64,000 bases of DNA, from the IMG/VR virus record IMGVR_UViG_3300028175_000001; one strand, written 5' to 3'. Both the position numbers and the translations under genes were made by a program. Under the pieces are notes generated by a model. It had not been told where the DNA came from, did no database searches, and was given only the letters and a program-made list of their open reading frames with translations. Shown piece after piece: positions 1-64,000 of the stretch (within the stretch, counting starts at the first letter, position 1; the number at the start of each line of letters is the position of its first letter). Source of the DNA: a virus (Duplodnaviria > Caudoviricetes).

Positions 1-593
1 CCACCACTTTCATCTACCAAATATGCCTCGAATGAAACACCTTTGTATTTTTTCTGCAAAGACAAAAATGATGTTATGTTCGACTGTGCATCGTCATATA
101 ACCTAACTCTGGTATATTTACCCGTTTTCAAATATTTATTGAAAATAATTTTTTTGTTTTTTGCAGATGAACCAAGATTTAGGTTCCCCGCACGTTCAAC
201 ATAAACATCATCTATCGGAATTCCTTGTTTTCTAAATGTGTCGAGAAACTTCTTCTTGTCATCAAAGTCTGCTCTCGCCGTAACTATAATCATCTTCGCC
301 CCCTTTGCAATCACGTTTTTTGCGATTGCTTTCATTTTAGCGATCATGGGTTTGATGGGTTCGGACGTTTTCAGAAAATGTTCTGCGTCTCCAAACTCCC
401 CAAAATCAAACTCTTCTCCGTCTTTCAGTTTATAGCTATTAAACTCTTGGTTGTTTAATTTTCGAGCCACTCTACCATCCTTTTTAACCAAGATGTTAGC
501 GGTAGTCTTGAATAAAGTCTCGTCTATATCGAAAATGGTCAGTCCTATTCCTTCTTGAACTTTTTCTAAAACGTATTCTTTGAATGTTTTCAT
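1..593 (-). CDS. HAD-superfamily phosphatase (PNKP-phosphatase-like) with N-terminal capsid-targeting-like peptide; 3' end runs off the window
   Basis: Manual translation from ATG 593: MKTFKEYVLEKVQEGIGLTIFDIDETLF...VTAR...AKNKK...LYDD, containing HAD motifs I (DxD), II (T), III (K) and IV (DD); no stop before base 1. Confidence 0.8.
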   Translation of the reverse strand, partial: MKTFKEYVLEKVQEGIGLTIFDIDETLFKTTANILVKKDGRVARKLNNQEFNSYKLKDGEEFDFGEFGDAEHFLKTSEPIKPMIAKMKAIAKNVIAKGAKMIIVTARADFDDKKKFLDTFRKQGIPIDDVYVERAGNLNLGSSAKNKKIIFNKYLKTGKYTRVRLYDDAQSNITSFLSLQKKYKGVSFEAYLVDESG

Positions 594-877
594 AGGTATT
601 TGTTGTCTATTTTTTGAATCTCTATTCCTGTAATATCTTTACCATATCTTTTCTTTGCATGATTTATTACTTTTGACAAACTGTCCTCAGAACCAAAAGA
701 AAGATCAGTATGAGCATCGACCGCAGATGACAAATTAGTTGCTGATAATGCCTTATAATGTATCAGTGCAATATGAGTTATATTGGGTCTAATTCTAGCT
801 TGTGTAGTATGAGACTTTCCACTCTTATCTTTTACTGTAATTTTCTGAAATTTGACATGTTCTTTGAATGTTTTCAT
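590..877 (-). CDS. Small hypothetical protein starting MKTFKEHV (putative internal head protein)
   Basis: ORF 590..907; second Met at 877 matches the starts of its neighbours; stop overlaps the start of the downstream gene. Confidence 0.65.
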   Translation of the reverse strand: MKTFKEHVKFQKITVKDKSGKSHTTQARIRPNITHIALIHYKALSATNLSSAVDAHTDLSFGSEDSLSKVINHAKKRYGKDITGIEIQKIDNKYL

Positions 878-1167
878 TCTGTTTCGTTCCAACCTGTTTT
901 TACACAACCCAAAGTGACATATTTACCCCTACTCCAACTATTAGTCTGTTCGTTATATTTCAACCACAACTGATTACCCTTTGCATCACAGTGTTGAACT
1001 AAAATCTTATCTTCTATTTCAAATACTCCTGCACGTCTATATCCTTCAAGTGTTGGAATTGTCTCTAAACTTCTAATCCAGAGGGGAGCTTCATGTTCCG
1101 ACACTAACATCTGAGAACACGAAGAAGTTATTACAATCACTAATAACAAAACAATCTTGGTTATCAT
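874..1167 (-). CDS. Putative lipoprotein
   Basis: MITKIVLLLVIVITSSC: basic residue, hydrophobic stretch and lipobox-like SSC; start trimmed from 1191. Confidence 0.6.
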   Translation of the reverse strand: MITKIVLLLVIVITSSCSQMLVSEHEAPLWIRSLETIPTLEGYRRAGVFEIEDKILVQHCDAKGNQLWLKYNEQTNSWSRGKYVTLGCVKTGWNETE

Positions 1168-1177
1168 AATCCTTACC

Positions 1178-1447
1178 TCAATCAAATGCACTAGGTGTTT
1201 TGACCCTCACCCACGGGCCTCGTCTGAATATCCTCGCAGGAATTGCGACTTCTTTTCCTATTGGATGTGTTTTCCAATATTTTTTATCTATACCAACAAT
1301 TCTCGTCAGGAAAGTGTTGTTCTTATTATCAGTCCCATACAGTTCAACTTCAACATCTACTTTCTGTCCGTCGATTTTTAATCCACCAATCCCCTTGAAA
1401 ATACCTTTCTTTATCTCGTTCAATACATGTTCTTTAAATGTTTTCAT
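1178..1447 (-). CDS. Small hypothetical protein starting MKTFKEHVLNE (putative internal head protein)
   Basis: ORF track; N-terminus resembles the T4 internal-protein targeting sequence. Confidence 0.65.
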   Translation of the reverse strand: MKTFKEHVLNEIKKGIFKGIGGLKIDGQKVDVEVELYGTDNKNNTFLTRIVGIDKKYWKTHPIGKEVAIPARIFRRGPWVRVKTPSAFD

Positions 1448-1938
1448 TATGTTCCGTCCTTAGTGGTCATAGAACTCTTAAAGTCCCATTTGTAAAAACT
1501 AACGTCTCCGCCAACAGTAAATCCGTTTGCTTCTTCGCCTTCTTTTTCGTTCTCGCCGTCCATATCACCCTTTTCGGAATCGACTTCTAACATCATGTAC
1601 TCACCTTTTTCTGCCTCTCCTTTGACACCTTCTAATGATTTGTGAGTTTCTTTTGAATAGGGTAGTTGATAATTGGTCGGAACATTATCCATATTCGCCA
1701 CCCACAAATAAATCCATTTGGGTTCATCTACGTAATGAGAAAGATACAACCCCTTTTCAGGAATACTCATTCTCGGTTGCCCCAAAAGTGAAGTATATGT
1801 TTCGTGGAGAGAAATAGTAAAAAAGAGAAATAATGGAATGAACCAAATCAAGAACTTCGGACTCTTCCTTCTGTCTATTAAAATCCACAGACACACCACT
1901 GCAAAAATAATCAAACCCAAAAATAAAAGAACTATCAT
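1447..1938 (-). CDS. Membrane-anchored protein, third gene of the ExbB/ExbD-like cassette
   Basis: Two N-terminal hydrophobic segments followed by an acidic soluble domain; start overlaps the upstream stop by 4 bp. Confidence 0.7.
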   Translation of the reverse strand: MIVLLFLGLIIFAVVCLWILIDRRKSPKFLIWFIPLFLFFTISLHETYTSLLGQPRMSIPEKGLYLSHYVDEPKWIYLWVANMDNVPTNYQLPYSKETHKSLEGVKGEAEKGEYMMLEVDSEKGDMDGENEKEGEEANGFTVGGDVSFYKWDFKSSMTTKDGT

Positions 1939-2648
1939 GGTGAATCCCGTTCTTCTCTACTGTTTCCATAGAAATTACCCATAGAACCAAGAGGTGAGAC
2001 AAACTTTTTCTTTTCAAATGTTACAGGAGAAATAAATCTACCGTCTTGGTCTATTGAAAATCGAACAAATGTTTCCTCTTGACCCTTTTTGAAAAACTTC
2101 TTCTCACCTTCCCAAATCAACCGATATGGGTTGACCTTATGTACTTCTATTCTAACCATAAGTGATTTCTTTGGTGTGAATTTTTTCTTTTGAATAGCGG
2201 GTTGTTTTCCGCTATTGGGTAAAATCATTGTAGAAGACTTCCCCTTCGAATAATAATGTGCGTTCACTATATATTCCCCTTTAGTGATTCCTCTGATAGT
2301 CACCACTTCTCTATTGAGTGCAACCGATGATGTGACACCACCTACAACAATTTGATCGTTTCTGTTGCCCAAATCATCTTTGTCGAGGTGCATGAAATTG
2401 CCTACCGTTCTTCTGAAAGAAACCCGCATTCCCAATGGATCTTCTACATAAAGATCAATATCGTCAGGTGCATCGTGGTTCCATTCCATGATGATAATGA
2501 ACTCTGCTTTTCGTTCAAAATCTTCTTTCTTGGCTTCGGGTTTAATCAATAAAAAGGCTATCATAAACAAAAAAGCAAATCCTACCAAAATGTTGAATAA
2601 CATATCGGTGAACCCGACCGATGATTTATATTTAGAATTGCTGTCCAT
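1935..2648 (-). CDS. MotB/ExbD-like single-TM protein with a YfaP/DUF2135-like soluble domain
   Basis: GFTDMLFNILVGFAFLFMIAFLL is a TM helix with an Asp positioned like ExbD/MotB; DIDLYVEDP and LDKDDLG motifs follow. Confidence 0.6.
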   Translation of the reverse strand: MDSNSKYKSSVGFTDMLFNILVGFAFLFMIAFLLIKPEAKKEDFERKAEFIIIMEWNHDAPDDIDLYVEDPLGMRVSFRRTVGNFMHLDKDDLGNRNDQIVVGGVTSSVALNREVVTIRGITKGEYIVNAHYYSKGKSSTMILPNSGKQPAIQKKKFTPKKSLMVRIEVHKVNPYRLIWEGEKKFFKKGQEETFVRFSIDQDGRFISPVTFEKKKFVSPLGSMGNFYGNSREERDSP

Positions 2649-3109
2649 TAATTACCCGATTCAAAATTTATTAATTGAACTTTTAGTATCAAAGAACAAA
2701 CTAAACCCGTGAGAGTAGTCCAAAGTGCAGTACTCATTCCAATTGCCATGTCAGAGAGAGCTTGTTGAAGTGTAACCGAATTAGTAACATCAATATTAGC
2801 AAAAGCTGTACCTAACATTAAAAGAAACCCTGTAACAGTACCGATCATTCCAAGTACAAGACACGCTTCGGCAATAAACCATCCAACTTCAATTGTTTTA
2901 TCTACGATTGAAGTTTTTTCTAAATCATAAGTTTTTCTTCCAATCCAAAGGGAAGTACTCACAAAAATGATAATAATCAAAAAACTAAGTTTAGTTGCAT
3001 CTGCATAATATAGAATTGGATGTAAATTATAATAATATGTTGTTCCAAAACCCAAAAGTATTAAACAAAATATTAACCACCATTTTAAAAGTTTTCTTCC
3101 TATTTTCAT
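2648..3109 (-). CDS. MotA/TolQ/ExbB proton-channel family protein
   Basis: LGMIGTVTG and GMSTALWTTLTGL match the two conserved ExbB/TolQ TM motifs; about 4 TM segments. Confidence 0.85.
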   Translation of the reverse strand: MKIGRKLLKWWLIFCLILLGFGTTYYYNLHPILYYADATKLSFLIIIIFVSTSLWIGRKTYDLEKTSIVDKTIEVGWFIAEACLVLGMIGTVTGFLLMLGTAFANIDVTNSVTLQQALSDMAIGMSTALWTTLTGLVCSLILKVQLINFESGN

Positions 3110-3223
3110 TTTTAGCCTCTAATAAAATTACTTAAAGTGAATCTTTTTCTTTCAAAATATCACTATTATATAAAACCATTCTTATATTTATTTTATTGCA
3201 AAGGTGTACATTTGAGGCCTTTT

Positions 3224-3577
3224 TCAATTTAATACTATTCTTGATGTCTTTGATTCTTTTATTTTATTTTTACAAAACTCTTGATGAATGTGTATTATTT
3301 TTGTTCTATTAAATGAAACGTCTTCAAACCATTTTCTATGTGCTTCAATTCCTTCTTCAAAAACATCATACCAAATAAACGCCCATTCTTTAGTTTTTTT
3401 TATCCATTTTATATGGAGAATCCCTATAAAATCTACCTCGTCGGTTCCAACTGTTTGAAATATTTCGTTTATTCCTAGACTAATAAGAAAATTAAATTCA
3501 GGAAGGGCATTTAAATACTGTTTAAATTGGGTTTCTATTAATTGTCTAAAAAAATGTTTTTTTCTAGGATTTATCAT
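3224..3577 (-). CDS. Hypothetical protein
   Basis: 117-aa ORF in the main gene orientation. Confidence 0.55.
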   Translation of the reverse strand: MINPRKKHFFRQLIETQFKQYLNALPEFNFLISLGINEIFQTVGTDEVDFIGILHIKWIKKTKEWAFIWYDVFEEGIEAHRKWFEDVSFNRTKIIHIHQEFCKNKIKESKTSRIVLN

Positions 3578-3774
3578 TATTGTTTTTACGTATCATGATT
3601 TAGTTCTCAATCTAAAGTTCGATTGTTTATGAAAAGTTCTGTGTGAACATACCGATAATGAGGAGACATGGCAGTGGGATCGTTAATGTGAACTACCTGC
3701 CAATGCGAGGATGTCCACCAGATAAAACTTGAGAATACCTTTTTGCTGATTCGTAGAAAAACTTTAAATGTCCA

Positions 3775-4092
3775 TTAAGAACTAAAAGTGTCACCATTAC
3801 GATGATGGATTTCCAATTCGTCTTTTTTCTTCCATGCGGTTGCACTTAGTATGGCCCCAAAGCTTAAATGAAACATTGCTCCTGCTCCTAGTGTAAGGGG
3901 CACCCATCTTGACACATCACATTTCACTCCTGGCGGATATCGATTTTTATCATTACAATGTTCTTCCATCTTAATATTCCACACTAACGGAGCAATAAAA
4001 AAATCAACCAAACAAATAAATAGATACAATAATGCCGCCCAGTCTCTCCAGTATCTATTAATATTTTTATTAATATTAAAATTCATTTTCAC
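3775..4092 (-). CDS. Holin-like membrane protein
   Basis: WRDWAALLYLFICLVDFFIAP and MFHLSFGAILSATAW TM segments; basic C-terminus. Confidence 0.5.
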   Translation of the reverse strand: MKMNFNINKNINRYWRDWAALLYLFICLVDFFIAPLVWNIKMEEHCNDKNRYPPGVKCDVSRWVPLTLGAGAMFHLSFGAILSATAWKKKDELEIHHRNGDTFSS

Positions 4093-4103
4093 TACAATTT
4101 TTA

Positions 4104-4361
4104 TTATTTTTCTGTGTTCTGTTGACTTTTTAGATCACCTTTCTTTTTTTTATTTAATGTAACAGAAGCTTTTTTGTCGTATAATAGTGGGTTGTCTTTT
4201 TTGTGTTGAGCTACATATTCATCCCCTTTATACCATGCATCTCGTCGTTTTTCTTGATCGTCTTCTTGAACTGAATCATCATTTTCTGGATCCATTTCAG
4301 CAGAATCTTCCTTGGTTATTTTGGCTTTGATGTTTTTTATGAAATTTCTAAAAGGTATCAT
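4104..4361 (-). CDS. Hypothetical charged protein (MIPFRNFIK start)
   Basis: ORF track. Confidence 0.55.
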   Translation of the reverse strand: MIPFRNFIKNIKAKITKEDSAEMDPENDDSVQEDDQEKRRDAWYKGDEYVAQHKKDNPLLYDKKASVTLNKKKKGDLKSQQNTEK

Positions 4362-4420
4362 ATCGTTATCTTTCTATTATATTTTGTTTAAAATGTGTCT
4401 TGTTTTTATCTTTTTTTGAT

Positions 4421-4567
4421 TTACATATCAGCACATTGTTGTCTGTAATATGAATGCCGATGTCGGCCCTTAGTATTTCCCATCCATCTATAAGGTGTAC
4501 ACAGGGTGCATTTTGGTTGTTTTCTAGTTCTTTTACTTTTTCGTTTACCTACTTTTCGTTTGTTCAT
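4421..4567 (-). CDS. Small very basic protein with CxxC (48 aa)
   Basis: Manual translation: MNKRKVGKRKSKRTRKQPKCTLCTPYRWMGNTKGRHRHSYYRQQCADM. Confidence 0.55.
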   Translation of the reverse strand: MNKRKVGKRKSKRTRKQPKCTLCTPYRWMGNTKGRHRHSYYRQQCADM

Positions 4568-4590
4568 TTTTTCTCGCTGGGTTTGAATAT

Positions 4591-5370
4591 TTATTGTTTT
4601 TTATTCTTCCTATCTAAGGCAAGTTGTACTCCTACAACAAACTTTTTACTTGCTATTTTATATTTATTGGGTGCATATTTTTTTAATAGTCCAAAAAATT
4701 TAGACTGGTCTATATGTTTTTGTAATGAACTATTGACACTTCTGATAGCTAAAAACTCGCCTATTTCAGACATTATTGTAGGATCAAATTCTTTTTGTGA
4801 AGTATAATATTCTATTTCATTTTCGGGGTTTCCTGTTTGAACTTGTTTTTCTGATTTATTTGAAAGAAAAACGTCTTGAACATAATGCATTAATTCATGT
4901 TTCAAGTCTGATTGCATTCTTACGAGGATTTGTTCAACATTCAATATTATGTCATTTTCATTATCTGCATTATGTGCTTCTTTTACGTAATTGGAAACAT
5001 AAAACGTAATTGCGGGATTACCTGTTTTTACGTGTTCTGTGTCATAATAAGAATTATAACTTGCTGGTTTGTTATCATAAATTAAGAATAATGTAATATC
5101 ATCATTTTGGTCAACGTCCCAATCTGGATAAGGCATATCTTGATGGGGGTTTTTATATACTACATCTGTTTTTGTGGTGGGTCTAATAAAATGTTTTATT
5201 CCATGTTTTCTTGCAAGTTTTTTAATTGTAGTAGAAAAACTATACATTCCAATTTCATTTATCATATGCGAAAAAGCAAATGTAAATAAAGTGGTCTCGA
5301 ATTGTTTATATATCTTGGGGGGTATCTGTACTAATCCCTCGCTCAAAGCAAAATTTTGAAATGTCTTCAT
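4591..5370 (-). CDS. HExxH zincin-like protein with capsid-targeting-like N-terminus
   Basis: Starts MKTFQNFALSE; contains DLKHELMHYVQD; TATAAATA late promoter upstream. Confidence 0.65.
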   Translation of the reverse strand: MKTFQNFALSEGLVQIPPKIYKQFETTLFTFAFSHMINEIGMYSFSTTIKKLARKHGIKHFIRPTTKTDVVYKNPHQDMPYPDWDVDQNDDITLFLIYDNKPASYNSYYDTEHVKTGNPAITFYVSNYVKEAHNADNENDIILNVEQILVRMQSDLKHELMHYVQDVFLSNKSEKQVQTGNPENEIEYYTSQKEFDPTIMSEIGEFLAIRSVNSSLQKHIDQSKFFGLLKKYAPNKYKIASKKFVVGVQLALDRKNKKQ

Positions 5371-5454
5371 TTTCTTTTTCTGACCGCCTGTCTATAAAAA
5401 ATTCAGATATGATTACTTTATTAAAATAATCATTTACTCGCATATCATTATCAC

Positions 5455-5462
5455 TATTTATA
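5455..5462 (-). promoter_or_regulatory. T4-type late promoter TATAAATA
   Basis: Exact match to the gp55 consensus in the intergenic region upstream of 4591..5370. Confidence 0.65.
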
Positions 5463-5475
5463 GTGTATTTTTTTA

Positions 5476-5709
5476 TTATGCAACGTCATTTTCAATATCT
5501 TCACGGGAAATGTCTTTGGCCTTATCAAACACAACTTCAGAATGGGGGATTTCTGATGAGGGTAATAAATTTCTAGCTATTTCAATTTTTTTAGCACCGA
5601 GTTCGGACAACACTCTGTCGTTCATTAAAGCGGAAAAAACAGCTTTTGCTTGGGTGTGGTCTCCATCCGAAATTTTATTTAAAAGATCATTTGAACTATA
5701 ATCCATCAA
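5476..5709 (-). CDS. Small helical protein, possibly gp67-like prohead core protein
   Basis: AKAVFSALMNDRVLSELGAKKIEIA resembles marine T4-like gp67 proteins from memory; late promoter upstream. Confidence 0.4.
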   Translation of the reverse strand: MMDYSSNDLLNKISDGDHTQAKAVFSALMNDRVLSELGAKKIEIARNLLPSSEIPHSEVVFDKAKDISREDIENDVA

Positions 5710-5748
5710 TTCTCCTATAATGAGGGTTTAATTATATATGTATCATTA

Positions 5749-6351
5749 TCAATATTTATACTCTATAAATTCAGTAAGATTATGATTTTTAAATTGATTT
5801 AAACCATTTAAACTTAAAAAATCAGTGATTTCAAAACTCGTATTATCTTTATTTAATGCAAGCAAAAAATAATCCATGTTCTTATATTTCCAATTATTTT
5901 CTCTAATGTGTTGCAAATGTTTTTTTCTTCCTTCCTCTGAATCATATGTTTTACATTCTATGAGTGAAAGAGTTGATACATGAAATATATCATAGTACAT
6001 ATAATCCCATTCCGTAACCGTTTTTACTTCATTATATTTTATCCACTCATTATTGTTTTTCCTCATCGTTTCTTTTGATATTTTTCTGTCTTTAGATTTT
6101 AATAAAAATTGATGAGAAGAAGCCTGTTTAAAATACTTCATGCAGTTTATCATATTAATTGGTCTAAAAACACCAGGAAATTCTTTACAAATTGATCTTT
6201 CAATTAATTCACCATCATATATTTGGCGAGCATGTTGTAATATAGTGTGTATGTGGGGGTTTCTGGGTTTTGGATACATGTATTGAGCTTTTGCCAGAGC
6301 ATCTTCAAATGCATATCCATTTGGATCATTATTATCTTTCAACAATATCAT
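5749..6351 (-). CDS. Hypothetical protein, possible PD-(D/E)xK nuclease
   Basis: GELIE...WDY...IECKT motif spacing. Confidence 0.4.
   Translation of the reverse strand: MILLKDNNDPNGYAFEDALAKAQYMYPKPRNPHIHTILQHARQIYDGELIERSICKEFPGVFRPINMINCMKYFKQASSHQFLLKSKDRKISKETMRKNNNEWIKYNEVKTVTEWDYMYYDIFHVSTLSLIECKTYDSEEGRKKHLQHIRENNWKYKNMDYFLLALNKDNTSFEITDFLSLNGLNQFKNHNLTEFIEYKY
5753..5760 (-). promoter_or_regulatory. T4-type late promoter TATAAATA
   Basis: Exact consensus about 45 bp upstream of 5476..5709. Confidence 0.55.
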
Positions 6352-6475
6352 AATTAACTTTTAATGTAATGTTATTTACTTAAAACACCCAATTTCAGGA
6401 TATTTCTTAAGTCTAGTAACTATTGTAACACGCTTACTAGCATATGGCAAGACTTTTCTTGACTATTATTTTACA

Positions 6476-6943
6476 TTACACCACTTTTACACGAGATTTC
6501 TTTTTAGTACTAACTGTTTTTGTAGTTTTCTTTGTTTGGTCTGTTTTCTTTTTGCTTGCTTTTTTTGCGGCACTCGTTGCTTCAATTGATTTTTTCACTG
6601 CGAGTTTAGCTTTTTCTTCTGAAACGTTTTTTGCTTTCTCTGCGGCATCTTCGGCCGCCGCTTTATTTCTTGATAATTGATCTTTAACAGCATTTGTTAT
6701 TTCATTATTATGCTCTTCCGTTAGTCTTATTATTTCATCAAGATATCTAGTTCGATCTTCATTCGCTTCTTCTGATTCTTTAGCAAGTTGCTGTGATGCT
6801 TTAGCCGTTTCTTTTGCATGTTGTAATATTTTCTTAATATCGGGGTCTACTTCTGCATCAATATTTAGGTTAGCAATTAAATCAGTTTTTCCTGAATCTA
6901 TTAATCCAATATTAGCAGTTGTTGATGTATTTTCGCTTTTCAT
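6476..6943 (-). CDS. Coiled-coil protein with Lys/Ala-rich, histone-like C-terminus
   Basis: ORF track; ends AAKKASKKKTDQTKKTTK... Confidence 0.6.
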   Translation of the reverse strand: MKSENTSTTANIGLIDSGKTDLIANLNIDAEVDPDIKKILQHAKETAKASQQLAKESEEANEDRTRYLDEIIRLTEEHNNEITNAVKDQLSRNKAAAEDAAEKAKNVSEEKAKLAVKKSIEATSAAKKASKKKTDQTKKTTKTVSTKKKSRVKVV

Positions 6944-6965
6944 TTTGTGTTTCCTTTTATGACGT

Positions 6966-6998
6966 AAAAAACGACAAGTAGTAAACTTGTCGTTTTTT
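6966..6998. terminator. Bidirectional intrinsic terminator
   Basis: AAAAAACGACAAGT-agtaa-ACTTGTCGTTTTTT, a perfect 14-bp inverted repeat. Confidence 0.85.
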
Positions 6999-7017
6999 AA
7001 CTAATATTATTTTAAAT

Positions 7018-7239
7018 TTATTTTTTAGAATAAATTCCCCATAATACCCAAACAGCAACTAATCCAACAAGTCCTTCATTGCCCAATTGCTTTACTATTC
7101 CTACTACTGATCCTACGACATCCAGTCCGATAAATGGAACTGCCGCTCCAAATATTATTTGAAGCACAACTCCAAGTGCTATAAACGCTAATCCAATTTC
7201 CGTGATGGAACGAATCCATCCAAGAGTTTTTTCTACCAT
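7018..7239 (-). CDS. Small membrane protein (73 aa)
   Basis: AGGAG RBS before ATG 7239; hydrophobic segments. Confidence 0.7.
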   Translation of the reverse strand: MVEKTLGWIRSITEIGLAFIALGVVLQIIFGAAVPFIGLDVVGSVVGIVKQLGNEGLVGLVAVWVLWGIYSKK

Positions 7240-7491
7240 GATTCTCCTTTTAAAGTTATTAAAGTTATATGTCAAAGTAAAGATATTTTAAACTAAACAT
7301 ATGAATTTCAGCATTGTTATTGTTTGTATAATCTTTGTAATTTTTGACATATCGTGTTGGTTTAAAATCTTACATATTACGTCCAATGTAGTTTGATACT
7401 TTAAACCCGTTTGATAGCATGACATCAAGAATTAAATCCCCTTGTGATATGCTATCAACAATCACATTTATCACCATAATTTATTCATTAA

Positions 7492-7734
7492 TCAAGTTTT
7501 CAAATTAATTAATGAGTTTTTCCAATCCCCCAACTGCAAATCTACTTCTTCTACAGATAACAAAATCGGAACAGTTATTTGTAAAACGTCTCCCGCTTTA
7601 ACGTCCCATGTATCACACGCTATATCAGTTGTCAATCCAGGTTTATTTTGAAAAGCAAATATTGCGCCATTTAAGTCTCGGGCAACATATTTAAAATGTT
7701 TCGGTATTAGAGTTTCGACAGTTAGTTTTTTCAT
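7492..7734 (-). CDS. Hypothetical protein, paralogous to 48748..48960
   Basis: Shares the A.D.....F...NKP......WDVK.G pattern. Confidence 0.65.
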   Translation of the reverse strand: MKKLTVETLIPKHFKYVARDLNGAIFAFQNKPGLTTDIACDTWDVKAGDVLQITVPILLSVEEVDLQLGDWKNSLINLKT

Positions 7735-7759
7735 TATTATGATTATTAATTTCTTGTCA

Positions 7760-8005
7760 TTATTGAATATTTGAATATTTCGAAGATTTGGCTATTTTGA
7801 TCCTAACCTCCATTAATTGTTTATCTATTTCATCTAATTCTTTAAAGCCCCGTATAATATCTGAATGGATTCGAGGAATGTCTGATTGTTCTACTTTATG
7901 AAGACTTTTGTCTATGCTCATAACCGTCACGATTATCCATGTTATACACCCTGTTAATATGGCGAAAATTAATGGCACCATCGTGCTGACTACTGAATGC
8001 TTCAT
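7760..8005 (-). CDS. Single-TM coiled-coil protein
   Basis: N-terminal TM segment and heptad-like tail. Confidence 0.6.
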   Translation of the reverse strand: MKHSVVSTMVPLIFAILTGCITWIIVTVMSIDKSLHKVEQSDIPRIHSDIIRGFKELDEIDKQLMEVRIKIAKSSKYSNIQ

Positions 8006-8067
8006 TAAACGAGTTAATTTCTGTATCGAGTGCCCTGTTATGCATGTGTTAGTTTATTATTTGTATA

Positions 8068-8310
8068 TTAGAAAACTTCATTTTGTAATTTTAAGGCAAG
8101 TTTAATGGCTTTATTTAAATCTTCTTTCTTTTGTTTTGCGGCATTTTTAGATTTTAATCGTTTAGCAAGAGATGGTTTTAAAAAATACCTGTTATTTTTA
8201 ACATCCTGTAAAATACCTTCATCATTAACTTTATTCTTAAATGCTTGCAAAAGTATAAAGTTATTATTTGATTTATTTTTTACACTAATACGTACTATAT
8301 TTTTTGACAT
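8068..8310 (-). CDS. rpsU: Ribosomal protein bS21 homolog
   Basis: LQAFKNKVNDEGILQDVKNNRYFLKPSLAKRLK matches the bS21 core (FKrk...Gil.e.r.r.yy.KPS). Confidence 0.8.
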   Translation of the reverse strand: MSKNIVRISVKNKSNNNFILLQAFKNKVNDEGILQDVKNNRYFLKPSLAKRLKSKNAAKQKKEDLNKAIKLALKLQNEVF

Positions 8311-8312
8311 AA

Positions 8313-8486
8313 TTAACCGTTTAATTGTTGTTTTTTATCAATAATTGCTTTATCAACCAGCAAAATTTTATTATTAAGAACCCCTCTTTCTGTGAATTCT
8401 TCGTCACAGTTTCTAGAATCTAAAAAATATTCTTTTAGGCTCTCTAAATCCTCTAAAGACATTTCGTGAAAATTCATTTTTTCCAT
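8313..8486 (-). CDS. Hypothetical protein (57 aa)
   Basis: Manual translation MEKMNFHEMSLEDLESLKEYFLDS...QQLNG; fills the gap between neighbours. Confidence 0.55.
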   Translation of the reverse strand: MEKMNFHEMSLEDLESLKEYFLDSRNCDEEFTERGVLNNKILLVDKAIIDKKQQLNG

Positions 8487-8513
8487 TTGTTCAATTATTA
8501 TTTACCTTTATGG

Positions 8514-8981
8514 TTACCTAGTTCCACTCTTTTTTACTGAAGGCATTACCCGAGAACCGAACCAAAAGCTGATAATAGTCGCAAATAATGCCTCAGTTTG
8601 TTCATCCCATACAACCCCTAAAGTCGTATTTAAGTCGCTACCATTCTGTATTGCTTGATATAATAATGTTATTTTAACTCCAATAAACGTTAAAAAGAAA
8701 ATATATGTTATAAATGGTCTTACAAATGCTCGTAATGAATTTATAAATCCTTTTTGATTGCCTAGTGCAGTATCATGATCTAAAAGCATTTTGTGTTCTT
8801 CGAAATCCTTCTTTGCATCAAATAGTTTGATATCTAAATCAACACCTAGTTTTTTTGCCTCTAATTGAAGTTTAAATTCTTCCGTTTTTTGTTCTTTATC
8901 TGATTTATTTTTAAAATAATCTATTAGTGATGGCACCGCTGATCCAGCAAATCCTAATAGGCTACCTAAAATAGTAAACAT
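8514..8981 (-). CDS. Holin-like protein (3TM gene-transfer-release holin type)
   Basis: MFTILGSLLGFAGSAVP...SLRAFVRPFITY...IISFWFGSR. Confidence 0.6.
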   Translation of the reverse strand: MFTILGSLLGFAGSAVPSLIDYFKNKSDKEQKTEEFKLQLEAKKLGVDLDIKLFDAKKDFEEHKMLLDHDTALGNQKGFINSLRAFVRPFITYIFFLTFIGVKITLLYQAIQNGSDLNTTLGVVWDEQTEALFATIISFWFGSRVMPSVKKSGTR

Positions 8982-8990
8982 TATGTTCCT

Positions 8991-9287
8991 TTATACATCA
9001 ATTGAATCATTTTTAAAACTATCTGTTAAACTTTTTAATTTAATATATGCTTGTTTGATTTTATTTTCATCAGGAGACACTTCAAACATAGAAGGGTCTA
9101 CTTCAAACATCATTCTATTTTCTGCGAGAGGCTGTTCTGGATGGGTATGTCTTTGATATTCATTAGTATAAATTCGAACAATTGCTTTATATGTATTATT
9201 TGACGAATGCTCAATATCAGATACTTTATAATAAGCCTCGTCTATAAGTATTCCACTAGTAGTTAAAAATGATTTTTTAATTGCCAT
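8991..9287 (-). CDS. Hypothetical protein (possibly tail-fibre associated)
   Basis: ORF track; composition only. Confidence 0.5.
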   Translation of the reverse strand: MAIKKSFLTTSGILIDEAYYKVSDIEHSSNNTYKAIVRIYTNEYQRHTHPEQPLAENRMMFEVDPSMFEVSPDENKIKQAYIKLKSLTDSFKNDSIDV

Positions 9288-9567
9288 TGTTCGCTAAGTC
9301 TTGTGTCTCTTTGTGTTCTGGATCATCTTTTTCTTTAAACCAATAATCAGTACTTTTCGCTAAAACAGCAACATAGGCTCCAACCAAAATATTGATTAAT
9401 TGCATATGATTATCTGTGGTACCAGTTGTAAAAAATAACAAATACAATAAAATTAAAAATGTTCCTACGATGGCCCAAGATAAAGTAATTCTTGCCCAAA
9501 AATTTTTCACTTTTCTTTTTTCTATAGCTGATAATTCAGTACTGATTTTTTTTTTATTTATTGTCAT
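9277..9567 (-). CDS. Two-TM membrane protein
   Basis: Two hydrophobic helices ending in DYWF. Confidence 0.65.
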   Translation of the reverse strand: MTINKKKISTELSAIEKRKVKNFWARITLSWAIVGTFLILLYLLFFTTGTTDNHMQLINILVGAYVAVLAKSTDYWFKEKDDPEHKETQDLANNGN

Positions 9568-9606
9568 TATATTTCCCCATAGTTGTCTAATTTATTAAAA
9601 AAGACA

Positions 9607-10002
9607 TTATCCTTCTGTTCCAAGTGCAGTGATGGTTTCTCCGCCTGCTTCTGCATCTCTAATTCTTAAGGCACTATCATATGCTTGACCTAAAATATCA
9701 GTATTCATATACTTGACATTAGTAGGATCATATCCAAATTTAACTAAAAATTCTTGTTTTTCTGAAACTGTAAGATCCGCAACTTCTACTTCGGGCTCTT
9801 TTACTTCAGGCTCTTTTACTTCAGGCTCTTGGGCTTCTACTTCTTCATTCTGTTGAAGCGGATCTATTATTGCTATATTAGCAAAGGTGTCTTCTTTAGG
9901 ACTTTCCGTTTTAACATCATCTGTGTGATGAAGAAGAAGTTTTTTAAGTTCTTCTTTTTCTTGATCACTTAAATTTTCAAATAATTCTTTTACATTTAAC
10001 AT
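9607..10002 (-). CDS. Acidic hypothetical protein with EPEVK repeats
   Basis: ORF track. Confidence 0.6.
   Translation of the reverse strand: MLNVKELFENLSDQEKEELKKLLLHHTDDVKTESPKEDTFANIAIIDPLQQNEEVEAQEPEVKEPEVKEPEVEVADLTVSEKQEFLVKFGYDPTNVKYMNTDILGQAYDSALRIRDAEAGGETITALGTEG
9787..9831. repeat. Three 15-bp tandem repeats encoding EPEVK
   Basis: tacttc(a/g)ggctctt(t/g) x3. Confidence 0.85.
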
Positions 10003-10011
10003 TTTTTCCTT

Positions 10012-10128
10012 TTAAACTGGTGCTACTAGATCATCATCAAATTCCGAACAGGCACATTGAACTTCTGCAGTACATTCGCATGGATCACAGGTGCAATTTG
10101 AACATTCGCATTCTGGATTATTACACAT
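10012..10128 (-). CDS. Metallothionein-like Cys-rich peptide (38 aa, 9 Cys)
   Basis: Manual translation MCNNPECECSNCTCDPCECTAEVQCACSEFDDDLVAPV; AAGGAG RBS upstream. Confidence 0.75.
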   Translation of the reverse strand: MCNNPECECSNCTCDPCECTAEVQCACSEFDDDLVAPV

Positions 10129-10180
10129 TTAAACTCCTTTTAACTCCCTTATATTTATGTTTATAGGGGATTTGGTTTTT

Positions 10181-10570
10181 CTAAGTTGTTGCTTCTTGTT
10201 TACTTTTATAATCTGCTATTGCTCCTTTAATTGCATCTTCTGCAAGAACCGAACAATGAATTTTTACTGGGGGCAATGATAATTCTTGCACAATGACTGT
10301 ATTATCTAACGCAAATGCTTCGTCCAATGATCTACCCTTAACCCATTCGGTTGCCAATGAAGAACTTGCAATTGCAGAACCACATCCAAATGTTTTAAAT
10401 TTTGCATCAACAATTTTATCATTATCATCCACCTTTATTTGTAATTTCATAACGTCACCACATTCCGGTGCCCCCACAAGACCGGTTCCTATACTAGGAT
10501 CATTTTTATCAAAACTTCCAATATTTTTGGGTCTTTCAAAATGCTCTACTACTTTATCTGAATATGCCAT
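10181..10570 (-). CDS. iscU: Fe-S cluster scaffold IscU
   Basis: MAYSDKVVEHF..P.N.G, GAPECGDVMKLQI, FKTFGCGSAIASSS, LPPVKIHCS. Confidence 0.95.
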   Translation of the reverse strand: MAYSDKVVEHFERPKNIGSFDKNDPSIGTGLVGAPECGDVMKLQIKVDDNDKIVDAKFKTFGCGSAIASSSLATEWVKGRSLDEAFALDNTVIVQELSLPPVKIHCSVLAEDAIKGAIADYKSKQEATT

Positions 10571-10571
10571 A

Positions 10572-10976
10572 TTATTTCCATCCTAAGTGCTGTCTACTAT
10601 CTGCGGGAATATCCTTTATTGGTGTAAAACTTTCTCCGCAACCACAAACATGTCCATATTTGAGTCTTTTAAATATGAATCCCTGTTCTACCAAATTTCC
10701 TATTTTATAATCTACTTCTACATCACCAACTATATCATTAAGTATATGCTCATCTATTACTAATTTAATTCCGTTTTCAATAAAAACCAAATCTTCTGGT
10801 TTAATTTTATTTTCAAAATCTAAACTATATTTCCACCCAGAACAACCGCCGGAATTTGCTCCTACTCGTAAGTATGAATTTTCAATGTCTTTTTTTTCGT
10901 CTTCAATCATTTCTTTAAAAACATTTGATGCCTTTTCAGAAATTTTAAGTTTACATCCAACTTGGTTTGTGTTCAT
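10572..10976 (-). CDS. A-type Fe-S carrier (IscA/HesB family)
   Basis: GGCSGWKY and CGCGESF motifs; GAGG RBS before ATG 10976. Confidence 0.9.
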   Translation of the reverse strand: MNTNQVGCKLKISEKASNVFKEMIEDEKKDIENSYLRVGANSGGCSGWKYSLDFENKIKPEDLVFIENGIKLVIDEHILNDIVGDVEVDYKIGNLVEQGFIFKRLKYGHVCGCGESFTPIKDIPADSRQHLGWK

Positions 10977-11316
10977 TTTCCTCAATACGTTCATACATGA
11001 ATGATGTCCTACAGCCGCATGTTCCTTTTGCTGAAGGATTGTTAAATTTTAATCCACGATCATTTAAATTATCCGACCAATCAATTTCTGTATCTCTAAT
11101 ATATAAATGACTTTTTTTATCTACTAAAATGTTTAATCCAAAAGATTCAAACTCTAAATCAAATTTCCCTTTACGGCTTTCAAAATCTACTGTATAAGTA
11201 AATCCTGAACACCCGCCACCTTTAACGCCTACTCGCACTACTGTACCTTCAGAAACTTTCTGATCTTGCATTATACCCAATACTTTATTAGCGGCTTTTT
11301 CTGTAAACGATATCAT
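10951..11316 (-). CDS. iscA: A-type Fe-S carrier (IscA/ErpA family)
   Basis: GVKGGGCSGFTY, FNNPSAKGTCGCRTSF. Confidence 0.9.
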   Translation of the reverse strand: MISFTEKAANKVLGIMQDQKVSEGTVVRVGVKGGGCSGFTYTVDFESRKGKFDLEFESFGLNILVDKKSHLYIRDTEIDWSDNLNDRGLKFNNPSAKGTCGCRTSFMYERIEENEHKPSWM

Positions 11317-11319
11317 ATT

Positions 11320-11509
11320 CCCTTAATTTGTGTAATTGATTGTTTCTGTTTCAAGGCACAATCATAAGCCCACTCCAACACTAAGCGGCCAATGCTACCT
11401 GTGCGGAAAAATAATCGTCATTGTTTGCGATTAAGTTAAATGACATTTTACATCTGTCAAGATGGTCTCCTCTGCATAATCACATTCAATCGAATTCCCG
11501 AACACCCCC
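11320..11509 (-). ncRNA. ssrA: tmRNA coding piece of a permuted two-piece gene; tag ANNDDYFSAQVALAA* at 11428..11381
   Basis: 5' GGGGGTGTTCGGGAATTCGAT at 11509; resume codon GCA; tag ends in ALAA-stop; 3' boundary approximate. Confidence 0.85.
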
Positions 11510-11513
11510 AACA

Positions 11514-11606
11514 TTAAGTCATCAAAGTCCAGTCTAGAACAAAATATAATCCCATCATAATCGATATTATAAAAACCCACAATAACAAAGTAGGATTATC
11601 ATTCAT
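11514..11606 (-). CDS. 30-aa hydrophobic peptide inside the tmRNA intervening segment
   Basis: MNDNPTLLLWVFIISIMMGLYFVLDWTLMT*; no strong SD visible. Confidence 0.4.
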   Translation of the reverse strand: MNDNPTLLLWVFIISIMMGLYFVLDWTLMT

Positions 11607-11615
11607 ATGGCTCAT

Positions 11616-11675
<60 letters not shown>

Positions 11676-11679
11676 ACAT

Positions 11680-12045
11680 CTATTTAGATAAGTCTTGAGT
11701 CACATCTTTAATTTTTTCTATTTGTTTAGTAATAATTTCTTCCCGTTTTGGCCAATAAATATAATCTTTATCTGGATTTTTCATAAGATTATATAAAAGA
11801 GGTAAAATTAATTGCTCAACTTTGCCCATATCTACTATATATTTTTCTTCTAAATATTCTTTTTTATAACTAATTTCTTTAATTGCGGAATCTATTTTCT
11901 TTTCTAAATTTGCAAAACTTTGAGATTTTGCTTGAACCTCAACTATTTTCTTTTCTACTTCTGTTGTTTTTGCTTTATATTCTTCATCATTTACTGCGGA
12001 AAAACCGAAGTCATAACTATCATATTCATCAGGTATTATTGCCAT
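11680..12045 (-). CDS. Hypothetical protein of marine T4-like phages
   Basis: DYDFGFSAVNDEEY-type N-terminus and LYNLMKNPDKDYIYWP; start trimmed. Confidence 0.7.
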   Translation of the reverse strand: MAIIPDEYDSYDFGFSAVNDEEYKAKTTEVEKKIVEVQAKSQSFANLEKKIDSAIKEISYKKEYLEEKYIVDMGKVEQLILPLLYNLMKNPDKDYIYWPKREEIITKQIEKIKDVTQDLSK

Positions 12046-12625
12046 TTTCGTATCCGTATTTGCAAATCCAATAAGAGTCAACTATATCTGAAATGGGATT
12101 TTTATCGCAGTTTATTTGAAATTCATCTATGAGTTTTCTATGCGTATCAGACACAAAAGAATCATACATCAATTCTTTATTTGCGTTTCCCTTATCGGAT
12201 GCGTATTTTTTGATTACTGTAGGGGGTATCATTTTATACCCAAGTTTACAGTTGTATAAAGTGTTTTTTAAAATTGCCATATTTTCTGCAATTTGCAAAA
12301 TTCTTTGTCCAATTGCGGCATATGCATAATCTTCAATAAAAACTACTTGATGCAAGTTTTGATCTGTAACATCATATTTCATAATACATTTTTTAACCCA
12401 AGACGATAGTCCTAAATATCTTTCCATCTCTGTATTATATTTAGGATATTTTTCTATTCGAATATTACGAAAAGATTTCCATCTTTCAAATTGTCTATCA
12501 TTTTTTGCTAAACAATAATGTGTAATATTTTCATATTTCCACTCTCCACGACATTCTGTTATGGCTGGACTGGTTAATGAATAATCAATTCCCACATATA
12601 AATCAGGTGTCCCAGTTGCCATCAT
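12029..12625 (-). CDS. RuvC-like Holliday junction resolvase/endonuclease
   Basis: GIDYSLTSP, FIEDY, KGNANK, SDIVDSY RNase H-fold acidic residues. Confidence 0.8.
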   Translation of the reverse strand: MMATGTPDLYVGIDYSLTSPAITECRGEWKYENITHYCLAKNDRQFERWKSFRNIRIEKYPKYNTEMERYLGLSSWVKKCIMKYDVTDQNLHQVVFIEDYAYAAIGQRILQIAENMAILKNTLYNCKLGYKMIPPTVIKKYASDKGNANKELMYDSFVSDTHRKLIDEFQINCDKNPISDIVDSYWICKYGYENGNNT

Positions 12626-12755
12626 CTTCTTCTTGTAATTCTATTAATTCTCCGCAATAAGAGCAAAATCGTACTATTTCATCTTCGTCTTCATGAACAA
12701 GAATTTCATACGTTTTAAAACAATAAGTGCAATTAATATTTTCCGATATTTCCAT
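12603..12755 (-). CDS. Small zinc-ribbon protein (50 aa)
   Basis: Manual translation: CTYC...FCSYCG. Confidence 0.7.
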   Translation of the reverse strand: MEISENINCTYCFKTYEILVHEDEDEIVRFCSYCGELIELQEEDDGNWDT

Positions 12756-12764
12756 ATTAAGACT

Positions 12765-13031
12765 TTAAGCCTTCTCCTCGTCTTTTAATGATTCTTCTAA
12801 TTGTTCAACGGTCAGAAAAACTTGACCCTCCAAAAAAATTTGAGGGACTTTTTTACTTCCTGTAATTGACAATATTTTACCAAACAATCTCTTATCCGCC
12901 TGAATGAACATATATTGTTTTTTATACTTATCTAATAAAGATTTTGCTTTTTCACACATTGCACATTCCCTGAAAGTAAAATGTCCAACAACATAATTTC
13001 CTTTGTTAAAATCTATTTCATATTTTAGCAT
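12765..13031 (-). CDS. Glutaredoxin (NrdH/NrdC-like)
   Basis: CAMC active site, KVPQIF; adjacent to RNR. Confidence 0.85.
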   Translation of the reverse strand: MLKYEIDFNKGNYVVGHFTFRECAMCEKAKSLLDKYKKQYMFIQADKRLFGKILSITGSKKVPQIFLEGQVFLTVEQLEESLKDEEKA

Positions 13032-14962
13032 TATAAATCCACCACTTCACACCCATCACCTGCGGCGCAAGCTAATTCTTGTGATCCTACAGTAAAATCT
13101 TTTTCCTCATATGCAGATAATAATGACCAATCAACATTTTTAGGCATTGCTTTTAATGCTTTTGTATATTCAGCTTTTGTACAATCTTGATAAGGTGCTT
13201 GCCTATATGCATGTTCAGAAAAAGGTAAAAAAGATATTCCACTAATATCATCAAAATTATTCCATACCCAATTTCCCATTTCTATCCACTCATTTTCTTT
13301 GACTGAAATGGTAATAGATGGTTTGTGTTCGCACCAATATTTTTGATATGTTGACCAAAGATCTAACTGTTCAATCGCATTTATATCGGCTCTACATCTT
13401 GCATTTTGTGGACTTTTCATAGGAAATGAAAATACAGATGTGTGTTTCGGTTTCATCACATCTGGTTCATTTGGAAAGTTTGCTTCCTTCATGAATTTAC
13501 AAAGCGGATCTTTATTATCAGCCCGCACTGTTCTAATATAGTAGGGATTGTGACGAGCATGTATGCCACTAGCAGAATCAACAAGTTGACTAACCGTACC
13601 AGAAGGTTTGACACAAGTAATTGCGGCAGATTGCGGGATGTTAAGTTTTTTTGAGAATTCTTTATTAGTTTTAATTGCAACATTTTTTAACTTATCCAAT
13701 AAATCTTTTAAATTGCCTTTTTTACCATTTGTCAAAGAATTATCCATTATTCCTGTAAGAGAGACCCCCAAAAGTCGTTCCTCTTCGCAATTATTTTTCC
13801 ATTCTTTTGATAAATATTTGAAACTTGTAAGAGTTGATTGAAATGTTCCAATGATAGTTGCAAGTTTAATTTTATTTTCTAAAGATTCTAATGTATCATC
13901 TCCTCTGATTACGACTTCTGAAAGATTACAAAATTCCCTACTTCTAAGAATAATTTCACTACATGGATTAGTGCCAAAATCATTTCTAGGTTTTCGTCTA
14001 ATATGTTCTTCGGTATTCATTTTTTCTACTTGCTGTCTAGCCGCCAAACTATTATAAATTCCCCGTTCTCCTGATTTGGAATCATAAAGGGATAACCATT
14101 CTCTCATAAAAGTACCAACATCTGGCTTTTCTTTATAGTTAACAGAGTTATTGGCGAGGGCTCGTTGAGGATTATTTTCCCACCAGAGACCCGATTTAGC
14201 ATGTCTCATTGTTTCATCATTAAGATTAGATAAACTAATAAGAGCAGATCTACGAACACCTCCTACGACAACAATTTCTGCAATTTTACATACAATATCA
14301 TGCGCTTCTATTGATTTTAATTTACGCCCGGAAGCATTTCGAAACGTATTTATAGTAAACATAAAAAGATCTTCTAATGGCTCAGGACCCGAGGCTCTTC
14401 CTCCAAAGGTTTTAAGAGCAGAACCCGCTGGTCTTATCTTAGATAAATCCCATTTTGGTATTTGCCCCTGCCAAACTAATGAAATCAATTCTTTATATGA
14501 TTTTGCCCACCCCAATTTTGAATCTGCTATAACAATTGTAGTATCTGTTTCATAAAATTCATCTGATATAATAGGAAGTTGATTAACATATTCTTCTTCC
14601 ACAGAAAATCCCACTCCTGTTCCATTCATTAACACATATAAAATTTCATCAAATGATCGTGGACTATCTATTTTTACATACGAACAATTATAACCTGCTA
14701 TATTTTCTTTTTTGAGTGCTTCACCGGCCGTCATCAAGCACCTCATTGAAGGCATCACTTTAAGGGTTAAAATTGCCTCACGCAACTCTGCTTCTAGTTC
14801 ATTACTAATAACAAAATCATGATTATCATCTAAATGTTCTTTAAAAAATGCCAAATATCTGTTAACCGTTTCTTCCCAGGTTTCACGTCTTTTGAGATTA
14901 TAATTCCATCTTGCATATCTCGATAAATGAATAAATGATTGATATTCTGTTGGTAGAGACAT
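13031..14962 (-). CDS. nrdJ: Class II (adenosylcobalamin-dependent) ribonucleotide reductase
   Basis: FIHLSRYARW, GTNPCSE, TCVKPSGTVSQL, C-terminal CAAGDGC; no beta subunit in the window. Confidence 0.9.
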   Translation of the reverse strand: MSLPTEYQSFIHLSRYARWNYNLKRRETWEETVNRYLAFFKEHLDDNHDFVISNELEAELREAILTLKVMPSMRCLMTAGEALKKENIAGYNCSYVKIDSPRSFDEILYVLMNGTGVGFSVEEEYVNQLPIISDEFYETDTTIVIADSKLGWAKSYKELISLVWQGQIPKWDLSKIRPAGSALKTFGGRASGPEPLEDLFMFTINTFRNASGRKLKSIEAHDIVCKIAEIVVVGGVRRSALISLSNLNDETMRHAKSGLWWENNPQRALANNSVNYKEKPDVGTFMREWLSLYDSKSGERGIYNSLAARQQVEKMNTEEHIRRKPRNDFGTNPCSEIILRSREFCNLSEVVIRGDDTLESLENKIKLATIIGTFQSTLTSFKYLSKEWKNNCEEERLLGVSLTGIMDNSLTNGKKGNLKDLLDKLKNVAIKTNKEFSKKLNIPQSAAITCVKPSGTVSQLVDSASGIHARHNPYYIRTVRADNKDPLCKFMKEANFPNEPDVMKPKHTSVFSFPMKSPQNARCRADINAIEQLDLWSTYQKYWCEHKPSITISVKENEWIEMGNWVWNNFDDISGISFLPFSEHAYRQAPYQDCTKAEYTKALKAMPKNVDWSLLSAYEEKDFTVGSQELACAAGDGCEVVDL

Positions 14963-14963
14963 T

Positions 14964-15839
14964 TTAAATTCCTTTCAATTTTTCTAAAAACTCTTTACGT
15001 TCTCGGGTTGATAAGTTAAACTCTGCGTTTGTCATTATATGCAGGTCTTCTACAAGTTTAGGGTCATTAAAGTCCAATGTACATTTTATATTGGCTTTAA
15101 TGATCTTCATTTCTTCTGCTGAAAATGTTTCAGCCTTTAAGATATAATCTTCAAATGCTTCACAACTTATAGGAAATAATGGTTTTACTAAATCATACAT
15201 TATATTTGCATAATCTCTAATTTCTTTTTGAGAATGAGAATCCATGCGTAATTTGGAAAATTTAAAAAAATTATTTAAATCTATCTTCCAAATACATTCC
15301 GTATAATTAGAAACTGGTAAAACAGTTCTTGCCAATTCTCTTGCAATACCATTAAAACCATCATAAAACCCGTCTAATAGTGTAGGGTCTACAATTTGTT
15401 TATAACACATCTGTGAGTGTTCATTCGCATCATACATTCGCCCAAGAACAAGTGTTTTGTTGTCTTCATCTAATTCTTTTCCTCGGCCTTGATTGTTTTG
15501 CTCTGATTGCTCATGAACATCTTTTTCTGCAGGTAAATAAAATTCGTCACTCATTATGGAATAACGGCCTGAATATTCATTTATGTTAGCGGTTCGGTGT
15601 CTAACAAATTGCCTCATTACAAAGATAGGTAGTTTTAAATGAAATTTCACTTCACACATTTCAAAAGGAGATGTGTGATTATGCCGCATTAAATATCGAA
15701 TTAAATTTCTTGTTTGACTAGTTTTTCTCGTACCGGTTCCATAACTAATTCTTGCGGCATTTTCGACTTCTTCATCGGAGCCCATCACATTTAATAACTT
15801 CACAAATCCATGATTATGCACTTGTTTTTCATTTATCAT
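14964..15839 (-). CDS. thyX: Flavin-dependent thymidylate synthase
   Basis: HTSPFEM, RQFVRHRTANINEYSGRYS, ELARTVLP. Confidence 0.95.
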   Translation of the reverse strand: MINEKQVHNHGFVKLLNVMGSDEEVENAARISYGTGTRKTSQTRNLIRYLMRHNHTSPFEMCEVKFHLKLPIFVMRQFVRHRTANINEYSGRYSIMSDEFYLPAEKDVHEQSEQNNQGRGKELDEDNKTLVLGRMYDANEHSQMCYKQIVDPTLLDGFYDGFNGIARELARTVLPVSNYTECIWKIDLNNFFKFSKLRMDSHSQKEIRDYANIMYDLVKPLFPISCEAFEDYILKAETFSAEEMKIIKANIKCTLDFNDPKLVEDLHIMTNAEFNLSTRERKEFLEKLKGI

Positions 15840-16837
15840 AATTTAAATTCTAATAATTTTGTTTTTGCAATTAATCCTTGAAAGGTATTATTTTCCATAA
15901 CACTCATAACATTTACATTGTTTAATATCATATCATTAATGTCTTTTTCCATTACATGATTGGGCCAAATAACTATCTTATGGTTATCTGAAATAATTTT
16001 ATCCATTTTTTTAACAATTTCTTTATTTCTTTTTTCATTATCATAAACAAATACTACATCAATATCATTTAATAGTGTTTTGCATGTCGATAAATCAGCT
16101 CCGGCCATAGCAAGAGAATTTTCTACAAATAAAGAATCTATCGGACCTTCAACTATATAGGTGGTCTTATTTTCATTCCAGGTGTTCAATCCAAAAATTT
16201 TTGGTGCATTTTCTTTAACCTTAATTGTCACATATCTTAATTTAGAACTTTTTATTAATGATCTTCCTTGAGCGGCAATCAAATTATAATCTTTATCAAA
16301 AAAAGGTATGACCAATCTAGGATCATTTTTAATTAATTCATAATGTGTATCGAGGTTAAGACTTTCAACCCATTTTTTAAAATCCTTAGCAAAATAAAGA
16401 TATTGGTATTTATTGGGTACAATGTTTCTAGATTTGACATACTGCTTACAAAAATGTTCATCGTTTAAGTCTTTTACGCATGGTATTTTTAGATCAATTT
16501 TTTTAAATTTTGGAATATCAAATTTGAATGTTGGCTCCTTATAATTACTAAATTTATTTTCACCAGACATATATCTTTCCATACAATATTCAGAATGCAA
16601 TCTTACATCCAACTCTTTTAAAAAATTTGAAAAAGTTTTCCCTACTCCGCAATTATGGCATTTATAAAAAAGATTATTTTCTTTTCTATGAACATATCCC
16701 CTTGCTTTGGTTAGTTTTTTTTGAGAATCTCCGCAAATTGGACATCGGAAATTCCAGAGATATTCTTTTTTTTGTTTATATAAAGGAAGTCTACTAGATA
16801 AAAGGTTCAAATATTTTACATCAATATAAAGAGACAT
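15836..16837 (-). CDS. 61: DNA primase (T4 gp61-like)
   Basis: CPICGDS...CHNC zinc finger; VEGPIDS and YDNE TOPRIM motifs. Confidence 0.93.
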   Translation of the reverse strand: MSLYIDVKYLNLLSSRLPLYKQKKEYLWNFRCPICGDSQKKLTKARGYVHRKENNLFYKCHNCGVGKTFSNFLKELDVRLHSEYCMERYMSGENKFSNYKEPTFKFDIPKFKKIDLKIPCVKDLNDEHFCKQYVKSRNIVPNKYQYLYFAKDFKKWVESLNLDTHYELIKNDPRLVIPFFDKDYNLIAAQGRSLIKSSKLRYVTIKVKENAPKIFGLNTWNENKTTYIVEGPIDSLFVENSLAMAGADLSTCKTLLNDIDVVFVYDNEKRNKEIVKKMDKIISDNHKIVIWPNHVMEKDINDMILNNVNVMSVMENNTFQGLIAKTKLLEFKL

Positions 16838-16888
16838 GTCAAATAATTAGATAGAGGATATATTAGAATATAATATAGATTTATTATA

Positions 16889-16917
16889 ATTATATCAAAT
16901 TTGACTATAAAAGTCAA
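16889..16917 (-). promoter_or_regulatory. Sigma70-type promoter for primase
   Basis: TTGACT-17bp-TATAAT with TGn extended -10; the -35 lies in the palindrome TTGACT-ATAAA-AGTCAA. Confidence 0.75.
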
Positions 16918-17076
16918 CTACCACGAGGCCAATAATAAAATTTTTTGAATAGATTCATCATCTACTTTTAAATCGTAAGCATACTTATAAACTGGAGACA
17001 AATCTTTGACTTTGTTTTTGTTTTTTATAGACACAACTAATTTCAAAACTTGTTGTTCATTTTCATTTAACAGCAT
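16918..17076 (-). CDS. Hypothetical protein (52 aa)
   Basis: Manual translation MLLNENEQQVLKLVVSIKNKNK...LLASW. Confidence 0.5.
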   Translation of the reverse strand: MLLNENEQQVLKLVVSIKNKNKVKDLSPVYKYAYDLKVDDESIQKILLLASW

Positions 17077-17323
17077 ACTCATCTCGCACAACAACACTAA
17101 AATTAGTTAAGTGATTTAATTTGACTATTCTTTCAGATATAAAATCAATCTGTTTTGTTATATGTTTTATATCAGTTTTCACTATAGCCACATCGGATTT
17201 TAATTCTATAATATTAACAAGACTCCATCCTACTATGGTTATGATAACAGTTATCATAGGAACCAATATGACTTTTTCAAACAAATTTAAGGGGTTGTAT
17301 TGAAAAATCTCGTTCATTTTCAT
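17063..17323 (-). CDS. Single-TM coiled-coil protein
   Basis: TM segment followed by a heptad region. Confidence 0.6.
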   Translation of the reverse strand: MKMNEIFQYNPLNLFEKVILVPMITVIITIVGWSLVNIIELKSDVAIVKTDIKHITKQIDFISERIVKLNHLTNFSVVVRDEYAVK

Positions 17324-17326
17324 TCT

Positions 17327-17959
17327 TTATGTGTTTACAATAACACCGCTAGTGTCTCTAATTGTTATCAAACCATGTGCGCCATCAGAATTATAACATT
17401 TTGCGGTAAATGTTGAATCTCCATTAGAATGATAAGTTTGGATTAAATTTACACCCGACCCATTATTCGTTTTTACGGTCAATTCTCCCCTATCATCAGC
17501 GGAAGTGCCTTCATGATCGACAATTATTTCTCCCAATTTATGCATAGCAGTCGTTGTTATGATTGTGGTTATTTCCCAATAATCATTCAACGTATGACCA
17601 GTTGTTGCGGCAAATGTAATTGTTATGCCATTATCTAATTCTTGAGTGGACCCCATAACCGCAACACCAGTGGCTTCCCAAGTTGATCCCCCATCATTTG
17701 ACCAAGTAAATGTATCAGTAGCGGCGGCCGCATCAATTTTTACTCGATAAGTTCTAACATCAGTTGAATTATAATTTCCTCCAAATGTAATATCATCTAA
17801 TCCAGATACCGTAGCGGTGGTTGTACCAAATCCTTTAAAATAATCATTGGCAGAATCTTCGCCATCAGACCACCCCTGAAACGCAATATTAGTCAATCTA
17901 GCGGCGGCTCCATCGCCTTCTGTATGATTTTGTATTGTAAGTGTATCTCTTGCTATCAT
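17327..17959 (-). CDS. Virion structural protein (beta-rich)
   Basis: Thr/Gly/Asp-rich; lies in the structural gene block. Confidence 0.6.
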   Translation of the reverse strand: MIARDTLTIQNHTEGDGAAARLTNIAFQGWSDGEDSANDYFKGFGTTTATVSGLDDITFGGNYNSTDVRTYRVKIDAAAATDTFTWSNDGGSTWEATGVAVMGSTQELDNGITITFAATTGHTLNDYWEITTIITTTAMHKLGEIIVDHEGTSADDRGELTVKTNNGSGVNLIQTYHSNGDSTFTAKCYNSDGAHGLITIRDTSGVIVNT

Positions 17960-17973
17960 GGTTGCTATTCTTT

Positions 17974-18285
17974 CTATTGATCACTAAAAATTGACTTAAA
18001 TTTTATATCAACATTTTGTTTTTTTACTTTATCTTTTTTAAATTCATTTAAAAGATGTTGCAAATTTCCTTGTTTTTCTTCTATACGCAATTGCTTTTTA
18101 CTCTTGGGTTCTTCTCTTAACTTAAACATTCTAACGATAGAAGAAATGGTTTCAGTATCACTCTTATTTATATTTTTCTCTACCAACACATCTATTACAT
18201 TTTTTGCAATACTGTAACTGATATCATATTTTTCTGCAAGAATTGTAGTTTCTTTTTGTTGTCTAAAAGCCGTGAAATCCAGCAT
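17974..18285 (-). CDS. Hypothetical protein
   Basis: ORF track. Confidence 0.55.
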   Translation of the reverse strand: MLDFTAFRQQKETTILAEKYDISYSIAKNVIDVLVEKNINKSDTETISSIVRMFKLREEPKSKKQLRIEEKQGNLQHLLNEFKKDKVKKQNVDIKFKSIFSDQ

Positions 18286-19033
18286 GTTTACGTCCGTATT
18301 TAAGATAAATCATAGAACCGGTTAGTTCATCTTGTAACACAATGGGTTTGCTTGGATTAGCTCTTCCATATTGTCTAATGGCTTCTCCCGTATCATCATT
18401 GCCTACATATTGTTCATATTTAGCATATCGACGTTTACCGTATCTCGCTCTCATAAAAGTTTCTGGTTTAACTATAAAAACCTCTGAACCAGCAAATGTG
18501 CTTCCTTTTTTTATTTTCTTCTTCTTTATTCCTGGTTCTGATTGTCCTGGAATAGAGGGATTTTCAACACCGAGCCCTGCAATAGCGCCTCCACCAGCGG
18601 CCAATCCGTCTTCGTTCAATTCTTCTTCTCTGCGGCTAATTTCATCTATTAATAGACCAATTTCTTTTTTATTATATTGACATTCTTGTAAAAATGATGT
18701 ATATTTTTTTTCTAAAAATGTCTGATCATAATATAATTTTGCGTTTTTATTTTCTTCTTTCAGTAAAAACAGCGCCGCTACAAAAGTAGCAAATTTTGTT
18801 GATCCCCCAGGAACTTTCGCTAAAATTTTTTTTAAATTAAAAACCAATGTATCTGTTAATGTGTATGATTCTTTTTCTTCTTTAGTCTTTAATTTACTTC
18901 TTTTTTTAAGAATTTTTCCGTTTTTATCAATAATCCCCAATTCAAAAGCTTTCGTGCTACTAAAAGGAGTCGCAAGTCTTTTAATAAACGTATAAACAAA
19001 AAATATATTACCTGCGGCTGAAGCTAATCCCAT
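18263..19033 (-). CDS. Conserved marine T4-like hypothetical/virion protein
   Basis: FIKRLATPF..TKAFELGIIDKNGK and RYAKYEQYVG motifs. Confidence 0.7.
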   Translation of the reverse strand: MGLASAAGNIFFVYTFIKRLATPFSSTKAFELGIIDKNGKILKKRSKLKTKEEKESYTLTDTLVFNLKKILAKVPGGSTKFATFVAALFLLKEENKNAKLYYDQTFLEKKYTSFLQECQYNKKEIGLLIDEISRREEELNEDGLAAGGGAIAGLGVENPSIPGQSEPGIKKKKIKKGSTFAGSEVFIVKPETFMRARYGKRRYAKYEQYVGNDDTGEAIRQYGRANPSKPIVLQDELTGSMIYLKYGRKHAGFHGF

Positions 19034-19442
19034 TTGGTGTTATCTCTCGTAATCTGTTTGCTATTTCTAAATTTACTCTTATATCACTACTAATAATCTT
19101 TTCGCCATTTATGCTTGATATTTGTTCTGGCATGAATTCTAAATATATCAAAAAAGTTTTTAAATAAGTCCAATATTTTTGAGATATTTTCAAAAATAAT
19201 ATTCTAGATAAAACCTCAACTGGAAAAACATTTCCTAATGTTATTATGTGATTTAAAATTAATCTTTCCTTTAAATCACCACCTAAATGATATCGATTCA
19301 ACAATCTTTTCAGGTATTTTATAATTTTTAAATCATTATGAAAATCTTGTTCACTTAAACATTGAGGATTTTCATAATATTTCATTGCATATAATATATA
19401 ATTATCTTTATTCAAATCATCAAACACTGGTTTTTCTTTCAA
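19008..19442 (-). CDS. Conserved marine T4-like hypothetical protein
   Basis: YAMKYYENPQC...DFHNDLKIIKYLKRLL...ERLILNHII. Confidence 0.75.
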   Translation of the reverse strand: MKEKPVFDDLNKDNYILYAMKYYENPQCLSEQDFHNDLKIIKYLKRLLNRYHLGGDLKERLILNHIITLGNVFPVEVLSRILFLKISQKYWTYLKTFLIYLEFMPEQISSINGEKIISSDIRVNLEIANRLREITPNGISFSRR

Positions 19443-19730
19443 TCAGCTTTTTATGGCTGTTTCATTGTTTATTTCTTCTTTTCCGGTTAAAAAATAAGTA
19501 CACGTTTGAATTGCGCCATCAATCATAGTAAGATGAGTTTTTAAATTCAGTAATTCTGTTTCAAATTGATTTATTTTTTGTATCGTCAAACCTCTATCAT
19601 TATTTAATTTTTCAAATTCTTTTTCTATTTTTTCAATCATGATATTATCAATTCTTTTTTTATTCTCGTCATAAGTTGCAACATATTCTTTTTCTAAAAC
19701 CGTTTGATTTTTAGTGGGTTTTTTTTTCAT
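19443..19730 (-). CDS. Coiled-coil hypothetical protein
   Basis: ORF track. Confidence 0.55.
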   Translation of the reverse strand: MKKKPTKNQTVLEKEYVATYDENKKRIDNIMIEKIEKEFEKLNNDRGLTIQKINQFETELLNLKTHLTMIDGAIQTCTYFLTGKEEINNETAIKS

Positions 19731-19737
19731 AATATTA

Positions 19738-22170
19738 TTAATATTCCTCTATAAAAACATTTCCTGTAAACTCTTCTAATTTTCGAATCATACGTTCCAT
19801 ATTTACACGAATAACTTTTCCTGTCTTAACGTTTCTAGAATAAAATTCCCATTCATTGTTTTCATTGTGAGGACCAAGTTTTGTTTCATTTCCCCCCTCA
19901 TCCATTGTATATATGTGTGATTCTGCGACATCATCTCTTGCATACAAATATGCTTGATTTACTCCTTGAGTAGTTGGTGCAGTACCATTTTTTATTGCTA
20001 GAATACCAGCACCTGATCCAACAGAGCCAGTAGTTATAGTTGCTCCAGCAAGGGCTAAAGAAGATTGAGCATGCACTTCTCCACCAAACCACGCCGCTTG
20101 TACAACGCCCAAACCACCAGCAGTTTTTATTGCCCCCGAAGTAGTCGATGTTGAATTAGTTGTTGATGAAACATTGATTTGATTAATTTTATCACTAAAA
20201 ATAAATCCATCAGTTAAATTATGAGTTATTTTTGCTTCTTCATCAGTTTCTAAATCAAGTCTACCGCCTTCAGTACCACTTCCAGAGGCCGTTCCATCTT
20301 CTTGTAACAGAAATCCAGTCGTGTTTGTGGTGTCCATAATTTTAAATTGACTACCAAATACAAGAGAACTGCCGTTTGATACAAAAACACTACCGTCTGT
20401 TCGAATTTTTTCACTACTTTCAATTTGAGTGTTTGAAACTAATTGATCCGAAAGTGCTTTTAATTTAATTTTATTACCCGCAGTACCAGAATATATTGTA
20501 AAGTTTTTTCCTAGACCGTCTGACCCAACCGTTATAATTCCTGTCATATCAACATTAGATTTGACATTCATCAATGTTCCATCTATTGTTGCGCCTGATC
20601 CTGTTATACTTAAATTAGAGCTACTAATATTTGTGTTTGTACCAGATAATGTAACATTAGATGTAATATTAGTATTTGTACCAGCAAATACTGAATTAGA
20701 TATAACATTAAATATCGCTGAATCCACTTCTACATTTGATGTTGCGGTAAATGTAATAAGATCATCAGAAGCGATCTCTATTTCTCCGTCAATTGGAGAA
20801 TTTATTGTTAACGCCGCATCTCTAAAAATTAATTCTTTTGTTCCTGATATGCTTACATTATCTGAAAATATACCAAAAGCACCACTTACATTTCCCGTTG
20901 CTGTCATTGAACTCGCAACAACAACGTTCCCTGTTATTGTAAGTTCATCTACATAAGCATTGGCAAAACGATTTGTAGTGTTTCCTAGATCATAAACCGA
21001 ATCTATATTGGGAAGAATATCAGATCCAATATCAGCATTGAATGTTACTGTATCTGCATTGGAATCCCCTAATGCAATTGTACCACCATCTGCTGTGATA
21101 TTTCCATTAGCATGTATATTTCCATGAACATTTAAGTTTCCACCGATAACCGCACTTTTAGCGATTCCCAGTCCTCCAGATAATGTCAAAGCACCAGTGC
21201 TGTTGCTTGTGGTGTCTATTGTTGAGGTGAGTGATACATTTGCGGTTATATTCACATTAGACGTAATAGTAGTTAATGATCCTGCCAATGTCGCATTAGC
21301 CGAAGAATATAAATTCTCACTTATGATATGAGTATTTGTGGCCAACAGAGTAATATTTGATGAAATAACAGTATTTGTTCCTGCAAACGTACTATTACTT
21401 GTTATATAAACATTTGCACCAGTAATTGAAACATTATCACTGGTAAAAGTACTATTTGATGAAATAACAGTATTTGTTCCTGCAAACGTACTATTACTTG
21501 TTATATAAACATTTGCACCAGTAATTGAAACATTATCACTGGTAAAAGTACTATTTGATGAAACAACCGTGTTTGTTCCTGCAAGTATAGTATTTGACGT
21601 TATATAAACATTTGCACCAGTAATTGAAACATTATCACTGGTAAAAGTACTATTTGATGAAACAACCGTGTTTGTTCCTGCAAGTATAGTATTTGACGTT
21701 ATATAAACATTTGCGCCTGTGAATGTTATATTTGCCGATGCATTTGTATTTGCTGTAATCAATAAATTTTCATCAGTAGATCCATTAATCACACTTACAT
21801 ATGCGTTTTTCCAACCTACGGTTGTGTTTCCTAAATCATATAAAGCATTTGTGGTACCAATTAAATTAGAAGATAATGAAGTAATTGTTGCAATATTTAA
21901 AACAGTGAGTGCATTTACTGTTAACTTATTATCAATCTTCATGCTTTCTTGTACACCAACACCGCCCTTAAAAATAACAGCGGCATTGGTAGAACTAGAC
22001 AATATTTTAGTATTGGCGAATACTGTTTCGGGTTCAACGTTTGAAAAAAATTGCGTTAATGATATTTTTTTATTCGAAGGGATGCCTGCTGGATCATCAA
22101 CGAGTAGTAGTAAATCTTCTCTAGCCGCGGTTGATACTGCAGGAAGACCCGAAATGCGTTTATCTGCCAT
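19738..22170 (-). CDS. Tail fibre/spike-like protein
   Basis: Ser/Thr/Asn-rich beta repeats, YDLG motifs, N-terminal anchor shared with 22188..22976. Confidence 0.75.
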   Translation of the reverse strand: MADKRISGLPAVSTAAREDLLLLVDDPAGIPSNKKISLTQFFSNVEPETVFANTKILSSSTNAAVIFKGGVGVQESMKIDNKLTVNALTVLNIATITSLSSNLIGTTNALYDLGNTTVGWKNAYVSVINGSTDENLLITANTNASANITFTGANVYITSNTILAGTNTVVSSNSTFTSDNVSITGANVYITSNTILAGTNTVVSSNSTFTSDNVSITGANVYITSNSTFAGTNTVISSNSTFTSDNVSITGANVYITSNSTFAGTNTVISSNITLLATNTHIISENLYSSANATLAGSLTTITSNVNITANVSLTSTIDTTSNSTGALTLSGGLGIAKSAVIGGNLNVHGNIHANGNITADGGTIALGDSNADTVTFNADIGSDILPNIDSVYDLGNTTNRFANAYVDELTITGNVVVASSMTATGNVSGAFGIFSDNVSISGTKELIFRDAALTINSPIDGEIEIASDDLITFTATSNVEVDSAIFNVISNSVFAGTNTNITSNVTLSGTNTNISSSNLSITGSGATIDGTLMNVKSNVDMTGIITVGSDGLGKNFTIYSGTAGNKIKLKALSDQLVSNTQIESSEKIRTDGSVFVSNGSSLVFGSQFKIMDTTNTTGFLLQEDGTASGSGTEGGRLDLETDEEAKITHNLTDGFIFSDKINQINVSSTTNSTSTTSGAIKTAGGLGVVQAAWFGGEVHAQSSLALAGATITTGSVGSGAGILAIKNGTAPTTQGVNQAYLYARDDVAESHIYTMDEGGNETKLGPHNENNEWEFYSRNVKTGKVIRVNMERMIRKLEEFTGNVFIEEY
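21354..21717. repeat. About 3.7 tandem copies of a 99-bp unit (33 aa TGANVYITSN...SDNVSI)
   Basis: Exact 99-bp periodicity (tatttgat at 21354, 21453...); two subtypes in A-A-B-B order. Confidence 0.9.
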
Positions 22171-22187
22171 TTTACTTCAATTCCTTA

Positions 22188-22976
22188 TCAGGTCATGCTT
22201 GTGTTACTTGTTGCTAACAGCCAATATTCGGTTCCGTTAACTTTAATTCTTAATCTTGCATCAGATGGTGAATCGCTCATAGCAGTTCCAAACATTACGA
22301 GATTTGCGGAAGTTGCACTCGTATTTGAAACAGCCGCGGAAGCAACATATCCATCTGTGTTGCCTGATCCACCAAGTGAAGCACCAAGTTCAGCAAAATA
22401 ATGAACAGCTTGTGCCCCTGGATGATTATCAGCGGTCCATCCCCCCTGGTCTCTTAAACTAAGAAAAGCATCGGGTTTTGTGGCTCTTGCAGACGATCCT
22501 TTATTTGTGTCGTTTATGTCGACCATTAAACCATACGCTCTTGCAGAACCACCAGTATATGCTGTATTTACATTTGCTGAATCAACTGCATTAGTCATAT
22601 TCAATGTAATTTTTGCACCAGAGGCGGATGTAGTGACTATTGTATTAGAACCAGAAATGTTTGCATCTACTTTTGCACCAAATATATTGACTACTGAATT
22701 AGCATCACCTGTTCTATGGTCATGGGTTGTTTGTGAATTCAATGCCGTAATATCACCAGACGTTGAACCGGTAGCAGTTGAAATAGTTGTAGATATAAAC
22801 GATCTACCAGTAATGTCTCCTGAATTAGTCGAATGATTCAAGTTCCCAAAAAGATTGAAAACACTAACCTTTTTGTTTACGGGACTACCTGAAGGATCGT
22901 CTACTACATGGACAACATCATCAGATGCAATCGCGGTGGACAGATCTGCTAAATCCGTCATTTTTTTGTCAGCCAT
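22188..22976 (-). CDS. Virion fibre-like protein
   Basis: MADKKMTDL...[15 protein letters not shown] homologous to the N-terminus of 19738..22170. Confidence 0.7.
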
Positions 22977-23028
22977 TGTTTTAACTCCTTAAAATGGATG
23001 AAGTTGCTGGGACTCAGCCAAGACGTTA

Positions 23029-23319
23029 TTATGAATCTTTTGCTTCTTCAATTAATTGTTGTATAACTATTTTAGCACCGTGCAATCCGCTTAATTCGAA
23101 TTTTACGGTTTCTTCGTTATTATTTAGTTCTCGTTTTTTGTTTGCATATTCAGTTAATAGATTTTCCTGTTCATCATACATTTCATTAATATCTATCATT
23201 TTTTTTTCAAGAATAGTAACGAGAGATTCCTGTATTGAAGGAATCTCTCTATCCTCGCCATTATCTATCACAAGTTCAGGAACTTTTCTATTGTTCTTTT
23301 CATTTTTACCCATAATCAC
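23029..23319 (-). CDS. Coiled-coil hypothetical protein (possible fibre chaperone)
   Basis: ORF track; similar in style to 19443..19730. Confidence 0.55.
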   Translation of the reverse strand: MIMGKNEKNNRKVPELVIDNGEDREIPSIQESLVTILEKKMIDINEMYDEQENLLTEYANKKRELNNNEETVKFELSGLHGAKIVIQQLIEEAKDS

Positions 23320-23347
23320 CTTTTATTATCAAAAATTACGTATTACT

Positions 23348-23941
23348 CTATGCTAATACAGTATGTGTAACTGCGGTCACTCCTGACATCACTAATGATG
23401 CATCAGCAGGAGTTCCTCCTTGATCTTTAAGAGTTCCGCCAGCAAGTACAACATTTGCACCACCGATTGTCATAACATCACCTGTGGCAAGTGTCTGACT
23501 TGCAACCTGGAAGGTAAGTCTGTTTGTACCCGTACCAGAAGTATATGCACATGTATGATCTGCAGAAACATCATTAGCAATAACAACAGTTGGATTTCCT
23601 GTAACTGTTATAGCCTCATCCCATGTGATTGTAACCGAGACTCTTTGCGAACTTGAACCTGCTGTATGATCAGTAGTGGCCGTTGTTCCTGGTGAAAATC
23701 TAAATGATGTAATAGTTGCTGTTTTAAGACCAGTAGTCGCAGAAGCACCCGCTAATCCACGAATTGCTACTAGCACTTCTGGATCTGCGCTTGTATTGCC
23801 ATTTCCTGTAGCCGCTCCATCTATTACCCATCCAGCATTAGTTGCATAACATTCTGCTTTGTTGTAATCTGAATCTTCATCTGCAGGCAAAAACTTGGGT
23901 TTATTATTATCTGCCGCGGCAGTAGTTCCCCATAAAGCCAT
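23348..23941 (-). CDS. Virion structural protein with Ig-like C-terminal domain
   Basis: MALWG...KPKFLP, PEVLVAI, YTSGTGTNRLTF. Confidence 0.7.
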   Translation of the reverse strand: MALWGTTAAADNNKPKFLPADEDSDYNKAECYATNAGWVIDGAATGNGNTSADPEVLVAIRGLAGASATTGLKTATITSFRFSPGTTATTDHTAGSSSQRVSVTITWDEAITVTGNPTVVIANDVSADHTCAYTSGTGTNRLTFQVASQTLATGDVMTIGGANVVLAGGTLKDQGGTPADASLVMSGVTAVTHTVLA

Positions 23942-23981
23942 TTTTTTCTCCTAATTAAAATTGTTTATTCTCTTTATTTAG

Positions 23982-26900
23982 TTAGTTAACAACAAAACCT
24001 TTTTTTTGCCGTTGTTCATTTGATTGAATAAATCTTGAATATAAATCTATATTTTCAAAAGTTTTAGGTGGATCTGTAGTATAAATGCCTTGTCCCGTTT
24101 TATCTTTTCCAATAGCCGGAATGCCTTCGTCACCTATAATACTATTTCCTTTTTCTGTTAATTCTTTAACACCAAATCCTAACATCATTTCAATAAATTC
24201 TTCCATAGCCATATCTTGATCATCATAAGCAGATTGAACATCGGCTAAAGTAATTGTCGCCAATGCTCCTTCTTTATTTTCTAATCTCAATTTATCAGGA
24301 GTTTCTTCAATTTTATAAAACGAATAGTCTTCTATATTTTTAATAGAAGTTCCCATTACATAATGAATTAGCTGTTCAAAAATTTTATAGGGATCTCTAT
24401 CATTAACAGTGATGTTTCCTTCTTTAACATCTTGACCAGGAGTAGTTTTTCTATAGGTGTTGGCTAACTTGTCAGTACCCCATTCTCCAGCTCTTTCATC
24501 GACTTTTGGTTCTATTGGTTTTTTTCTATCTAACAAAACTTTTTCAAGTTTTAATCTTGATTTAGTGATCATATTATCATTTTCTTGCGATATAATAGAT
24601 TCATACATGCCTTGATTATCCCCGAATTCCTCATATTGGCGTCTGCTAAAGCCCATTTTTTTAGCTAAAGCTTCCCAATCAGATATTTTATGTTCTTTAT
24701 TAGGGCCCGTGATTTCTTTTGCAATAGATTTTGCTTGATTCATCAAATAAAGTTTATTTACTATTGGATTGTTAGAAATTCTTGACTTAAATTCTTCATT
24801 AACTGCTTCTTCGACTTCGTTATTTTTTAAAAAGCCATCTCTTTTTCTTGATAACATTCGCATGTGATCACGATCTTTCCCGGAAAGATATTTTAAGTGT
24901 TTAGTTCGACTATGAAATTTATCAATTTCTTTATCGATTGATTTTAAATTTTCTATCATGTTATCCTCGTTTTTAAAATATTTTTTAGAAAAAGCCTTTG
25001 CGAATTTAACTGATTGGAGTTTCCGTTTATTTCTTACCTTGCCGGAGTTATTTCCATAATTTGCACTTGCTCCACCAGAACCTCCGGGTTCTCTCCCTTG
25101 AACTTCGGCTTTACTTGCGGCTCTACTAAGTAATCCTGTAGTTATTTCATTTACTTCATCGTTTTCTCCATGTCGTGCATAAAAAAGCCCGGATTGATTT
25201 TTTATCGAATCTTTACTTTGTGAATGATCTTGATTAATAAATTCTTCAGGAAAAGATTTAGCCATCATATCTAAAACAATTTTTCGTGGTTCTATTTCAT
25301 TATCAATGTCCTGAACGGAAGGAATTTTTCCTGAGGCGGCTATTTGTGCAAGTTTTTTAAAATATAAGCTATCAATACTATTTCTATGTTTTTTTGCATA
25401 AGCGGATAATTCTTGAGAAAGATCACGCAATTTTGTTTTCACGGCCGCTTCACTAAGTTCAACTTCTTCAATATACATATTCAATTCATATGAACCCTTA
25501 GGCATTCCGAAGACTTGAAATTGTAACCTTTTCTTTTGTGGTTTACCGTTTTTCTCCAACCCGATATTAAACCTTTTGGTCTTTCCTTCACCTGGCCGAC
25601 CTCTTCCAGAAGCACCGCCCATAGTGACTTCTCTGTTCCAATCGCCATCATCTAAATCATACCCCTGTTTTTCTGCATAATCCTTGGCATGAGTTGCCGC
25701 AGAGGTAAAAGTTTTGTGATAGATTGTATATTTTGATGCGGCTTCACCAAGTTCAACGTCTTCTTTGATTTTGAAAAATTTATTAAATTCCTGCCACATT
25801 ACTTTTTCTTGGTCTGGTTTTGTTTTATTTTGTTTAAAGATGAGTTCTAAACCACTCTTCATTTTAGGAATATTATTTTTATGTTTTTGTTTTAACATTC
25901 TGAAGATATTTTTAGATTGTATTCTTGTATTTTTCCACTCATCCCAACTATCACTGGCCTCTTTAACAATTTCATAATTGCCTCTGAACTGATAATCTAA
26001 ACCATTCAGTGTTGACTGTGCATCTTTTTCTGATTTGAATTGGAGTGCATCTTTTGTGTTATCAACATCTCTGGACTTGTTACTCAAATATCTATTCTTT
26101 GCCTTTTTGTATTTGATTACATATGACATTTCACCAAGTTCAACTTCTTCATTTTGTCTAAATTTTTTCAATGCCATCTTTGCAATTGTGTCCATTTTAG
26201 CATCAGTCTGGGATGACCATTCCGAATCATATTGATTGCCTCCAGAATTGTCGAAAAGTTTTAAATCATATTTGTCTGGGAAGTATTTTTTATAGACGGA
26301 ACGTTCACGTTGACTACCCATACTACCCATGATAGGGGAAATGGTGTTTATAATTAAACTATCTTTTGTCGAGTCATCAATCTTACCATCTTTTTTGAGT
26401 TTTTTAATAATTTCTACTGCATATTTGACAAACTCGTTTTTATATTTTGATGCGGCTTCACCAAGTTCAACTTCCTCTTCTGCTGGTTTAATCGCAAGAA
26501 GTCCTTGTTTCGATTTAGGAACTTTAAAGTGTTTAATTGCTAATTGTTTTGCGGGCCATATTCCATCTGCTTCACTTTTCTTAATTTCCAATTGCTTTCC
26601 ACCATATATTGCAATCCATCCTGCAAATTTTTCAGCAACTTCAACTTCTTCTACCATTGAGACAGTTAGTTCGGGGTAATCACCTTTTTGCATAAGGTCA
26701 TCCATTACCTTTTTAGCTTTACCACCAGAACTGTATGTGCCAAGTATTTTTCCATTTTCGTCTTTAATTGTATACTTACCTTTTTTCCATCCTTCAGCAA
26801 CTTCTTCAGATTTAGCGCCCGGTTTAATTTTAGACCAGTTGACTGATTTTAAATCGCCATAATATACTTTTTTTCCATTTTCCTTTTTCCACCATCTTAT

Positions 26901-28223
26901 AGTTGTCGTATCATTTCTAGCGTCCACATGATATACTCCCACCATCTGATCATCGGGAGTCTTGGGCGAAAAATTAATTTTATCTGCAATTCTTTTGGCT
27001 CCTGTACCAGTTTTAACTACCTGAAGAATTTCTCCTGTCGTTACATTAATAATGTTATATGGGCCGGGCTTCCATCCTCCATGCCTTTCATCAAGTTCAA
27101 CTTCCTCGAAAAACTCTTGCCAACTTTTTTTATCAAAATTGAGTTTTGGTATAGATTTTTTCATATATCTAAGTATTTCATCTGTTGATTTGACATCGCT
27201 CACAGCAGTAACTACAATCTTATTGTTTTTCCACACTGCGATTGTTTGACCACCCATACCAAGTTTTTCTAATGTCTTACCATCAGTGGAGAGTAATCTA
27301 CCTTCCAAACTTTCTTTATCATAAAACGCCTGTATGACATCTTTATCTTTTGGTTTAAGTGCTTCATTAAGTTCAACTTCTTCTTTCAAAACAAAATTCT
27401 TAACAACATCTTTATGAACTACCCCACCACGTTTCATGTAATCTTTGAGTAATGATACTACCCAATTTTGATCTTTTCGTGGCAATTTCTTCAACAATGA
27501 TCCATATTTGGAATTGTCTGGTGCAACTTCTGTTGGCAATACTCTTGAGCCAGGAACATACATTGTTGCAAAAATCAAAGAATATTCATCAAAAGTCATT
27601 TTAATTCCTTTGAACCAAATTTGATCTCCACCTTCATTGAGGTCAACGGTTTTCTTTTCGATATTTGCATCATAATTTTTATTTATTTTTCTGCATTCGA
27701 AAACACTTTGTCGATTTTTAATTTTTTGACCGAAAGCAAAAATATCTTTAGTATATCGTTTCTTATTTTCTTCAATTCCTTTGTAAATTTCAATTTTTTC
27801 TTTTTTACCCGATAATTTTATACTTTTTTCAGATTTTGTATTTTGTCGAGATTTAATTGACTTATTAATTGCTTTTCTTTTTTTTGCAAGAAATTTATCG
27901 CTATTATCTATATCTCCATCGTTATCTATATCTCCATCTTCTTTGCCAACAGGATCCAATTTTTTCTTTTTTTCACTACGACTCTGTGCTGGCGTTTCAT
28001 CATCATTGTTTGATTTATTAGATTTTTTCTTGACGTTTGCAGTAGCATCTTTTTCACGTTTTTTTTTATCATCAGGATTATCGTCTTTAGCATAATGATG
28101 ATGATGGACATCTCCTTGCTCTTTCAATTTTAAAAATTCTTTATATATTAAATCGTTTTCGGGTTCTGTGAATAAACCGGGCGCAAGTGTTTTCCAGTTT
28201 TCATGAAGTGGGTTCGGTTTCAT
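23982..28223 (-). CDS. Large modular protein (putative internal-head polyprotein)
   Basis: About 15 small Lys-rich modules separated by EEVELxE/EEVAE/EVNE linkers; DGDIDNDGDIDNSD motif near the N-terminus. Confidence 0.75.
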   Translation of the reverse strand: MKPNPLHENWKTLAPGLFTEPENDLIYKEFLKLKEQGDVHHHHYAKDDNPDDKKKREKDATANVKKKSNKSNNDDETPAQSRSEKKKKLDPVGKEDGDIDNDGDIDNSDKFLAKKRKAINKSIKSRQNTKSEKSIKLSGKKEKIEIYKGIEENKKRYTKDIFAFGQKIKNRQSVFECRKINKNYDANIEKKTVDLNEGGDQIWFKGIKMTFDEYSLIFATMYVPGSRVLPTEVAPDNSKYGSLLKKLPRKDQNWVVSLLKDYMKRGGVVHKDVVKNFVLKEEVELNEALKPKDKDVIQAFYDKESLEGRLLSTDGKTLEKLGMGGQTIAVWKNNKIVVTAVSDVKSTDEILRYMKKSIPKLNFDKKSWQEFFEEVELDERHGGWKPGPYNIINVTTGEILQVVKTGTGAKRIADKINFSPKTPDDQMVGVYHVDARNDTTTIRWWKKENGKKVYYGDLKSVNWSKIKPGAKSEEVAEGWKKGKYTIKDENGKILGTYSSGGKAKKVMDDLMQKGDYPELTVSMVEEVEVAEKFAGWIAIYGGKQLEIKKSEADGIWPAKQLAIKHFKVPKSKQGLLAIKPAEEEVELGEAASKYKNEFVKYAVEIIKKLKKDGKIDDSTKDSLIINTISPIMGSMGSQRERSVYKKYFPDKYDLKLFDNSGGNQYDSEWSSQTDAKMDTIAKMALKKFRQNEEVELGEMSYVIKYKKAKNRYLSNKSRDVDNTKDALQFKSEKDAQSTLNGLDYQFRGNYEIVKEASDSWDEWKNTRIQSKNIFRMLKQKHKNNIPKMKSGLELIFKQNKTKPDQEKVMWQEFNKFFKIKEDVELGEAASKYTIYHKTFTSAATHAKDYAEKQGYDLDDGDWNREVTMGGASGRGRPGEGKTKRFNIGLEKNGKPQKKRLQFQVFGMPKGSYELNMYIEEVELSEAAVKTKLRDLSQELSAYAKKHRNSIDSLYFKKLAQIAASGKIPSVQDIDNEIEPRKIVLDMMAKSFPEEFINQDHSQSKDSIKNQSGLFYARHGENDEVNEITTGLLSRAASKAEVQGREPGGSGGASANYGNNSGKVRNKRKLQSVKFAKAFSKKYFKNEDNMIENLKSIDKEIDKFHSRTKHLKYLSGKDRDHMRMLSRKRDGFLKNNEVEEAVNEEFKSRISNNPIVNKLYLMNQAKSIAKEITGPNKEHKISDWEALAKKMGFSRRQYEEFGDNQGMYESIISQENDNMITKSRLKLEKVLLDRKKPIEPKVDERAGEWGTDKLANTYRKTTPGQDVKEGNITVNDRDPYKIFEQLIHYVMGTSIKNIEDYSFYKIEETPDKLRLENKEGALATITLADVQSAYDDQDMAMEEFIEMMLGFGVKELTEKGNSIIGDEGIPAIGKDKTGQGIYTTDPPKTFENIDLYSRFIQSNEQRQKKGFVVN
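25447..27380. repeat. Six dispersed linker repeats with core AAGTTCAAC, encoding E(E/D)VEL[GNDS]E
   Basis: Cores at 25455, 25749, 26136, 26463, 27093, 27369 (spacings 294, 387, 327, 630, 276, all in frame); 31-bp exact repeat at 25727..25757 and 26441..26471. Confidence 0.9.
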
Positions 28224-30206
28224 TTATGCCTCTCCGTCTTTGTGTTGAAGATATTTTTTATCTAAAGGCGTGGCAAGTCTACTAGTTACTTTTATCTTGT
28301 CTTTATGGTCCCTAAATGATTTTTTTGCTTTTATTTTTGCAGAAGCAACATTTCCTGCTTTTACATATCTGCCCTGAGGAGTGTCTATAACTACATCTGC
28401 TTCACTAATAGCCAACCATTTTTTAAATGCCTGATCTGTGTCCATTTCTTCCTTTATTCTGTGTTTAGAATTAACTTGATTCCATAAGTCTTCATCCGCG
28501 ATTAATCTGGTTTTGCCGCCAGTTAAAAACGAATTAACTCTTGACTCTGCCCATTCTTGAGAAGTAGTTCCTGGTTTATGACCAGTTTTCCACGAACTAA
28601 CTCCACGATCATACACTTTTTCTAAAATTTTAAATGAAATGCCTGATTGTTCTGCTTTCCTTTTTAAATTTTCTTCTATAGTGAACTGTGCTTTAGCCTC
28701 ACTTATATTTACAATATGTCCCATTTCATCAATTATAATTTCTTCATTATATCCTGGATGACTGGACTTCATCATTTTCTTTTTCTTTTCTTGTTGTTTA
28801 TTTGCCCACATTTTATGAATCGTTGCTCTAGACGGTCCTTTTTTCAAATTAGCATATGGATTTTCCACTCCTTCAAATTTATTCAGAGGCACACCATGAT
28901 CCTGATGCATAATTAGTCTTGCATTCATAGAAATAAAAGGAATATCTGCTTTAACAAGTTGTGTCAATGCATCTTTATTTTTTGCAAGTTGTCTTACTAT
29001 TTTCTCTAATTCTACATTTCTACCCAAACTAATTCTTTTCCCTCTCCACGGCTCATATTGCTGTTTCAGTTTATCTATCATTTTATTCGAAAATTTTTCC
29101 TCATCAATTATATCTTCTCCCACAACATCAGGAGTTTTTCCTTTATAATAAACATTTCCCTTTAAAGCCTTATGTGCTTTTTTTACATGTTTTTTATGAA
29201 CATTAACTTTTCCATCTTTAAACTCTCCCTTTACTCCTGCATCATCTAAAGCCATTTTTACTTGTAATCCAGTACCCTCTGGCAATCCATGTTTATTATG
29301 TTGCGCCCAAGCAAACGCATATGCTTTATCCGCACCCACTTTCTTTTTTAATGTTTTTACTTGTATTTCTCTTCCAGGGGGGGCTTCTTCATCAGGGCCA
29401 TATCCTTTAGGGGTTTTATCTACTATGCTAACGCCCCAATCTTTTTCTCTTTGTTTTTTTACATCTGCCACTTTTTTAAATAATTTATGTAAATGAGCTT
29501 TCTTGTCTGCTGGTGTTTTGGGAAATTCTCTACCTTCTTTTATTTTATGTGCGGGTACTTTTTCAGGGCGAAGTGCTTCTTTCAAATTAATTTGTTCCGT
29601 TTTTATGGTTTCAAGTTTCATAGCCTTCCTAATTTCGTTATACATAGACTTTGTATCTTTAGCAGATAATTTCGTACCTTTTTTAAAACTATCAATGTCT
29701 CCAGAAACTGCAAACTCTCTTAATTTTGATGCAGACATTCCAGCGGCACCTTCAGCATCGGGATCACGGTCTCCTGAACTTACAAAATCAATATCTGTAA
29801 AATCATAAAATCCATGAGCTTTTCCTTCTACTCCATTATATTGTGATATCCATTTTGAAAATTTACTTAGTCTATCACTACCAACAACAAATACAAGTTT
29901 TTTAAATCCTTTAGAATACAAATCAGATAATGCTTCAAAAACTGTAGGTTTAACATCAATATGAATATGTGGACCTATCGTTTTTTCAACATAATAAAGT
30001 TTTCTTTCTGGACCCAAAGGATCCTTTTTAGCATTCTGAGTAGGAGACAAGCAAATATAAGGTTCTGCTTTATGCTTTCTTGCCTCTGATAAAATCTTTT
30101 TTGCAAGTTTAACATGACCTATAGAAGGAGGATTCATTCTCCCAAAAGTTGCAATTGCCGTCTTTTCTTGCTTTGTTTCTACTAAAAACTTTTTATAAAT
30201 CTTCAT
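28224..30206 (-). CDS. HIGH-motif nucleotidyltransferase (cytidyltransferase/NMNAT-like) fused to a string of small modules
   Basis: FGRMNPPSIGH, VVGSDR, GMSASKLR; starts MKIYKKFLVE; C-terminal VYDRG..SWKTGHKPG..WAESRVNSF module. Confidence 0.8.
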   Translation of the reverse strand: MKIYKKFLVETKQEKTAIATFGRMNPPSIGHVKLAKKILSEARKHKAEPYICLSPTQNAKKDPLGPERKLYYVEKTIGPHIHIDVKPTVFEALSDLYSKGFKKLVFVVGSDRLSKFSKWISQYNGVEGKAHGFYDFTDIDFVSSGDRDPDAEGAAGMSASKLREFAVSGDIDSFKKGTKLSAKDTKSMYNEIRKAMKLETIKTEQINLKEALRPEKVPAHKIKEGREFPKTPADKKAHLHKLFKKVADVKKQREKDWGVSIVDKTPKGYGPDEEAPPGREIQVKTLKKKVGADKAYAFAWAQHNKHGLPEGTGLQVKMALDDAGVKGEFKDGKVNVHKKHVKKAHKALKGNVYYKGKTPDVVGEDIIDEEKFSNKMIDKLKQQYEPWRGKRISLGRNVELEKIVRQLAKNKDALTQLVKADIPFISMNARLIMHQDHGVPLNKFEGVENPYANLKKGPSRATIHKMWANKQQEKKKKMMKSSHPGYNEEIIIDEMGHIVNISEAKAQFTIEENLKRKAEQSGISFKILEKVYDRGVSSWKTGHKPGTTSQEWAESRVNSFLTGGKTRLIADEDLWNQVNSKHRIKEEMDTDQAFKKWLAISEADVVIDTPQGRYVKAGNVASAKIKAKKSFRDHKDKIKVTSRLATPLDKKYLQHKDGEA

Positions 30207-30214
30207 AGAATTAT

Positions 30215-30628
30215 TTATTCAAATGAAGATGGTACTTCTATTAATTCTTTATCAGCAGTCACATAATATTCTATGCCTTCATGAACAATTATTGTATGAG
30301 TTGATCTAAAAGTATCTTCTTTAATTTTTTCTTTATTTTTTTTGCTCTTTTTAACAGTTTGCAATATCTTTTGATACACAACCTTGTCCCCCATAATTAG
30401 ACCAAGGAGCTTATCAAAAATCCGTATAATCATCATTCTTTGTTTTGGATTTGGCTTTTTATCGGCTTCTAAATCTTGCATTGTTTTAAGAAACAGTGCA
30501 TATTCATCTTGATTAATTAAACCTTCTCTTGCTAATCTTTTTAATCGAGCATCAACATCTTCAGTCAATACTATTTTCATATAAGATTCGCCTAATTTGT
30601 TTAAGAGATTTTGTTCTGATACTTCCAT
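30215..30628 (-). CDS. Hypothetical protein
   Basis: ORF track; overlaps the upstream gene stop. Confidence 0.6.
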   Translation of the reverse strand: MEVSEQNLLNKLGESYMKIVLTEDVDARLKRLAREGLINQDEYALFLKTMQDLEADKKPNPKQRMMIIRIFDKLLGLIMGDKVVYQKILQTVKKSKKNKEKIKEDTFRSTHTIIVHEGIEYYVTADKELIEVPSSFE

Positions 30629-31863
30629 TATGCTTTACTCCCAAATGTTTTTGGTGCTAAAAAATTTTGTCTTGAAAATTCTAATCTATCTATTAGTTTT
30701 ATTGCTCCATCAGCAATTGTAACTGCAACAAATCCTTCCGGATTCGTAATTTCAAACCCATTATCGGTTTGAATAAATGTTTTTGTCATGGGCTGAATAT
30801 CTTGTAATTTTTTAATTATTATCATTTTAGCGGCTATAAGAACATTTTGCATTTGAAACATGTTTTTCAAAGCATTTTTATTTTCTGTAAAAAATTTTAA
30901 AATGTCTTCATTTTTTTTACGTCTATTTTCTTTGCCCTTTTCTGATTTTAATTTATCAACCTCGTTAGTTAATTTATGTTGTAAATATTTAATCAATCCA
31001 ATAACATGTGCATTAACATTTCCAATGGGTTTACCCTGCCGTATTTTAAAATTAGCAAATGCTTTAATTTGCGTATTTAAATATTTATCATCTCTTATAC
31101 CGTCAAGTAACTTCTTATCAAGAGTTCTAAATAACTTACCAGCCAGTGAAAGCACACTGAAAAATGAATCAGTTTCTTCTTTAGTAAAAGATGCTATTCC
31201 GTCCATTTTTTCATATTCAGCATCTTTAAACCACACACTTGATGTTTGTTTAAAATTATCAACATTTACATCAAATGTAGCATTCATTTGATTTACTACT
31301 TCACCAGTATATTTTGTATGCCAAACAATGCCTAATTTTGAAGCATTTATTTTTTTCCCTAATTCACTTTTTAATTTAATCGCATATGTTATAGTGTTTG
31401 GAGTAAAAACAATATGCGATTCTCCATCTATAGATTGTATCGTTGTAGGTTTTTGTGGACTGTATAATAAATCCCCTTGATAAACGCCATCCATTCCAAT
31501 ATCTTTAAGATATCTCAAAGAATCTTTTAAAACTTCCTGTAACCCACCCTCGTGATTATTTTCAATGTCTTCATTTGAAAAATTTAATTTGGGTACTTTT
31601 GAAAATGCACCATGCTTAGTGGCTACAAAAAATTTTTCAGTTTCAGGATCGATTCCGGCCACAACTGCAGGAGCCCCATCCCATTTAGTTGTTATTTTAA
31701 TTTGTTTAGAAGAATCCCCTTTTAGTGTTGATCCTAATGAACTTAAATATGTGATTGCTTTTTTTACACCATCAAATCCACCGTTTAAAACTTCATCTTC
31801 TAAATGTTCAAGGTGCTTATTAGCACCCTGAGATTCTAATAAAAATTCTTTAAATAAAAGCAT
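30628..31863 (-). CDS. Ligase-like covalent nucleotidyltransferase-fold protein (DUF6267-like from memory)
   Basis: Motif I TKWDG, motif IV EGFVAV, motif V IKL; starts MLLFKEFLLE. Confidence 0.65.
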   Translation of the reverse strand: MLLFKEFLLESQGANKHLEHLEDEVLNGGFDGVKKAITYLSSLGSTLKGDSSKQIKITTKWDGAPAVVAGIDPETEKFFVATKHGAFSKVPKLNFSNEDIENNHEGGLQEVLKDSLRYLKDIGMDGVYQGDLLYSPQKPTTIQSIDGESHIVFTPNTITYAIKLKSELGKKINASKLGIVWHTKYTGEVVNQMNATFDVNVDNFKQTSSVWFKDAEYEKMDGIASFTKEETDSFFSVLSLAGKLFRTLDKKLLDGIRDDKYLNTQIKAFANFKIRQGKPIGNVNAHVIGLIKYLQHKLTNEVDKLKSEKGKENRRKKNEDILKFFTENKNALKNMFQMQNVLIAAKMIIIKKLQDIQPMTKTFIQTDNGFEITNPEGFVAVTIADGAIKLIDRLEFSRQNFLAPKTFGSKA

Positions 31864-31934
31864 GATCCTTTATAATATCCAATATAAACATTAATAGTAT
31901 TAACTATTTATTATATTATCTAATTGAGGATTAT

Positions 31935-32654
31935 TTAAAGAGAAGACAGTGTTGACTCATTTGTCCAGCTATTCGCCAATGAATTGTGAGCAAATGCTCT
32001 ATTACATTTGTCTAGAAGGCCCGGAATATTATAAATCAGTTTTGACAATGCTATTACAGATTTTGGAAAACCTATATTGTTTGCCAAAACACATATCCAA
32101 GTAATCTTTCCATAATGTGGACTATGATGATTTTTCCATGATCCGTTAGTGGGATCTATTAACAATAAAGCATTTAAAACTACATCAGGATCAATTATTT
32201 CGTTTGTGATAACATTTGTCGAATCAACGATTGTTTCTATGATTTCAACACGTACTTTTTGTTCAGTGCATCCTTTAAGACATTCACCTGTTTTAGTGTC
32301 TTGAGGACAACCCATAGGATTAAGACACTCTTGAACATTTTTTACGCCTTCTGTAATAACTGTTTTACTCTCCCATTCTGGCGTTGGAAGATCAGAAATA
32401 ATTTCAGTAACCTTTACCTTAGGAATTACTGCTTTTACAATTACAGGTTTGAAAAGTTGTAATCTTACTTCTTCATTTTCTTGACTAATTACAACCATTT
32501 TTTTACCGCCAAGAGTTATGACAGTACCAAATGGCAGTCCTACTTTTTCACTAATTTTATTAACAGGGGTTGTCGCCACAACTGGATAGGGGGCGCAGGA
32601 ACTTGAAAATATTGTTACTACGAATGACAATATTATCAGCATAAATTTATACAT
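31935..32654 (-). CDS. Putative lipoprotein
   Basis: MYKFMLIILSFVVTIFSSSC lipobox; own sigma70 promoter. Confidence 0.6.
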   Translation of the reverse strand: MYKFMLIILSFVVTIFSSSCAPYPVVATTPVNKISEKVGLPFGTVITLGGKKMVVISQENEEVRLQLFKPVIVKAVIPKVKVTEIISDLPTPEWESKTVITEGVKNVQECLNPMGCPQDTKTGECLKGCTEQKVRVEIIETIVDSTNVITNEIIDPDVVLNALLLIDPTNGSWKNHHSPHYGKITWICVLANNIGFPKSVIALSKLIYNIPGLLDKCNRAFAHNSLANSWTNESTLSSL

Positions 32655-32714
32655 ATTACCTCATTTATTTGAGATTAACAAAAAGAGCCAATATAGCTCC
32701 ACCATTACACTTAT

Positions 32715-32743
32715 ATTATCTCAAATATAGGAAGGAGAGTCAA
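32715..32743 (-). promoter_or_regulatory. Sigma70-type early promoter
   Basis: TTGACT-17bp-GATAAT with ATTTGA (TGn) before the -10. Confidence 0.7.
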
Positions 32744-32744
32744 G

Positions 32745-34193
32745 CTAATTAAAGGTAAATTCCGAAAAATCTTTCTTTTTTTTCTTTTTTCTATCGTTTA
32801 TTTCAACATCAAATACTGGGGGAGCATCATCTTTTTTAACCCAAGAATCTTTCTTTTTGTTTGGTGCATTTCTTGAAACAAGATCACTTTGAGCAGATTC
32901 TTCAAGATCATACAATTTCATTTTTGCTCTATCAATTCCAATCACAAATCTTTTATGTCTGCCAGGGTCACTATAACGATTTTTCAACTGTTTAATTAAA
33001 ATTTGATCGAGTTCTTCCAATTCTTCTGTACTAATCAAAGCAAACATAAAATCCGCAGTTGCTGGCAATCCAAATGATTCAGAAGTATCTTCAAGACCAA
33101 AATCCGTATCCGTAAATCCTGATCTAGTTGTTTGTGTAGCAGAACAGATAGGAAGATTATTTTCAACTGCAAGACCACGAAGTTCCTCTGCAATCGATTT
33201 AACATAATTATACGAATTTACAGAATTACCATACTTCATTCTTGCTGAAGACATAATATTTAAATAATCTACAAATATAATCTCAGGAACAAATTTTCTT
33301 TTTAATTTTAATTCATTCAATAAATTTTTAAAATGGTTTACATTTGCAGAAGCGGGCGGGTATTCCTTGACAATCAATCTACCTGCTGTCGTCTTTTTAA
33401 CCTTTTTCATTTTTTTATCAAACACATCTTTAGGAATATCATGTAAATCATCTATCGTAATATTCATTAAATTGGCATCAATTCTTTCCGCAATTTTTTC
33501 TTCTGCCATTTCAAGAGTAATATATAAAACATTTAAACCCTGAGATATTGAAGCGGCCGCATGATGACACATGAATAACGATTTTCCTACACCTACACCA
33601 GCAAGTGTAATATTCAAGGTTTTTTTAGATAATCCACCATTGGTTATTTTATTGAAATAATCTAAATCAAACCTTACTTTTTCTTCAACCCTATGATAAC
33701 TTTCAAATCGTTCATCCGAGTCTTCAATATAGTCATGACCGATATTAGGATCAAAACAAATTGCAAGAGCATCAGATAAAATTTGGGGTATTACTCCTTT
33801 GTCCTGTTCTGTATCTTTTTGATTATCAATGATATTAATTGATTCAAATACTGCATTATAGATTGCTTTGTCTTGACAAAATTTTTCAGTAGTTTCAAGT
33901 AACCAAGCAGTTTCGGTGTTTTCTTTACTATTGAAAAATTCCGCAACTTTTTTAGAAACAATATCAAATTGTTGTTCAGAAATACTTGTATTATTTCCAA
34001 TCTCTATAATTAGGGCTTCTTGAGTAGGAAGAACATTAAACGCATTTACATATTTTTCTATTTCATTAAAAAGATATCGGTCATTATGTTCTGAAAAATA
34101 TTCTGTTTTTATATATGGTAAAGCTTTTCTGGTATATTCATCATTGAATATCAGGTTCTTCAATATCGTGTCCTCGATCCTCATCATTTCCAT
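32745..34193 (-). CDS. 41: Replicative DnaB-like helicase (gp41)
   Basis: AGVGVGKS Walker A, IFVDYL Walker B, SATQTTRSG, LKNRY. Confidence 0.95.
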   Translation of the reverse strand: MEMMRIEDTILKNLIFNDEYTRKALPYIKTEYFSEHNDRYLFNEIEKYVNAFNVLPTQEALIIEIGNNTSISEQQFDIVSKKVAEFFNSKENTETAWLLETTEKFCQDKAIYNAVFESINIIDNQKDTEQDKGVIPQILSDALAICFDPNIGHDYIEDSDERFESYHRVEEKVRFDLDYFNKITNGGLSKKTLNITLAGVGVGKSLFMCHHAAASISQGLNVLYITLEMAEEKIAERIDANLMNITIDDLHDIPKDVFDKKMKKVKKTTAGRLIVKEYPPASANVNHFKNLLNELKLKRKFVPEIIFVDYLNIMSSARMKYGNSVNSYNYVKSIAEELRGLAVENNLPICSATQTTRSGFTDTDFGLEDTSESFGLPATADFMFALISTEELEELDQILIKQLKNRYSDPGRHKRFVIGIDRAKMKLYDLEESAQSDLVSRNAPNKKKDSWVKKDDAPPVFDVEINDRKKKKKKDFSEFTFN

Positions 34194-34488
34194 GTGTATC
34201 TAAATCTATATTTTCTTGAATTACTTCTATTAAAATTTCACCTATTAATTTTTCAAATTCTATACCTTCAGTATCAGCGTATGATTTTTTTCTAATATCT
34301 TCAGGTATTTCTAGTATATCATATTCGAACCGATATTTCAACTCTTCAGCATCTTTCTCTGGGTCTATTAAACCGAATCGATTATACTTATAAATTACAT
34401 TTTTAAATTTACCCGTAGTGATAACAAAAGCGAATTGGTCATCCTCATCATTCTGAGGATTTTTCACCAGTTTGTACCACTTCTTCAT
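34141..34488 (-). CDS. Hypothetical protein in the gp40 position (between uvsX and 41)
   Basis: Synteny; start trimmed to MKKWY. Confidence 0.55.
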
Positions 34489-35500
34489 CGACTGTTGTTC
34501 CATATAAAAATTTCTCCTGACAAAATTTATCTATTTTTAACATTATTTCTTCAGTAAAATGTTTTTCAGGATCTTGCATGATCTGTTTACCGAATAATTT
34601 TATACCACTTGGAAGCTCATATCTCGTTGATACTTTGATGAAAATACCAGCTTCTTCAGCAAGCTCTAACATACCATGCCAACGATCTAATCCCTTATTA
34701 TAAGTAACTAATGCATCAACCATTCTATTTTCCACAGTCAGTCTAGACTTGTGATTTTTACAATGAATGATGTTTCCGATTACTTCGGTACCACTTTTTT
34801 CTTTTCTTTTTGAAAGAAACACAATATTACTTGAAGCATAATATAGACCCGTACCACCCCCCATAATTTGTTGGGGAAACATCACACCGATTTGACTATA
34901 TGTGTGATTTGTAATCAATACAGGAACCTTTGCTTTACTTGCTTTAAGGGTCAACACTCTAAATGCTCCCTTTACAAGTGCGGCTCTTGTCATATCTTTC
35001 GTCTCTTTACCATCAGTAATATCACCAACCTCTTTTGAAGTAGATAACATACCAAGACTATCAAGACATATCATCAAAGGCACTCTATCTGCACTAGCAA
35101 GATGTTTATCAAGAATTGTTGTGACTTGATGAGCAAACTCTTGAATCGTCGCAACTGGTAACATGACCATACGAGAAGTATCTATTTTTCGCTGTTCTAT
35201 CATTTGTTTAGTTATAGCGGATTCGGATTCAAAATAAAGAACTCCTCCCGTAGGATTGTCTTCTAAAAATTGCTTGACAATTCCGAGGACAAAGAAAGTT
35301 TTTCCGGTTGCACTTTCTCCAGCAAATGCTGTGATTTTATTTGAAGCCAACCCCCCGTATATAGTTCCACTAAGTAAAGCATTAAAAGCATAACTGCCAG
35401 TGTCAATGAAAGTTTCAACATCTCCTGCTTCAATTCCGTCAGACACAAATCCAGCATATTCATTACCTATTTCCTTAAGTACTTCTTTCAAAAAACCCAT
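34448..35500 (-). CDS. uvsX: RecA-like recombinase UvsX
   Basis: [31 protein letters not shown]. Confidence 0.95.
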
Positions 35501-35509
35501 TTCGTCTCC

Positions 35510-38023
35510 TTAAATAAAAAAATCTTCGATTGTACTTGTTTTTTCATGTTCCCACCCAACGCATTTTAATATTGCTTTTAATGGTTCTAAAAAAGATTTT
35601 TCAAATTGCATTTTATAGTTTATATATTGGTGTAATCCAAACTCGGGGGGTAAGATTGTTCCCATACTAATTACAGTATCTCCTACGGGGTTTGGTTCTT
35701 TAAGATAAGAAAATTTAATCTTTTCTCCCTCCTGAATGATTTGATATTTCTTTGTAAGTTTATGTTCTTTTAATAACTTATTGTGTATAATCGTTCCCTT
35801 TACATGTATAGGAGTACCTTTTTTATACGATAATACACTATCACGATATTTCTCAATTCCTCTTACAGACCTGGGAAATGCAATATCTTCTGGAGAAAGC
35901 AAGTCAAATGATTCTTTAAATTCTTCAATAAATTCTTGCATTTGATGTTCAGAGCCATTCATAAGAATATCGAAAGATTGTTTTAATTTATCCCTACAAA
36001 CTGCGGGAGTCGAAGATTTAACTGATTCTAGTCCCATTACTTTTATTTTGGGTTTAGCATATTGTACTCCTTCACTATTATGAACGTTCATGATATAATG
36101 CTTCTTACCGGTCCAAACTGCTTTGTCTGCAAGAACTTCTCTAGACATATTCATTTTTTGTTCAAATGCATTCATATATACATGCAGTTTATTAAATGAA
36201 TCATTTATACAATCTTGTATTTTTGTATCACATACTTTATCTAAAAATTTAATAATTTTTTCTTTATTGGTTGTATCAGTAAAAACAGTTTTAACTAAAT
36301 CATCTAAACAAATATAAATCGAATCTGTATCGGCGGCTATAATATAATCTTTATTTTTTGTTTTTAGAAGAGCGTTCAAATAAAGATTAACGTCATTTTG
36401 AACCCACCTAATAGAAAGTTGTCCACCAGTTGTGATAGCCGTTGCCTGTCTTTCATCATAAAATCTAAAATATTGATTACCCAAAGCACCATAAGCAGAA
36501 TTGAGTTGAATTTTTCTCGCCATCTGCATGTTATTTAATCTTGAAACCTCTTTTATTAAACGTTTTTTTTCTGTTTCATTTTTTTCATTTTCAAGTAATT
36601 GTGATGTTTCAAGCATATCAGTTTTGAATTTCTTTCTTTCAGCATACATTCTCTCCATCATTTCTGGTAAAAATCCTTGATGATCTCTTGTAAAATGAAA
36701 CCCATTAGCTCCTAAACATACATTTTCAGCATTAGCATAATCTGTATCAATTTCTTGGTCTAACAGGTTATCAATTGATAATGATTTTTGAGGAAGTTTT
36801 GTGAGTAATGTTTCTGGAGAAATATTATATTGCATAATTAAATGAGGATATAAACTGTCTAAATCAAAACTAGCAACCCATTCATACATTCCTGGAACGG
36901 GTTCTTTCACATAAGCACCTATATATGGGTCATCTTTTATTGAATTTTTTTTAGGAGGAAGCTGGATGCCTTTATTTCGTAATTCATTATAAATCAACGT
37001 ATCCCACATTCTAACTTGAGTATAAACATCTGTATAGTTCACCTTAGCATCATACGCTAATACAGTAGCCATTTCGATTAGTTTCATTTTATCTTCTAAT
37101 CGGTTCACAAGTTCTACGTCTTTTATATTATATTCTATAAATTTCTGATAGTCTTCTTTCCAAAGATTGTGTAATGAACCATATTCAGAATAGTCTAATT
37201 TTCGTTCATTTAATTCAACATGAGCAATATGATCTAATCTATATGATTCTTGATTTTTATAAGTAAATTTTCGATATAGGTCTAAATAATCAAGAATACC
37301 AACTCCCATAATCTCATATGATTGCTGGGGTTTTGCTCCTCCAAAACCCATTACTGTTCTTTCGCTCACAAAATGCCAAGGAGATAAATCAGAATAAAAA
37401 GATTTATCAAATAATAAATCCATTCTATTCACGAGATATGGTATATCAAAAAATTTAACATTCCAACCAGTAATAATATCTATATCTTGATTAGACCAAA
37501 AAGACATAAATTCGTGAAGCAAATGCACTTCGTTTTTACAATCAAAATATTTAATATCATTTCTATGTACTTTATATTCCCCATAACCAAAAACATAATA
37601 TGTTCCCTTAAAAGAAACAGTAATTGCAGTGACGGGTTCTTGAGCAATTTCAGGATTGGGAAATCCATTTTCTGAACCAGTTTCTATATCAATGTTAGCA
37701 ATTGTTATTTTATTTAAATCGTATTCTACTTGATTGGGAAAATTGTCTGCAATAAAAGTATAATGATAATTGGTATTTCCAAAAATTTGAAAATTATCTA
37801 TACCTTCATATTTTTTTATAAAATTTCTGGCTTCGTTAATACTGCCGCAGTCAATAGGAGCAAGATAATTGCCATCAAGAGTTTTATATTTTGTGGGTTT
37901 TGGAGAGTTAATGAATAGAGCTGGATTATAATCTATTTTTTCTTTGAAATGAGTTCCAGTAGAATCTATTCCTCTACAATAGATTTTACCGCCCCAATTT
38001 TGAACATTTGTATAAAAAGCCAT
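35510..38023 (-). CDS. 43: Family B DNA polymerase (gp43)
   Basis: DIET exonuclease motif, FDLDSLYP, KIQLNSAYG, DTDS. Confidence 0.97.
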   Translation of the reverse strand: MAFYTNVQNWGGKIYCRGIDSTGTHFKEKIDYNPALFINSPKPTKYKTLDGNYLAPIDCGSINEARNFIKKYEGIDNFQIFGNTNYHYTFIADNFPNQVEYDLNKITIANIDIETGSENGFPNPEIAQEPVTAITVSFKGTYYVFGYGEYKVHRNDIKYFDCKNEVHLLHEFMSFWSNQDIDIITGWNVKFFDIPYLVNRMDLLFDKSFYSDLSPWHFVSERTVMGFGGAKPQQSYEIMGVGILDYLDLYRKFTYKNQESYRLDHIAHVELNERKLDYSEYGSLHNLWKEDYQKFIEYNIKDVELVNRLEDKMKLIEMATVLAYDAKVNYTDVYTQVRMWDTLIYNELRNKGIQLPPKKNSIKDDPYIGAYVKEPVPGMYEWVASFDLDSLYPHLIMQYNISPETLLTKLPQKSLSIDNLLDQEIDTDYANAENVCLGANGFHFTRDHQGFLPEMMERMYAERKKFKTDMLETSQLLENEKNETEKKRLIKEVSRLNNMQMARKIQLNSAYGALGNQYFRFYDERQATAITTGGQLSIRWVQNDVNLYLNALLKTKNKDYIIAADTDSIYICLDDLVKTVFTDTTNKEKIIKFLDKVCDTKIQDCINDSFNKLHVYMNAFEQKMNMSREVLADKAVWTGKKHYIMNVHNSEGVQYAKPKIKVMGLESVKSSTPAVCRDKLKQSFDILMNGSEHQMQEFIEEFKESFDLLSPEDIAFPRSVRGIEKYRDSVLSYKKGTPIHVKGTIIHNKLLKEHKLTKKYQIIQEGEKIKFSYLKEPNPVGDTVISMGTILPPEFGLHQYINYKMQFEKSFLEPLKAILKCVGWEHEKTSTIEDFFI

Positions 38024-38060
38024 TTGGTGAATTTATAATATCAAGGTTTTGAATATCTTA

Positions 38061-38089
38061 ATAATAACACATTATACTATATTTGTCAA
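38061..38089 (-). promoter_or_regulatory. Sigma70-type promoter for DNA polymerase
   Basis: TTGACA-17bp-TATTAT. Confidence 0.6.
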
Positions 38090-38159
38090 CCCATGCATTC
38101 TACTTACAAAAACAAAATAATATTTCCGAAAAAACAATTTTGATTTAACAAATAAAATT

Positions 38160-38624
38160 TTATGGTTTCCAAGGCAAATATTTACCTTTTGTGTATTTAT
38201 TAATTATTAAAGCGGTTTTGCGATTAGTTCCATCATTTTTATAAGAACAATGAATCCAACCACTATTGGGATCACCTTTTGGATCATAATATTCTAAAAT
38301 TATTTGATCAAAATCTAAATTTTTATAAATCCATGTTGCAACTTCTGCATTAGATATGCTATTAATTTCAAAATCTGCGGCCTGACCTCTTGCGTGTTGA
38401 GATTTTCTAGAACTTCCTATTGCTTCACATAATTTAATTGATCTATATCCAGAATTAATTTTTACTGATTTCCCAAAATGTTCTCTTATGGGTTGCAAAA
38501 TATGATTGCATAAATTTGCTAGATTTATTATTTGTTCTTCACTGGGATCATTATCTATATTTTTTCTAATTGCTGTATCAGAAAAAGTCATTTCTTTAAA
38601 TGAAAAATTTTTGGTGAATATCAT
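38160..38624 (-). CDS. Peptidase M15 endolysin
   Basis: INSGYRS, SQHARGQAADF, GWIHCS zinc ligands. Confidence 0.9.
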   Translation of the reverse strand: MIFTKNFSFKEMTFSDTAIRKNIDNDPSEEQIINLANLCNHILQPIREHFGKSVKINSGYRSIKLCEAIGSSRKSQHARGQAADFEINSISNAEVATWIYKNLDFDQIILEYYDPKGDPNSGWIHCSYKNDGTNRKTALIINKYTKGKYLPWKP

Positions 38625-38632
38625 TTTATCCT

Positions 38633-38662
38633 AAAAAATGGAGGCCATATGGCCTCCATTTT
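38633..38662 (-). terminator. Intrinsic terminator after Hsp20
   Basis: AAAATGGAGGCC-atat-GGCCTCCATTTT followed by T run. Confidence 0.9.
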
Positions 38663-38686
38663 ATCATTAACTGAGTTGTATTTGAT

Positions 38687-39157
38687 TTATACAACTTTAT
38701 GATCAACTACTTTAACACCATCATCGATAATGGTAATTTTACGAGGTCTTTTTTCTTCAGGAATAATTCGCTTTAAGTTAATTTTAAGCAAGCCGTTGAA
38801 TAAATCCGCACCCGATACAACGACATCATCAGCGATATTAAATTTTCGAACAAAGACTCGTTTGGCGATTCCATGATGTAGATAACTTTCATCACTTTCA
38901 TCTTTTTGCGGCACTGATTTTATTGTAAGAGTGCCCTCTGTCAGTTCTAAATCTAGATCGTCTTTCGTAAATCCTGCTAAGGCAAGTTCGATTACGTAAT
39001 CGCAATCAGTCACTTTTCGAATGTTATAAGGGGGATAAGTGCCTGAACCACCCGAATTATAAGCATTATCAAATAGACGATTAAAAAAAGAGTCAAACCC
39101 TACTGAGGTCGAAAGTTGGCGATTGAGGTCTTCTATAGTTTTTGGTACTAAATACAT
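38687..39157 (-). CDS. Small heat-shock protein (Hsp20/IbpA)
   Basis: TYPPYNI, IELALAGF, YLHHGIAKRVF, GLLKINL; AGGAG RBS at 39161-39167. Confidence 0.95.
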   Translation of the reverse strand: MYLVPKTIEDLNRQLSTSVGFDSFFNRLFDNAYNSGGSGTYPPYNIRKVTDCDYVIELALAGFTKDDLDLELTEGTLTIKSVPQKDESDESYLHHGIAKRVFVRKFNIADDVVVSGADLFNGLLKINLKRIIPEEKRPRKITIIDDGVKVVDHKVV

Positions 39158-39255
39158 ATTATCTCCTGTATTATTAGCGAGATTAATTATTTTCCTCTGC
39201 AAGGGCCAGAGGATGTTGCTACATGCAACGGATGAGATGCAAATGCACTCTCATA
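39155..39255 (-). promoter_or_regulatory. ROSE-like RNA thermometer (four hairpins)
   Basis: AUCUC-G-CU pairs with SD AGGAGAU leaving a bulged G (U(U/C)GCU motif); three upstream hairpins. Confidence 0.8.
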
Positions 39256-39261
39256 AGATCT

Positions 39262-39290
39262 ATTATACTACTATATATGCAATTTGTCAA
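39262..39290 (-). promoter_or_regulatory. Perfect sigma70 promoter for Hsp20
   Basis: TTGACA-17bp-TATAAT. Confidence 0.9.
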
Positions 39291-39817
39291 GTTCCTGTAG
39301 ACCCAAATCCACCTTCTCTATCGGTTTTTTGATTTGGTCTGTTATTTAGGAAATCAATTTTAAAATTTTCTAATTTACGCAATTCAGCTTGTGCAATTCT
39401 ATCACCATGGGTTATTTGAATAGGGTCATATGATACATTTATCATAATACAATTACATTCTTCCACAAAATCTTCATCAATAATTCCAACATTATTTGCA
39501 GTAATTAAACCCTTTTTCAATGCATTGCCTGAACGTGGATGAATTTTAATATAATGGTCTTTCGGAATATCAAAAATTATTCCTGTAGGAATTAAATATC
39601 TCCAGCCAGGAGACATGAGTAAACAATTATTTTTTATAAAAATTTCTTTTTTAGTATTATATGGATCGTATGCTAATATTTTTGTAAATGAATTGAAATA
39701 TGCCTTTAAATCAAAACATGCAGATTTTTTTGTGGCCAATGTTGGCAGTTCAACATCATCATGCAAACAAAAAATTCCTAATTTTTGTTGTAATGCAACC
39801 GCTGTTGATTCATTCAT
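39287..39817 (-). CDS. dut: Trimeric dUTPase
   Basis: ACFDL, HPRSG, GIIDEDF, GDRIAQ, REGGFGSTG. Confidence 0.95.
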   Translation of the reverse strand: MNESTAVALQQKLGIFCLHDDVELPTLATKKSACFDLKAYFNSFTKILAYDPYNTKKEIFIKNNCLLMSPGWRYLIPTGIIFDIPKDHYIKIHPRSGNALKKGLITANNVGIIDEDFVEECNCIMINVSYDPIQITHGDRIAQAELRKLENFKIDFLNNRPNQKTDREGGFGSTGT

Positions 39818-40215
39818 TATGATTTTTTGCCTATATTATATTTTGGAATCAAAGACCATTCTTTTTTTTCTGAAAAAGACAAAATCTTTAATTGATTTAG
39901 GGGTAAAATTGGATCTGTTGTTTTGTTTACATCAACTAATTTAATTAAATTCCATTCTTCTAACCTATTTGATATTGTATTTCTTCTAGCAATATCTGTA
40001 TCTGAAAAATTATAAGGTTTACCATCAAGAGCAAATAATTCTTTAAAATGTACTATGTAATATTTGCCCTGTTTGTGTAAAATGTGACAAGATTGATAAA
40101 GAGTTTTTTCTTTTCTACTAGCAACACCAATACGAGTTAGTGTTTCTTTTACTTTTAGAAAATCATCAGGTTCTTTTAACGTAATCTCTACCATTTCGCC
40201 GATATCATACATCAT
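39817..40215 (-). CDS. regA: Translational repressor RegA
   Basis: FLKVKETLTRIGVAS...LYQSCHILHKQGKYYIVHFKELFALDG. Confidence 0.97.
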   Translation of the reverse strand: MMYDIGEMVEITLKEPDDFLKVKETLTRIGVASRKEKTLYQSCHILHKQGKYYIVHFKELFALDGKPYNFSDTDIARRNTISNRLEEWNLIKLVDVNKTTDPILPLNQLKILSFSEKKEWSLIPKYNIGKKS

Positions 40216-40604
40216 TTATTTCCTTCGCCACCTGTATTTAATTTTTCTTTGATCAGATCGAGATCTTTCACGGAATGCAAATGTAAAACTTCTTTAGCTC
40301 TTTGTACATTATATCCATAATATTTTACGATCATTTTAATATTTTCATTTTCTTGGGATTTTATCCACTTAGGAAAACGTTTGTTTCGTCTGACTGTATT
40401 TATTAAATAATCAAATTGAAGTTTCTTATCAGTATTAGGTCGAATATTCATTTCATTCGCATAAAGGACTGTATCCATTGTATAAGATAGTCCCTTATTG
40501 ACAATGAAAGGCAAATATTGTTTTTCAACCTGATGGTCAGTATCACCGATCATCAGATTTTTTTTACCGTAATTAATATCGTTTAAAAAATCAAAAGGAG
40601 TCAT
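40212..40604 (-). CDS. 62: Clamp loader small subunit (gp62)
   Basis: PFDFLNDIN...YLPFIVNKGLS...KRFPKW; synteny. Confidence 0.9.
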   Translation of the reverse strand: MTPFDFLNDINYGKKNLMIGDTDHQVEKQYLPFIVNKGLSYTMDTVLYANEMNIRPNTDKKLQFDYLINTVRRNKRFPKWIKSQENENIKMIVKYYGYNVQRAKEVLHLHSVKDLDLIKEKLNTGGEGNK

Positions 40605-40621
40605 TTTTATTTTAATTAAGA

Positions 40622-41686
40622 TTATTCTCGTATTGAGGCATACATTACATCTGCATTAATAAAGAGTCTTTTTAAAAGAACATTCACAATTAGAAATCTT
40701 CGTTTTCTCACAATCGTTAATGCGACCGTCTCTCCTATATTATATTTGTATATTTCATTTGAAAACTGTAATCCAGTATTAATAATTACACCATTAATTC
40801 CAATAATGGTATCAAATTTATTTAAGTCCGGCGGAAAACTGTCATTAGGCAATACGAATACCCCAAACGTATTCGGAACGAATTCTGGGTCAATTTCAGG
40901 AAATTTTGTTATAATTTTTTCTCTTTGTTTTTTCAGATTTAATGGTACAACCATAACACCAATTGCTGGTCTATCGACTTTTCCAAACATTAACATAGAA
41001 TTTAAAGACGTTTTTACAATATCGCTTCTAATCGCTAAACCAATTCCTGCATTTTCAGAGATTGTAGAAACGATTAACGTATTGATTCCTACAATTTCTC
41101 CTTTCATATTCAGAAGAGGGCCTCCAGAATTTCCTTTATTGATCGCGGAATCAGTCTGTATCGCTTTGATAAAAGGATGTCCTACAAATCGGTCAATGCT
41201 AGAAACAATTCCTTTGGTTACAGACCAAATCATTCCCATAGGATGGCCTATGGCGAAAACATCAGCACCTACTGATATTGCATTGGTGTCTTTTACAAAT
41301 TCAAGATAAGGAATCGGTTCTTTTTTTCCTATAATTTTAAGTAAAGCTAAATCAGCAAGGGGATCAACACCTATTATCTTTATTTCATACTCTCTCCAAT
41401 CAGTTTGCTCGTGATAATATAATTTTATATAATTTTGTTTGTAAATACAATGAAAATTAGTAATAACATGACCTATATTATCAACAACTGTTCCAGTACA
41501 TAAACCAGTACGTGATGCGTTCGTTTCTGGGTCTGCATTAGGATTCGTAGATAACAATACTACTGATTGGTTTGCTTTTTTAATAACATTTTCAAATGAT
41601 CCGTTTTCTTGTGCTGATATGTTAAACTTGACACCTATAAACATAATAAATAAACATATCAAGATATTATACTTGATATTTTTCAT
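40622..41686 (-). CDS. HtrA/DegP-like serine protease with PDZ domain and signal peptide
   Basis: ITNFHCI, DLALLKI, IQTDSAINKGNSGGPL catalytic triad motifs. Confidence 0.92.
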   Translation of the reverse strand: MKNIKYNILICLFIMFIGVKFNISAQENGSFENVIKKANQSVVLLSTNPNADPETNASRTGLCTGTVVDNIGHVITNFHCIYKQNYIKLYYHEQTDWREYEIKIIGVDPLADLALLKIIGKKEPIPYLEFVKDTNAISVGADVFAIGHPMGMIWSVTKGIVSSIDRFVGHPFIKAIQTDSAINKGNSGGPLLNMKGEIVGINTLIVSTISENAGIGLAIRSDIVKTSLNSMLMFGKVDRPAIGVMVVPLNLKKQREKIITKFPEIDPEFVPNTFGVFVLPNDSFPPDLNKFDTIIGINGVIINTGLQFSNEIYKYNIGETVALTIVRKRRFLIVNVLLKRLFINADVMYASIRE

Positions 41687-41884
41687 GCTTTATCCTTGAA
41701 AAATTGACGTGATTTTCTCTTTCGATTCTTCTTGTTGTACTTTGTCTTTATTATTTATTGATTTGTTTAGTTTAGAAGGAAAAAAAGAGGGTAACGTTTT
41801 TTCTGAGGTAACACATTTTAATTCATTGACTGAAAAAAGATTTTCTGCCCAAGTATCATTAAACTGAAATGTATAACATTTTTT

Positions 41885-42826
41885 TTAAATAAATTGACAT
41901 TCTACCATTATTTCTACAAGACAAGCAACTAGATTTAATTCATGATCTGCCGCAAAAGCCGATTTATATTGCGAATCTGCTAAAATTAATACCAATTGAG
42001 GTATCGATGTTGCTTGAACGTGATTTGATGCAACATCATAAATTTTTCTGTAAACTTTTTGCGGATCATTATCCAAGTTATTCACAACCCATTTTCGCAC
42101 ATCATTGAATTTTTTAACCTTCATGTAATTCATAAGTTCGGTCAAATCTAAATCTGAAATTTGAGACAATATACCCGTATCTATGTTACCGTATTTAGAA
42201 TATTTTTGAAGTTCATTCAGTGTTCGACGATAATCAGGAAAATGTTTCATCAACACTTCCGCAACCACTTTTTTATCATAATTTACATTTTCTTGATCTA
42301 GGATATTATAAAGTCTTTTTCCGAAATTCGTCCCAACAGTTAACTTATCTTCTCTGCTTATCTTAAAATCAATTGATTGACATCTAGATCGCAAAGGCTC
42401 AATAATTCGATTAACATAATTACACGTCAGTATAAATGAACAATGTTTTTCGAATTCTTCAATAAAAGATCTTAGAGCCGGTTGGGTAGAATTGGGGTTT
42501 AAATAATCTGCTTCATCAAGTATAACAACTTTTCTTCCACCATCAAAACTGACTGTTGACGCATATCCTCTAATTTTAGTACGTAAAACATCAATGCCAG
42601 ATTCTTCAGAACCATTTATCATAAGAAAATCACACCCTATTTCATTACAAAGAGCTTTTGCTACGGTCGTTTTACCCGTACCAGGATCCCCAGAAAGAAT
42701 CATATTAGGAATACGTCCTTCCAATGATATCTGACTAAAAAGTGTTTTTATTCTATCAGGAAGTATACACTCTTCAATTGTTTTAGGTCTATATTTTTCG
42801 ACCCATAAAAAAGATTCTCCAAACAT
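41885..42826 (-). CDS. 44: Clamp loader large subunit (gp44)
   Basis: LWVEKYRP, GDPGTGKT, ILDEAD, PLRSRC. Confidence 0.95.
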   Translation of the reverse strand: MFGESFLWVEKYRPKTIEECILPDRIKTLFSQISLEGRIPNMILSGDPGTGKTTVAKALCNEIGCDFLMINGSEESGIDVLRTKIRGYASTVSFDGGRKVVILDEADYLNPNSTQPALRSFIEEFEKHCSFILTCNYVNRIIEPLRSRCQSIDFKISREDKLTVGTNFGKRLYNILDQENVNYDKKVVAEVLMKHFPDYRRTLNELQKYSKYGNIDTGILSQISDLDLTELMNYMKVKKFNDVRKWVVNNLDNDPQKVYRKIYDVASNHVQATSIPQLVLILADSQYKSAFAADHELNLVACLVEIMVECQFI

Positions 42827-42845
42827 TTATAATCCGCGCAATGGG

Positions 42846-43523
42846 TTAATCTTCATATATTGAATTTGCTAATTCTATAGCAATAAAATATTCTATAACA
42901 TTATCAGAACTTATAAATTGAGCCAATCCTTTACTTGATAACAATACATTATAATTTTTAGACATTAATTTTGTAATATTTTCAAATTTAAAAATAAATT
43001 TGAAATTTTTATCAGTTTCACCAACTACTTGTTCAGAAGAAGTTTCATTAGTTTGTGAATCTAATGCTGTAATAGTTATATCAGCCCCATTACCTATGAT
43101 ACCTATTTCAGGCAACGAAAGTACGCTTGCTTGCTTAATGGAAAAATCTAAAGCACTTGATTCAAGAGTAAAACTAACATCTTCAGTAGGAAGATGGACA
43201 TTTTTTCCTTCGGGGGGCCTTACAACAAGATCTGGGTCACACATCCAATATTTAACTTTTCTTTGATTTTTCTTGTCCTCAATAAGAATGTATTTTTCTT
43301 CAAATTCAACTTCAGGAGTTTCAAATAAAGAATAAGACCCGAGCATTTTTGTTATATCATATATGCCGAAATTCCTCGGTATATCTTCTATAATATTCGC
43401 TTTTGCTAAAATTGCTTTAGTGGGAGCAACTGTTTTAATTATTTTTCCTTTTTCAAAAAAAATACCATTATTGATATTGGCAAAATTCTTCAAAACTGAA
43501 ACGGTTTGATTACTTAGTTTCAT
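42846..43523 (-). CDS. 45: Sliding clamp (gp45)
   Basis: MKLSNQTVSVLKNFANIN, FGIYD; synteny. Confidence 0.92.
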   Translation of the reverse strand: MKLSNQTVSVLKNFANINNGIFFEKGKIIKTVAPTKAILAKANIIEDIPRNFGIYDITKMLGSYSLFETPEVEFEEKYILIEDKKNQRKVKYWMCDPDLVVRPPEGKNVHLPTEDVSFTLESSALDFSIKQASVLSLPEIGIIGNGADITITALDSQTNETSSEQVVGETDKNFKFIFKFENITKLMSKNYNVLLSSKGLAQFISSDNVIEYFIAIELANSIYED

Positions 43524-43553
43524 AATAACACTCCATATTTAATTGTTTAAATT

Positions 43554-44567
43554 TCATTTTTTCTTTTTTAAATTTTTCTTTTTGTCCCTTAAAGATTTTC
43601 TTCTGTCTTGCCTAGTTGATTTCTTCTCTTCAATCCGCTCAATATTTTGTACTGCTATTGCTTCTTCAGTAACGTTTATTCTAGCTTGTCTTAATTTTTG
43701 TGATTGTTCCATATGAACCCTAGCAAGTTCATTAGACGAATCTATTCTTCCAAGGTCAGACATTGAACCATCAAACACATATGTTCCAATATGACCGAGC
43801 TTCATCCAAGGACAAAGATAAATGTTTATATCAATATGTCTTGCTAATTGACAAAATGCATAATCTTCGGAAAGATACCTATCAGACTTGTTTGAAGATC
43901 CCATTGGCATATAGGAGTCATTATCAATAACCGTATCAAAATATGCATGAATATATCGGTCTCCAGAAAATTGTTCAGAACGATTGTGATCTGGTTTATA
44001 ATGAAACTGAGGATATGCATCTTTCCATTTAGTAAAAACTTCTCTTTGAATCATCATAAATCCAGTTCCAATTTCTAAAACTTTTACGGGTTCGTTTATC
44101 TTTAATTCAGTGGTTCCCTGAACTGGATTAAATACAAAATCGCCCACGAATTTCTGCAATTCGTTTGGATCTTTATCAGCCACCCCAGCATCAACTGCTT
44201 GCACAATTTTTTCCCACGCAATACATTTTTTCCCATAGGGGCCACCGATAATAGGGTGTTTATCGTCACACAGTGCGGCAAGAGACAATACGTCTCTTGG
44301 ATCAAAATGAATATCAGCATCAATAAACATCAAATGAGTAAATTCTTCTGCTCTAAGAAATTCATCAACTAAATAATTTCTAGCTCTAGTAATAAGAGAT
44401 TCATTGAATATGAAAAAAAACTTACATTCTATTCCATAATTTGCACACATTGTTGCTAGATCAATACATGCCTTTGTGTACATACCCGCACATTGCCCAG
44501 CATACATTGGTGTTGCAACAAAAATCTTTTTCTTTCTTAATTCTTCAACTTTAATTTCAATTTGCAT
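43554..44567 (-). CDS. GT-A fold glycosyltransferase-like protein
   Basis: NESLITRARN, LMFIDADIHF (DxD), GTGFMMI, LSEDYAFC. Confidence 0.75.
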   Translation of the reverse strand: MQIEIKVEELRKKKIFVATPMYAGQCAGMYTKACIDLATMCANYGIECKFFFIFNESLITRARNYLVDEFLRAEEFTHLMFIDADIHFDPRDVLSLAALCDDKHPIIGGPYGKKCIAWEKIVQAVDAGVADKDPNELQKFVGDFVFNPVQGTTELKINEPVKVLEIGTGFMMIQREVFTKWKDAYPQFHYKPDHNRSEQFSGDRYIHAYFDTVIDNDSYMPMGSSNKSDRYLSEDYAFCQLARHIDINIYLCPWMKLGHIGTYVFDGSMSDLGRIDSSNELARVHMEQSQKLRQARINVTEEAIAVQNIERIEEKKSTRQDRRKSLRDKKKNLKKKK

Positions 44568-44633
44568 TATATCTCCATGATACAGTAATAGAGGATAAGA
44601 ATTTATTCCCTATCCTCTATTTATGACTGTCAA

Positions 44634-45821
44634 TTAAAAGGGTGTTTCTGTATCCTCTTCTTCATTAGATGTATTCTCTTCTTCAAGGGTAGATTCTCCG
44701 TCTTCAGCAGGGGTTTCCCCAGGAACAGTAACATCAGCATCAACTTTGCTGTATAAATCAAGAAACGCAGATTTAGTTTCTTCATCAAAACGATTAACAC
44801 ACATCTGAATTGATTTCATTTTATCACCAAAAATAGCGTATGCATTACAAATATGAACTAGTCGGCGAGTAGCAATAATTTCGTCAACACCACCATCGTA
44901 AAATGTTTTACGAATAATGTCCGCCCAGTTTGTAAGTTTATCAACAAACTCTTCATTTTCACAACCAAGAGAAACAAGAACTGCATTGAGAATTTTTTTC
45001 TCAACTGAAATACTCGGATAATCTTGTTCCATAGTAATTGCAAATCTTTCAAGAAATGCTTCATTAAGAATATTTGTTCCGATAAATCGTCCATCATCAG
45101 AACCTTTTCCTTTAGTATTTGCAGTAGCAAAAACATTAAAACCTCGAACGGGACGAATCCATTGATTTATCTTTTTAATGAAAATACCTTTACCTTCAAG
45201 AACAGGTTGCAAACACATAATTTTATTTGATGCAAGATCGACTTCATCAAGAAGCAGAATAGCACCTCGTTTCATTGCTTGAATAACTGGACCATCTTGC
45301 CAAACAGTTTCCCCATCTTTCAAAAGATAGTGACCAAGCAAATCATCTTCATCAGTTTCAATAGTAACGTTAACACGAAACATTTCACGATTAAGTTTTG
45401 CACAAACTTGTTCAACCATGAATGTTTTACCATTACCAGAAAGACCAGTCACAAAAGTTGGATAAAAAATTCTCGATTTGACAATCTGTTCGACATCTTT
45501 ACAATGTCCAAATCTAACAAAATGAGAATCTTTATCTGGAATAAATGATTCGGTTTGTACGGGAAATGGAATCACTTTAGATTCCTTTTTTTCTTCAGGA
45601 TTTTCATTAACAACTGTTTGTGCTAATGCACTTTTCATAGAACCATCAAGTTGAGGGATACGATATACACCTCTAGCAACTTTATATGTCTCATTTTTCT
45701 GCACCCATGCAGTACTCACACCAAGTTGTCTTCCAATTGCTTTCAATTCCGGACGAGAAATTTCGTCTTCATAACCAGCATCAATAACAGCTTGAACAAG
45801 AGCCTTTTGATTCACGTTCAT
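44634..45821 (-). CDS. MoxR/CobS-type AAA+ ATPase
   Basis: GLSGNGKT, LLDEVD, ATANTKG, NEAFLERF. Confidence 0.92.
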   Translation of the reverse strand: MNVNQKALVQAVIDAGYEDEISRPELKAIGRQLGVSTAWVQKNETYKVARGVYRIPQLDGSMKSALAQTVVNENPEEKKESKVIPFPVQTESFIPDKDSHFVRFGHCKDVEQIVKSRIFYPTFVTGLSGNGKTFMVEQVCAKLNREMFRVNVTIETDEDDLLGHYLLKDGETVWQDGPVIQAMKRGAILLLDEVDLASNKIMCLQPVLEGKGIFIKKINQWIRPVRGFNVFATANTKGKGSDDGRFIGTNILNEAFLERFAITMEQDYPSISVEKKILNAVLVSLGCENEEFVDKLTNWADIIRKTFYDGGVDEIIATRRLVHICNAYAIFGDKMKSIQMCVNRFDEETKSAFLDLYSKVDADVTVPGETPAEDGESTLEEENTSNEEEDTETPF

Positions 45822-45952
45822 ATTTTCTCCATAATATAATTAATAAAAAATGAAAGATGAAATAAATTCGCCGCCACTAAATTACACCGTTGCAGGCACC
45901 AGAACATTTCCAGAAGGAAACCATTTGCGAACTTCCTCCACCTTTCACTACT

Positions 45953-45981
45953 ATTATCTCAAATCCACGCCTATTTGTCAA
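45953..45981 (-). promoter_or_regulatory. Sigma70-type early promoter
   Basis: TTGACA-17bp-GATAAT with ATTTGA before the -10. Confidence 0.75.
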
Positions 45982-46370
45982 GACATTTCTTGGTCTAAAT
46001 CCATTTTTTTCACTTCTTCCCAAGTTCCATCCCCTAATTGTTTTACTGTAATTGCTGATTCTTTCTTATTCCATTCTTCGGGAGAAATCAAAGACAACAT
46101 ATCATCTGCATATAAGAAGTAATGTCTTTCTTTTACAATACGAAATGAAATGTTGACTTTTTCATGAATTCTCTTTGTTAATTGTACTCTGTCCATGATT
46201 TCTTTTGCTTGTTTTACTAAAAGATTTGCATGTTCTTGCAGTCTATTTATTTCTTTATGGGCAGATGTTTCCATTGCTTTAAGCAATTGGGAATCTGTTA
46301 AAGATTTTTCTGTTAGTATTTTTTGTATTTCTTTGTTTTTATTGTCCCATATAGGATTATCGATTGTCAT
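45978..46370 (-). CDS. Hypothetical protein (DUF2452-like from memory)
   Basis: Coiled-coil N-terminus then YFLY...LSLISPEEW. Confidence 0.55.
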   Translation of the reverse strand: MTIDNPIWDNKNKEIQKILTEKSLTDSQLLKAMETSAHKEINRLQEHANLLVKQAKEIMDRVQLTKRIHEKVNISFRIVKERHYFLYADDMLSLISPEEWNKKESAITVKQLGDGTWEEVKKMDLDQEMS

Positions 46371-46373
46371 GAT

Positions 46374-48662
46374 TCATGCGACCATTTCTGCAAAACTTTT
46401 CAAAACAATTCTATTAGTAAGTTTTTTCTTATTAAAGTTTTTAAATGCTTTAGTCAATTGACTTTTTGAAGCATCTTCACTAACAACAAAATCTTCATTT
46501 CCAACATTCAAATCTTCACCATCTTTAATGTAATACAATTTATCATAACCAAGATAATTTGAAGCAACATACGACTTCTCTCTTTTCCAAAGTTTTAAAA
46601 TTTCAGCAGAAGTTGGAGCATCCTTTGTACCCCAGGAAATATCCTGACTTATGTATTTAAATCTTCTTCCAGTTAAGAAAAATCCCAGAATATTAACATT
46701 ACATCGATCTTTTAAAATTTTATAAAAAGTAGCAGTAGACCTTCCACTTCGGCGACCTCTGGAATTATAAGTTTTTTTAGTGACAGGATCAACATAATAT
46801 GTGTCTCTTCCTCTACTATCAAAATATTCTTTATCCAGTTCACCGTCTTCATTAGCTTTCCAATATCGAGTATTAGTATGGGATTCACCATCAGTAAGAA
46901 AAACTGCATTTACAATTTGTACACGGTTTTTCTTTTGAAATTCAGGAACTACTTCTAATGCCGCAATAATTGCCGCATCAAGAGGAGTCCCACCCAACTC
47001 AAAATGATATGGAATTGCATATCTAAAATCATAATAATAATCAGGATCAAATTTTTTCATCTTCAATTGCACCATAGATTGCATAGCATAATTCATTTCT
47101 GAAGTTGACATTGAACTACTGAAAAGATTCATTAAATGCAAAGTAGAATTAGAAATCATATGTTTTTCTTTTTGAAAGAAAACTCTTTCACTTTGTTTTT
47201 CTTCACTTCCATCATGTACCTCTTGTGAAGTCAGTTTTTCTCCGTTTCTGTTCATTGTCCTAATACTACGATCAGTAAAAGCGTACACCTCAAAAGGAAT
47301 ATTTACTTTTTTACAAAACAGAACCAAATTCAAAAGTTGATCAATAGTACCTGCAAGGTTCGAATGCATAGAACCAGACCAGTCTATGAATAAAACAAGA
47401 CCATGATTTTTTCCAGAAGCAATAGTTGCAACTTTTTTGAAAAGATTATCATTATATTTGTAAGAATGAATTGAAGACATATCAAGCAAACCAGTTTTTG
47501 AAATGCTGGTCCTTTTATATTCATCGGCCCTCTTTCTCATTTCAAATTCTTTGACTAAATAATCTACTGTTTTTGAATTCTTACTTTTGAATTCTTTCAC
47601 CATAGTTTGTGCAATAGAAAACATTTTTTCATAACCTTCATTCTGAAACTTAGGATCTGAAAAATATTTACGAGTCATCCCATATAATTCCTTATGAGAA
47701 ACAATTATTTCCTCCAAATTTGCTTTTGGAATTGTTACATAGTCCCAAATTCGTTCAGATTCTTCATTTAAATCTTTTGCTGATTCTTGCCATGCTTCAT
47801 CAGTAAATGCTTTCGGATCTAGTGGAGAAAAATCTTTATCATTCGATACTCCACCTTCAAGACCAGAAGTTATTTGACCTCCCGCTTCTTCACCTTTATC
47901 TCCACTTCCATCCTCTTCTTCACCTTCGCCTCCAGCAGAAGCATTTTCTGATTCTTCTTCAGAAGATCCTTCTTCCTCTTCATCTTCTTCCATCCACTCA
48001 AGCGGAGAATCTCCCATTACTTCAGGCATTTCTTCACAACCATCAAAACCTTCACACATTGAAGATTCAAACTCAGAAAAATCTTGAAAATCTGTTTGAC
48101 TTTCATTTTCTTTTGAATACTCAAAAAGTCTTACAGTAATATCATAAATTTCTTCAAAAGTCTCTGCATTATCAATTTCAGTAATGAAAGGGCTTTCTAT
48201 TTCATTAAACTCAATACCAGCAGATGCACCGATTTTATAATGTAAATTAATTCTATCAATCAAATTTAATGTACTCAGATCACGATCTTTTGTTTGAAAA
48301 AAATTCTCTGATACAAGTTGGCGATAGCCTTCAATCATCGGCTTTGAACCACCTGGATACTTTCTTTTTATCTTTTTCTCAATTCTAGCATCTTCCACCA
48401 CATTAAGATAAGACTTGAATCCAGGACCCTTCGGATTCTTTTCAGAATGTAATCCTTTCAAAGGAGTCCAGAGTGCATGACCAACTTCATGGAGAACCAT
48501 CAAATCATAAATCGGACCACTCATATACTTGAAAATTGGTAGACGAATGACCCGATTTTTAACATCAAATGATGCAGTTTGATAATTTCCGTGTTCTACA
48601 GTAATGTTCTCAGAAGCAAGAAGTTTTGCTAAAAGAGATTTTGTAGACTGTATTTCATTCAT
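46374..48662 (-). CDS. HExxH plus VWA (CobT-like) partner of the MoxR ATPase
   Basis: LHEVGH; acidic linker; IDWSGS MIDAS, GGTPL, LTDG; start trimmed to MNEIQ. Confidence 0.88.
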   Translation of the reverse strand: MNEIQSTKSLLAKLLASENITVEHGNYQTASFDVKNRVIRLPIFKYMSGPIYDLMVLHEVGHALWTPLKGLHSEKNPKGPGFKSYLNVVEDARIEKKIKRKYPGGSKPMIEGYRQLVSENFFQTKDRDLSTLNLIDRINLHYKIGASAGIEFNEIESPFITEIDNAETFEEIYDITVRLFEYSKENESQTDFQDFSEFESSMCEGFDGCEEMPEVMGDSPLEWMEEDEEEEGSSEEESENASAGGEGEEEDGSGDKGEEAGGQITSGLEGGVSNDKDFSPLDPKAFTDEAWQESAKDLNEESERIWDYVTIPKANLEEIIVSHKELYGMTRKYFSDPKFQNEGYEKMFSIAQTMVKEFKSKNSKTVDYLVKEFEMRKRADEYKRTSISKTGLLDMSSIHSYKYNDNLFKKVATIASGKNHGLVLFIDWSGSMHSNLAGTIDQLLNLVLFCKKVNIPFEVYAFTDRSIRTMNRNGEKLTSQEVHDGSEEKQSERVFFQKEKHMISNSTLHLMNLFSSSMSTSEMNYAMQSMVQLKMKKFDPDYYYDFRYAIPYHFELGGTPLDAAIIAALEVVPEFQKKNRVQIVNAVFLTDGESHTNTRYWKANEDGELDKEYFDSRGRDTYYVDPVTKKTYNSRGRRSGRSTATFYKILKDRCNVNILGFFLTGRRFKYISQDISWGTKDAPTSAEILKLWKREKSYVASNYLGYDKLYYIKDGEDLNVGNEDFVVSEDASKSQLTKAFKNFNKKKLTNRIVLKSFAEMVA

Positions 48663-48706
48663 ATGATATCCTGTTTGTTTGATTGTTTTCCTCAACCCTC
48701 ACTTAT

Positions 48707-48735
48707 ATGGTATCAAATTCTGAAAATAGTGTCAA
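48707..48735 (-). promoter_or_regulatory. Sigma70-type early promoter
   Basis: TTGACA-17bp-TACCAT with ATTTGA before the -10. Confidence 0.7.
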
Positions 48736-48747
48736 GACATTTTTTGG

Positions 48748-48960
48748 TTATATTTGGACCAATGAATCTCTCCAATCAAAACCGCTTGTGGGAATAGTGT
48801 GCAATGGCATGTAATGACCGGTTTTAACATCCCAAGCATCATCAACACAGTTTGGTTTATTTTCATAACAAAACCAGTTATGGTCCCAATCCATGGCCGC
48901 AAAATTCATATTATATTTTGTAAGTTTATCGACTACTTGTTTTTTGATATTAGCTTTCAT
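48748..48960 (-). CDS. Hypothetical protein, paralogous to 7492..7734
   Basis: AAMDWDHNWFCYENKP...WDVKTG. Confidence 0.65.
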   Translation of the reverse strand: MKANIKKQVVDKLTKYNMNFAAMDWDHNWFCYENKPNCVDDAWDVKTGHYMPLHTIPTSGFDWRDSLVQI

Positions 48961-48962
48961 AA

Positions 48963-50183
48963 TTATTTTTTGTTATAAGGTTTTAGTACATTTATGTATA
49001 TACTATTTGCAATTTCTGTCATCATTTTTGGAGCCACCATACGACCTAATCTTTCTGCCTGTTGATCATAATCTCCAGTCAAAATAAAATCTTCTGGTAC
49101 TCCCATTAACCGTTTAAATTCTACTATAGTTGGTTTTCTATTTTCAGCATAATGAAAAACACCAGATAATCCTTTTTTCTGACCTTGTTGTGTTAAAGTC
49201 GGAGAAGGAAGATTTGGTGCTGGTCGAATCATATTAAAACATGATCCCTTTGGATTAAATTTATGAAATTGTTTATCTGAAGGTTTAAGAGGTTTTTCTG
49301 GATTAAAGGGTAAAAAACTTAAAAATTTCTTTTGAAATGATCCCTCAACATAATCTAAAAGCATTTTTACTTCTTCTGGATCATTTTCAATATCTTCAAA
49401 TGCTTCCTTCATAGAAACATGCTTTGAAACTGTTTTGGAAGGAAAAATGCCATTTATGTTCATAAAATTAAGACCAATTTTGGATGCAACATCTTTTCTC
49501 ACACATATAAAAATTGTTCTTTCTCTTGCTTGAGGTGTTCCAAAATCAGCGGCATTCAAAACTTGATACGAAACTTCATAACCTATTCGTTCAAAATCAT
49601 TAATAAATTCCAAAAGTTTCTTCTTTGACTCTCCGAAAGTTATTCCTTTTACATTTTCTGCTACAATAACTTTTGGTTGAATTCCTTTAGCAATACGTAT
49701 ATATTCTAAAAATAAATCTTCAATACCTTCTTGTGTTTTATTTGAATATTTTTTAATTCCGTCTTTTATTTTTTTTTCACCGGTTTGTATTACTGTACCC
49801 GTATCAAAATCTATTTCTGTATGTGTAGTATCTTCTATATAACCAGTCCAACCTTTATTTCGTTTTCCAGAAAGCGAAAACGCGGAACAAGGAGGAGAAC
49901 CATCAAGTAAATCTAATTCACCAACTTTAATTCCAGCCAATTCTAAAAAATCATCCGATGAATATTTTTTAATATCATCTACTAAAACTTTTGTGTCGGG
50001 AAAGTTTGCTTTATATGTCTCAATTGCTTCTTCAACAAATTCATTTATTAAAAGTATATTTGCACCAGCAAGTCTATAACCCGTAGAGCTACCTCCGCCA
50101 CCAGCAAAACAACTTATGACATTAAACAATTTCTCAGATGATTTTTCTTTAACATCTTTTGTATAATATTTTTGATAATTCAT
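48963..50183 (-). CDS. dcm: C5-cytosine DNA methyltransferase
   Basis: FAGGGG (I), GSPPC (IV), ENV (VI), QARER (VIII); start trimmed to MNYQK, ATGA overlap with the upstream gene. Confidence 0.93.
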   Translation of the reverse strand: MNYQKYYTKDVKEKSSEKLFNVISCFAGGGGSSTGYRLAGANILLINEFVEEAIETYKANFPDTKVLVDDIKKYSSDDFLELAGIKVGELDLLDGSPPCSAFSLSGKRNKGWTGYIEDTTHTEIDFDTGTVIQTGEKKIKDGIKKYSNKTQEGIEDLFLEYIRIAKGIQPKVIVAENVKGITFGESKKKLLEFINDFERIGYEVSYQVLNAADFGTPQARERTIFICVRKDVASKIGLNFMNINGIFPSKTVSKHVSMKEAFEDIENDPEEVKMLLDYVEGSFQKKFLSFLPFNPEKPLKPSDKQFHKFNPKGSCFNMIRPAPNLPSPTLTQQGQKKGLSGVFHYAENRKPTIVEFKRLMGVPEDFILTGDYDQQAERLGRMVAPKMMTEIANSIYINVLKPYNKK

Positions 50184-51022
50184 GCAAAAAACCCTTCTAT
50201 GCTTGTACTTGTAGTTTTCCAATCTCTGACTAAATCCATTATTCTACTTCTATTATAGATGTTAATTTCTTTATTGTCAAGGAGTTTTTCAAAATAATTT
50301 GGTATTCCTGCGGCCAACTGTAAATTCAGATGATTTCTTCTCTTTATTTCTAGCAATTCAGGAAATGCATTAAACAATGGCGCTTTTTGATATGGTTTAT
50401 TAAAAAAATTCCAATCATACTCTATCATCCAGTCCCAGACCTTCTTATCGATGTATGGAGCAACTAAAGTAGAATCTATAGTTTCTGCTAATAACATTTG
50501 TTGTTTCACTCCTACAGGGTTTCCTGGAGTGAATTTTTGAGATTCTTTATCAAGTTTACCAAAATAATCATTTCTAAAAACATCAAACAATTCTTTAGTG
50601 TGTTTATAATGAATATTTGCACGTTTACTTACTCCATAATAACCATCAGCGGCCCATCCTGTTAAAATGTATTTTTCTTTTATGTGAGGATAAACATATA
50701 AAAAGGGAAATGTACATTCTACATGAGTTTTCTTTTTACATTCATATTTTTTAATCAAAGTAAAAAAATCATTTTCAATATTATCAACTGGAACATCTAT
50801 AAGTTTAAAATTCCAACCAAAATGATCACATGCTTTTTTTGCATAGATACTATCCTCAGAATCTTTTCCATCAACCCGAAACGTATAGCAATTTAGGGTT
50901 TTATTTAATCTATGCGCCGCTATGGCAACTGTCAAACTATCTGTACCACCAGACATTAATACCGCAACGGTTTGATCGGGTGCTTCTTGATCAATAATAT
51001 CCGTGATAATTTTATCAATCAC
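50180..51022 (-). CDS. Asparagine-synthase-like PP-loop ATP pyrophosphatase lacking a glutaminase domain
   Basis: LMSGGTDS PP-loop, TGWAADGYYG, APYID; GTG start. Confidence 0.75.
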   Translation of the reverse strand: MIDKIITDIIDQEAPDQTVAVLMSGGTDSLTVAIAAHRLNKTLNCYTFRVDGKDSEDSIYAKKACDHFGWNFKLIDVPVDNIENDFFTLIKKYECKKKTHVECTFPFLYVYPHIKEKYILTGWAADGYYGVSKRANIHYKHTKELFDVFRNDYFGKLDKESQKFTPGNPVGVKQQMLLAETIDSTLVAPYIDKKVWDWMIEYDWNFFNKPYQKAPLFNAFPELLEIKRRNHLNLQLAAGIPNYFEKLLDNKEINIYNRSRIMDLVRDWKTTSTSIEGFFA

Positions 51023-51143
51023 GAAAACCTTCGCCTTTTAAAAGATGTTGACAACGATGCCAAAAAACACCCCACATTAACTCAGGTAACGAATCTGCAG
51101 TATAATCACCAACATCTTTAATTACTAGTTTATATTTTGCCAT
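51015..51143 (-). CDS. Hypothetical protein (42 aa)
   Basis: Manual translation MAKYKLVIKDVGDYTADSLPELMWGVFWHRCQHLLKGEGFRD; overlaps both neighbours. Confidence 0.55.
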   Translation of the reverse strand: MAKYKLVIKDVGDYTADSLPELMWGVFWHRCQHLLKGEGFRD

Positions 51144-51678
51144 TTTTAGTTTTTCTTAAAAGGGTTTTCATTTTTTTTCTTGCTTGTTGCATATGAATTT
51201 GACTGGCTCTATCAAAAAACGTATAGCCATTTAAATGATCATATTCGTGCAAAATTACTCTTGCAGAAAGACCAATAAAATTTCCATTATATGGTTCACC
51301 ATCTCTATCTCTCCAATTAATAGAAACCCCGCTTGGTCTTGCTATCTTAGGAAACAAGCCAAACCAAGTAAGACATCCCTCTTTCATCAAAGTTGTTTCT
51401 TCTGTCGCTTCTATAACTTTAGGATTAAACATAATCAAAGGCTCACCTTCGTGTAACATTGCAAATGCTCTACAATTAATGCCTATTTGATTAGAAGAAA
51501 GACCCAATCCTTCATGATGTGTCATATTTTCAAGTAATATCTCTTCTAGTTCTTGAGCATTTAATGTGTGTAATATTTTTTCATCATCAAAATACGTTAC
51601 TTTATTAGATTCAAAATCAAATTCGTCTAGTTTGGTTTCTATTAAAGGATGCACTCCATCTACAAGTTCTAAGATCAT
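51130..51678 (-). CDS. def: Peptide deformylase
   Basis: GLGLSSNQIG, EGCL, HEYDHL. Confidence 0.95.
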   Translation of the reverse strand: MILELVDGVHPLIETKLDEFDFESNKVTYFDDEKILHTLNAQELEEILLENMTHHEGLGLSSNQIGINCRAFAMLHEGEPLIMFNPKVIEATEETTLMKEGCLTWFGLFPKIARPSGVSINWRDRDGEPYNGNFIGLSARVILHEYDHLNGYTFFDRASQIHMQQARKKMKTLLRKTKNGKI

Positions 51679-53390
51679 TGTACGATTCTACTAAAATTTT
51701 TAAATTTTTCAAATTTTATAACATGTTTAAATTTATCATAAAGAATTTCACCTTTATGACTTATCACAAATACATTTGATTCGCCGCCAAGAGAATGTAT
51801 TATTTTTAGAAAATCACTTGTTCCGTCTTCATCAAGAGAACTATCAAAGACTTCATCTAGTATGAGTAAATTTGTACTCATACTATTTTTCAATTTAGCA
51901 ATAGTTCTCCAGGTAAAAAGCAGGGCCAAATCAATACGCATTTTTTCGCCTTCACTAAATGAAGCATATGTAAATATATCACGAAATCTTGATTTGATAG
52001 TTTCCCCAAAATTTTCATCTAAATTAAAAGAAATATAAAATTCCATTAATGTCAAATATTTATTAATCAGATTATTCATAATTGGTAAATATTTTTTAAT
52101 AATTAAAGTCTTAATACCATTGTCTTTAAGCAAAACACTTGCTGTGTCATATACTGAGTGTAAATTGCTATATTGTTCTTTTAATGACAAAAACTTTTTA
52201 TGATCTAATTTTAATTCTTTTAATTGTATTAAAGCATCAGAAACATCTGCTCCCTTTTCATTTAATTGATTTATTTCTTCATTTATTTTTTCAATATATT
52301 GATTAATAGCGAATATTGACGCATTGTACTTTGTCACGGTGCTTTGTATTTCTGTAATGTTTTTTTGAGTAAGTTGCATTTCAGAAATTGAATTAAAAGA
52401 CGAGGTTATTTCTTTTCCTATCTTAGATATCGCTTCGTTTAATTTGGTTTTCTTATCTTCTTTCAAGTGTATTTCACACGTTCTATGCTCATCATCAATT
52501 GTTTGGTTACAAGTCGGGCAATCAGAATTTTCATTATAAAAATTTATTTCTTTTTCAAGTTGTTTTAAATTTTTTTCAATATTATATTGATATTTTTCTA
52601 ATTTTTGATGTTTAACGTGTATCTTATCAAAATTGCAAATAAGTTTTTGAAGAACAGAAATATCTTTATCACAAACTGCAATCTGTGAATTATATTGTTT
52701 TATTTGATTATTGGATTCTTTAATGTTTTTTTGATTACTCGCAATTAATTGTTTATTACTTTTTTTCATTTTTGAAATATAATCTTCTTGCAATTCTAAA
52801 GCATTTTCAGTTTTTGAAAACATTAATTCATTTTGATATTGTTCATTTTTCAAATTAGAAATTTTACCTTTCAACAATAAATTCATAGTAGAAAATATTT
52901 GAATACCTAACAAATCCTCAATGATCACTCTGCGGTCACTTGCTTTAAGTTGCATAAATGGAATAAAAGATGTACTACCGAGAACTACAATCTGAGTAAA
53001 CGATTTATAATTTAATTTGAGAATATTTTTTTCAAGATGTTCTTGATAATCTCTTGTTTTTGAATCTTGATTTATCATTTTTCCATCAACTTCAATTTCA
53101 AATATGTTCGGTTTAATACCTCTACGAACAATATAATTTTTTTTACTGATTGAAAATTCTGTTTCAATAAGACAATTTCTATCATTAATTGAATTGACAA
53201 TTTGTGACTTATTAATATTCCGGAATGCTTTTCCAAACAAACTAAAAGTAAGAGCATCTAGTATAGTAGACTTCCCAGATCCATTTTCACCAACCATTAA
53301 TGTTGTTGAATGTTGATTTAAATCAATTTCGATAAAATTTTGACCAGTGGAAAGGGTGTTTTTCCATCGAATTCTATGAAAGTTTATCAT
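51675..53390 (-). CDS. 46: Recombination exonuclease ATPase subunit (gp46, Rad50-like)
   Basis: GENGSGKS, CPTC hook, FSEGEK, ILDE, ISH. Confidence 0.95.
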   Translation of the reverse strand: MINFHRIRWKNTLSTGQNFIEIDLNQHSTTLMVGENGSGKSTILDALTFSLFGKAFRNINKSQIVNSINDRNCLIETEFSISKKNYIVRRGIKPNIFEIEVDGKMINQDSKTRDYQEHLEKNILKLNYKSFTQIVVLGSTSFIPFMQLKASDRRVIIEDLLGIQIFSTMNLLLKGKISNLKNEQYQNELMFSKTENALELQEDYISKMKKSNKQLIASNQKNIKESNNQIKQYNSQIAVCDKDISVLQKLICNFDKIHVKHQKLEKYQYNIEKNLKQLEKEINFYNENSDCPTCNQTIDDEHRTCEIHLKEDKKTKLNEAISKIGKEITSSFNSISEMQLTQKNITEIQSTVTKYNASIFAINQYIEKINEEINQLNEKGADVSDALIQLKELKLDHKKFLSLKEQYSNLHSVYDTASVLLKDNGIKTLIIKKYLPIMNNLINKYLTLMEFYISFNLDENFGETIKSRFRDIFTYASFSEGEKMRIDLALLFTWRTIAKLKNSMSTNLLILDEVFDSSLDEDGTSDFLKIIHSLGGESNVFVISHKGEILYDKFKHVIKFEKFKNFSRIVQ

Positions 53391-53559
53391 AGTTTAATTT
53401 TAATATTTCAATTATTTTTGTTTGGAGAAAGAGTACTTTAGTGTATGCTATATCTCTGTTGCTATAATGACCATGTTTATTTGTCTTGGCAAATTCTTTT
53501 TCTAACACAAATAATTTATCAAGTTCACTCTTCAGTAAGAAATTGAGGCGTTGATTCAT
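53374..53559 (-). CDS. Small hypothetical protein
   Basis: Overlaps both neighbours; start uncertain. Confidence 0.35.
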   Translation of the reverse strand: MNQRLNFLLKSELDKLFVLEKEFAKTNKHGHYSNRDIAYTKVLFLQTKIIEILKLNYDKLS

Positions 53560-53725
53560 TTTCAGCATTATATTTTGAATATTTCATCGTTTTTTTGAAA
53601 ATATCATTAATATGATCATTTAAAGTTATATTTTTTTTATGAGCGTCTAATGCTATTTTTATAAAAACGTCATCATCTAACGCTAATTCTATTTCTTTTG
53701 TTTCTTTTTTAGGCCGTGATTTCAT
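53525..53725 (-). CDS. Small hypothetical protein (ribbon-helix-helix-like)
   Basis: IELALDDDVFIKIALDAHKKNITLND. Confidence 0.6.
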   Translation of the reverse strand: MKSRPKKETKEIELALDDDVFIKIALDAHKKNITLNDHINDIFKKTMKYSKYNAENESTPQFLTEE

Positions 53726-54785
53726 AGTCTAATGCTTCATTATAGAGTGTTCTTATTAAAGTGTCAAGTTCTTTTTTATCTTTTTGTATGTTTAATGTAT
53801 CTATATAATTACTTAAAATAGTGAGAGTGTCTTCAGCTTCATCAATAACTGAATCATCATCTTCAAATTCAAGATCAATATTTTCCACAACTGATACATT
53901 TACTGCTTCTGCTTTATATAATTCATCCAACATTGTATCAAACCAATACGGATTTTGTTTTTTTACAACTACAACTTTGACAATAGTTCCTGTATATTTT
54001 TCATATTGTTTTTCTTTAATTGATTCAAAGGTTTCTTTAGTGTCATCATAATAAATTTTATGAAACATGCGATAAGGATTTTGAATAAATTCCAATTCTC
54101 TTGTTTTAGTATCAAAAATATGAAATCCTCTTGAATCATTATAATCAGCCCAAGTTATTTCATAAGGATTACCTAGATAAGTAATGCTTCCCTGCGTAGA
54201 TTTATGATGAAAATGCCCACTATATACTAAGTCAAATTTAGAAAACGTGTTCATATCAACCCCATAATCACACACCTGATTGTAATTCATTAAAAAACCA
54301 TTAATTTCAAGATGCCCCATCATAATTTGCGAAGATGTTTTTTTGATAGCATCCATGCATTCTGTATAATTATCTGAAGTAATCCAAGGCATCATTATTA
54401 TTTTAGTACCATCAAAATCCACTTCTCTAGGACTAGAATATACCCATGGTTCATAAAGACCATCTGATGTTGAAAATAATTCAGTCATTGAATTTATTTC
54501 ATTAGTGTTTTTGTAAAAAATATCATGATTGCCAATTATGAAATGAGTGTCAACGCCCATTTTCCACAAGCGGTCCACAAAATTTTCTCTTAAATCATTT
54601 GCAGTTTTAAAATTGATATATTTTCTTCTGTCAACAACATCTCCTAAATGAATACATGCTTTAATATTATATTCCTCAATACGAGGAAAAAAAACATTAT
54701 CATAAAATTTACGAAAATAATTAGAAAATATCACATTATCATTTCTAGCTCCGAAATGAGTATCCGTTATTAATGCTATTTTCAT
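53709..54785 (-). CDS. 47: Recombination endonuclease (gp47, Mre11-like)
   Basis: DTHFG, HLGDVVD, GNHD, SGHFH. Confidence 0.95.
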   Translation of the reverse strand: MKIALITDTHFGARNDNVIFSNYFRKFYDNVFFPRIEEYNIKACIHLGDVVDRRKYINFKTANDLRENFVDRLWKMGVDTHFIIGNHDIFYKNTNEINSMTELFSTSDGLYEPWVYSSPREVDFDGTKIIMMPWITSDNYTECMDAIKKTSSQIMMGHLEINGFLMNYNQVCDYGVDMNTFSKFDLVYSGHFHHKSTQGSITYLGNPYEITWADYNDSRGFHIFDTKTRELEFIQNPYRMFHKIYYDDTKETFESIKEKQYEKYTGTIVKVVVVKKQNPYWFDTMLDELYKAEAVNVSVVENIDLEFEDDDSVIDEAEDTLTILSNYIDTLNIQKDKKELDTLIRTLYNEALDYEITA

Positions 54786-55351
54786 ATGTAAACTGTTCCT
54801 GATTTTGAAAATATTTTATTTTTGGGATCTTCTTGAGATTCGTCTTCTTTTTTCTGTCTTTTTGCAAATCTCTTTTCTTCGAAATCCTCTATAAATTTAG
54901 ATATGGCAAGTCTAGAATCAGCAGAACCTATTAAATTCAAATATTCTTTATTATCAGAATCACTGGTCTCTATATGGTCTTCAAGGTGCGATAATCTATC
55001 CATTTCTTTGTATTTAATATATAAATTCTTTTTTTCTTTTTGGATTCTTCTAACAAATGCCCAATAAATTATCTGAGTAAAATATGCAAAGGGGTTTGTT
55101 GATTTTTCTGGATTAAAATTATTAACATATTGAAGACAATTTTCTATACCATCAGAAATCATGTCTTCTTTAAATGCATAATTTATAAAATTTGGTCTAA
55201 AAGAAAGTCGTTGAGCTATAAGTAAAAAACATTCTCCCACATAATCTGGAACGGGAGGAATTTCTATATTTTCTTTCTCCGCAGTACTGATTTTTTCTTT
55301 ATACTCAATCATAGCTTTAAGAAAATCTGCATTATTTATATAATTGGCCAT
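54782..55351 (-). CDS. 55: Late transcription sigma factor (gp55)
   Basis: RPNFINY...MISDGIENC...NPFAYFTQI..AFVRRIQKEKK. Confidence 0.96.
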   Translation of the reverse strand: MANYINNADFLKAMIEYKEKISTAEKENIEIPPVPDYVGECFLLIAQRLSFRPNFINYAFKEDMISDGIENCLQYVNNFNPEKSTNPFAYFTQIIYWAFVRRIQKEKKNLYIKYKEMDRLSHLEDHIETSDSDNKEYLNLIGSADSRLAISKFIEDFEEKRFAKRQKKEDESQEDPKNKIFSKSGTVYI

Positions 55352-55394
55352 TATTTCTCCGTGTTATGTTAAAGATCAAAAAATTCTTACTTTT

Positions 55395-55424
55395 ATAATA
55401 ACATGAATATATGATATTTGTCAA
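55395..55424 (-). promoter_or_regulatory. Sigma70-type promoter upstream of gp55
   Basis: TTGACA-18bp-TATTAT. Confidence 0.55.
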
Positions 55425-55438
55425 GTTTTTTATTGGAA

Positions 55439-56923
55439 TTAAGAATTTATCGGAACAGTTATAATAGTATATTCAAACTGTTCTTCATTATAAAGTTTTA
55501 TTCTTTCTACAAAATGATTTAACGTATAATTTTTATAGTTTTTATAAGAAAAATCATCTGCTATATCGTATAACGTAGCTATTTTTTTCGATTTATTTTG
55601 TCTAAGACTTCTTCCTATACTTTGTAAATTTCTTATTCTTGATTTAGAGGGAGAAGCAAAAATAATATTATGTAAATTGGTTATATTGATACCAGTAGAA
55701 AATGTACCATAACTCGCTACAACAATAGCATTTGTTTCATTTTCAACAGCTTTTCTAATATTTTCTCTATCAGTTGTTTCTGTTCCACCATATACAAAAA
55801 AGACTTTTCTTCCATCTTTGGCTTTTTCTTTTATAAGATCATACAGAATTTTTCCATGATTTTCCACCATTTGAAAAAGAATCAAAGTATTAGTATTTAA
55901 ACTTATTGCAAGATTTCGAATGAATTTGTTTCTTTTTTCATTTGAAATAATAACATCGATTTCTTCTTTATAAGTATAAGACTTAATCTGTTTACGCATT
56001 TCTTCAGGATACTGTAAAACTAAAGACTTAATTCGAAAGGGAGAAAGTGTTTTTTTATCTATTAACTCGTTTGTAGTGGTTACTAGATGAGTTTCTCCGA
56101 ATAACCCTTCTAAAACTAATTTATGAGTTAATGTTCCATCTAAAGTTCCAGTTGTACCAAATTTATATTTTGTATTAATTGTTTTTTCCATTATAGACGT
56201 AAGAGATTTCGCTTTAAAAAGATGAGCTTCATCCCCCAGAATAAAATCAAAATCAGCATAATAACTAATATTCATTTTATATAAAGATTGCCAAGTAGAA
56301 ATATAAATAGGTTTAGATGATATTTTATCTTTACCTGCATAAATCTGATGAACATTTTCTGAGGCATTCCAATTATCTGGTTTAGAATAATCTGCAAAAT
56401 CACTCGTCATCTGTGCTACTAAAGATGTTGTGGGAACAATTATTAATGCTTTAAAATTTGGAAATTTTTGTTGATAGTATCTTAAAAGCAAATATATTAT
56501 AAAAGATTTACCAGATGCCGTAGGAGAGAGAAGTAAACATCTTTCATGATTTATTGCATATAAAAACGCATCAATTTGATAGTCTCTAGCCCGAATATCC
56601 AATACAAGACTTTTGACAAATTTTTCATAATCTTCATTGTTGTAATTGTTTAAACTTTTAGGAAAACTTTTATATTCTATTTTATATTGTCTGTCTCGTG
56701 TAAATCGTAGTAAATGATTTAATAATCCAATATATAATTCTTTTGATCTTAAATTATAAAGTCTAATTTTTCCATCCCACATTTTGTTTTTAAAGGATGG
56801 CATAAACCTATAGCCAGGAATAAAAAAAGTAAAATATTCGCTTATTTCTCGTTCAATACCAGGTTCTGATTGAACCAGCATATGTACTTCATTTTTTTTA
56901 TCTATTGAAATTTTTTCTATCAT
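55439..56923 (-). CDS. uvsW: UvsW SF2 helicase
   Basis: SPTASGKS, GDEAH, GTTGT, QSIGRSLR. Confidence 0.95.
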   Translation of the reverse strand: MIEKISIDKKNEVHMLVQSEPGIEREISEYFTFFIPGYRFMPSFKNKMWDGKIRLYNLRSKELYIGLLNHLLRFTRDRQYKIEYKSFPKSLNNYNNEDYEKFVKSLVLDIRARDYQIDAFLYAINHERCLLLSPTASGKSFIIYLLLRYYQQKFPNFKALIIVPTTSLVAQMTSDFADYSKPDNWNASENVHQIYAGKDKISSKPIYISTWQSLYKMNISYYADFDFILGDEAHLFKAKSLTSIMEKTINTKYKFGTTGTLDGTLTHKLVLEGLFGETHLVTTTNELIDKKTLSPFRIKSLVLQYPEEMRKQIKSYTYKEEIDVIISNEKRNKFIRNLAISLNTNTLILFQMVENHGKILYDLIKEKAKDGRKVFFVYGGTETTDRENIRKAVENETNAIVVASYGTFSTGINITNLHNIIFASPSKSRIRNLQSIGRSLRQNKSKKIATLYDIADDFSYKNYKNYTLNHFVERIKLYNEEQFEYTIITVPINS

Positions 56924-57515
56924 CTCTTAACCAGACTTTTGAAGCCGCCCAAACATTATTCGGCAAGATCCAAACTTCTTTAAATTTTTCACCCACTGCT
57001 CTTGCTACATCTCCCCAATTATAATCATGGCCCATAATTAAACCGTCTTCTTGTACTATTGGTGTCCAGCAATTTATATCAGTTTTAACACTTTCATAAC
57101 TATGATCACCATCTATAAATACAAAATCAATAGATTCTTTCTCAAATTGTTTTGAAGCATTATCAGAACGATCTATGATCAATTCAAGATTTGGGAATTT
57201 AAGAGATTCTTTTAATACCTGTTTTTTAAGTATATTTAAAGATTCATCATTATATTCTTCATTTATGCGTTGTTCATATAACGTATTGTCTGGTTGTACT
57301 TTATAAGGATCGACACCGTACATTTTTAGTTGTTTATTTCCCTTATCCAACAAACTAAACATGTTTTCGCCGTTATTCACTCCTATCTCCACACCTATTT
57401 TATAATTAAACTGAGTGATCATGATGTTTATTACGTCCCACCTTGCCCAATAGGCAGGATAAGCGAATTGAACGCCTGTTTTTATTAAATCTTTCGGTTT
57501 TGGATTTTTGTTCAT
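56898..57515 (-). CDS. Class I SAM methyltransferase (Methyltransf_24-like)
   Basis: VEIGVNNG, VFIDGDHSYE, GHDY. Confidence 0.85.
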   Translation of the reverse strand: MNKNPKPKDLIKTGVQFAYPAYWARWDVINIMITQFNYKIGVEIGVNNGENMFSLLDKGNKQLKMYGVDPYKVQPDNTLYEQRINEEYNDESLNILKKQVLKESLKFPNLELIIDRSDNASKQFEKESIDFVFIDGDHSYESVKTDINCWTPIVQEDGLIMGHDYNWGDVARAVGEKFKEVWILPNNVWAASKVWLRDDRKNFNR

Positions 57516-58555
57516 TTTAATAATTTAGCCCATTTTTTAATAATTATATCAGAATCGAATTTTTTTAAGTCAACAACTGTTTTTCTTTTTTCAATATCCA
57601 CAGTCCAATCATAAATATCATCTATAGTTGTATTTTTTCTAATAAACATGTTATTTTCATCTGTTAATATTTCCTCAGCCGCATCTGATTCATATGTTAT
57701 TACAGGTACTCCTAAGTTATTTGCTTCTAAATAAACAAGACCAAACGTTTCTTGAGGCATTCCCACTCTAAAAAGACATGCGGCATTAGCTAGAGTTTTT
57801 AAAACAGATTCATAATTTAATTCTCCTAAAAAATGAACAGGATAATTGCTTTTATTAACTTCTTCGATTAAATCTGTAAATATTTTCACGTCTCTTTTTT
57901 GTTTTTGAGGAGGACAGCAAACATAAAATGGCCTTTTCATACCTTTATCATAAAGAGCGATATAAACCATCAGTGCTTCTTTAAATCCTTTACCAAAAGC
58001 ACTCATCCAAAAAAGATAATTTCCTCTTTCATTTTTCGGTTTCTGTTTATCCGCGCCTTTAGGAAGCATATAATGAATAGTTTGATCACCTTTTACTTTT
58101 TTACCTTTATCATGAACATAGTTTTTAAGTGCATCTGATAAAAACAATCTAGGAACTTCTTCATGGCAAGTTGTCCAATTATGCAACCAAATATAATTTT
58201 TATCTCCGCTATTATTTTCTAAAGGCGATAATACTTTAATATGGGGATTAAACATTTGATAATGTTTCCAAGTATTACCAATATAACTAATTTGATTACA
58301 ATTTATCCTTACTCTTGATTTAGCATAAAAATGTCTATAATAATTTAAATGTTTTACATTGTTTATTATTTTATCAGTTCCATCTGTTAAAGAATGCACC
58401 AATCCAACATTGAAATTTTCACTGGCTAGTTTTTCTGCAACAGTCAAAACTTGTCTCTCTGTACCGCCCATAGCTCCCCCATCAATTTCAAACAATTGAG
58501 GTGAAATTATTAAGTAATCATAACTCATTAAGCTCCTGAAGTGAATTTTCTCCAA
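57512..58555 (-). CDS. GT-B (GT4-like) glycosyltransferase
   Basis: GGTERQ, ETFGLVYLEANNLGVPVI (EX7E). Confidence 0.85.
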   Translation of the reverse strand: MEKIHFRSLMSYDYLIISPQLFEIDGGAMGGTERQVLTVAEKLASENFNVGLVHSLTDGTDKIINNVKHLNYYRHFYAKSRVRINCNQISYIGNTWKHYQMFNPHIKVLSPLENNSGDKNYIWLHNWTTCHEEVPRLFLSDALKNYVHDKGKKVKGDQTIHYMLPKGADKQKPKNERGNYLFWMSAFGKGFKEALMVYIALYDKGMKRPFYVCCPPQKQKRDVKIFTDLIEEVNKSNYPVHFLGELNYESVLKTLANAACLFRVGMPQETFGLVYLEANNLGVPVITYESDAAEEILTDENNMFIRKNTTIDDIYDWTVDIEKRKTVVDLKKFDSDIIIKKWAKLLK

Positions 58556-58971
58556 TCAATTATATTCTTGATCAAAAAATTTCTGTTAACAACTGTTTTT
58601 ATAATTGATTCTAAATAATTTATTTTTTCTTTTTGATATTCGATTTTTTCTTGCAGAACAATCATGTCTTTATCAGAATATAAAAATCTATCTAAATCTA
58701 ATTTATTTCTAGATTTAATATCTAATTCGAACGGATCCCAATTCATCTTATCTAAAGTGATTTTATCAAGTTTGCCTGTGTAATAAAGCCATTTTAATTT
58801 AGACAGTTCTTTCTTTCTCGACTCAAATTTTACAAGTCTCAATTTTTCTTCTGAAAAAATTTTAAAATATTTATTGTGAAGTTCGGGTATTCTTTTTGAT
58901 TCTGTGTCTAGTTGTATATCATCTAAAACACAATCACTGGTCCATAATTCTTGAATGTTTTCTAATTTCAT
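58528..58971 (-). CDS. uvsY: Recombination mediator UvsY
   Basis: IPELHNKY...KWLYYTGK...IKNIIDWRKFTSG. Confidence 0.9.
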   Translation of the reverse strand: MKLENIQELWTSDCVLDDIQLDTESKRIPELHNKYFKIFSEEKLRLVKFESRKKELSKLKWLYYTGKLDKITLDKMNWDPFELDIKSRNKLDLDRFLYSDKDMIVLQEKIEYQKEKINYLESIIKTVVNRNFLIKNIIDWRKFTSGA

Positions 58972-58983
58972 TATACCTCATAA

Positions 58984-59520
58984 TCAATGTTCTCCAATAA
59001 TTCTTTCTATGTTATATGTAGAATATGCAAATGTAGCATCTGCGGCAACAACTTCTGCATCAGCAACATCAGAAGACATTTCTATATCTGTTAAGTCCAC
59101 AGGAAATAAATCTGTAAATTTGGCCACATACTGTATATTTTTGTTACTGGTAAGAATTGACAATGTACCATCAGAATATAATTCTCCTTTAGGATTAGGT
59201 ACATTTGCTACTGCAAGATTTTTATATTGGTCCAGATTATCAGGAAAAGTAATACCTTTTATCCAATCATAAACCTCTAACCAATTTTTCAATTCTTCAT
59301 CTATTATAAATCTAACACGTAATTCATTATATTGCACTTTATCGCCCGCAATAGGAATGTCTCTAAGGGGAGTTGTAAGAATGGCCTGTCCTGCTGATAA
59401 CCCAGGTAAATTTGCAGATTGACAGAAAAAATTTACGTTTGGAATTTTTTCAATCGTAAATTTAAATCCCGTGGGTATAAAATAATTTAAATTTTTTGGT
59501 TGGTTGCTAGATTTCGCCAT
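58984..59520 (-). CDS. 3: Tail completion/terminator protein (gp3-like)
   Basis: FFCQSANLPG, FIIDEELKNW, ATFAYSTY; position between gp23 and uvsY. Confidence 0.8.
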   Translation of the reverse strand: MAKSSNQPKNLNYFIPTGFKFTIEKIPNVNFFCQSANLPGLSAGQAILTTPLRDIPIAGDKVQYNELRVRFIIDEELKNWLEVYDWIKGITFPDNLDQYKNLAVANVPNPKGELYSDGTLSILTSNKNIQYVAKFTDLFPVDLTDIEMSSDVADAEVVAADATFAYSTYNIERIIGEH

Positions 59521-60179
59521 AGCTCATCTTTCGATATGTTTGGTATATTTTCTAATGTTTGATCTTGATCAATAACTCTTTTTATTTTAATATCATCATA
59601 TATATTTAGTAAGTATTCAAAACCATCTATAAATTCTTTTGTCATAGTAGTATTAGATGCTCCTTCTGAAGGATATCCATTAGTTCCATCATACATATTA
59701 TCTCTATCACCGAATATGTCAAATCCTATTAGATATATTTCTTCTTTTGGATAAAGATTGTGTGCTAATCTAGTTGCTTGTATTCCAGCACTTAATCCCC
59801 ATCCATCATCTTTCCAAGGTGTTTTTCTTATTAAACTTCCTTCTTTAGCCCATGAAATATAAGTGTGATCACCCCAACCATTATAATAAAATTCATATCC
59901 TGTCGGTTCGTTTTCATAAATTTTAGAATCGGAAGGAATATCAATAGTGTCTCTAATCATTCCTGGAAGAGAATTTATATTGCTCAAATAAACAATATTC
60001 TTTAAACTATAATCAGTATCTAGTATTTCATGAGTGACATGAGGATCAATAGTTAAAAGATAATCTGGTGCAAAATCACGATAAAGAGCATTACAACCAA
60101 ATGTCCATGCCTTTGTCTTAATATTTTCTAGATCCATATGTTGTCTAGATTTTCCATTTCCTATTATAACTACTGCCAC
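59487..60179 (-). CDS. DUF115/Maf-like sugar-transferase-fold protein
   Basis: IIGNGKSR, GCNALYRDF.PDYL, LSAG, YLIGFD. Confidence 0.6.
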   Translation of the reverse strand: MAVVIIGNGKSRQHMDLENIKTKAWTFGCNALYRDFAPDYLLTIDPHVTHEILDTDYSLKNIVYLSNINSLPGMIRDTIDIPSDSKIYENEPTGYEFYYNGWGDHTYISWAKEGSLIRKTPWKDDGWGLSAGIQATRLAHNLYPKEEIYLIGFDIFGDRDNMYDGTNGYPSEGASNTTMTKEFIDGFEYLLNIYDDIKIKRVIDQDQTLENIPNISKDELWRNLATNQKI

Positions 60180-60778
60180 GTTATTTCTTCCATAAATTGC
60201 TCTGTTGTTATATTATCAATATTTTCAATTTTTGTATCATCATCTATAACTCTTGTTAATCTTATTTTTGGACAAAAATGATCCTTCAACAAATAAAACA
60301 ATCCAATTCTTTCATCTTCCGCCATATGAAATTCTTCATTGGATGTTATTCCCTCCTTAAACATTGTTGGATAATTAGGAGAACCCTCATAAATATTTTT
60401 TCTATCACCGAATAAGTCAAAACCTATCATATATATTTGATCTTCTGGATGAAAATGATATGCCAATCTAATGCTCTCCCATCCAGAATTTACTGGATAT
60501 ATCTTCTCGAAAGGCACTAAAGAAACTTTATGTCCTTTGGGTGTTTTTTTCAGTATATCCTGTATATTACCATATCCATATTCAGTTGTATAAACTTTAT
60601 TTTCTTTAGAATATCCAGACTCAATTATTTCTTCAAGCATCATTGGATCACATGTAAGGAGTATGTCTGGAGTAAAATCACGATAAAGACCATTACTTCC
60701 ATATATTGTACCGTATTTCTTCAAAAATTGCAAGTCTATTTTTTGTCTTGACTCGCCATTACCTATACAAAAAATCAT
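60170..60778 (-). CDS. DUF115/Maf-like protein, tandem paralog of 59487..60179
   Basis: CIGNGESR, GSNGLYRDFTPDIL, NSG, YMIGFDLFGDR. Confidence 0.6.
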   Translation of the reverse strand: MIFCIGNGESRQKIDLQFLKKYGTIYGSNGLYRDFTPDILLTCDPMMLEEIIESGYSKENKVYTTEYGYGNIQDILKKTPKGHKVSLVPFEKIYPVNSGWESIRLAYHFHPEDQIYMIGFDLFGDRKNIYEGSPNYPTMFKEGITSNEEFHMAEDERIGLFYLLKDHFCPKIRLTRVIDDDTKIENIDNITTEQFMEEITWQ

Positions 60779-61308
60779 GCTTTTTTATAAATTTCACGTT
60801 CTATGTTTTTAATACCATGTGTATACGAATATACAACATGAACTTCAATATTTTCTTTTATTGTTTCAGCTATTTTATTTCTCCACCAATCTTTCGGTTT
60901 TAATGTACAATGAGCATTTTCACCGTTTGGTAAAATTTGACTGGCTGGATACATTGCTATATTTAAATAAGTACATTTATTTGATAATGTAAAAATTTCT
61001 TTTAAAGTGTAATTTATTTCTTTTTCTGGAACATGTTCTAAAACATCTGTACAAATAACACAATCAAAATTGCCAGATGGCAAAAGACCCCATTTTGGTA
61101 TTGCAGGATCATAAAGCCCCATCTTATCAAGTCCCCATGATAAATGAATCCTATCTTCTATGTAATGTTTTGCATTTCCACATCCATAATCCAATGCGGT
61201 TTTTGATTTTGTAGTTTTTATTAATTTTTTGATATTGTCTAAATGAAGCGTAAGGGAATTGCCAGGATAAGGAGGAAGTTGTTTATATAAATCAATTTTA
61301 GAATGCAT
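60775..61308 (-). CDS. Class I SAM methyltransferase
   Basis: LDYGCG, VICTDVLEHVP, NAHCTLK. Confidence 0.85.
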   Translation of the reverse strand: MHSKIDLYKQLPPYPGNSLTLHLDNIKKLIKTTKSKTALDYGCGNAKHYIEDRIHLSWGLDKMGLYDPAIPKWGLLPSGNFDCVICTDVLEHVPEKEINYTLKEIFTLSNKCTYLNIAMYPASQILPNGENAHCTLKPKDWWRNKIAETIKENIEVHVVYSYTHGIKNIEREIYKKA

Positions 61309-61320
61309 AATGTCTCCAAA

Positions 61321-61354
61321 AACAAAAAAGGAGAAGGTTTAACCCTTCTCCTTT
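61321..61354 (-). terminator. Intrinsic terminator after gp23
   Basis: AAAGGAGAAGG-gttaaa-CCTTCTCCTTT followed by TTTGTT. Confidence 0.88.
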
Positions 61355-61381
61355 ATGTATAATCTAAATTTTCAGAGAAAA

Positions 61382-62722
61382 TTACATTAAGTTATTTACT
61401 CTTACAATTCTGTAATACTCGTTGCCTGCGGCACCAGCATTATCTGCACTAATATCTGCACTACCTGAGCTTGTGCTATCTGAAGCTCCAGTTGCAAATG
61501 GATTTCTTACAAGACCATAACGAGTCTTAAATCCAATTTTTGGCTGGAAAGTGCTTGTATCAACTGCACGTACCATTTGTAACGGAACGTATGGGCAGTA
61601 GAACATACCAGCATCATATGAAGATGATCCTTTATATCCAACTACAAAATAGTTAGCATCATTTGTTACTGCATATGGATCAACATAAACACGATAACGC
61701 CCGTTAAGTACACCAACAAAAGTATTTCCTGCATCATCAGGATTAAGATTGTTGCTGTCAAGAGCAGGAGCGTAATCAAGAACTCCAGCCATTTGAAGTG
61801 CGGAAGCAACATCTGAAGAGGTCATAAGGATATTACCTTTTCCTCTACGTGTCTTCTTCGCAATCTCATTGGCTTCTCTCTCTATCTGGAACATGAGACC
61901 TTTAAACTTCTCTACGGACCAGCGACCATTTGAATCTGTGTCAAGATCAAAAATACCTGCAGTTGTGGTGTTATTTTGGGCACCGACTTTGGCTTCTCTG
62001 TAAATCTTACGAATAACTTCACGATTAATTTCTGCAAGAATCTCAGCGGAAAGAATATTGCTGAGTTCTGTTTCTGCATCAAGACCATGAACTGCTTTAA
62101 GATCCTGAGCAACTTCCATTGTGTAATCCGCTCTTAAGGCTCTTGTTTTCGCAGTAACAGTAACCTTCTCAATCGAGAAAGCCATGTTATTAGGCGTCAT
62201 TGACTCACCTGCGGCAGTTGATAATCCTCCACTTACTAAAGTTTGAGAAGCATTAGCCGTACCATCAGAATGAATATGAAGTCCCGGAACATTGCTGTCT
62301 TGGGCTATGCCAGAATTAGCAGAATAATTTGTGTCCGCTTCATTATAAAGTGCTTCTGGTGACTGATTCATTGTGACATATCTTGCTCTCATAGCAAAGA
62401 TAAGACCAGTAGGACCAGTCATTGGTTGCACACCACAAACATCGTATGCAATCAAATTAGGCATTGCTCTCCGAACAAGAGAAATCATAATAGGGTCATA
62501 TTTTGCAACACCCCCCTGATCAGGGAATGAGCCTGAAGCCTGGCCGGCCTCTGTCAAGAAATTTTGTGAAGAAAGGACTTGATTGTCTTCCTGCATGGAC
62601 TTTTCTTGATTCTCCAAAAGAACAGTTGTTACTGCCTTTCTATATGGGTCTGAAATTGTTCCCAATTCTGGATGATCAAGAATAGGAGCCCACTTTTTTT
62701 GTAATTGCTCTGATAAATACAT
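61382..62722 (-). CDS. 23: Major capsid protein (gp23)
   Basis: LVRRAMPNLIAYDVCGVQPMTGPTGLIFAMR, YCPYVPLQM, GFKTRYG. Confidence 0.98.
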   Translation of the reverse strand: MYLSEQLQKKWAPILDHPELGTISDPYRKAVTTVLLENQEKSMQEDNQVLSSQNFLTEAGQASGSFPDQGGVAKYDPIMISLVRRAMPNLIAYDVCGVQPMTGPTGLIFAMRARYVTMNQSPEALYNEADTNYSANSGIAQDSNVPGLHIHSDGTANASQTLVSGGLSTAAGESMTPNNMAFSIEKVTVTAKTRALRADYTMEVAQDLKAVHGLDAETELSNILSAEILAEINREVIRKIYREAKVGAQNNTTTAGIFDLDTDSNGRWSVEKFKGLMFQIEREANEIAKKTRRGKGNILMTSSDVASALQMAGVLDYAPALDSNNLNPDDAGNTFVGVLNGRYRVYVDPYAVTNDANYFVVGYKGSSSYDAGMFYCPYVPLQMVRAVDTSTFQPKIGFKTRYGLVRNPFATGASDSTSSGSADISADNAGAAGNEYYRIVRVNNLM

Positions 62723-62741
62723 GTGTAAATCTCCTTAATTG

Positions 62742-63941
62742 TTATTTAATAATAGTTCTAGAAATAGCTGATGCATATTTTTTGATATTTTCAGGCGCTT
62801 GTGCCATTGCATCGTCTGAAGAATTTTCTTCATTGAATTCCATATCATCTTGTGTATCTTCGATTAAAACGGTTTTTGGATTAATCGTTTCTTCTGCACG
62901 GAAATACTTGTCTTTAATAATCTGAAGTTTTTCAGTATAGGAATCTTCATTTTCATATCCAATACCCTCAGCCAATTTAATCATTTTTTCTTGATCAACT
63001 TCAGTCATTCCTTCTGAAACCATATACAAAGAATCCATCTTTTTGTACTCTTTGAGGTCTTTAGATGAATCAATGTTTTTTTGTATTTCAGAATTTAATG
63101 ACTCTTCAAGGTCTTCAACCTTAGCGAATAGGTCATCAACAAGATCAACCTTTTCGTCAGGAATATCAACATAATGTTCGACAAACAGATTTTTAAGACC
63201 AACCATAAAATCTTCAACGATTTCTGAACGAATGCCCTTATCAACGGCAAGTTCATTTTCTTGCATCCATTCATTAACAACATAATTCATGAAATCATCT
63301 ACTTTTTCAATCATAACACTATGGTTATTTTCGATGGCTTCTTGAAGTTCTGTTTTATATTGTTCATCGAGTTTGTCTATTCTTGTGGAAACTTCATCGT
63401 TGACTCTAGCAAAAACTGCGGCTTCAAATATAGTAGCCGCCTTTTCTTTAAATTCGTCTGACAGTTCTTCTCCCTCAATAAGGGCTTGAACATCACTCTC
63501 TAAATCAAATTCTTCTCTAGTAACAACTTCTCGTGTTTCTTTTTTATTTTCGGAAACAATTTCATTACCTTCTTCGTCGAATTCGGCTTCATCAATTTCG
63601 TTAAGCGCACCGAGAATTTCAGCAACTTCATCTTTGCTCATCTCGTCTAACTTATCATAAATTGATTTAATAAGTGACATTTTTGATGCACTTTCAGAAA
63701 CTCCTCCTTTATCAGCAGGACGCTTCTTAGCAGATGGCACCCCTTTTGTAAAATCTGGTTTGGGCCCATCGGGAACCTCGTTATTTACTCCCGTATCTAT
63801 TGCTTTTTTGGGAGCTTTTTTAATTGGTTCTTTATTTTTTCCAGCACCTGGATATGAAGTCTCATGTACCTGAGATTCTTCATTTGTAATATCCTCTTGA
63901 GTTTCCTCTTGAGTTTCCTCTATTACGTTTTCTTCTGACAT
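62742..63941 (-). CDS. 22: Prohead core scaffold protein (gp22)
   Basis: LSDEFKEKAATIFEAAV, VVNEWMQENELAV, GLKNLFVEHYVDIP. Confidence 0.93.
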   Translation of the reverse strand: MSEENVIEETQEETQEDITNEESQVHETSYPGAGKNKEPIKKAPKKAIDTGVNNEVPDGPKPDFTKGVPSAKKRPADKGGVSESASKMSLIKSIYDKLDEMSKDEVAEILGALNEIDEAEFDEEGNEIVSENKKETREVVTREEFDLESDVQALIEGEELSDEFKEKAATIFEAAVFARVNDEVSTRIDKLDEQYKTELQEAIENNHSVMIEKVDDFMNYVVNEWMQENELAVDKGIRSEIVEDFMVGLKNLFVEHYVDIPDEKVDLVDDLFAKVEDLEESLNSEIQKNIDSSKDLKEYKKMDSLYMVSEGMTEVDQEKMIKLAEGIGYENEDSYTEKLQIIKDKYFRAEETINPKTVLIEDTQDDMEFNEENSSDDAMAQAPENIKKYASAISRTIIK

Positions 63942-63990
63942 TTGATAACTCCTTAATTTTGTGAGAATTTTGTTTTCTGTCTCATGTTTA

Positions 63991-63998
63991 TATTTATA
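63991..63998 (-). promoter_or_regulatory. T4-type late promoter TATAAATA
   Basis: Exact consensus 50 bp upstream of gp22. Confidence 0.6.
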
Positions 63999-64000
63999 TA

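Follow-up and report, generated by a model that had tools for sequence, protein, structure and literature searches.

The hsp20 gene of a marine T4-like phage of the Caudoviricetes (IMG/VR record IMGVR_UViG_3300028175_000001) was analyzed within a stretch of 64,000 nucleotides, referred to here as the window. It is preceded on the minus strand by a 98-nt leader that is probably a ROSE-like translational control element, opened by heat as in bacterial ROSE. The leader folds into four hairpins (H1 to H4) that are conserved and covary among related loci and that resemble those of the bacterial family. Occlusion of the Shine-Dalgarno (SD) sequence by the last hairpin would be the mode of action, and by analogy with the bacterial elements temperature would be the signal.

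The gene and its flanking signals comprise the following features:
39285..39290, minus strand: -35 hexamer TTGACA, which together with the -10 hexamer matches the sigma70 consensus at 12 of 12 positions and is identical in 29 related loci
39262..39267, minus strand: -10 hexamer TATAAT, separated from the -35 hexamer by a 17-nt spacer
39255/39254, minus strand: predicted +1, placed 7-8 nt downstream of the -10 hexamer from spacing only
38687..39157, minus strand: hsp20 coding sequence of 156 aa (ATG at 39157, TAA at 38689-38687; PF00011, E 2e-14)
38633..38659, minus strand: putative intrinsic terminator, made up of AUGGAGGCC / GGCCUCCAU and a downstream U-run, read from the sequence by eye

An earlier note on this DNA had described a perfect TTGACA-17-TATAAT promoter with a +1 near 39255, and this promoter is present on the minus strand as described. 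Three such perfect matches occur in the 64-kb window, the hsp20 promoter being one of them, whereas 0.03 would be expected. All 29 close viral relatives retain the hsp20 promoter, and in other phage lineages hsp20 has TATAAATA, the T4-type late-promoter consensus, upstream. Both observations fit the idea that the phage controls Hsp20 independently of sigma32. The hsp20 start codon is common to the homologues, which likewise open with MYLVPK. The terminator is absent from the output of an automated scan; with it, hsp20 would be monocistronic, with a transcription unit of about 620 nt. In four metatranscriptome studies, contigs match the locus at 100% identity (38702-39268, 38629-39332, 38777-39652 and 38000-39614), but such contigs cannot exclude DNA carry-over and settle neither the hsp20 start site nor its expression. 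None of them ends at the predicted +1, and transcript ends cannot be read from contigs.

The leader itself is composed of the following elements, of which the hairpins are given as they occur in the minimum free energy (MFE) fold:
39232..39254, minus strand: H1, AUGAGA-(G)-UGC / GCA-UCUCAU, at the 5' end of the transcript and beginning at the predicted +1
39215..39229, minus strand: H2, GUUGC / GCAAC with a variable loop
39193..39213, minus strand: H3, UCCUCUG-(G)-C[CCUU]G-CAGAGGA, whose stem-G-C..G-stem form is that of hairpin I of short ROSE-like elements
39161..39183, minus strand: H4, in which AUCUC(G)CU and AGGAGAU enclose a loop of 8 nt and the SD sequence is sequestered
39176..39180, minus strand: UCGCU, one of the U(U/C)GCU forms of the ROSE motif, with the bulged G at G39178
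39163..39167, minus strand: Shine-Dalgarno sequence AGGAG, 5 nt upstream of the AUG

RNAfold returned exactly these four hairpins for the leader, including the bulged AUCUC(G)CU/AGGAGAU helix that had been read from the sequence beforehand. The MFE is -31.1 kcal/mol compared with -20.0 +/- 3.0 kcal/mol in shuffles (z -3.7), and none of 200 shuffles was as stable as the real leader. In the predicted fold UCGCU (39180-39176) pairs with the AGGA of the SD sequence (39167-39164), leaving G39178 unpaired in both the MFE and the centroid folds. ROSE-like elements are defined as 5' UTRs of small heat-shock genes (sHSP) with two to four hairpins, in the last of which U(U/C)GCU forms an imperfect duplex with the SD sequence that contains a bulged G (PMC3669281, PMC11182007, PMC4166951). 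The hsp20 leader, with a consensus promoter on one side and the ATG of a PF00011 ORF on the other, forms four hairpins in MFE and centroid folds. Its 3'-proximal hairpin pairs the motif imperfectly with the SD sequence, with covarying flanking pairs, and G39178 is bulged in the anti-SD strand. Marginal stability and temperature lability of the SD hairpin are predicted. In the window, AGGAG stands upstream of just 7 of 91 ORFs, and U(U/C)GCU with an SD sequence and an in-frame ATG was found at two of the 91, hsp20 being one. Other matches to a ROSE regular expression, at starts 45097 and 33572, were rejected as spurious; neither forms an SD hairpin and one lies inside a longer ORF. A fourU thermometer was likewise dropped, as the anti-SD strand is AUCUCGCU and has no four consecutive U residues pairing with the SD sequence.

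The same architecture is conserved among relatives. When folded singly, each of the 17 distinct leaders in the close clade forms four hairpins of this type. A covariance model (R1) built from seven relatives of one subgroup, with the window left out, matches the window over its full length with 56.7 bits (E ~3e-9). In the R1-based alignment 94.1% of the cells are paired, compared with 82% in shuffles and 35-57% in slid controls. Double changes occur in 19 of 27 pairs compared with 7.7 in shuffles, a value reached by none of 500 shuffles; these counts come from an alignment fitted to the model and from sequences related to one another. H1 shows double changes in seven of eight pairs (22 family members) and H3 in five of seven. 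The H2 stem is invariant in the close clade around a variable loop, and a compensatory GUGGC/GCCAC stem occurs in the loci L056-L059. Apparent double changes of H4 in the R1 alignment were not counted, since they are produced by three misregistered rows. Motif-anchored counts over 63 distinct sequences show that the SD hairpin covaries as well: the pair N-2:SD6 is realized as U-A in 24 sequences, C-G in 26 and A-U in four, and is thus paired in 54 of 63 compared with 34.5 expected (0 of 2000 shuffles). N+1:SD0 is paired in 54 of 56 (41.4 expected). MAFFT alignments of the leaders (A1-A4) are not structure-aware, and RNAalifold yielded just three pairs on A1. They were replaced by per-sequence folds, the model-based alignment and the motif-anchored counts.

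More generally, U(U/C)GCU with an SD sequence and an in-frame ATG precedes hsp20 at 76 of 77 diverse viral loci, which include isolates of cyanomyoviruses, pelagiphages and OM43 phages. It was also found at 11 further hsp20 loci, those of the viral contig L030 and of ten isolate phages (Mosig, HTVC008M, Melnitz, C48C1, P-RSM1, S-BM3, P-TIM40, P-SSM3, Syn33 and the podophage HTVC103P). The earlier assignment of a ROSE-type leader to a phage small heat-shock gene is therefore upheld by every sequence-level feature named in the literature, by covariation and by this distribution. The base at the bulge position is G at 76 of the 77 loci, and in one subgroup the bulge has moved by one position.

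This constancy bears on the reading that the leader is a constitutive device, with 5' hairpins that stabilise the mRNA, an SD hairpin that damps the output of a very strong promoter, and no sensing involved. A weak SD sequence would be a simpler means of damping, whereas a strong AGGAG is kept and is paired through a helix that always has a destabilising bulge. Retention of the G even where the bulge is shifted argues for selection for a specific labile geometry. Such a device would account for the perfect consensus promoter and for the start of H1 at the predicted +1; a 5'-terminal stem-loop, in work by Emory from 1992 (cited in PMC3669281), reportedly stabilises E. coli mRNAs. Another weak hint is that the piece covering hsp20 is deeper on average than its flanks in three of the four metatranscriptome studies, a measure that cannot rank genes at contig level. 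Overall, a purely constitutive role appears improbable.

The resemblance to bacterial leaders extends to H3. Its architecture is found in 68 of 91 distinct leaders, bacterial ones included (2.0 expected), and leaders from phages, alphaproteobacteria and enterobacteria share a bulged G on the 5' side of the penultimate hairpin. The closest bacterial homologues found for Hsp20 are encoded in alphaproteobacterial MAGs (43-48% amino acid identity), where the loci form CUCGCU/GAGGAG hairpins behind sigma32-like promoters. A second covariance model (R2) was derived from other lineages, using 32 leaders with two hairpins. It detected two members of the window clade, L027 (E 6e-4) and L008 (E 0.007); on the window itself it scored no better than noise (15.4 bits, E 0.2). 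The two 3' hairpins look as if they had been inherited together with hsp20 from a proteobacterial sHSP locus, with only the promoter differing from the sigma32-like type.

A search with the Rfam ROSE models, which the earlier note had put forward as a check, did not bear the assignment out: neither ROSE (RF00435) nor ROSE_2 (RF01832) nor ROSE_3 (RF02523) matched the 126-nt leader region or a 1.3-kb region at E <= 10. On ROSE_3 the window stays below ~11 bits, and three contigs of its clade gave 9-bit noise away from hsp20. Relatives score below the ROSE_3 gathering score of 43 (Melnitz 34.1 bits, C48C1 26.8, P-RSM1 21.8), and the leaders of the alphaproteobacterial MAGs reach only 26-29 bits. 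The positive control, the validated ROSE element of Salmonella ibpA, obtained 94.9 bits on its own model ROSE_2. On ROSE_3, the model of a subfamily other than its own, it scored 23.9, within the span of the phage relatives.

The Rfam search is also relevant for the suggestion that the leader is a metabolite-binding riboswitch or is bound by RegA, the translational repressor of the phage, both of which together we regard as highly improbable. The top riboswitch match, preQ1-II, reaches 16.8 bits compared with a gathering score of 47 and is noise. The loops and linkers vary freely among leaders and the hairpins are independent of one another, which leaves a riboswitch without a conserved pocket. 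A RegA gene (PF01818, E 9e-46) is located at 39817-40215, two genes upstream of hsp20, and the AU-rich AAUAUGUAU around the hsp20 start codon, which is conserved in the close clade, presumably resembles T4 RegA targets. The RNA bound by RegA is AU-rich and unstructured and lies at the start codon, hairpins not being needed for the binding, and the same module occurs in HTVC103P, a podophage, and in bacteria, where no phage RegA is expected.

The preferred reading, a ROSE-like element, implies the following course of expression. Host sigma70 RNA polymerase would start at the perfect consensus early promoter, and the transcript would open with three stable hairpins, of which the 5'-terminal H1 probably protects the mRNA. 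The marginally stable last hairpin would place UCUC(G)CU on the SD sequence AGGAGA and leave the AUG free. As long as H4 is closed the 30S subunit could not bind, and its opening by heat, the trigger of bacterial ROSE elements, would allow Hsp20 to be made.

The predicted energies are consistent with such a role. At 20 C the predicted dG of H4 is -8.1 kcal/mol; at 37 C it is -4.9 kcal/mol, a value within the range of validated Pseudomonas ROSE-like hairpins (-4.1 to -7.6 kcal/mol; PMC3669281). In the melting profile, another check proposed beforehand, H4 is the weakest helix and the first predicted to melt while H1-H3 persist to 50-60 C. At 10 C the predicted pairing of the SD sequence is 0.98; warming to 37 C lowers it to 0.83, and at 50 C it is 0.67. 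In silico deletion of the bulged G adds ~3.8-4.4 kcal/mol of stability and abolishes the predicted melting. Non-canonical pairs, to which real ROSE hairpins owe their lability, are left out of these nearest-neighbour energies. The benchmark hairpin of Salmonella ibpA has -5.4 kcal/mol at 37 C, and its value at 20-25 C equals that of H4 at 20 C. The thermometer of E. coli ibpA, a close kin of the Salmonella element, is repressed at 20-25 C. As H4 is about as stable as the enterobacterial hairpin, the SD sequence should be closed at nearly all ocean temperatures. For the GC-rich hairpins of the alphaproteobacterial loci a higher stability is predicted (-5.3 to -9.3 kcal/mol, from only five bacterial loci of which two are misparsed). 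Cold tuning of the phage hairpin is not claimed, given this sample and an H4 no weaker than that of Salmonella ibpA.

A hairpin too stable to open at sea temperatures would fit another trigger. It has been shown for E. coli that IbpA represses its own synthesis through its ROSE-like 5' UTR, which depends on R93, on Y34 as an aromatic residue and on the cationic R97 and K98 (PMC10474464). By the same principle the leader could be an operator at which free Hsp20 represses its own translation until unfolded or aggregating proteins titrate it away, with temperature secondary or irrelevant. The Hsp20 of the window has equivalents of these residues (TYPPYN, GIAKR, and VRKF at the R97/K98 positions), whereas the inactive IbpB has Q at the R93 position. 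The arginine is, however, kept in all six phage proteins and in the alphaproteobacterial protein aligned, which makes it a weak discriminator. The invariant H2 stem with its varying loop in the close clade would suit a recognition site. As an account in which temperature has at most a minor part, autoregulation is considered unlikely; it is compatible with the thermometer reading and does not exclude it. Seawater temperature hardly shifts within one infection, which counts against a thermometer.

A broader and rather doubtful proposal is that a ROSE-like module has been repurposed in marine phages. It might serve mainly as a sensor of chaperone demand, with free Hsp20 acting on its own leader in an IbpA-like manner, or as a thermostat whose stability is tuned in each lineage to the ambient water. 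The dosage of Hsp20 would then be matched to the proteostatic load of virion production, whatever the promoter class. If the module was repurposed in this way, a hairpin that should stay closed at sea temperatures points to the sensor of chaperone demand.

A ROSE-like module stands ahead of essentially every viral hsp20 sampled, cultured model cyanomyoviruses and pelagiphages included, and is hence directly testable. If it is functional, abundant ocean viruses regulate a chaperone translationally, by a mechanism that persists across early, late and other promoter types. A hairpin as stable as that of E. coli ibpA should not open at 5-25 C, which poses the question whether temperature, Hsp20 autoregulation or something else is the opener. 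The answer bears on how temperature and proteostasis shape marine phage production. On the practical side, these leaders provide natural AT-rich ROSE variants with a wide range of predicted stabilities.

The view that such a leader had not been described in a phage fits the searchable literature, in which no publication on a ROSE-like leader of a phage hsp20 gene was found; a paper from 2024 reports three RNA thermometers in phage genomes, none of ROSE type (PMC11182007). Published phage RNA thermometers are those of lambda cIII, SPbeta blyA (fourU) and a gut-phage sigma70 gene (fourU) (PMC4166951, PMC10586365, PMC11182007). Like the hsp20 leader they are structured 5' leaders of phage mRNAs, and theirs govern access to the ribosome-binding site. 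In contrast to it, none is of ROSE type and none precedes a chaperone gene. Lambda cIII alternates between two structures and is switched off by heat, and the fourU elements place UUUU on the SD sequence.

The bacterial elements are closer. Bradyrhizobium japonicum hspA ROSE1, an alphaproteobacterial ROSE element (RF00435), is like the window leader a four-hairpin sHSP leader of ~100 nt, in which the thermosensing-type hairpin comes last and has a bulged G facing the SD sequence (PMC4166951, PMC3669281). Alphaproteobacterial ROSE hairpins are, however, GC-rich and lie behind sigma32-type promoters, and RF00435 has no match on the window. Enterobacterial ibpA (ROSE_2, RF01832) has a near-identical anti-SD core, UCUCGCU...AGGAG, with the bulged G in both, and an SD hairpin of similar predicted energy (-5.4 vs -4.9 kcal/mol at 37 C). 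Its leader also has multiple hairpins, one of them of the form stem-G-CC..GG-stem. IbpA is 38% identical to the Hsp20 of the window and has the R93, Y34, R97 and K98 type residues in common with it. The two leaders have no detectable overall sequence similarity and are unlike in their upstream hairpins, in the class of promoter and in genomic context. From the short two-hairpin ROSE-like thermometers of Pseudomonas ibpA (Krajewski et al. 2013, PMC3669281) the window leader is set apart by its phage location, two additional 5' hairpins, its AT-richness, the lack of G-C pairs flanking the SD core and a promoter of sigma70 instead of sigma32 type. H3 and H4 nevertheless have the same layout as the Pseudomonas elements. 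In both, a stable first hairpin with a 5' bulged G and a C..G top is followed by a short SD hairpin with a dG in the range of -4 to -8 kcal/mol, where the pairing of U(U/C)GCU with the SD sequence is imperfect and the AUG stays unpaired.

The hsp20 gene and its leader lie on the minus strand of the window, which has a G+C content of 31.6%, inside a T4-like replication module. The elements of the transcription unit are:

39290-39285, minus strand: -35 element TTGACA, 17-nt spacer to the -10 element, 12 of 12 positions matching
39267-39262, minus strand: -10 element TATAAT, predicted +1 at 39255/39254
39254-39232, minus strand: hairpin H1 (RNAfold)
39229-39215, minus strand: hairpin H2 (RNAfold)
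39213-39193, minus strand: hairpin H3 (RNAfold)
39183-39161, minus strand: hairpin H4 (RNAfold), AUCUC(G)CU paired with AGGAGAU
39157 to 38687, minus strand: hsp20 (PF00011, E 2e-14)
38633-38659, minus strand: intrinsic terminator 3' of the hsp20 stop (9-bp stem, 4-nt loop, run of six U)

From the predicted +1 the leader is 98 nt long, and its minimum free energy of -31.1 kcal/mol compares with -20.0 +/- 3.0 in shuffles (z -3.7; 0 of 200 shuffles as stable). In the fold of H4, G39178 bulges out while the AUG remains unpaired. The earlier note had read the TTGACA-17-TATAAT promoter and the four hairpins, including pairing of the Shine-Dalgarno (SD) sequence around a bulged G, from the sequence alone; the promoter is present upstream of hsp20, and RNAfold gives exactly these hairpins. 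Three perfect promoters of this kind occur in the window against 0.03 expected (39262-39290, 50252-50280 and 53739-53767, all on the minus strand), and all three probably act as strong early promoters in this phage. The terminator at 38659-38633, which was not reported by a consensus terminator scan, follows the stop, so that hsp20 forms a monocistronic unit of about 620 nt. The surrounding genes are, in module order:

35510-38023: family-B DNA polymerase, from reading of the translation
38160-38624, minus strand: M15 peptidase, between the DNA polymerase and hsp20
after hsp20: dUTPase/dCTP-deaminase-like gene
next: RegA
next: clamp-loader A subunit (Phage_clamp_A)
40622-41686, minus strand: HtrA-like protease
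last ORF: large clamp-loader subunit, from reading of the translation

The polymerase reading fits Phage C48C1, in which a DNA polymerase is annotated next to hsp20. The protease is an HtrA/DegP-like serine protease with Trypsin_2 and PDZ domains, whose N-terminus is hydrophobic; it is positioned between the clamp-loader genes, three genes from hsp20, so that the replication module contains two genes for protein quality control. The closest isolates to the window are marine Kyanoviridae, namely the Pelagibacter phages Mosig and HTVC008M, Methylophilales phage Melnitz and cyanomyoviruses, with which it shares only about 39-47% Hsp20 identity. A permuted (two-piece) tmRNA at 11381-11677 on the minus strand matches Rfam RF04321 (88.7 bits, E 1e-15), with ANNDDYFSAQVALAA as the tag peptide predicted by ARAGORN. 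Such tmRNAs are typically found in alphaproteobacteria, in cyanobacteria and in some betaproteobacteria; the one in the window may therefore hint at the host of the phage. The M15 peptidase gene shares 65-70% DNA identity with genes for M15 peptidase/endolysin in Pelagibacter podophages, HTVC035P and HTVC010P among them, which is a second hint, at a SAR11-type host.

A scan of IMG/VR yielded 29 related loci, 28 of them matching over the full length, whose Hsp20 is 76-93% identical to that of the window over the matched part. The perfect TTGACA-17-TATAAT is kept at all 29, and the same architecture was found in all 17 distinct leaders, each folded separately, with H3 absent in two and a longer 5' end in three. 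In a subgroup of these relatives (L015, L017, L022-L025, L028 and L039) the anti-SD is AUCU(G)CCU instead of AUCUC(G)CU; the bulged G is shifted by one position and all seven SD pairs are retained, although this departs from the literal U(U/C)GCU consensus. A covariance model built from this subgroup alone matched the window over its full length (56.7 bits, E about 3e-9) and also recovered the more distant loci L056-L059. L039 (PAAV01000055.1), a 161-kb contig labelled as Chloroflexota MAG NAT137, carries the promoter of the window clade, a four-hairpin leader and hsp20 (76% amino acid identity); this contig probably represents a phage genome that ended up in a bacterial MAG during binning. 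In the alignment of 22 sequences obtained with this covariance model 94.1% of the cells are paired versus 82.0% in shuffles, 19 of 27 pairs changed on both sides versus 7.7 in shuffles (0 of 500), and sliding the 3' partners by 1-3 columns lowers pairing to 35-57%; these figures are supportive and not probabilities, because the sequences share ancestry and the model itself was used to fit the alignment. Genuine compensatory changes sit in H1, H2 (GUUGC/GCAAC to GUGGC/GCCAC) and H3 (CCUCUG/CAGAGG to GGAGUUA/UAACUCC). Double changes in H4 of this alignment were rejected as an artefact of three misregistered rows.

Starting from 11 aligned diverse phage Hsp20 proteins, 80 further viral loci were collected, 77 of them with enough upstream sequence. 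This survey of leaders, which the earlier note had suggested, revealed U(U/C)GCU, an SD and an in-frame ATG at 76 of the 77 loci, and the single exception harbors UUGCA in the same hairpin. Viral hsp20 genes in general carry the ROSE-like hairpin; beyond these loci it occurs in Mosig, HTVC008M, Melnitz, C48C1, P-RSM1, S-BM3, P-TIM40, P-SSM3 and Syn33, in podophage HTVC103P and in viral contig L030. Within the window the same pattern lies upstream of 2 of 91 ATG-ORFs, hsp20 being one of them; two other matches to it were discarded as spurious, and the window carries no second copy of the motif. Base pairs of the helix that flank the SD core covary among 63 distinct SD hairpins: N-2:SD6 is U-A in 24, C-G in 26 and A-U in 4, and it is paired in 54 of 63 (34.5 expected), as is N+1:SD0 in 54 of 56 (41.4 expected; 0 of 2000 shuffles in both cases). 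The penultimate hairpin takes the form of a stem, a 5' bulged G, a C..G top and a returning stem in 68 of 91 distinct leaders versus 2.0 expected, and this form includes H3 of the window and alphaproteobacterial MAG loci. In the window-clade loci L007 (861-944) and L014 (1423-1506) H3 is wholly absent, H1, H2 and the SD hairpin are kept, and H1 itself takes the stem-G-C..G-stem form. Of the 91 leaders, 10 have a sigma70-type TTGAC-N17-TAnAAT and 24 have TATAAATA, the T4-type late-promoter consensus, upstream; the other 57 show neither. As promoters differ between lineages, the leader was kept while the promoter class changed.

ROSE-like elements are located on sHSP genes, comprise two to four hairpins, have an imperfect U(U/C)GCU/SD pairing in the 3' hairpin and contain a predicted bulged G (PMC3669281, PMC11182007, PMC4166951). 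The ROSE-type reading of the earlier note stands in that the window leader shows all four features, but the three ROSE models of Rfam did not detect the window at E <= 10. Melnitz (34.1 bits; E 0.0023 in a 46-kb search, 1.6e-6 in its own genome), C48C1 (26.8 bits) and P-RSM1 (21.8 bits) remain below the ROSE_3 gathering score of 43, which is weak evidence against membership, since the Salmonella ibpA leader and MAG loci also score low on this model. The Salmonella leader, which hardly differs from the validated E. coli thermometer, reaches 94.9 bits on its own family ROSE_2 and only 23.9 on ROSE_3. The closest bacterial Hsp20 homologues found, five alphaproteobacterial MAG loci with 43-48% identity, possess sigma32-like promoters and CUCGCU/GAGGAG hairpins, and three of them obtain only 26-29 bits on ROSE_3. 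R2, a covariance model from 32 two-hairpin phage leaders with zero window-clade sequences, reaches the window-clade loci L027 (25 bits, E 6e-4), L008 (20.9 bits, E 0.007) and L057-L059 (26-30 bits), whereas the window itself scores only 15.4 bits (E 0.2) locally at H4, which is noise level; its tie to the wider family is thus transitive, via close relatives. The Salmonella ibpA-ibpB intergenic leader (L133 1090-1195) gave weak matches (ROSE_2 22.5 bits, R2 14.5 bits).

What the sequences show is a promoter match, four conserved helices, a conserved bulged G and sequestration of the SD in the weakest helix. For H4 the predicted dG rises from -8.1 kcal/mol at 20 °C to -4.9 at 37 °C. In the melting profile, which the earlier note had proposed, the SD is predicted to be paired with a probability of 0.98 at 10 °C, 0.94 at 25 °C, 0.83 at 37 °C and only 0.67 at 50 °C, and H1-H3 remain folded over this range. 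Deletion of the bulged G in silico adds about 3.8-4.4 kcal/mol and abolishes the predicted melting. Closed H4 would block 30S binding, and heat would open it. The stability of H4 falls within the range of validated Pseudomonas hairpins (-4.1 to -7.6 kcal/mol; PMC3669281) and is close to that of Salmonella ibpA (-5.4 kcal/mol, same computation). Lower stability is predicted for the SD hairpins of other viral loci (median -3.5 kcal/mol at 37 °C, 57 sequences); the bacterial sample is too small for a claim of cold tuning.

With a stability like that of the ibpA hairpin, H4 would be expected to remain closed over the temperature range of the ocean, and seawater is nearly constant in temperature within one infection, which is a difficulty for heat sensing. 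Possibly Hsp20 is made under unusual warmth only, or a non-canonical ROSE geometry makes the real helix weaker than predicted, or something other than heat opens H4. The best candidate for the latter is the Hsp20 chaperone itself: translational self-repression of IbpA in E. coli runs via its ROSE-like leader and requires R93 and Y34 (PMC10474464), and the window Hsp20 retains equivalents of R93, Y34, R97 and K98, whereas IbpB does not. Such autoregulation is, however, compatible with thermosensing by H4 and does not exclude it.

All sampled words of the 644-base stretch 38687-39330 are present in 17 of 20 listed marine or seawater metagenome and metatranscriptome runs, which come from at least 14 studies. 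Metatranscriptome contigs from four studies cover the stretch with zero differences in or near hsp20, the sole differing base being 39986 in regA. One contig (38702-39268) nearly coincides with the predicted transcript and the others extend further upstream; since contigs neither fix the ends of a transcript nor rule out carried-over DNA, these data show only that the phage is widespread, and they are compatible with expression.

These results confirm the observation on the phage gene and support, at the level of sequence and structure, its reading as a four-hairpin, AT-rich ROSE-like leader behind a sigma70 consensus promoter, which would be a putative sensor. Full-text literature searches yielded no paper in which hsp20 of a phage, a cyanophage or a pelagiphage is connected with a ROSE element or an RNA thermometer, in line with the earlier note, which knew of no description in a phage; promoters, UTRs and thermometers are all unmentioned in a paper on cyanophage sHSP phylogeny. 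In a 2024 paper (PMC11182007) blyA is counted as just the second RNA thermometer from a phage, and a sigma70 gene with a fourU element provides a further one. ROSE-like elements are known from bacteria; new here is the location in a phage, in a four-hairpin, AT-rich form.
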